Below, piece by piece: positions 1-25,671 of a stretch of 25,671 nt of DNA. Position numbers and translations under genes: made by a program. Each line of letters begins with the position of its first letter. The stretch's first letter is position 1. The notes beneath the pieces were generated by a model, which saw nothing but the letters and a program-made list of their open reading frames with translations, was not told the DNA's origin and made no database searches. Source of the stretch: an uncultured Candidatus Saccharibacteria bacterium (lineage in GTDB: Bacteria > Patescibacteriota > Minisyncoccia > JACQLN01); assembly GCA_964373235.1 (NCBI GenBank), contig CAYJTN010000002.1:3510-29180 (forward strand), written 5' to 3'.

Positions 1-53
1 ACTTGACGGGCCTTGCGGGCCAAAGGCGTATTCTCTCCCTTAAAAGAACCCAT
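1..53 (-). CDS. 5' part of an unidentified CDS running off the left edge (MGSFKGENTPLARKARQ...)
   Basis: ATG at 53-51 preceded by a strong SD (AAAAGGAGG, 6-nt spacer); frame open to the window edge. Confidence 0.45.
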   Translation of the reverse strand, partial: MGSFKGENTPLARKARQ

Positions 54-120
54 GATCTGCCTCCTTTTTGAGGGATTAAGTATTTTCTGACGATTATAAA
101 GAACTTGCTTAGAGCATAAC

Positions 121-1449
121 CTACAAATTCGGTTCGATCAACGCCGCAATGCGCAAGACTTCGCGGGAGTAAAAATTGCAGATGTATTTGGTGCAGTTGG
201 GACTGCCCGAAATATAGGCTTTGGCCGCGCGCAGTTCGGAGTTTTGGGTTTTAGCCGCGGCGCCGGCATCGGCCAAATACAAGGCCGCCGCCGTAAAAGC
301 GTCTTCCACTTTCCATGGATCGGGCGGATTGTGCCCCGTCAATTTAGCTACTTGAGCCTCAAAAAGCAGCCAGGTTGAGGGCAAAAACTGAGCCGGCCCC
401 ATGGCGCCGCCGCAACCATAGTTGGGCTTGCGCGAAACCGGCATGGTATCGGGGTTGTAGCCCAATTCAGAAGTTATTTGAAAAAAAGCATTCTTTTGTT
501 TTTCAGCCGAACTGCGCTTGCCCAAATTTATGTAACACTCATACAAATCCGTTCGCCAATTGCCATTGCCGGTATGACTGCCCGCTGTAATAACCCCCTC
601 CTCGTAGCGGCGTCCCGTTTCCACCTCCAGCAAACCCAATAAAAAAGCTGTTCTAATGCCAGTTCTTTTAGCCGCGAGGTCGGCGTACTTGACGGCATCC
701 TCGGCGCTAACTCCGGTGCGCTCCAAATAGTAAATCTGACTCCTGATGGCGGCAATATCTTTTTTCTTGGCGTTAATAACCTTCTGGTAATTTTCTTCCG
801 CCCCTTGGGTCAGTTTCAAAATTTTACTTTTTTCAACTTTCTTTGATTCCACATTCTGCTTTTGAATTTGCGCCAGGGCTCTTAGCGACAGCAACTCCTG
901 ACGTTTATCCTCCAACTCTTCTTTTTCTTTTTGGAGCTCGGCTTTAAGAACAGCGAGGTCATCTAGCGATTGGTTCATTTTAGTCTGCAAATCCTCAAAA
1001 GTTGAAACCTCCTGAAAAAATTCCCCCAGATCTTTCTTAACCAGCAAAATTTCTACCAAAGACAAATCGTCGCGCTTATAGACAGTGCGCAGATATTCCG
1101 AAAGCGATTTTTTTTGCTTGTCTGTTTTTATTTCCGCCTCCTTGATACTTTCTATCCTTAAAGCGATAGTATTTTCCGTCTGTCTTACCGACAAATTAAG
1201 CCCTTTTATGGTAAGCTCCGATCTTTTAATTTCATTATCTAATTTAGCAATTTCGTTTTTTAAAGATTCCTTGCGGCCCCGTATTTGAACCAATTCTTTG
1301 TCTAAACCGGCAATTTCGTTTTCTATGGCAGAAATTTGAGATTCCCATTGAGCTTTTTGCCCAGAATCTTGAGCAGAAACAAAACCTGCGCTTGCGAAAA
1401 TCAAACCAAAAACAGCGCATATAATAACAAATAAATGCTTTCTTAACAT
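121..1449 (-). CDS. Secreted peptidoglycan hydrolase: signal peptide, long coiled coil (PcsB/CwlO-like) and C-terminal lytic transglycosylase (SLT_2/MltB-like) domain
   Basis: Hydrophobic N-terminus ending VSA-Q; about 200 aa of heptad coiled coil; LLEVETG (catalytic Glu) and GAMGPAQFLPSTW transglycosylase motifs. Confidence 0.85.
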   Translation of the reverse strand: MLRKHLFVIICAVFGLIFASAGFVSAQDSGQKAQWESQISAIENEIAGLDKELVQIRGRKESLKNEIAKLDNEIKRSELTIKGLNLSVRQTENTIALRIESIKEAEIKTDKQKKSLSEYLRTVYKRDDLSLVEILLVKKDLGEFFQEVSTFEDLQTKMNQSLDDLAVLKAELQKEKEELEDKRQELLSLRALAQIQKQNVESKKVEKSKILKLTQGAEENYQKVINAKKKDIAAIRSQIYYLERTGVSAEDAVKYADLAAKRTGIRTAFLLGLLEVETGRRYEEGVITAGSHTGNGNWRTDLYECYINLGKRSSAEKQKNAFFQITSELGYNPDTMPVSRKPNYGCGGAMGPAQFLPSTWLLFEAQVAKLTGHNPPDPWKVEDAFTAAALYLADAGAAAKTQNSELRAAKAYISGSPNCTKYICNFYSREVLRIAALIEPNL

Positions 1450-1494
1450 TGGTTGTATTTTAACACGAGGATATCGGGCAGAATAGCCGATAAA

Positions 1495-2208
1495 TTACTT
1501 GTCTTCCTTTTTCTCGGATTCTTCGTCTGCTGGAATTTCTTGTTTAACCACACCTTCAACTTTAGAAACATCTTCCTCCACTTCGGTCTTTAAGGCCTCT
1601 AGTTCGGCTTCACTGCGCGGCGGCACTACCGAAGCCACAATAGTGCTAGCCTGCGCCAAAACTTTAACTCCCGCGCCAATTTTAATATCAGCCACGGTAA
1701 TATGATCTTCAAAGGTCTTGATGTCGGAAATATCAACCTCAATATTGTGGGGTAAATTTTGCGGTAAAGCTTCAACTTCCAAATGCTGGATACTGCGAAT
1801 TAAAGTGCCGCTAAGTTCTTTTACAGCTGGAGAGTCACCCACAAAATGGATGGGGACTTCGGCTTTGATTTTCTGATCCAGCCTCACCTCCAAAAAATCC
1901 ACGTGGGTGAGAAAATCTTTTACCGGATCTCTCTGCACCTCATGAATCAAAACGTGTTTAGATTTACTTGCCCTGAGTGGTTTACCCTGAGCTTTGTCGA
2001 AGGGAGTCGAAGGGTCACCTTCAACAGTCAATTCCAAAAGAGTGGTTTCGCCAGCCCGCTCCAAAGCCTTTTCCAAATCTAACCGGCCCACAGCCACGTT
2101 GGCATTTTCCATCCCGTGCCCATAGACCACGCCCGGCACCAACCCCGCCCGCCGCAACTGGTTTACACCTCCCTTTTCCCTAATTTTCGCCTGGATTTTT
2201 ATAGACAT
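1495..2208 (-). CDS. rplY: 50S ribosomal protein L25, long CTC form, with an in-frame repeat insertion
   Basis: LRRAGLVPGVVYG, EVQRDPV..HVDF, EVPIHFVG, LPQNLPHNIEVDIS motifs; acidic tail. Confidence 0.95.
   Translation of the reverse strand: MSIKIQAKIREKGGVNQLRRAGLVPGVVYGHGMENANVAVGRLDLEKALERAGETTLLELTVEGDPSTPFDKAQGKPLRASKSKHVLIHEVQRDPVKDFLTHVDFLEVRLDQKIKAEVPIHFVGDSPAVKELSGTLIRSIQHLEVEALPQNLPHNIEVDISDIKTFEDHITVADIKIGAGVKVLAQASTIVASVVPPRSEAELEALKTEVEEDVSKVEGVVKQEIPADEESEKKEDK
1966..2016. repeat. Nested palindromic element (CCCTGAG...GTCGAAGGG family) in frame within rplY
   Basis: ccctgag(1971-77)-tggttta-ccctgagctttgtcgaaggg(1985-2004)-agtcgaaggg(2005-14); encodes DPSTPFDKAQGKPLRAS. Confidence 0.8.
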
Positions 2209-2257
2209 ATTTTATTTACCTTATCCAAGTTAACATCAATATAAATAAAAATCAAAT

Positions 2258-2286
2258 AAAAAGAGAGGGGGCTATGGTCCCCTCTC
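2258..2286 (-). terminator. Intrinsic terminator of the 248-aa orphan gene
   Basis: 8-bp stem gagagggg/cccctctc (2263-70/2279-86) followed on the minus strand by a T-run. Confidence 0.7.
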
Positions 2287-2299
2287 AACCAACAGAGAA

Positions 2300-3046
2300 T
2301 CACTTTCCTTTAACAAAAACTGATCTGTCTAATATCCCTATCTCATAGCTATCTAAAACATTACCCGGACAAAGAAAAGATATTTTCTTCGCTTCAGCGA
2401 CAGCTTCAAGAAAAACAAAAGTATCTTTCAGAAAAAAGAGCTTGTTATCCTCATCATAAATAAAATGCTCGTCAAAAGACATGTCTATCTCTTTCCAGCC
2501 AAGCTTTTTGTCAAACTGTTCTAGCAACTTTATCTCTAAATTTCCAATGGGGCGATCTTCTGCAGAAACTTTGGGTAGATTTTGTATTTTTGGAGGAAGC
2601 GAGCTATAGCTCATATAAAACATCCTACCAGCAACATTTTCATCAATGAAACGTTCCTTCCATTGTGGCTTAAGTGATACCAAAATCCACTTAACATACC
2701 ATGTTGATAGAGTCATGCTCATGCTTATCCAAACTTTACAACCTGTATTTCTATCCGATGCCAAAAACTTGCGCCAGAAATGCCAATCGCGGTCATCTTC
2801 AAATTCATCATCTTCAATTAATTTAATTTCGCCAAAAATTGGAACTGGGGTATAGCCAGACTCAAAGAGCTTAACTAGGCACCACAAAGCCAGCTTATAT
2901 GAATCACTGAACTCATGGCGTTCCTTGTTGCGGACATTTCTTGAACGTGCAATGTTCTCCTCCTTTTTTCGCGCCGTCACAGCGCTAGTTAAGCCAAGGG
3001 TGGCCAGGCTTGCCATGCCTTGACGTAGGCAAAAAGAACACTCCAT
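2300..3046 (-). CDS. Hypothetical protein (248 aa), no family recognised
   Basis: Long ORF with its own consensus promoter and terminator. Confidence 0.7.
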   Translation of the reverse strand: MECSFCLRQGMASLATLGLTSAVTARKKEENIARSRNVRNKERHEFSDSYKLALWCLVKLFESGYTPVPIFGEIKLIEDDEFEDDRDWHFWRKFLASDRNTGCKVWISMSMTLSTWYVKWILVSLKPQWKERFIDENVAGRMFYMSYSSLPPKIQNLPKVSAEDRPIGNLEIKLLEQFDKKLGWKEIDMSFDEHFIYDEDNKLFFLKDTFVFLEAVAEAKKISFLCPGNVLDSYEIGILDRSVFVKGK

Positions 3047-3060
3047 CTGGAGTATTTTAC

Positions 3061-3089
3061 AGTATAAAATATTAACTTTTAATAGTCAA
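3061..3089 (-). promoter_or_regulatory. sigma70-type promoter TTGACT-17bp-TATACT for 2300..3046
   Basis: -35 at 3084-3089, -10 at 3061-3066, exact 17-bp spacer. Confidence 0.7.
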
Positions 3090-3152
3090 CAGTCTTAACT
3101 ATTGAGGGTTGCCTAATCAGCAAGCCTCTTTTTTATTTTTACCCCCCTGTCA

Positions 3153-3177
3153 GTGTCAAACATTCAATGTTTGACAC
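3153..3177. repeat. REP-like hairpin, family A, upstream of RAYT1
   Basis: gtgtcaaacat-TCA-atgtttgacac, perfect 11-bp stem. Confidence 0.9.
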
Positions 3178-3232
3178 ACAATATATGTATGATAAAATCA
3201 ATATATAATTATCACTCAAAATAATAAAATAA

Positions 3233-3895
3233 ATGAAAGCACCAATAATTGCTCCGGGCGAATACTACCATATCTATAATCGTGGAGTAGAAAAAAGGAA
3301 TATTTTTCTTAATGAGAATGATTACTGGAGATTTATGACTTTGCTTGTAATATTCCAGGGCAAAGTATATATTCCTCAAATCTCCCGTGTGGTTACCGAT
3401 GTCAAACATTCAATGTTTGACAAAGAGCTATTTATAGAAATTCTATCAAAACGTACAGTGGAATTGGTATGTTTCTGTCTGATGCCAAACCACTACCATT
3501 TTATTCTAAAAGAGATTAAGGGAGGAGGAATAATTAATTTTATGCAAAGACTAGGAGATGCCTATACAAAGTATTTTAATCTAAAATACAAAAGAACAGG
3601 TCATCTTTTGGGTGGCAGATACCAGTCCGTCCATATAAATAAAGATAATTATTTAAAGCATCTTTCATCTTACACCCATCTGAATCCTCGTGAATTAAAA
3701 CACTGGATGGGCAGAGAACATCAATACCCCTGGTCTAGTTTTCAAGACTATGTTGGCACAAATCGTTGGGGCAATTTTTTGAATCACTCTATAATTATTG
3801 AGCAATTTAGAAATAAGAAACATTATTACAACTTTGTTCTAACAAGTGAAATTAAAAGTAAGATAAAATCTGGTCTTGACTTATTTATAGATTAG
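3233..3895 (+). CDS. rayT: REP-associated tyrosine transposase (RAYT, IS200-like HUH/Y1 family), copy 1
   Basis: YYHIYNRG, MPNHYH (HUH), YFNLKYKRTGHL..GRY, YTHLNP (catalytic Tyr), YPWSS motifs; flanked by hairpins. Confidence 0.92.
   Translation: MKAPIIAPGEYYHIYNRGVEKRNIFLNENDYWRFMTLLVIFQGKVYIPQISRVVTDVKHSMFDKELFIEILSKRTVELVCFCLMPNHYHFILKEIKGGGIINFMQRLGDAYTKYFNLKYKRTGHLLGGRYQSVHINKDNYLKHLSSYTHLNPRELKHWMGREHQYPWSSFQDYVGTNRWGNFLNHSIIIEQFRNKKHYYNFVLTSEIKSKIKSGLDLFID
3400..3422. repeat. REP-like hairpin, family A, inside the RAYT1 coding sequence
   Basis: tgtcaaacattcaatgtttgaca, identical over 23 nt to the flanking copies; encodes part of DVKHSMFDK. Confidence 0.9.
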
Positions 3896-3898
3896 TCT

Positions 3899-3923
3899 AT
3901 GTCAAACATTCAATGTTTGACAT
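3899..3923. repeat. REP-like hairpin, family A, downstream of RAYT1 and abutting the fba stop
   Basis: atgtcaaacat-TCA-atgtttgacat, perfect 11-bp stem. Confidence 0.9.
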
Positions 3924-4786
3924 CAACGGGCTTTGTTTAGACTGCCAAAAAGGCGGAGTTTTTGGCGTACGAGGTCGCGCACGTTGTCTACCACTTCTTT
4001 TTCCAGACGATACAAAGCATACTCATCAGGCTGGGATTTTAAGCTTGCCTCCAATTCTTTTCTAAATAATACCCGCAATTCGGTGCTGATGTGAATATTG
4101 CTTATACCTAACGATATAGCTTTTTTAATGTCGGCGTCCGAAATTCCCGAACCAGCATGTAGAACCAAAGCCACGCCCTCCGGCACAGATTTTCTAATTT
4201 CGGCCAACCGATTAAAATCTAATCGGGGTTCGTCCAAATTGATGCCATGGACATTGCCCATGGCAATCGCCAACCGGTCTACACCGGTTCTGGCCACAAA
4301 TTCGGCCGCCTCTTCCGGATCGGTGTAATCACTCGGGCCGATCTCTATTTTTTTTCCACTTAATTGGGATTCTCCTTTCAAATATCCCAACTCACCCTCA
4401 ACCGAGATACTGCTATTTTTATTCTTGGCATATTCCACCACTTCCCTGGTTTGTTGGATGTTTTTGGATATGGACAAAACCGAACCGTCAAAATGTATGG
4501 AATCATACCCGGCCTCAATAGCATCAAATGCGACCTGGACACTTTTAGTGTGATCCGCGTTCAAAAAAATATGCGGATAATCTTGGCGATAAGCCCTAAC
4601 CAAAGCTACCGCGTTTTTTAAACCCAGCCACTCCCTTTCGCCTTCGGAAGTGCCTATCATAACCGGTGCTTGAGCTGCCTGGGCCGCCTCCACCACTGCT
4701 TTTAGCAATTCTAAATTAGAGACATTAAAATGCCCTATCGCCCAATGCTCTTTTGAAGCTTTTTTCAAAATATCATTCAATAACAT
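3923..4786 (-). CDS. fba: Class II fructose-bisphosphate (ketose-bisphosphate) aldolase
   Basis: AIGHFN, NADH, GYDSIHFDGS, VEGELG, GNVHG, VLHAGSG motifs. Confidence 0.93.
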   Translation of the reverse strand: MLLNDILKKASKEHWAIGHFNVSNLELLKAVVEAAQAAQAPVMIGTSEGEREWLGLKNAVALVRAYRQDYPHIFLNADHTKSVQVAFDAIEAGYDSIHFDGSVLSISKNIQQTREVVEYAKNKNSSISVEGELGYLKGESQLSGKKIEIGPSDYTDPEEAAEFVARTGVDRLAIAMGNVHGINLDEPRLDFNRLAEIRKSVPEGVALVLHAGSGISDADIKKAISLGISNIHISTELRVLFRKELEASLKSQPDEYALYRLEKEVVDNVRDLVRQKLRLFGSLNKAR

Positions 4787-4790
4787 AACA

Positions 4791-4896
4791 AAATCAAAAA
4801 TTAAAAATCAAACATAAAAAACACATATAAAATATTAAAAATATCTTTGATTTTTACTTTGTGTTTTTTATTTTTTATATTTGATATTTTATTTTA
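4791..4896. repeat. AT-rich imperfect palindrome built from short A-rich then T-rich units
   Basis: aaaatcaaaaattaaaaatca... mirrored by ...tttgatttttactttgtgttttttattttttatatttgatatttt. Confidence 0.55.
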
Positions 4897-4902
4897 TATA
4901 CC

Positions 4903-6165
4903 TTATAGGGTTATAAACCCCTTATCAAAATTTTCAATAATCAGCTCTTCTAGCTTGTCTTCCCCGCCGGCGTATTCGGCAAAAATTCTGGTCCACATGG
5001 CTTCACGCTGATGATAAGTCAAGCTCTCTTTTTTACCTTCCATAAAAGAAACCAGCGACATGGCGTTATCTTCTAAATCAAAGCTGACAATTTCTTCTTC
5101 TGTCTCACCAGAAAACAAACCGCCCACCCAATCCAAGTTATACCATAAACCTAAATCAACTTTCAGGCCAGACTTTTGGCCCACACCAATCAAATCGCGT
5201 TCGCCTTTGGTCCAATGCATTGATTCTGGATTAATTCTGGGCGCAAACAAACGCGGATCTTGAGGATTATCTTTAACTAAATAACGCTGGACTATCAGCC
5301 AAGAATTTTTTTGATTAATATCTGTTAATTCTTTAACATCACCTCTCAACATCGCCTTAAACTTTTGGGCAAAATCTGGGTCGGAAGAATAACGGCGGAA
5401 TAACTTTGAATAAAATTCAATCTCGTGAAAATAATGCAAAAGCAAGGCAAAATCCCGCAAAAACTTGCCGGGGATATCCATTTTTATCGGATTCAAAAAA
5501 ATAACCCCAAACTCTTTTAAGTGGCTAACATTATGATGTTTTTTTTCTACGAATTTTTTGGCAATGTCGTGCCATCTTGAACTTAAAACTTTTATCTCTA
5601 TCTCTCTTTCTTCAAAATCGCCGGCGGTAAAATTGCTGTAAGCTTCTTCAAAAGTTTGATGCATCCATTCGTCTGATTCCACGAATCTCAAAGCGCTGAA
5701 AGCCTCCAAAAGATCGCTCGATTCAAACAATTCTTCCACCGACTTATAGCCCAAGTAATTAAGCAGATTATCCGGCCGGCGTTTCAGAAAAATTTTCTTA
5801 ATATATTCCTTCTTCAGAAAAAAACCTGGGCCAATTTTAACCAGAGAGCGGGAAAGATTAGCCGCTTTTTCAAATTCATTTTCGCCCTCTACAGTGCGTA
5901 AAAAATCTAAAAATTGCGTCTCGTGATAAAAAATAGCTTTCTGCAGGGCGCCACGAATATGATCCGCCATACCCGAGCCGGACCCGGATGAAAAATCACT
6001 ACTATTTATCTTGAGCAGAGTTTCAGCCACAATGCGGTCATTCTCTTGGGATAGTTTTTCTATAATCCCGCTTTTTCCGGTGGATTGTGAAATGGCCTCA
6101 ATAAAATTGTTAAAAGTCTTCTCGGTAACACCCAGTATCTTGGCCAATTTTTGATTCGGACTCAT
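4903..6165 (-). CDS. Hypothetical protein (420 aa) between the PfkB kinase and fba
   Basis: Long ORF tightly packed in the carbohydrate cluster; His/Glu clusters HHNVSHLKE and HYFHEIE. Confidence 0.85.
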   Translation of the reverse strand: MSPNQKLAKILGVTEKTFNNFIEAISQSTGKSGIIEKLSQENDRIVAETLLKINSSDFSSGSGSGMADHIRGALQKAIFYHETQFLDFLRTVEGENEFEKAANLSRSLVKIGPGFFLKKEYIKKIFLKRRPDNLLNYLGYKSVEELFESSDLLEAFSALRFVESDEWMHQTFEEAYSNFTAGDFEEREIEIKVLSSRWHDIAKKFVEKKHHNVSHLKEFGVIFLNPIKMDIPGKFLRDFALLLHYFHEIEFYSKLFRRYSSDPDFAQKFKAMLRGDVKELTDINQKNSWLIVQRYLVKDNPQDPRLFAPRINPESMHWTKGERDLIGVGQKSGLKVDLGLWYNLDWVGGLFSGETEEEIVSFDLEDNAMSLVSFMEGKKESLTYHQREAMWTRIFAEYAGGEDKLEELIIENFDKGFITL

Positions 6166-6197
6166 TTTTCTTATTTCTTAGTTACTTAATTACCAGG

Positions 6198-7184
6198 TTA
6201 CCTAATTTCTATCTTAAGACTGCGCCATCTGGCACTATTTTCAAATTCATCTTTAGTGAGTATACCATCTTTAGCCCCTATTTTTTCCACCACGCTGGCC
6301 GCGTTGGCGCTGGCCAGCCTAATGGCATACTGAATATCATTTCTTTCTATTAAGCCTGCTACAAAACCAGAACCAAAAGCATCGCCGGCACCGGTTCTAT
6401 CTATTACCTTTTGATCCTTAAAAATTCCGGCCTCAAAAATACTTTTACCATCGGAAATCAAAGCACCTCTTGGCCCATCGGTTAACACCACTATCCCCTT
6501 AACATACTCATCTAAAGTTTCAAATATTTTATTTTCTTTTTTATAATCAAAACCTGTTAGATACGCCCCTTCTTCGTGATTCATTATCAAAACATCAACT
6601 TTTTTTAAAATATTCGCCAAACCTTTTAAACCCAGTTTGATTTGTGACTGGGACGGGTTCAGGGCCACTTTGGCTTCAGTTTCTTTTGATTTGTTTAAAA
6701 CAAGATCTAAAATTTCTAGCGGCACCGAACCGGCCACATAAAACCACTTGGCTTTTAGAGTGTGGAGATTGATATCCGAAACTTCAAAATTTTCCGAAGC
6801 GCCCCGATAAACCAAAATGGTGCGCTCGCCAGTTAGCGCCAGAATTAAAATAGCGTAAGCGGTTTTCAAACTATGATCTTCCACCACAAAACCAGTGCTC
6901 ACCCCTTCCGATTTTAAATTCGCTAAAATCTCCCGGCCCGAAACATCATTGCCGATTTTGCAAACGCAAGCGGCGCGCCAACCTTGGCGCGCGAACGTTA
7001 TCGCGGCATTGGTGGCTCCGCCACCCGTGGCAAAAATAATATCGTCCACGTCTATTTTGGCGCCCGACGGCAAACACAACCCCTCGCCCGTTAAAAATTC
7101 CGGCGAGGACAGTGTCTTAAAATCTTTACTCCTCACAAAAGCATCTCTGGTGGCCGTGCCAATGGTAATGACATCAAAACCCAT
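6198..7184 (-). CDS. PfkB/ribokinase-family carbohydrate kinase
   Basis: GGGATNAAITFARQG (PfkB signature 1) and DRTGAGDAFGSGF (signature 2). Confidence 0.93.
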   Translation of the reverse strand: MGFDVITIGTATRDAFVRSKDFKTLSSPEFLTGEGLCLPSGAKIDVDDIIFATGGGATNAAITFARQGWRAACVCKIGNDVSGREILANLKSEGVSTGFVVEDHSLKTAYAILILALTGERTILVYRGASENFEVSDINLHTLKAKWFYVAGSVPLEILDLVLNKSKETEAKVALNPSQSQIKLGLKGLANILKKVDVLIMNHEEGAYLTGFDYKKENKIFETLDEYVKGIVVLTDGPRGALISDGKSIFEAGIFKDQKVIDRTGAGDAFGSGFVAGLIERNDIQYAIRLASANAASVVEKIGAKDGILTKDEFENSARWRSLKIEIR

Positions 7185-7212
7185 TACTATAATTTTACCA
7201 GATAAAAAGAAA

Positions 7213-7244
7213 AAGGTCAGTTTTTTACATCAAAAACTGACCTT
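7213..7244 (-). terminator. Hairpin terminator after the small HExxH gene
   Basis: Perfect 13-bp stem aaggtcagttttt/aaaaactgacctt followed on the minus strand by a T-rich run. Confidence 0.65.
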
Positions 7245-7296
7245 AACATATTAAAACTCCCAGAAATAAAAAGGATTGAAGCATATGTTTCAATCC

Positions 7297-7590
7297 TTAC
7301 TTTTCCTTCCTTTTTTTGCTTTTCAGATATTTCTCTAACCACTTTCGTTCTTTCAGAGTTAAACTCCGAAACACGGCCGCTTCTCTTGCTTTGATCCATT
7401 TCTCTGAAGCCTTAGGAAAGAGACAATGCATAGCTTCGTGAACCAAGGTGAAAATGGGACTGCCGCCACGTTCAGGATCAACATGAATCTCGGATCCCCT
7501 CGCCCAGCCATAGCATCCCTGCGTACGGTGGACATTCACCTCAATCCGCCCCTGTTTCACAGCATGGAGAATAAAGGAGACGATTCTCAT
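7297..7590 (-). CDS. Small hypothetical protein (97 aa) with an HExxH zincin-like motif
   Basis: TLVHEAMHCLFP; strong SD GGAGGAGG 6 nt before the ATG. Confidence 0.7.
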   Translation of the reverse strand: MRIVSFILHAVKQGRIEVNVHRTQGCYGWARGSEIHVDPERGGSPIFTLVHEAMHCLFPKASEKWIKAREAAVFRSLTLKERKWLEKYLKSKKRKEK

Positions 7591-7664
7591 TGGCCACCTC
7601 CTCCTTGACTTTCATAACTGCCTCCTTCTTGTTAAAGAACATGAATAACTATCTTAAACTATCA

Positions 7665-8645
7665 TCACTTTCTGGTCAAAACTTTTCTAACCGCTTTTTT
7701 AATAGATTCCACGCCCATCCCATATTTTTCTATAAGCTCTTCTGGTTTACCAGATTCGCCGAAACTATCGTCCACCCCAACAAATTCCATCGGCACTGGC
7801 ATTTCTTTAGCTAAAAGTTCAGCCGTGGCACTGCCTAGACCTCCGCTGACTTGATGCTCCTCCACGCTTACTACCGCTTTTGTTTCGTAGGCATATTTTA
7901 AAATTGTGTCTTTGTCTAAAGGTTTTACAGTATGAACATTTACCACCGCCACCGATATTCTTTCCTGTTCAAGATCCAAAGCCGCTTTGATCGCATTGTA
8001 TATAAGCGGCCCGCCAGCAAAAATAACCACGTCTTGGCCATCTTTAAAAACTTGGGCCCGGCCAATTTTAAATGGTGTATAACCAGTTGTTATGATTGGA
8101 GATTTTTCACGAGAAAAACGCAAATAAACTGGACCGACTATTTCGGCGGCCGCTATAGTAGCTTTTTTAGCTTCTTCATAATCGCATGGCACAATCACTG
8201 TCATATTTGGCATCATTCGCGTAAGCCCAATATCTTCTAAAGCCTGGTGTGTGGCGCCATCGGGGCCGACCGATATGCCGGCATGGGCGCCGGCGATTTT
8301 TACATTGGCTTCATTGTAAGCAATGGTGGTTCTGATTTGTTCGTTATTTCGGCCCGGGCTAAACGTGGCATAAGAAGACACAAACGGAATTTTTCCGGCG
8401 AGCGACATACCCGCCGCCACCGAGGCCATATTTTGTTCGGCCACGCCAACTTCTATAAATCTTTCAGGAAACTTTTTTTGAAAAGCCAGCGAACGGGTGG
8501 ATTCGGTCAGATCGGCGCATAACACCACCACATTTTTATTTTTTTCGCCGGCCAAAATCAAACCCTCGCCATAGCCATCGCGGGTGGCTTTCATTTCTGG
8601 CTTTAAAATGTCTTTTACTAAATAACTACTTGGATTCATACTCAT
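7665..8645 (-). CDS. tkt: Transketolase, C-terminal (pyrimidine-binding plus C-terminal) subunit
   Basis: ADLTEST, EVGVAEQNM, GPDGATHQALEDI, EEHQVSGGLGS. Confidence 0.95.
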   Translation of the reverse strand: MSMNPSSYLVKDILKPEMKATRDGYGEGLILAGEKNKNVVVLCADLTESTRSLAFQKKFPERFIEVGVAEQNMASVAAGMSLAGKIPFVSSYATFSPGRNNEQIRTTIAYNEANVKIAGAHAGISVGPDGATHQALEDIGLTRMMPNMTVIVPCDYEEAKKATIAAAEIVGPVYLRFSREKSPIITTGYTPFKIGRAQVFKDGQDVVIFAGGPLIYNAIKAALDLEQERISVAVVNVHTVKPLDKDTILKYAYETKAVVSVEEHQVSGGLGSATAELLAKEMPVPMEFVGVDDSFGESGKPEELIEKYGMGVESIKKAVRKVLTRK

Positions 8646-8662
8646 AAAATCTAGCGGAGGTT

Positions 8663-8753
8663 AAGAAAAATATTATCCCGAGCAACATCACGGAGAAGAC
8701 TATTTTATAAATAAAGAGGCTCCGTGTCGCTTGCGAGGGATAATATTTTTCTT
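8663..8753. repeat. About 90-bp long-stem palindromic element, family C, copy 1
   Basis: Perfect 17-bp terminal inverted repeat aagaaaaatattatccc (8663-79/8737-53); inner cacggag/ctccgtg stem. Confidence 0.85.
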
Positions 8754-8759
8754 CCAAAC

Positions 8760-9623
8760 TTAATCTATATGCCCCGCTTCTATTTGCCCCTGCAAAGTTC
8801 TTAATTCTCTCAAAGCAATATCTGCTTCTTCTTTATTAGGTGGTTTGCCATGCCACTCAAATTTATGTTCCATAAAATCTACGCCCTTGCCGGGAATTGT
8901 TCGCGCGATAATTACCGTGGGCTTTTCAAAAATAGATTCAGCTTTAGCGCAAGCCTCCGCAAATTCGCGCATATTATGCCCATCAATTTCTAAAACATGC
9001 CAATTAAACGATTCGTATTTATTTTTTAAATCATCCAAAGGCATAATGTCTTCGGTAAAACCGTCTATTTGAATATTATTTCTATCTACTATGCCGGTTA
9101 AATTATTTAATTTATATTTGGCCGCCAACATCACCGCTTCCCAAGTTTGGCCGGCATCGTGTTCGCCATCCGACATGGCGCAATAAACTCGGTTTGATAA
9201 ACCATCCATTTTAAAAGCTAGTGCAATTCCAGATGCTTGCGATAAACCTGATCCCAACGGACCAGATGTTGTTTCTAAACCAGGCATAGACAAGCGATGA
9301 GGATGACCCTGCAAACGCGATCCAAGCTGGCGCAAAGTTTTCAATTCCTCTATGGGAAAATAACCGGCGTGAGCCATGGCTACATATCTAACTGGGCAGA
9401 TATGGCCGTTGGATAAAATTAAACGATCCCGCCCGGGCCATTCGGGGTGTTTGGGGTCGTGTTTTAAAATATGAAAATATAAAGCCGTAAAAATATCGGC
9501 CATGCCTAACGGCCCAGCTGAATGCCCCGAACCAGCTTCCACCAACATAGCAATGATGTCTTGGCGTATTTGATTAGCCCTAAGCTCCAGCTGTTTTAAT
9601 TTAGTTTCGTGAAGCGCTTCCAC
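8760..9623 (-). CDS. tkt: Transketolase, N-terminal (TPP-binding) subunit; GTG start
   Basis: GSGHSAG, DRLILSNGH, LQGHP, GPLGSGL, SDGEHDAGQTWEA (GDG-like TPP motif), TIPGKG. Confidence 0.95.
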   Translation of the reverse strand: MEALHETKLKQLELRANQIRQDIIAMLVEAGSGHSAGPLGMADIFTALYFHILKHDPKHPEWPGRDRLILSNGHICPVRYVAMAHAGYFPIEELKTLRQLGSRLQGHPHRLSMPGLETTSGPLGSGLSQASGIALAFKMDGLSNRVYCAMSDGEHDAGQTWEAVMLAAKYKLNNLTGIVDRNNIQIDGFTEDIMPLDDLKNKYESFNWHVLEIDGHNMREFAEACAKAESIFEKPTVIIARTIPGKGVDFMEHKFEWHGKPPNKEEADIALRELRTLQGQIEAGHID

Positions 9624-9651
9624 ACCCTAATTTTAACAAAATATAAACAAA

Positions 9652-9678
9652 AAAAGGAGGACCCAACGAGTCCTCTTT
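9652..9678 (-). terminator. Probable intrinsic terminator after rpe
   Basis: ggaggac/gtcctct stem followed on the minus strand by a T-run. Confidence 0.5.
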
Positions 9679-9723
9679 AATCACACACAGCAATATCACA
9701 TCCTACATGCCCTTCTTTAAGGG

Positions 9724-10359
9724 TTATTTTAAGCTATTTTCTAAATCTATTATTGTTTGCCTTGCATCCGCACTTTCAAATATAGCCGAACCAACTACGG
9801 CGGAATCTACCCCTAGTTCTTTTAGTTTAGAAATATTTTCCAAATTAATTCCCCCATCAACTTCTATATTCACATTCGGCATTACCTGTTTTAAGGTTTT
9901 TATTTTTTCTAAAACCGACTCGTTAAATTCTTGGCCTTGGTAACCAGCGTTAACGCTTAAAAATAAAATTCTGCCCGCTTGTTGAATTATATCGGCATAC
10001 GGCGCCCACAGAGTCTCAACATTAAAACTTAAAACCAGTTCACTATTTTTATCAAACACCGAGTGTTTGATAATTTCTAAATTGTTACTTAAAGATTCCA
10101 CTGGCACAATTATTCGACTGATAGAACCAACTGACCATTTTTTTATTTCCGTAACTGGATCGGCCACCATCAAATGCACCTCTATTTTAGATTTTAATTC
10201 CAAACCCAAAAGATCGCTGGGGTTGTCCCAAGTTTTCACCGGCGTAAAAATTCCATCCGAAACATCCAGTTGGATATATTCGGTTAAACCATCCACCAAC
10301 TTTAATTTCTTTTCTACTTCTGGCCAGTCTTTTTCTAATATTGCAGGAATAATTTGCAT
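9724..10359 (-). CDS. rpe: Ribulose-phosphate 3-epimerase
   Basis: IIPAIL, LDVSDG.F, EVHLMV, SVNAGYQGQEF, EVDGGIN, VVGSAIF. Confidence 0.92.
   Translation of the reverse strand: MQIIPAILEKDWPEVEKKLKLVDGLTEYIQLDVSDGIFTPVKTWDNPSDLLGLELKSKIEVHLMVADPVTEIKKWSVGSISRIIVPVESLSNNLEIIKHSVFDKNSELVLSFNVETLWAPYADIIQQAGRILFLSVNAGYQGQEFNESVLEKIKTLKQVMPNVNIEVDGGINLENISKLKELGVDSAVVGSAIFESADARQTIIDLENSLK
10049..10073. repeat. Family-A-like hairpin inside the rpe coding sequence
   Basis: ttatcaaacac-CGA-gtgtttgataa, perfect 11-bp stem sharing the TCAAACA/TGTTTGA core; encodes part of IIKHSVFDK. Confidence 0.65.
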
Positions 10360-10379
10360 AAAATTTAACAGCTAACTTA

Positions 10380-10554
10380 AGAAAACATTGTTCCGAGCAG
10401 CATCCCGCCAAAGGCGGGCAGGTATGGAGAAGACCCCTTTCCTTCCCCCTTTCTCCCTTTACACCCTCTTCATATACTCCATGTCGTCCTTCAAATTATT
10501 CAGGACGACCCTGAACAAGGTTGAATGGGTCGCCTGCGAGGAATAATGTTTTCT
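10380..10554. repeat. Family C element, copy 2, carrying two nested hairpin insertions
   Basis: 14/15-bp terminal inverted repeat; aligns to copy 1 once 10405-10423 and 10487-10532 are removed. Confidence 0.8.
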
Positions 10555-10561
10555 GCAAAAA

Positions 10562-11017
10562 TTACTTAAAATGTTCTTTCTCAAATTTTTCTATTTTTTC
10601 TATCCTCCTTTGATACTTCTCGCCACCATTAAATTTAGAACTTAACCAAACTTTTAAAATTCTCTCGGCTAAACTAAAATCGGTTTGATCCGAGGCTAAG
10701 GCTAAAATATTTAAATCATCGTTTTCTCGGCCATGTTTAGCCAACCACTCCGTGACAGCGAGACCCGCCCGAACACCTTTGATTTTATTGGCCGCCACCA
10801 CCATACCCAAACCAGAACCGCAAACCATAACACCAAAATTCTCTGTAGGACTCTCGGCTACTTTTTGACCAACTTTAAAAGCAAAATCCGGATAATCATC
10901 CTCCGGATCAAATTTATGATTGCCTACATCTTTAAAAGGAATTTTAGCGGCAGACAGATAACCTTTAAGATACTCTTTTAAATTGTAGCCACGATGATCC
11001 GAGCCTATATATATCAT
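10562..11017 (-). CDS. rpiB: Ribose-5-phosphate isomerase B (RpiB/LacAB family)
   Basis: IYIGSDHRG, DYPDFA, VCGSGLGM..AANKIKGVRA, ENDDLNILAL. Confidence 0.95.
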   Translation of the reverse strand: MIYIGSDHRGYNLKEYLKGYLSAAKIPFKDVGNHKFDPEDDYPDFAFKVGQKVAESPTENFGVMVCGSGLGMVVAANKIKGVRAGLAVTEWLAKHGRENDDLNILALASDQTDFSLAERILKVWLSSKFNGGEKYQRRIEKIEKFEKEHFK

Positions 11018-11113
11018 TATTTTATTTTATCACAAATTTATCTAGTTCATTAGAATCTATTAAGCTATATCTAAAACCAAACTAAACTAAACCTACAACA
11101 CCTACAACAAAAA

Positions 11114-11159
11114 CCACATGTTAACAACCACTGTCCGATCGAGCAATGAGTGTTAACAT
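11114..11159. repeat. 46-bp palindromic-ended direct repeat, copy downstream of the PaaX/Cas2-like gene
   Basis: ccacatgttaacaaccactgtccgatcgagcaatgagtgttaacat; 11-bp inverted arms at 11116-26/11151-61. Confidence 0.92.
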
Positions 11160-11175
11160 GTAAAACAGATAAAAA

Positions 11176-11706
11176 TCATGCTATTTCTAAGGTGCCACTT
11201 TTATTGATGCTGACAATTTGAACTTTATCTTTAAGTTTTAGATAATCTAAAGATTTTATAAATTTTTCTGGCAAAGGACGGTAGCCCATCCAAACACTTT
11301 TTTGCAACTGTCTAAAACCGCAAGCTATAAGCTGAACTCGCACTAATCTTCTTTTCCCACTTTCTGTTTCGGGTATATCAAACATAACCAATCTGGTAAT
11401 ACCATCCTCCTTCGGCAAGCTTGATTCCACTACATCTTTTACAGAATCTTTTCCTTTGTTCGTAATAAGCCACAAGGATTTTCCCTGTAATCCAGTTTTA
11501 GCAACCAAGCCTTGTTTTTTTAAACGGGAAAGTATAGCTGAAAATGTTCTGGGAGAAAATTCATGGCCAGTTGGCAAACCCAAAACTTGCCGCCACATTC
11601 TGCCTTCGGCGCGATTGCGAGGTAAAACCGCCTCAAGAGTTAGTTCACCAGCCTCTTGGAATTTTTCTAAAATTAGATGGGTTAGAGAAATCTTACTTTC
11701 CGCCAT
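11176..11706 (-). CDS. PaaX-like protein: winged-HTH plus Cas2-like (PaaX central) domain
   Basis: wHTH-like segment TFSAILSRLKKQGLVAKTG...WLITNKG; Cas2/PaaX-like LVMFDIPE..RR..R..L..CGFRQLQKSVW. Confidence 0.85.
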   Translation of the reverse strand: MAESKISLTHLILEKFQEAGELTLEAVLPRNRAEGRMWRQVLGLPTGHEFSPRTFSAILSRLKKQGLVAKTGLQGKSLWLITNKGKDSVKDVVESSLPKEDGITRLVMFDIPETESGKRRLVRVQLIACGFRQLQKSVWMGYRPLPEKFIKSLDYLKLKDKVQIVSINKSGTLEIA

Positions 11707-11741
11707 AAAACAAATTTAAAAAACTCAATCACAATTTATAC

Positions 11742-11787
11742 CCACATGTTAACACCTAGTGTCCGATCGAGCAATGAGTGTTAACAT
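11742..11787. repeat. 46-bp palindromic-ended direct repeat, copy upstream of the PaaX/Cas2-like gene
   Basis: ccacatgttaacacctagtgtccgatcgagcaatgagtgttaacat; 43/46 identical to 11114-11159. Confidence 0.92.
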
Positions 11788-11828
11788 CTCTGGTTGATTA
11801 GGTTAGAAATGGGAAAACTTATCACCCC

Positions 11829-11857
11829 TTGCATTCAAAATTGTCTTGGTATATAAT
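11829..11857 (+). promoter_or_regulatory. sigma70-type promoter TTGCAT-17bp-TATAAT
   Basis: -35 at 11829-34, -10 at 11852-57, exact 17-bp spacer. Confidence 0.75.
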
Positions 11858-11863
11858 GTGGAA

Positions 11864-11941
11864 ATAGTTGGCTTCGGCCTCACCCCCGCAAGGGGGAGAA
11901 TGTGAAAAGCCGCTTAGAGTATGTCTCTGGCGGCTTTTCTT
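11864..11941 (+). ncRNA. Candidate small structured RNA of about 75-80 nt (family not recognised)
   Basis: Lies between the promoter and a terminator and contains no ORF; GGC-UUCG-GCC and CCCCC-GCAA-GGGGG tetraloop hairpins. Confidence 0.5.
11905..11938. terminator. Bidirectional intrinsic terminator
   Basis: aaaagccgc...gcggctttt 9-bp stem extended by agag/ctct. Confidence 0.75.
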
Positions 11942-12091
11942 ATGCTCAAAAAAATCTTTTTTTCAATAAATCCAATTTTCTCCACAAGACGGCGTGTATC
12001 CACGATTCGTAACTGGGACAGATTGGCCCTGGCTGGATAACCTCCAACTATGCCAACAGAAACTCTAAGAGGATGTTCGCGTTTGGTTGGA

Positions 12092-12376
12092 TTACATAAA
12101 CTCGCGAGCTAAATCATTTAGCCTTTTCGATTTCATGAATAGCGAACTAAAAAATGAAAGAAAAAACAAGGCGCCCCATATCATACCTATACGGATGACC
12201 AGCGATTCCCAAAAAGACGGAAGGGAAGACACTACTGCCAAACACACAACAAATACAACACACAAAAGAACCATACGGAATACGATAATTGCCTTTTTCT
12301 CAAACCATTCATATATCTTGATGGCCATAAAAAAAGGCTTCATGATGCAGAGCATAAATACTTCGATGGTCTTCAT
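12092..12376 (-). CDS. Small hypothetical membrane protein (94 aa, two predicted TM helices)
   Basis: Two hydrophobic stretches; strong SD GAGGAGG upstream. Confidence 0.65.
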   Translation of the reverse strand: MKTIEVFMLCIMKPFFMAIKIYEWFEKKAIIVFRMVLLCVVFVVCLAVVSSLPSFWESLVIRIGMIWGALFFLSFFSSLFMKSKRLNDLAREFM

Positions 12377-12494
12377 TTTTCGCCTCCTCTCTTAAGTCTT
12401 AAGCAAGTTTATAATGAACTCTCCTTTTCTGATGCCTATATCATAGCATGCATATAGCCATATATGTTGTCAATAGCTTGGCTAAAACCGCCTA

Positions 12495-12518
12495 AAAATG
12501 GCTTATCTAAGCCGTTTT
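12495..12518 (-). terminator. Probable terminator after gap
   Basis: aaaatggctt-atct-aagccgtttt hairpin. Confidence 0.5.
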
Positions 12519-12537
12519 ATTAGAAATTGCCAACTAG

Positions 12538-13542
12538 TTATAGCAAGCCCTTCAAATTCAGAATATGCTTTAAAAGCGAGGCGCAGTAGCCCCATTCGTT
12601 GTCGTACCAAGCCATAACTTTAACCATGTCACTGCCTACGACTCTGGTATGGGTTAAATCGGCTATGGAAGAATGTGGGTTTTTAATGATGTCGGAAGAT
12701 ACTAACGGCTCTTCGCTAACTGTAAAAATTCCTTGCCATCTGGGGTGCTTAGCCGCTTGGCGCAAAATATTATTAACCTCATCCACATCGGTTTTACGGC
12801 TAGCTAAAAAAGTAAGGTCGGCAATGGAACCGGTAAGCACCGGCACCCGTAAAGCCACCGCTTCAAAAATATCTTTAAGCCAAGGTTGTGAACGTATAAC
12901 TGCATCGGCCGCGCCGGTGTGCGAGGGTATAATGTTTTGCGCGGCCGAGCGGCCTCGCAAAAAATCTTTTTGGGCCGGCCCGTCCACCAAGCCCTGCGAA
13001 GCAGTATAAGCATGCACCGTGTTGAGCATGGCTTTTTTTACGCCAAGCGCTTCTTGCAAAATGTTTAACATGGGCACAGCGGCATTGGTGGTGCACGAAG
13101 CGTCTGAAGTTATTTTAGCTAAACTTTTTTTAAACTGTTCGCTATTGGACCCCGGCAAAACATGGGGTGTTGCCGGATCGGCCGGCGCGGTTATCACCAC
13201 TCTTTTGGCACCAGCGTTTAAATGCGCCTCGGCTTTTTGGTATGAAGTAAATACCCCGCTGGATTCCACCACCACGTCTATATTTAAATCCCGCCAGGGC
13301 AGTTTAGCCGGATCTTTTTCGCTGTAAACAAAAATATTATGGCTATCCACCACCAATTGCCCGCGCCGAAACTCCACCGGTTTTTCGTATTCGCCGTAAA
13401 CCGTATCGCGACGCAAAAGATAAGCCAAGTTTTCCACTTCACCCAGATCGTTAACCGCTACAATATCTATATCGGCTTGACCCAAAGCCTGGCGAAAAAA
13501 GATTCGCCCAATCCGGCCAAAGCCGTTGATGGCAATTCTCAT
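12538..13542 (-). CDS. gap: Type I glyceraldehyde-3-phosphate dehydrogenase
   Basis: IAINGFGRIGR, ASCTTN (catalytic Cys), VHAYTASQ, LRVPV, WYDNEWGY. Confidence 0.97.
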   Translation of the reverse strand: MRIAINGFGRIGRIFFRQALGQADIDIVAVNDLGEVENLAYLLRRDTVYGEYEKPVEFRRGQLVVDSHNIFVYSEKDPAKLPWRDLNIDVVVESSGVFTSYQKAEAHLNAGAKRVVITAPADPATPHVLPGSNSEQFKKSLAKITSDASCTTNAAVPMLNILQEALGVKKAMLNTVHAYTASQGLVDGPAQKDFLRGRSAAQNIIPSHTGAADAVIRSQPWLKDIFEAVALRVPVLTGSIADLTFLASRKTDVDEVNNILRQAAKHPRWQGIFTVSEEPLVSSDIIKNPHSSIADLTHTRVVGSDMVKVMAWYDNEWGYCASLLKHILNLKGLL

Positions 13543-13561
13543 GCTTCAATTATATAACAAC

Positions 13562-13686
13562 CGACACTAATTACGAACGGACACGAATTTACTAAATTGG
13601 TGTCATTCAAGTGCATTCGCTCGCCTCGCTGCCCGCCTCGCCGAGTCTAGGCGGGGAGCTTGGGCGAAGCGGGCGTATTGATGTCG
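13562..13686. repeat. ACGAA/TTCGT imperfect palindrome containing two nested GC-rich hairpins
   Basis: Outer cgacactaattacgaa versus ttcg|tattgatgtcg; middle cgctcgcctcgc/gcgaagcgggcg (13618-29/13664-75); inner cccgcct/aggcggg (13632-38/13649-55). Confidence 0.65.
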
Positions 13687-13687
13687 C

Positions 13688-14608
13688 TTAATGATTGCGG
13701 TTTAGATAATCAACAGCCGATAGTAACGCCGTGACCCCCTGCCCGGCGGCAATAACGATTTGTTTATAAGGAATATTGGTTACATCCCCCGCGGCCAAAA
13801 GGCCGGGCATGTTTGTTTCACCGCGCAAGTTGACTTTGATCTGTTTAACCTCGTCCAATTCCACGTCGGGCACAAAACCGCTGTTGGGAATTTGGCCAAT
13901 ATGCACAAAAATACCCTTGACATCCAGTTTATGAATCGCGCCCGACTTGTCTTTGTATTCCAAACCAGAAACAAATTTATCGCCTAAAATGGCTAGAGTC
14001 ATAGCTTCGTAGATTATTTCTATTTTTGAATTTTGGGCAACTTTATCTATTAAAACCTGCTCACCCTTAAACCGCGGATTTTTATTAATAAGATAAATCT
14101 GGCTCGCGATATCAGCCAGCATCAAAGCCGATTCCAAAGCCGAATTGCCGCCACCGATAGTGGCCACCGTTTGGCCGGAAAAAAGCGGGCCATCACAAAC
14201 GGTGCAGTAAGATACGCCTTTGTTTCTGAATTCTTTTTCTCCGGGTATGCCCAACTCCCGCGAGTGGACTCCAGTGGCCACCAAAACCGATTTAGCTTTT
14301 TCTTCAAATCCGGAACCATCCGGATTTTTGCCCGAAACTATAAAAATATTATCTTCTTTCTTAACTTGGCTGACCCACTTGCCTTCCTCAATAATTACTT
14401 TATTAGCCAAAGCCTGCGCCTTAAACTGACCAGCGAGTTCAATGCCATCGGTATGGATAACACCCGGCCAGTTTTCTATTTCGCCGGAAGTAGCCACCTC
14501 ACCGCCAATATCGGCGCTGATTATTTTAAAATTCAAACGGCGCCGGGCGGCGTAAATGGAAGCGGAAATACCGGCCGCCGAAGCGCCAACAATAATTAAG
14601 TCAAACAT
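13688..14608 (-). CDS. trxB: Thioredoxin reductase (TrxB/AhpF-like FAD-dependent disulfide reductase)
   Basis: IIVGASAAG (FAD), SYCTVCDG (CxxC), IGGGNSALE (NADPH), AAGDV. Confidence 0.9.
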   Translation of the reverse strand: MFDLIIVGASAAGISASIYAARRRLNFKIISADIGGEVATSGEIENWPGVIHTDGIELAGQFKAQALANKVIIEEGKWVSQVKKEDNIFIVSGKNPDGSGFEEKAKSVLVATGVHSRELGIPGEKEFRNKGVSYCTVCDGPLFSGQTVATIGGGNSALESALMLADIASQIYLINKNPRFKGEQVLIDKVAQNSKIEIIYEAMTLAILGDKFVSGLEYKDKSGAIHKLDVKGIFVHIGQIPNSGFVPDVELDEVKQIKVNLRGETNMPGLLAAGDVTNIPYKQIVIAAGQGVTALLSAVDYLNRNH

Positions 14609-14610
14609 AT

Positions 14611-15018
14611 TTATTTTCCCAGCAGAGTTTTTACTCTCGCGACTATTTCATCCAAAACAAAATGGGCTTTGACCATATAATCGGCCGCGCCCAAAGCCAT
14701 GGCCCGTTCAATATGTTCCTTCTCGCCTAAATTGCTTAACACTATTACCGGAATATCTTTAGTTTTAGCGTCAGCTTTGATTTCCTGAAGCAATTGAAAA
14801 CCATCGGTGCCGGGCATCATTAAATCCAACAAAATAAGGCCGGGTATTTGTTTTTTTAAACTTTCATGCGCCTCCGCGCCGTTGGTGGCCTCAACCGCGT
14901 TCAGATCATCCTTATGCAGTTTTTCCATAAGCAGTCTTCTTAAAAAAGCGTCATCTTCCACCACTAAAACCAAGGCGCCCGGCGACGAGGAAACATTTTG
15001 TTGTTCTATTTCTGGCAT
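14611..15018 (-). CDS. Single-domain response regulator (CheY-like receiver)
   Basis: VVEDD, LILLDLMMP (phospho-Asp), IVLSN, GAADYMVK. Confidence 0.93.
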   Translation of the reverse strand: MPEIEQQNVSSSPGALVLVVEDDAFLRRLLMEKLHKDDLNAVEATNGAEAHESLKKQIPGLILLDLMMPGTDGFQLLQEIKADAKTKDIPVIVLSNLGEKEHIERAMALGAADYMVKAHFVLDEIVARVKTLLGK

Positions 15019-15019
15019 A

Positions 15020-15271
15020 CCCAGTCAACTCTACTTCAAAAGGCAAAAGTTTTGCCCAGTAACTCAATTAGCTTGAGTTGACTGGGTTTGCGTCTGCTTT
15101 TTGAAATTCTTTAATCTTTTTGATAAAAATCTTCGACCAATAGTACTCTTAAAATAACTTTCTCTATTTTCTGCGTCTTAGATCGTTAGTGTAACCCATA
15201 TAGAACTTACCATCTTTTAAGCTTAGTAACACCTATGTATAGAAGAACATGTTTGAAGTAGTGTTACTGGG
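15020..15271. mobile_element. Decayed element with imperfect terminal inverted repeats enclosing a GIY-YIG relic
   Basis: cccagtcaactctacttcaaa (15020-40) versus the reverse complement of tttgaagtagtgttactggg (15252-71): one gap and one mismatch; internal hairpin at 15055-15086. Confidence 0.55.
15064..15250 (-). pseudogene. GIY-YIG nuclease pseudogene (small UPF0213-like type)
   Basis: MFFYT*VLLSLKDGKFYMGYTNDLRRR, then in another frame NRESYFKSTIGRRFLSKRL; in-frame TAG, frameshift and missing middle segment. Confidence 0.8.
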
Positions 15272-15289
15272 CATATTTTTATTTATTGC

Positions 15290-16270
15290 TTATAAATTTT
15301 TTAATTCGGAGTTGGCGGAGCCTTTAGCCCCGTGTTCTTTTTTGGGCAAGATAAGCGTAAACACACTACCCCGTCCCACTTCTGATTTTACATCTATATT
15401 ACCCTCATGTCTAAGCACAATGTTTTTGGAAATAAACAAACCCAGGCCGGTGCCATTGGGCACCATCTTAACCGCGTTGTCTAAACGAAAAAATTTGCTA
15501 AAAAGGCGAGGCAGGTCTTTATCCGTTATCCCGATGCCAGTGTCGGCCACGCTGATTTTTATTTTATCGCCATCATCCGTTAAACCGACTATAACCTGCC
15601 CGCCGGCCGGAGTATAATTTATGGCATTGCCGATTAAATTTTCCAAGACCATCTGTATTTTTTCGGCATCAAATTTTATCACGACCGAAACGCCGGCTGG
15701 CCTTTCAAAAATCAACTTTATGTTTTTATTTTGAGCCGCCAGATTAAACAAAGAAACCACTGTGGCGATAACTTCGGCGATATCGCCTTCTTTAAAGTCG
15801 TATTCAAACCGGCCGCCTTCTATGCGGGAAACATCCAAAAGATCGTTGACCAGCTTGATGGTATTTTCATTGGTTTCGTAGGCCGATTTAACATATTCTT
15901 TTTGCGCCGGGGCGAGCTCGCCCACATCGCCGTTTAACAAAAGTTTAAGCGACCACTTCATAGCCGAAAGAGGGGTGCGCAATTGATGCGCCGCCACGGT
16001 AACAAAGTGCGTTTTGGCTTCATCCGTCAGACGCAGCTGCTCCGACACTTGGGATAGTTCAAAGTCGCGGCGGATCAGTGTTTTGGCGGTTCGGTCCAAC
16101 TCTTCAATTTGATTTTGCAGACGACGCCTTACTTTAGAAAATTCCACCAATCTGGCTAAAGCCAGTAAAATAACCAGCAAAGAAAGGCCGGTAATAAAAT
16201 AAAAATGGCGTTCCGGGGGCAATAACTTAAAGTAGAGTAAAATCTTATTCCACCACTCGCTAAAAGGCAT
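15290..16270 (-). CDS. Sensor histidine kinase (one TM, HisKA plus HATPase_c)
   Basis: AAHQLRTPL (H-box), NLIGNAINY (N), DTGIGI (G1), FSKFFR (F), GTGLGL (G2). Confidence 0.95.
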   Translation of the reverse strand: MPFSEWWNKILLYFKLLPPERHFYFITGLSLLVILLALARLVEFSKVRRRLQNQIEELDRTAKTLIRRDFELSQVSEQLRLTDEAKTHFVTVAAHQLRTPLSAMKWSLKLLLNGDVGELAPAQKEYVKSAYETNENTIKLVNDLLDVSRIEGGRFEYDFKEGDIAEVIATVVSLFNLAAQNKNIKLIFERPAGVSVVIKFDAEKIQMVLENLIGNAINYTPAGGQVIVGLTDDGDKIKISVADTGIGITDKDLPRLFSKFFRLDNAVKMVPNGTGLGLFISKNIVLRHEGNIDVKSEVGRGSVFTLILPKKEHGAKGSANSELKNL

Positions 16271-16272
16271 AG

Positions 16273-17457
16273 TTATTCTCCTACGACCAATAAAGTCATA
16301 GTTTCGTTATGAAAATAAGCCGGCGTGCCTTTTTTGCCCAACAGCGGTCCGATCTCGCCGTAGGTGTAAAAGCCCAGCATCGGTATATCGGCCCCGATGG
16401 CTTTTTGCACAGTTTGGTTTTCTTCGTGGCAACGCACGCCCAAAAGTTTGTTGCGGGCCATACAGTTAAACATAAGTATAAAAGACGGGTTATGCCCTGC
16501 CAGTTGTTCGCGAGCCGTCTCGGCCGCCCATTTAGCCGCGCTGATGGCTTTATCTTTGTCGCCGATCATCAACCGTACCGTGGCGCCTTCGGGTATGGCC
16601 GCGGCCATGGAAATTTCGCCTTTTTCGTTGGCTATTACCGGATCGCGGATCAATAATTCATCACTGCCTTCCACCGCGATGCCTATGGGATAAGTATAAG
16701 CCATCCGAGCCAGCGGTTCTTTGACCAGTTCCGAAGCGTCCTTGCCAAAAGAATCCTCGTACAATTTTAGGGCCGGCCGGCCATCCAATTCCTGAATCCA
16801 TACCCCGTTGGCTTTGGTAACTTTAACCGGCAAACCTACCGGGCTCCAACCATGCCTGATGCCGAATCCATAAGAAAACTTGCCATAAAAACCAACCGCC
16901 ACCACGGTATCGGTTACCACGCGGTCATTATAGTATTCGTAAGTTTTTTTGAATTGATAATCATCGCCGGCTGAACCGCCTATCATGGGCGCGTCGGCGC
17001 CCAGCACCGATTTGGCTCCTTCCACCACCGCCGAACCGTTGGCCGTCATACCATCCACCGTTAAAATCAAAAGGTCGGGTTTTGGGCCGCCTTTATTTTT
17101 TATCAGATCCTCCACTGCCATCGCCCCCGCCTTAAAACTATCGGCTTGCACGTTAGCGCCCAAGCCCGTGGCAAAAGAAATTTGATCGGAAACAATGGCC
17201 ATCACGTTAACCGAATCAAAACTGGTGGACCACGAAACTATTTCACCCGCCGCGCTACCGCCTACGATAAGCGCGGTGGGAAAAACCGACTTAAGGCCGG
17301 CTAAAACATCCTCTTGATTATATTGAATGGAAGAAAACGCGAAAACAATATGGGGCTGGCTTCCTTCCAACTTACCCAAGGCCTCGGTGGCCGCGTCGGC
17401 CGCGGCTTTTTTGTGATCGCTTAAATTTTGGCTTATGCCCACGCCAGCTTTAATCAT
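16273..17457 (-). CDS. FIST-N plus FIST-C domain sensory protein (NosP-like)
   Basis: IVGGSAAGEI, MIGGSAGDD, GW.PVG..VTKA.G..I.ELDGRPAL, FNCMARNKLLG, GFYTYGEIGP. Confidence 0.9.
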   Translation of the reverse strand: MIKAGVGISQNLSDHKKAAADAATEALGKLEGSQPHIVFAFSSIQYNQEDVLAGLKSVFPTALIVGGSAAGEIVSWSTSFDSVNVMAIVSDQISFATGLGANVQADSFKAGAMAVEDLIKNKGGPKPDLLILTVDGMTANGSAVVEGAKSVLGADAPMIGGSAGDDYQFKKTYEYYNDRVVTDTVVAVGFYGKFSYGFGIRHGWSPVGLPVKVTKANGVWIQELDGRPALKLYEDSFGKDASELVKEPLARMAYTYPIGIAVEGSDELLIRDPVIANEKGEISMAAAIPEGATVRLMIGDKDKAISAAKWAAETAREQLAGHNPSFILMFNCMARNKLLGVRCHEENQTVQKAIGADIPMLGFYTYGEIGPLLGKKGTPAYFHNETMTLLVVGE

Positions 17458-17508
17458 AGGATATTATATTTTAGGATATTAGACGCTAGGAAACCAAAAA
17501 CTGATTTC

Positions 17509-17745
17509 TTAATTCCTAATTCCTAATAATTGACTAATTTTACCTCTATCAAAACCAATAATAATCTTTCCATCTATATCTGTAACAGGCACGCCCAGCT
17601 GGCCGGTTTTATTTATCATTTCTTCTCTAGCTTTAGTATCAGCAAAAACATCAAATTCCTGAAACTCAATATTATGTGCCTTAAAAAATTCTTTTTCGGC
17701 GTGGCAATAAGCGCAGGTGGGCGTGGTGTAGATTTTTACGGTCAT
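17509..17745 (-). CDS. Glutaredoxin-like protein (NrdH/YruB type), 78 aa; start moved to 17745
   Basis: YTTPTCAYC (CxxC), GQLGVPV, IIGFD; TATAAT box 6 nt before this ATG. Confidence 0.9.
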   Translation of the reverse strand: MTVKIYTTPTCAYCHAEKEFFKAHNIEFQEFDVFADTKAREEMINKTGQLGVPVTDIDGKIIIGFDRGKISQLLGIRN

Positions 17746-17805
17746 ATAGATATTATAACAGATTATAACAGATAAAGATTTCAAATAAAAAACCGTCAGC
17801 TACTA

Positions 17806-17830
17806 TTTATCGAGGTCGAACCTCAATAAA
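17806..17830. repeat. REP-like hairpin, family B, downstream of RAYT2
   Basis: tttatcgaggt-CGA-acctcaataaa, 10/11 bp. Confidence 0.85.
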
Positions 17831-17839
17831 ATTTTAAAT

Positions 17840-18538
17840 TCAATCATCAAGTATTAAATCTCTAATAAGTTTAACAGATTCATCTCTATTTTTTAACCAA
17901 TCAACCACATTTTCTCTATACCTCTCACTACCTTCAAAAAACTTTAGCAAAAAACCTCTGGAAGTAACTCTGGGGAAATTTTCTATTCCGATATAATCAA
18001 GAAAGCTACTCCATCGGTAGCTTTCCAAAAATTTAATAGCCTCACCATTTTCTATCGAGGTTCGACCTCGATAGTGTTTTAATTCCAAAGGATTTGTATG
18101 GATGTAATACGGTAAATGCAGAAAATGGGCTTGCTTGTTCACCAAAACAGCTTTGAAACTCCCTTGAAATAAACCACCCACACGATCGTATTTTTTATTA
18201 AAGTACATAGTGTACCCAGTACCCAATTTTTGCATGAATTTTACCACTCCATCTTTAACTCTCTGCTTTAATAATAAATGAAAATGGTTAGGCATCAGGG
18301 TAAAGATCATAATATCCACCAATAGCTTTCTTTCTCTATTCTTGCTAGGTTCCAACTGTAATTCATCGCCGGCAACAAAACTGTAACCGGAATTCAGAAC
18401 AGGTGCTTCGTCATTAAATTCAAATAAACCATGTATAAACCTGCGATAATCCTTGTCAGATAAAAATATTGATCTCTTTTCTACCCCACGATTATATACA
18501 TGATAAATTTGTCCTTCGGAAAATTGAGGTTTTTTCAT
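17840..18538 (-). CDS. rayT: REP-associated tyrosine transposase (RAYT), copy 2; start moved to 18538
   Basis: IYHVYNRG, LMPNHFH (HUH), YFNKKYDRVGGLFQG, YIHTNP, YRWSS; TGGTATAAT 6 nt before MKKPQF. Confidence 0.92.
   Translation of the reverse strand: MKKPQFSEGQIYHVYNRGVEKRSIFLSDKDYRRFIHGLFEFNDEAPVLNSGYSFVAGDELQLEPSKNRERKLLVDIMIFTLMPNHFHLLLKQRVKDGVVKFMQKLGTGYTMYFNKKYDRVGGLFQGSFKAVLVNKQAHFLHLPYYIHTNPLELKHYRGRTSIENGEAIKFLESYRWSSFLDYIGIENFPRVTSRGFLLKFFEGSERYRENVVDWLKNRDESVKLIRDLILDD
18052..18074. repeat. REP-like hairpin, family B, inside the RAYT2 coding sequence
   Basis: ctatcgaggt-TCG-acctcgatag, perfect 10-bp stem; encodes part of YRGRTSIE. Confidence 0.88.
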
Positions 18539-18558
18539 ATACAAATTATACCACAAAC

Positions 18559-18585
18559 TATTATTGAGGTTCGACCTCAATAATA
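18559..18585. repeat. REP-like hairpin, family B, upstream of RAYT2
   Basis: tattattgaggt-TCG-acctcaataata, perfect 12-bp stem. Confidence 0.9.
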
Positions 18586-18638
18586 AAAGACCTACTCGGT
18601 TTTTCCCTTTCGGTCTTTTCACTTGTAATATAGTGATT

Positions 18639-19082
18639 CTACTCGTCCAGACGTAAACCCTCGGTAGCGAGCATTCGTTCTATTTTATTTATTGTCCCCT
18701 TTCCAATGTATCGAATCTCTAGTAACCTATGCCGTCCGAAGGTCACCAAATCTCTTACTGTTTTCAAATGAAGATCATCGTGAAATAAACTGCCACGAAA
18801 CCTAGTTTCTTCGGTCAAACGATCCCGAATTTTTGTCGAAAGGGACTTGTCACTAACAATGTCTAGACACCGCTGGTAAGTAAAAAAGTCCATCAGAGGT
18901 GTATCAAGAATATTTCCATCCTCTCGTGGCACTTTCACAGCCAATACTGTTTTTTCAATCTTTAATGTGATGGTAAAACACTCCTCCGGTTCTAGATGCA
19001 ATTTTTCACCAACCCACCTAGCTAGTTTTTCCGATATTTCTTTAGCTTTCTGTTCAAGTATTTCACGTCGACTTTCCATCAA
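18639..19082 (-). CDS. Hypothetical protein with a C-terminal RNA polymerase alpha-CTD-like (HhH) domain
   Basis: LSTKIRDRL...LKTVRDLVTFGRHRLLEIRYIGKGTINKIERMLATEGLRL matches the alpha-CTD pattern; strong SD AAGGAGGG. Confidence 0.7.
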   Translation of the reverse strand: MMESRREILEQKAKEISEKLARWVGEKLHLEPEECFTITLKIEKTVLAVKVPREDGNILDTPLMDFFTYQRCLDIVSDKSLSTKIRDRLTEETRFRGSLFHDDLHLKTVRDLVTFGRHRLLEIRYIGKGTINKIERMLATEGLRLDE

Positions 19083-19187
19083 AACACCCTCCTTTATTGC
19101 GGTTGTACATCATTGAAAATAACAAAAAGTACTAAATACAAATAAAACATACATTATGCGACAATACAGGCACCCATGACGGTATTA

Positions 19188-20210
19188 TCAATATTCTCTC
19201 CTATTATCCAAATATTTCGCTTTAGCCAGATTATGTTCTTCCAATGTTTCCGAAAAGATGGTCTCGCCGCTTTGGGGCTTGGAAAGATAATAAAGATAAT
19301 TGCTTTTTTGGGGATACAAAGCGGCGTTCAAGGCCACTAAACCCGGATTGGAGATGGGCGTGGGCGGCAGGCCTTGATATTTATAAGTATTATAAGGCGA
19401 ATCTAGCTCGGTAGTATCGGATCGTTTGATGGGCCGGCCGAGGTCATACACCAATGTGGCATCGGCCTGCAACGGCATGCCGATTTCCAATCTTCTCCAT
19501 AGCACACCCGCGGCTAGGGGCATATCTTGGGGCGGAACTTCTTTTTCTAAAATAGAGGCCATAATCAGCGCTTGATGGAAATTCTGGCCCGAGTTCAAAG
19601 ACGATTTTCTGGCTTCAGCTGTTTTGGATCCAAACCTGTTAAGCATTTTAGCCGCGATCTCGGTAGCGCTGGCATCTTTAGAGAAACGATAAGTGTCGGG
19701 AAACAAAAAACCTTCCAAAGTACTGTGTTTAGAACTGGCGGCTGGGAGCCAATTAAATTCATCTGCTAAAGAAGAAGCTTTTATTCTAGAGAGCGTGCCG
19801 GCATCACCAAAACCGGCTTGCTTTAGTCTGGCTACCATGTCGTCCAAAGTTAAACCTTCGGGAATGGTAACCACCACTTCATCGCTGCCAAAAAGAGCCT
19901 CGCCTTTTTCTATCCTAGAAAGAATCTGATGCAAATTTAGCCCGGGTTCAAACACGTACTGGCCGGCTTTTAGAGTGGCAAAACTGCCTCGGTATATGGT
20001 GGCCGCTATAAAAGATAAACGGTTTTTAATAACACCCGCCAGTTTCAAACCCTGGGCTATTTCAAAAAAGTTATCGCCCTTTTCCACCGCAACTTCTTTT
20101 TGGCCGTCTAAAAATTGGGGCAAGAAAGCTTCATAAAAAATGTATAAAGCCAAAATAGCCAAAATAGCGAGCCCCGCTTGAAATTTGGTAAATTTAAAAC
20201 TTTTAAACAT
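19188..20210 (-). CDS. mltG: Endolytic transglycosylase MltG (YceG family)
   Basis: N-terminal TM, LKAGQY, VTIPEG, LEGFLFPDTY, ASILEKE, LQADAT, SPYNTY..GLPPTPISNPG. Confidence 0.95.
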   Translation of the reverse strand: MFKSFKFTKFQAGLAILAILALYIFYEAFLPQFLDGQKEVAVEKGDNFFEIAQGLKLAGVIKNRLSFIAATIYRGSFATLKAGQYVFEPGLNLHQILSRIEKGEALFGSDEVVVTIPEGLTLDDMVARLKQAGFGDAGTLSRIKASSLADEFNWLPAASSKHSTLEGFLFPDTYRFSKDASATEIAAKMLNRFGSKTAEARKSSLNSGQNFHQALIMASILEKEVPPQDMPLAAGVLWRRLEIGMPLQADATLVYDLGRPIKRSDTTELDSPYNTYKYQGLPPTPISNPGLVALNAALYPQKSNYLYYLSKPQSGETIFSETLEEHNLAKAKYLDNRREY

Positions 20211-20232
20211 CTAATAGCCCATTATACAATAA

Positions 20233-20844
20233 TCAGCGGTCTTTGATGAGGGGCACGAAAACAAAACCGGGGTACTCTTCCCCGCGAAAATCATCTGGCG
20301 ACAATTTGGTTAATTTTACCAAAGTCGTATCCACCGGCGCCACCGCCATACCTCCAATCTTAAGCTGATCTTTCCAGGCTGGTGGAATTTCTTTTCCCGA
20401 CGCCGCCGCGACAACTCTGTCATAGGGAGCGTCTTCCAGCCAGCCCAAACTACCATCGCCGACCACCAACTTAACCTTATTGAAGTGGAACTTCAATAGA
20501 TTTTGTTCCGCTTGTTTAGACAAACCCTCAATCCGTTCCACTGACACAACCAAGCCTTTTGATCCGACAATTTCAGCTATTAACGCCACCTGCCAACCCG
20601 AACCGGTGCCCACATCCAAAATTTTTTGACCCGGCGCGAGCTCCAGAAGTTCCAACATAAAAGCTACCGTAAGGGGTTGAGAGATGGTTTGCCCTTCACC
20701 TATAGACAATGGCTGGTCCACATAAGCCCAATCCTTAAATTCCTCCGGAACAAATTCCTTGCGATCTATTTTTCTAAAAGCCGAAATTAGAAATTGACTT
20801 TTAAGATAGCCCCGCGCTATCAGGCTATCAACTAAATTATCCAT
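20233..20844 (-). CDS. pcm: Protein-L-isoaspartate O-methyltransferase; start moved to 20844 (MDNLV) because the longer ORF overlaps tRNA-Trp
   Basis: IDRKEFVP, IGEGQTISQP, ILDVGTGSGW, GDGSLGW..APYDR, FVFVPL. Confidence 0.93.
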   Translation of the reverse strand: MDNLVDSLIARGYLKSQFLISAFRKIDRKEFVPEEFKDWAYVDQPLSIGEGQTISQPLTVAFMLELLELAPGQKILDVGTGSGWQVALIAEIVGSKGLVVSVERIEGLSKQAEQNLLKFHFNKVKLVVGDGSLGWLEDAPYDRVVAAASGKEIPPAWKDQLKIGGMAVAPVDTTLVKLTKLSPDDFRGEEYPGFVFVPLIKDR

Positions 20845-20853
20845 AATAATTAG

Positions 20854-20924
20854 CACGGGCGCCAGGATTCGAACCTGGAAAATCAGTTTTGGAGACTGAT
20901 GTGATACCATTTCACCACGCCCGT
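20854..20924 (-). tRNA. tRNA-Trp (CCA), CCA end not encoded
   Basis: ACGGGCG acceptor stem, TCAGT-CTCCAAA-ACTGA anticodon arm, CCAGG-TTCGAAT-CCTGG T-arm. Confidence 0.95.
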
Positions 20925-20926
20925 AT

Positions 20927-20947
20927 TATCGAGGTTGAACCTCGATA
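20927..20947. repeat. Orphan family-B REP hairpin between rpmG and tRNA-Trp
   Basis: tatcgaggt-TGA-acctcgata, perfect 9-bp stem. Confidence 0.85.
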
Positions 20948-20950
20948 TGG

Positions 20951-21106
20951 CTATTTTGATTCTTTATGTAAAGTCTGCTTTTTGCACCACTTGCAGAACT
21001 TTTTAATTTCAATTTTTCTGGTTACCTTTTTTTTATTTTTCCGTGTCCAGTAATTGATGCGCTGGCATTTGGTGCAACTCAACTTTATTAAATTATCTTG
21101 TGACAT
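20951..21106 (-). CDS. rpmG: 50S ribosomal protein L33, Zn-ribbon form, 51 aa (below the ORF-track cutoff)
   Basis: Manual translation MSQDNLIKLSCTKCQRINYWTRKNKKKVTRKIEIKKFCKWCKKQTLHKESK with two CxxC pairs. Confidence 0.95.
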   Translation of the reverse strand: MSQDNLIKLSCTKCQRINYWTRKNKKKVTRKIEIKKFCKWCKKQTLHKESK

Positions 21107-21113
21107 CTGATTT

Positions 21114-21191
21114 ACTACGAAGTACAAACATTTACGAAAATACGAATAACAATTAATTCGTGTGTTTCGTGCTAATTCGTAATTTCGCAGT
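21114..21191. repeat. ACGAA/TTCGT imperfect palindrome related to 13562-13686
   Basis: Three ACGAA units followed by three TTCGT units and one TTCGC; ends actacgaa/ttcgcagt. Confidence 0.6.
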
Positions 21192-21193
21192 GG

Positions 21194-21640
21194 TTAATTG
21201 ACTTTGACCCATTTTCTGGCTGTTTCATTATACTCGTAAATTTCCTGCGGCTGGCCGGAGGCAACATCCTCACCAGCCAGCAGTTTATACCCCAGTGGCC
21301 CGGGTTCAAAAAAACCGATAATTCTGTAATCCGGCACCGATCCGACCGTTTGGGTTAAGGTCAACAAAAAAGCCCGGGTGATAGACCCATCTTCATATTC
21401 CACATAAACATTGCTTTTGTCAATGAAACGAAATCTTGTGGCCACCCACCTACCGCCCCCTGCTGATTTTTCGGGCGAAACTTCGTTTATCTTCTCGGAA
21501 AAAAATTTAATAACATCCTCTCTGTCTATTTCGTAACTACCTTGGCCAGCTTCTTTAAAAATCAAGATACCGACAAAAATCACAAACACTGCCAGCGATA
21601 CCATCAAAACCGCGTTGGTTTTGTTAAAATTTCTATTCAT
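21194..21640 (-). CDS. Hypothetical membrane-anchored protein (148 aa)
   Basis: Single N-terminal TM followed by a beta-rich domain. Confidence 0.75.
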   Translation of the reverse strand: MNRNFNKTNAVLMVSLAVFVIFVGILIFKEAGQGSYEIDREDVIKFFSEKINEVSPEKSAGGGRWVATRFRFIDKSNVYVEYEDGSITRAFLLTLTQTVGSVPDYRIIGFFEPGPLGYKLLAGEDVASGQPQEIYEYNETARKWVKVN

Positions 21641-21641
21641 G

Positions 21642-21713
21642 AGCCACCTCTCGGATTTGAACCGAGGACCTTCACTTTACAAAAGTGTTGCTCTACCGCT
21701 GAGCTAAGGTGGC
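21642..21713 (-). tRNA. tRNA-Thr (TGT), CCA end not encoded
   Basis: GCCACCT acceptor stem, TAGCTCAGCGGTAGAGC D-arm, TT-TGT-AA loop, CTCGG-TTCAAAT-CCGAG T-arm. Confidence 0.95.
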
Positions 21714-21728
21714 CCTACTATTATGATT

Positions 21729-21761
21729 GTGCAGGGAAGCAGGACGACGTTCGAACCTACA
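21729..21761. repeat. att-like direct repeat, degenerate copy
   Basis: gtgcagggaagcaggacgacgttcgaacctaca; last 20 nt identical to 23414-23433. Confidence 0.75.
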
Positions 21762-21849
21762 CGATATTCGGAACAAGTATTGTACAAAAAACCTACACAT
21801 TTTTCAAGAAATGCGAGTCTATCAGTGCGTTATATATGTATAGCGAAAA

Positions 21850-22032
21850 CTAGCTTGATACAGGCCTTAGGTTGAGGTGTTTTTCTATTTTGTCCAATTT
21901 CTTTGATATATTATCAAATCCTGTAACAACTTCCTGTGTAAGTCTTTGCATATCATTTCTTAAAGGTTGAAGTTCTTCTCGAAGTACTTCCCTTACAGAC
22001 CTTAAGATATATTTTTCTTTTGAATTAAGCAT
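21850..22032 (-). CDS. Small coiled-coil hypothetical protein (60 aa)
   Basis: Heptad pattern; C-terminus LDKIEKHLNLRP resembles the neighbour's VDRVEKHLDLKP. Confidence 0.65.
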   Translation of the reverse strand: MLNSKEKYILRSVREVLREELQPLRNDMQRLTQEVVTGFDNISKKLDKIEKHLNLRPVSS

Positions 22033-22040
22033 ATGGCTTA

Positions 22041-22406
22041 CTAACGAACTAACGGCTTCAGATCGAGGTGCTTTTCAACTCTATCTACCCTATCTTTGAT
22101 TTTTGTTATTTCTTTGTCTTGTCTTGAATAACTACTGGTCTGCATGGTTTGTTCGGTTAGAATTCTATCTAGTTTACCTGCCAGCTTGTCATTACTATTT
22201 AGAATTTCATTTTTGAATTCAACAAGCTCCGCTTTAGTTGTAAATTCCTTTAAATCTTCCTTAGTGGCAAAAAACTTTAGCATTTCTTCTTTGGTAGCAA
22301 ATTGTTTCAGATCTTTTTTTGTAGCAAAAACCTCACTGGCCATTGCAAGGTATTCTTGGAAATCTTTGCGGGTTACTTTTTTGTTTAATTCTTTTTCTTT
22401 TGGCAT
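22041..22406 (-). CDS. Coiled-coil protein with F(A/T)TKxx(L/M) repeats (121 aa)
   Basis: FATKKDL, FATKEEM, FATKEDL, FTTKAEL repeats. Confidence 0.8.
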   Translation of the reverse strand: MPKEKELNKKVTRKDFQEYLAMASEVFATKKDLKQFATKEEMLKFFATKEDLKEFTTKAELVEFKNEILNSNDKLAGKLDRILTEQTMQTSSYSRQDKEITKIKDRVDRVEKHLDLKPLVR

Positions 22407-22547
22407 AGAGATGTTAGCGAAACTATTTAATGGCTCTATTGTATCAGTAAAGCAAAAGAGAGATCAATATGAGATAGGGGGGTGGAAGTTGCTTAATTGA
22501 GTAATTCGTTTTTCAAATCTCCAGATTCTTAGGGTTCTTTTTAAACT

Positions 22548-23048
22548 CTAGCCATTCGTTGTAGAGCACTTGAAATAACCCTTGTAATAACCAGTTCCTA
22601 ACTCCTTGGCTGCATCCTCTTCTATGGGGCCGAGTATCTTCCAAATCTCTACAGTACTGCGGACGAATTTTAAAGCCAAAGTTGGATCGATAATACCTTC
22701 TTTGGCTAAAAAGCCAATTTTATCAAAGTGATTCCCGATCAGCCTTCTGATATGTTCTCCTTCGCTCATGGGTTCCTCACTTTTTTCTGGAAAATCTCTT
22801 TTAAATTCCTCGTAATTAACAAAGTGAGTTCTCCGCCATGTCTTCCACACAGCAGCTACTGCATTACCCATTTCTTTACTGGTATATTCATTTTTGAGAT
22901 TGAATAAAATATCGGCACTTCTGGTTTTGATGAGTTCTCTAGTTTGCCAAGCCAAGAAACACACCATAATAGCGGTGAAAAAAGTGTAGATAGCACCAAT
23001 AATAACCAGCCAGTCATTTGTGGTTAGGCAGTCCATAGAATCCTCCAC
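22548..23048 (-). CDS. Hypothetical protein with N-terminal TM; DUF4760-like by eye
   Basis: TM helix followed by a helical domain with LIGNHFDKIGFLAKEGIID. Confidence 0.6.
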   Translation of the reverse strand: MEDSMDCLTTNDWLVIIGAIYTFFTAIMVCFLAWQTRELIKTRSADILFNLKNEYTSKEMGNAVAAVWKTWRRTHFVNYEEFKRDFPEKSEEPMSEGEHIRRLIGNHFDKIGFLAKEGIIDPTLALKFVRSTVEIWKILGPIEEDAAKELGTGYYKGYFKCSTTNG

Positions 23049-23069
23049 AGAAGAGAATTATTACGATTA

Positions 23070-23097
23070 AAAAGCAAGCCCAAATAAGCTTGCTTTT
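23070..23097. terminator. Hairpin terminator, possibly bidirectional
   Basis: aaaagcaagc/gcttgctttt perfect 10-bp stem. Confidence 0.6.
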
Positions 23098-23121
23098 CCT
23101 GACATAAAGAGGCAGGGTTCT

Positions 23122-23316
23122 TTAATCTCTAATTAACAACTGAAAGACAAACAGTGAAGCTCCTATACCTAGCAGAGAGATACAGATTATAACAAACCAT
23201 CTAAGAAAGTCTCCTGTGCCAGTAGAAAGAAAATACATAATGACCAAAATGGTTATTAGCACTATTACTGTTAACATAGCAACTCCAACTATCTTGAACT
23301 TATCAAATTTCCCCAT
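23122..23316 (-). CDS. Small two-TM membrane protein (64 aa; start moved to MGKFDKF)
   Basis: The longer track ORF runs through the att-like repeat; the hydrophobic core begins at 23316. Confidence 0.5.
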   Translation of the reverse strand: MGKFDKFKIVGVAMLTVIVLITILVIMYFLSTGTGDFLRWFVIICISLLGIGASLFVFQLLIRD

Positions 23317-23399
23317 CTCTTTCGCTTCACAGCCACACACCCCCACGTATTTACACAACACACAAAGGAGTGGAGGCCATGAAGCTCCTCCTTTCTCCT

Positions 23400-23433
23400 T
23401 GGTGCGGGGAGCGGGACGACGTTCGAACCTACA
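23400..23433. repeat. att-like repeat containing a tRNA-Leu-like 3' end
   Basis: Minus strand reads ...GGTTCGAACGTC-GTCCCGC-TCCCCGC-A-CCA (T-stem 3' side, acceptor 3' side, discriminator A, CCA). Confidence 0.75.
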
Positions 23434-23676
23434 AGGTAAAATCAATAAAAACTGCCGAATATCTTGTAGCCAAAGTGTACCAATTTTACAGAGAAAGTAA
23501 AGAATTGGTTGGGGTGCCATATTGGGACTGATTTGATTAACTATGCTCTGATTTCTTCTATAGCCTCTTGGCTTAATTTCATGATAGAAAATCTATCATG
23601 GGGTTGGTAGGAGGGAGAAGTTGGCTAGTTGGGAAATTCATGTCCATCTCTAGATAAGGGACTAAATCCAACACGA

Positions 23677-24120
23677 CTATGGAGTTTCGCGAATAACCTT
23701 TTCTGTTGGGGGCAAATGAATGCGCTCAAACTGTCTCAGAGCTTCATCTACCGGGATAACACCCATTTCCAACTTAGCCTTGAGAAGGGTGTATGCTCTC
23801 GCCATACTATCGTATACCTCTTGCCGTTGCTGAAATCGAAAATTATTCGATAGAAGAGGGGCGCTAATTGAGAATACAGAAATTGAGAATACAGATAGAA
23901 GAGCATTGGCACCAACCAGCCATTTCAGCATACAACCGCCGCCCAGCAGCAGGTAAACAGATATAGCAGTAACCATAAAGCCCGCCGCCCAAGATGAAAG
24001 AAGGGCAAGGTAGGTATACCGCCTGTATTTTTTCTCCCACCGCCACTGCCAAGGGATTTCGCGCTCGAGCTCGGATATGAGCCTTTTCCTTGCTATTTCT
24101 TCGGCATCGTCTTCTGCCAT
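23677..24120 (-). CDS. Two-TM protein resembling the SLATT/DUF4231 families
   Basis: W-rich N-terminal helix, two TM helices, C-terminal RQEVYDSMARAYTLLK helix; SD AAGGAGG. Confidence 0.65.
   Translation of the reverse strand: MAEDDAEEIARKRLISELEREIPWQWRWEKKYRRYTYLALLSSWAAGFMVTAISVYLLLGGGCMLKWLVGANALLSVFSISVFSISAPLLSNNFRFQQRQEVYDSMARAYTLLKAKLEMGVIPVDEALRQFERIHLPPTEKVIRETP
23866..23895. repeat. Perfect 15-bp tandem duplication, in frame (SVFSI twice)
   Basis: aattgagaatacaga at 23866-80 and 23881-95. Confidence 0.9.
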
Positions 24121-24278
24121 TTCTAATTACCTCCTTAACCTGGAAGACCCGTTCAAGTTTTCTTGGCACATATCCCAATAAAAAGACCAAATTAGTGAGT
24201 GTCAATGCACTGGTGTTGTGGCACACGGACCTCAGTGATAAGCTACATAGAGACTGAGGAAATAGAGCAACTTGAACC

Positions 24279-25004
24279 ATGAATAGAAATTCTTCACCTG
24301 ATCAATCATCATGCCGCGTGGTGTTCGATTTTAGTAGAGAGGTAGGAATTGTCGAAGGCTGGCTCACAGAAAGTGAGGGAATTTTTCTGTATAATGCCGC
24401 AAAAAGAGTAAGACCTAAAAATATAATTGTGGAAATTGGGTCATGGAAAGGGAAGTCAACTATTTGCTTGGCACGGGGTTCTCAAAACGGGAATATGACT
24501 ACTGTCTATGCCGTTGATCCACATACTGGTTCCTCTGAACACCAGCAGTGGCTTGGTCGAGTAAATACTTTTAGAGACTTCACTGAGAATATAAAGAAAG
24601 CTGAATTGAGTGGATATATTGAGGTGATCAGGGAGACATCCGAAAACGCTGCCCGCAAATTCACAAAGCCAATTGAGTTCATATTTATCGATGGTGCACA
24701 CGAGTATGATTTTGTGAGGCTTGATTTTGATGTCTGGTTCCCAAGAGTCATTGACGGTGGTTTAATGGCTTTCCATGATTCATGGCATTTCTGGGGGCCG
24801 AATCTGGTAACGGCAGTCCAACTGCTAGTTTCTTCACAGATCAGAAAACCTCGGCTGATTGATACGATCACATGTTTTGAAAAAGTCAGGAAGAATTCCC
24901 TTGTGGACCGATACAATAATGTTGGTTTTGTCTTATACCGGACTCTTTTCGGTATTATTGGGTTTCTAAAGCTGAAATACCACCTTGGTAAAGGTAGCCG
25001 GTAA
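24279..25004 (+). CDS. Class I SAM-dependent methyltransferase (Methyltransf_24-like)
   Basis: IVEIGSWKGKST, VYAVDPHTGS, IFIDGAHEY, GGLMAFHD. Confidence 0.9.
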   Translation: MNRNSSPDQSSCRVVFDFSREVGIVEGWLTESEGIFLYNAAKRVRPKNIIVEIGSWKGKSTICLARGSQNGNMTTVYAVDPHTGSSEHQQWLGRVNTFRDFTENIKKAELSGYIEVIRETSENAARKFTKPIEFIFIDGAHEYDFVRLDFDVWFPRVIDGGLMAFHDSWHFWGPNLVTAVQLLVSSQIRKPRLIDTITCFEKVRKNSLVDRYNNVGFVLYRTLFGIIGFLKLKYHLGKGSR

Positions 25005-25266
25005 AAAAACAGCGGCAGAACTCTATGAAGAGGTTATCCACAACAAGAACGGATAACTTCCCTGTATAGGGAAATTTTTGGGTGCAGTGCGGTATTCTTG
25101 AATTAGTCCGAACGCATTTCGGCGAGAAAGCCCCCAAAAATTCGGAGCGGCTTCGCCGCGAGATTTAACAATTTCCAATTTTTCTTTGGCGGCAACCATT
25201 AAAATAAAATCAAATGCACAAAAAAATCGAAAACAAAATAAAAATTTACTCGGGAAAAGTTAGAAA

Positions 25267-25575
25267 CTATTCCTTTCCCAAATCTTTTTCCATATCGTCT
25301 ATCTCTTTTCTTTCTCGATCAGAGGCTTCATTCGCCGCATCAAGCCACGCCTTAAAGGTTTCAGTAGCTTTCTTAATGGCTTCATCCATTAAAGGAGCCA
25401 GTTTTTCAAGGACAATTTTTTCTGCCTCTTCTCTATTTGGGTTATTAGCAAAAATATTGTCCATTTCTTTCATTATTCGATCTACCTCACTCTCTGCAGC
25501 TTGCATTTCTTTATACTTTTGGTCCTCTAAACTTTCCAGAGTTGGACCTTTTTCTCTCTTGAATTGTTCACTCAT
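25267..25575 (-). CDS. Hypothetical acidic helical protein (102 aa)
   Basis: ORF with helical, charge-rich composition; no family recognised. Confidence 0.7.
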   Translation of the reverse strand: MSEQFKREKGPTLESLEDQKYKEMQAAESEVDRIMKEMDNIFANNPNREEAEKIVLEKLAPLMDEAIKKATETFKAWLDAANEASDRERKEIDDMEKDLGKE

Positions 25576-25671
25576 AGTTTTGATTGTTAATACGATTATT
25601 TATAAGTTCGACCTTTTGATTAAAAAATTTTCTTTTCTTCTTTCTCCTAAAACATGGTTCGAGCCGATTGT

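Follow-up and report, generated by a model that had tools for sequence, protein, structure and literature searches.

Between gap and rpiB in a Patescibacteria genome, a 176-aa open reading frame is framed by two nearly identical palindromic repeats, one in front of its start codon and the other just behind its stop codon. This layout raises the question of what the second copy is for, that is, whether we are looking at an autoregulated transcription factor with an additional binding site, or at a gene that forms a unit of its own together with the two palindromes. We pursued this question starting from a stretch of 25,671 nt (hereafter the window; contig CAYJTN010000002.1 of assembly GCA_964373235.1, positions 3,510 to 29,180, contig C2 in our numbering) from an uncultured Candidatus Saccharibacteria bacterium, whose genome (G000) comprises 607 kb in 63 contigs. 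To our knowledge, almost nothing is known of gene regulation or genome dynamics in the Patescibacteria (CPR), in which few regulators can be recognised. The original prediction for this locus held that a winged helix in the gene product recognises the repeat, that a Cas2-like domain cuts DNA or RNA, and that the gene moves or excises as a 628-bp unit.

The gene in the gap-rpiB gap and its product

A repeat search of the window recovered two 46-nt direct repeats, identical at 43 of 46 positions and spaced 628 nt from start to start (Table 1). Together with the ORF call, which leaves 16 nt between the stop codon and one repeat and 35 nt between the other repeat and the start codon, this matches the original description of the repeats, their CGATCG centre and their distances from the gene in every detail. 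Each repeat is an imperfect palindrome whose arms, ATGTTAACA and TGTTAACAT, are 76-78% complementary around the central CGATCG, and the overall architecture can be written as TGTTAACA-N9-CGATCG-N9-TGTTAACA. The corresponding 42-nt pattern was matched twice in the window and not once in 100 shuffles. The hexamer TATAAA in front of the gene is a candidate -10 element, and its register agrees with the family-wide enrichment of -10-like hexamers described below.

Table 1. Features of the intergenic region that holds the cassette (positions in the window)
Feature	Position	Strand	Basis or remark
Whole rpiB-to-gap segment	11018..12537	.	cassette, 94-aa ORF and promoter-to-terminator unit
Downstream palindromic repeat, 46 nt	11114..11159	.	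repeat search
176-aa ORF, predicted minimal PaaX-type protein	11176..11706	-	ORF call, Pfam, alignment, AlphaFold, Foldseek
Candidate -10 element TATAAA (gene strand)	11735..11740	-	read from sequence; between upstream palindrome and start codon
Upstream (promoter-side) palindromic repeat, 46 nt	11742..11787	.	repeat search; asymmetric type-A core

As judged from its Pfam, NCBIfam, AlphaFold and Foldseek results, the product of the 176-aa ORF is a predicted minimal two-domain DNA-binding protein of the PaaX type with no ligand domain. The Pfam scan matched PaaX_M (PF20803, Cas2-like) at residues 101-170 (7e-12; 45.7 bits against a cut-off of 24) and returned nothing else of significance, including no match to the PaaX N-domain at the sequence level. 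Among the NCBIfam models, TIGR01573 (Cas2) reached 23.0 bits, just under its cut-off of 24.5, and TIGR02277 (PaaX) 23.9 bits, far under its cut-off of 264.55, while the PADLOC Cas2 models matched at about 1e-5 and covered residues 105-142 only. An AlphaFold model, built from a 32-sequence alignment (pLDDT 73 overall, 85-90 in the C-terminal domain), predicts a winged helix (H-H-H-strand-strand) followed by a beta-alpha-beta-beta-alpha-beta domain. Foldseek placed the PaaX structures 3L09 and 8A39 at the top, aligned over 160-170 columns, with the winged helices of PadR and LmrR next, and in a profile search the recognition helix aligned with those of MecI/BlaI (E ~0.01) and of E. coli PaaX. 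Both the winged helix and the Cas2-like domain that had been proposed for this gene are therefore corroborated. The protein ends at residue 176, and the C-terminal helical ligand-binding domain of PaaX (PaaX_C) is absent.

In an alignment of 32 diverse members, D101, R105, D110, E113, R119, R123 and LQKSVW were invariant. The invariant motif of the C-terminal Cas2-like domain reads FDIPE / KR..R / LQKSVW, and D110 within FDIPE occupies the position of the catalytic Asp of Cas2. These Cas2 hallmark residues have been lost in E. coli PaaX, which reads LLLLS--EG where the family has RLVxFDIPE. As stated originally, the gene has neither cas1 nor an array for company: Cas1 (PF01867) was not found in the source genome, in a search whose control was positive in 7 of 14 reference genomes, and no CRISPR array was found within the window. 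The Pfam scan likewise detected no transposase domain and no HUH/Y1 (IS200-like) domain in the protein. Homologues are confined to the Patescibacteria, where they are annotated inconsistently as hypothetical protein, Cas2 or PaaX. PaaX_M genes occur in 76 of 301 sampled Patescibacteria genomes, mostly in one or two copies and at most in 12, with nine in the source genome. Among the palindrome sites whose neighbours were inspected, none adjoins a paa gene.

Palindromes in the source genome and across the Patescibacteria

Eight of the nine PaaX/Cas2-like genes of the 0.6-Mb source genome are bracketed by their own class of palindrome. The TGTTAACA-type motif of the window gene is found at 15-16 places, all of them intergenic, and comes in two core variants, the asymmetric type A (8 copies, including both in the window) and type B (ACGATCGT, 7 copies). 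Two type-B copies flank a paralogue on contig C7 (62% identical), and a third variant flanks another on contig C35 (55%). A second subfamily, with proteins of ~190 aa, comprises six genes, five of which are bracketed by near-perfect palindromes of 34-40 bp that have different arms and the same CGATCG centre, the cognate palindromes upstream of these genes being near-perfect as well. When a palindrome centre was defined as a CGATCG with at least 8 of 14 flanking pairs complementary, 55 of the 102 CGATCG hexamers in the genome qualified, compared with ~1.1 expected. These palindromes are intergenic in 52 of 55 cases and belong to about seven arm classes, each with the low number of 2-9 copies.

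The solo repeats that the original prediction had suggested searching for do exist and make up about 30 regions, mostly just behind stop codons. Where the neighbouring genes are co-directional, the palindrome is nearer to the stop of the upstream gene than to the next start in 13 of 13 regions, and the intergenic region is convergent in 5 of 20 and divergent in 2 of 20. REP elements are known for such a distribution, nearer to stops and rarely between divergent genes. Palindromes of different classes can share an intergenic region, where they cluster at distances of 59-100 bp, one composite module has been duplicated with an identical linker, and the solo site at C1:820 sits in a 268-nt relic of the 3' end of another paralogue. 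The solo sites have as neighbours mfd-like, dprA, recG-like, UvrD-like, RecN/SMC-like, ogt, ftsK, hrcA, groEL and htpX genes, a list that is at most suggestive of a DNA-repair or stress regulon.

Identity among the copies is ~0.8 inside the 40 nt and falls to ~0.3 immediately outside. All eight type-A copies carry the same asymmetric core, which is 2 nt off the symmetric form, in one half. In the closest homologues (84-87% identical), the flanking palindromes have the symmetric form of the core, and an 81% homologue in the same synteny as the window has a CCC/GGG form at its flanks. Since a one-sided derived core at eight dispersed sites would be hard to arrive at by point mutation, this pattern implies that the type-A copies were homogenised by copying or conversion from one putative master copy.

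The motif AACA-N9-CGATCG-N9-TGTT was searched for in 41 related genomes, with reversed-pattern controls that gave zero everywhere, and was found only where the subfamily of the window gene occurs. No copy was found in the congener G003, where the subfamily is missing, in any of the 30 genomes of other families, or in G009, whose only homologue is flanked by other arms. About 25 of 29 homologous loci are bracketed by a palindrome with a CGATCG core or a near variant, the arms differing between paralogue lineages and the core being common to all. The survey was extended to 80 further loci from Sung-, Giovannoni-, Davies-, Curtiss-, Moran-, Doudna-, Nealsonbacteria and others. Here, within 200 nt of the gene, 40 loci have a core-centred palindrome on each side, 28 have one on a single side and 12 have none, against a background of 0.011 per 200 nt. 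With at least one such side in 68 of the 80 loci, the proposal that Patescibacteria homologues carry clade-specific flanking repeats is supported. In a motif-free test, which took the best match of the 5' flank to the 3' flank without gaps, 34 of 79 loci scored above the maximum of a null made from mismatched loci. Across the family, the median distance of a palindrome centre is 50 nt to the start codon on the upstream side and 35 nt to the stop codon on the downstream side.

A downstream copy is equally common whether the next gene is convergent (23 of 32 loci) or co-directional (28 of 46), and the excess of direct over inverted orientation among bracketing pairs is not significant (18:9:13, p = 0.12). 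An assignment of the downstream copy as the operator of the next gene was rejected because of its equal frequency next to convergent neighbours, and because rpiB has no such site in genomes with an empty allele. As for the upstream copies, a surplus of -10-like hexamers lies +18 to +41 from the core, immediately beyond the gene-proximal arm. Moreover, some solo sites are shared between species and genera at orthologous positions, with their three boxes kept and their spacers diverged. Such sites are found at the junction of an mfd-like gene and dprA (G000, G002 and G010), upstream of a UvrD/PD-(D/E)XK helicase (G000 and G005), near a RecN/SMC-like gene (G000, G002 and G004), after gpmI (G000 and G005), and between corA-cysS and hrcA (G006 and G010). 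With kept boxes and diverged spacers, these orthologous sites look like selected operators rather than drifting repeats.

Relocation, empty alleles and competing explanations

Most paralogue lineages keep a conserved synteny of their own across genera. On an IQ-TREE phylogeny of 61 proteins, the slot labels, where a slot is crudely defined by any shared neighbour family within 2.6 kb, require 31 changes compared with 43.8 after shuffling (0 of 200 shuffles as low), and this clustering indicates that relocation is rare. The tight clade that holds the window protein (support 100/96) occupies three slots, namely gap-rpiB, a position downstream of a DUF4012 gene, and one next to eno-glyK-2HADH. 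The loci L172 and L177 occupy different slots with only ~0.08 substitutions per site between them, and their homology (L172:2310-3062 against L177:2900-3661, 84.7% identity) ends 18-19 nt outside the upstream palindrome and 6 nt outside the downstream palindrome. Against the window, this homology starts exactly at the outer edge of the palindrome. In two further pairs from different slots, L015/L077 and L052/L053, homology is likewise bounded by the palindromes. Same-slot orthologues of similar divergence, which served as a control, have flanking genes in common. A 78-nt element 3' of the cassette is common to L172, L177 and L175 and makes the right-hand boundary less clean. The sharp boundaries could also partly reflect selection on functional parts instead of the ends of a copied segment. 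Between G006 and G001, the palindrome-gene-palindrome segment is inverted within collinear flanks. Because close copies in different loci share only the DNA from palindrome to palindrome, and because this segment is present or absent as a whole and has been inverted, comparison of the genomes shows palindrome-gene-palindrome to behave as a unit of evolution, with mostly vertical inheritance. In Sungiibacteriota, locus L089 has the order gene-palindrome-palindrome-frr, with 2 kb containing a TrmB-like regulator between the two palindromes, and L094 has gene-palindrome-frr.

Two congeners do not have the segment between rpiB and gap listed in Table 1; there, gap and rpiB overlap by their stop and start codons (ATGA) and no palindrome is present. 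The 1.5-kb segment that holds the cassette would therefore be most simply explained as an insertion into a translationally coupled junction. An empty allele occurs in a second lineage as well, and it, too, is without palindromes. The single leftover repeat that had been expected at an empty rpiB-gap allele did not turn up: the empty alleles of G003, G004 and G007 keep no palindrome, and excision by recombination between the two copies at this slot was rejected on this ground. A cut at the centre followed by insertion into solo sites found no support, as the outer and not the inner half-spacer is conserved between relocated copies and the empty slots are palindrome-free. No target-site duplications were present at four junction pairs. 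In four public metagenome runs, examined as assembled contigs only and hence a weak test, no convincing inversion, excision or circle junctions were seen, the circular ones among them having been anticipated originally. Contigs carrying cassette sequence break at the palindromes; three skips, two short-sided ones between rpiB and gap and a 797-nt one at low depth, allow no interpretation. As to the predicted movement of the gene as a unit, the sharing of palindrome-to-palindrome DNA alone between close copies speaks for it, while the fixed synteny of most lineages and the missing excision junction speak against it. The original prediction had further named homologues without flanking repeats and a fixed synteny without empty sites as evidence to the contrary; synteny is indeed largely fixed and no empty allele at this slot has a single repeat, whereas empty sites exist and most homologues do have flanking repeats.

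With a probability of about one half, we favour a self-recognising cassette as the explanation of this locus: the protein would bind the palindromes that flank its own gene, the upstream one serving as an autoregulatory operator and both serving as recombination boundaries. We surmise that a protein dimer spans the ~40-bp palindrome, such that its two winged helices would read the paralogue-specific NACA/TGTN arms ~32 bp apart and its conserved Cas2-like core would face the invariant CGATCG centre. The upstream copy, presumed to abut the gene's own promoter, would then be autorepressing, and the copy just after the stop codon would close the unit. Host recombination acting at the palindromes, or gene conversion there, may account for turnover of the cassette, with no catalysis by the protein required. 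In this manner the cassette would occasionally be copied, lost, inverted and homogenised, and would seed solo copies behind other genes. Against this reading count the low copy numbers per class, the solo sites that resemble selected operators, the rarity of relocation and the lack of a significant orientation bias in the bracketing pairs.

It is possible, if on the unlikely side, that the gene encodes nothing more than a transcription factor that regulates itself and a small regulon; its palindromes would be operators only, and its relocations ordinary duplications that carried the operators along. The downstream copy would then serve to anchor a repression loop of ~640 bp at a second point, comparable with lambda CI at OL/OR or LacI at O1/O2. 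The PaaX fold, the operator geometry and the -10 register of the upstream sites are what such a regulator would be expected to have, but the proteins are without a sensor domain, and the Cas2 hallmark residues are invariant in the family though lost in true PaaX. Similarly, solo sites kept at orthologous positions across species and genera, as well as the near-perfect cognate palindromes upstream of the genes of the second subfamily, are consistent with operators, yet solo sites gather at stop codons and are seldom divergent, same-class copies resemble one another far more closely than specific binding would require, and eight dispersed sites share one asymmetric derived core. Mostly vertical inheritance and the lack of an orientation bias in the bracketing pairs would suit a plain regulator; a downstream copy that is found family-wide, whatever the orientation of the next gene, does not. 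The gene frr, considered as a deeply conserved target, was rejected, for just one of 30 genomes drawn from across the class has a palindrome upstream of it, and this too counts against a plain regulator.

We regard it as unlikely that the protein is an active, sequence-specific enzyme, as the original prediction had it, in which case the winged helices would attach to the arms while the Cas2-like dimer nicks or cuts CGATCG, driving copying, conversion, inversion and relocation. Such a winged-helix nuclease or recombinase with a Cas2 fold would propagate and homogenise both the cassette and the solo palindromes in a REPIN/RAYT-like or homing-type fashion. The invariant residues that E. coli PaaX has lost could be read in this way, and an invariant domain parallels an invariant CGATCG while the arms co-vary with the paralogues. 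However, the conserved residues of Cas2 are dispensable for its structural role in Cas1-Cas2, so that conservation is no proof of catalysis. The concerted change of the type-A core at eight loci, the palindrome-bounded homology between slots, the insertion into a coupled operon junction, the one inversion and the one 2-kb cargo between two palindrome copies would all be accounted for by an enzyme. They have to be set against the rarity of relocation, the missing target-site duplications, the palindrome-free empty alleles, which show no insertion into a pre-existing solo site, the weak hairpin potential (-7 to -10 kcal/mol), and the metagenome contigs, which as a weak test gave no junction, circle or inversion variant. 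Vertical inheritance in fixed synteny would fit an enzyme as well, since the REPIN-RAYT literature describes the same for RAYTs.

Very improbable, finally, is a role of the palindromes mainly as RNA or termination signals, be it as 3'-end hairpins that terminate or stabilise transcripts or as protein-assisted roadblocks, with bracketing as a by-product: they are placed just after stop codons, on the gene strand a T-run comes after the window's downstream copy, and T-runs are about twice as frequent after downstream copies (27%) as after upstream ones (12%), but most copies have no T-run, for which reason termination was rejected as a general explanation, the AT-rich arms pair poorly inside with modest hairpin energies and do not form the stable GC-rich hairpin plus T-run of an intrinsic terminator, the upstream copies lie in promoter register, and arms that co-vary with the winged-helix paralogue point to recognition of double-stranded DNA.

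Returning to the self-recognising cassette, arms that vary with the paralogue around an invariant core would amount to a readable protein-to-DNA code, from which binding sites and possibly targets may be predicted from sequence alone, in a family present in about a quarter of the sampled Patescibacteria genomes. The cassette could illustrate the transition from a regulator-operator pair to a repeat system, be it selfish or domesticated. Were the retained Cas2 active-site residues functional, it would also speak to the role of a stand-alone, repeat-recognising Cas2 relative and bear on the origin of the CRISPR adaptation module. If the nuclease reading were true, Patescibacteria would harbour a new class of REPIN/RAYT-like or homing elements, with a free-living Cas2 relative that recognises repeat DNA.

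Comparison with known systems

We found no description of this PaaX/Cas2-like family or of the palindrome-bracketed layout in the literature searched, and the design is apparently undescribed in searchable papers. PaaX is the phenylacetyl-CoA-responsive repressor of the paa catabolon. With its winged helix and Cas2-like central domain (E. coli W, 8A39; Jannaschia homologue, 3L09), it is the best structural match. The E. coli operator, TGATTC-N27-GAATCA, through which PaaX represses its own promoter by occlusion, is likewise a long palindrome, with half-site centres 33 bp apart as compared with 32 bp in the window palindrome (PMC9493321). Unlike PaaX, the family keeps the Cas2 hallmark residues and is without the C-terminal ligand domain (176 aa compared with ~310). 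Its sites have an invariant central CGATCG box and a second copy past the stop codon, a genome may hold 1-12 paralogues each with its own palindrome class, and solo sites stand at the 3' ends of genes.

Cas2 and VapD share with the family sequence similarity over beta1-alpha1-beta2, the Asp at the end of beta1 and a Q-x-S-V-[FW] motif. The Cas2-like domain of the 176-aa protein is, in contrast, fused to a winged helix, and with no cas1 in the source genome, no array in the window and a sub-threshold TIGR01573 score it also stands apart from Cas2 proper. BlaI/MecI operators carry TACA/TGTA, and, besides the aligned recognition helix, the ACA/TGT in the arms recalls these repressors. BlaI/MecI nevertheless have another dimerisation domain and a much narrower half-site spacing than the palindrome of the family, for which no partner for signal-dependent proteolysis like theirs was seen. 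The cassette differs from a classical IS or transposon by the lack of target-site duplications at the four junction pairs and of a transposase domain.

The REP/REPIN-RAYT systems of proteobacteria resemble the cassette in layout. There, too, the gene is bracketed by palindromes of its own with one repeat family per paralogue, solo intergenic copies lie behind genes and cluster in mosaics, and inheritance is largely vertical. The differences are that the PaaX/Cas2-like protein has no HUH/Y1 transposase domain, that the palindrome copies in Patescibacteria number in the tens and not in the hundreds, and that they are long, weakly pairing and tripartite, whereas the RAYT hairpins are compact. By analogy, the best reading may thus be a REP/RAYT-like logic built on a PaaX/Cas2-like binder in place of an HUH transposase.

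Palindromes without a bracketed gene in the source genome

Two of the about seven arm classes of CGATCG-centred palindromes in the source genome (G000), classes 2 and 3, bracket no cognate gene within the assembly. Their copies nearly always lie 59-100 bp from a class-1 palindrome, and because several of them are found at contig ends, the cognate genes may be present in the organism and simply be unassembled. Palindromes centred on CGATCG were also observed inside three long ORFs of the same genome, where 11-14 of 14 pairs are formed.

Features discussed in this section (C, contigs of the source genome; L, loci of the PaaX/Cas2-like family)
Feature	Location	Strand	Remarks
Class 2 palindromes	G000 C1:6353, C3:78, C4:2821, C10:15384, C13:9702, C24:4428, C27:173, C50:4347		8 copies
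Class 3 palindromes	G000 C1:4233, C1:24759, C16:5234, C18:3460		4 copies
CGATCG-centred palindromes within long ORFs	G000 C5:1155, C6:7027, C15:2835		ORFs of 295, 539 and 408 aa
2-kb segment between two palindrome copies	L089:1070-3096		one Sungiibacteriota genome
Palindromes upstream of frr	G000 C3:78-170; Sungiibacteriota L089, L094		30-70 nt from frr
Promoter-to-terminator unit, no ORF	window 11829-11947	+	near-consensus promoter TTGCAT-17-TATAAT
Hydrophobic 94-aa ORF	window 12092-12376	-	good ribosome-binding site; between gap and cassette
78-nt promoter-like element	L172:3263-3340, L177:3765-3842, L175:3736-3773		TTGACT ... TGATAAGA
Example of a short repeat	G000 C1:9161-9307		copies on C8, C40, C17, C13, C22
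81-nt direct repeat	G000 C22:1921-2000 and C22:3336-3416		97.5% identical

Palindromes upstream of frr

The 2-kb segment enclosed by two palindrome copies at L089 codes for an unknown 194-aa protein and a TrmB-like winged-helix regulator, while its relative L094 carries one palindrome only (3060-3100), located directly upstream of frr. Palindromes in front of frr are common to two very distant lineages, the source genome and Sungiibacteriota. In a sample of 30 genomes spanning the class, the other 29 had none at this position. Their occurrence in both lineages is either a coincidence or the mark of an insertion hot spot.

Further elements around the cassette and across the genome

Between gap and the cassette, the window holds a unit oriented divergently relative to the latter, in which the promoter is followed by approximately 75 nt and then by a strong terminator hairpin. 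An Rfam search of the whole window at gathering thresholds matched only two tRNAs, and this unit had no match. The neighbouring 94-aa ORF gave no Pfam family in a Pfam search; the homologous locus L173 contains a 103-aa ORF in the matching position, and in the compared genome G008 the ORF is seemingly missing.

A 78-nt element, 94% identical between L172, L177, and L175, is located 100-200 nt 3' of the cassette at these loci, the neighbours of which differ, and was not found in G000. It may be part of the mobile unit or a separate repeat. Short repeats of many further families, 80-150 nt long and 85-100% identical, are distributed genome-wide in G000 and bear no relation to the CGATCG palindromes. 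Moreover, the 1.4-kb segment between the 81-nt direct repeats includes a paralogue of the second (~190-aa) subfamily together with its own palindromes.
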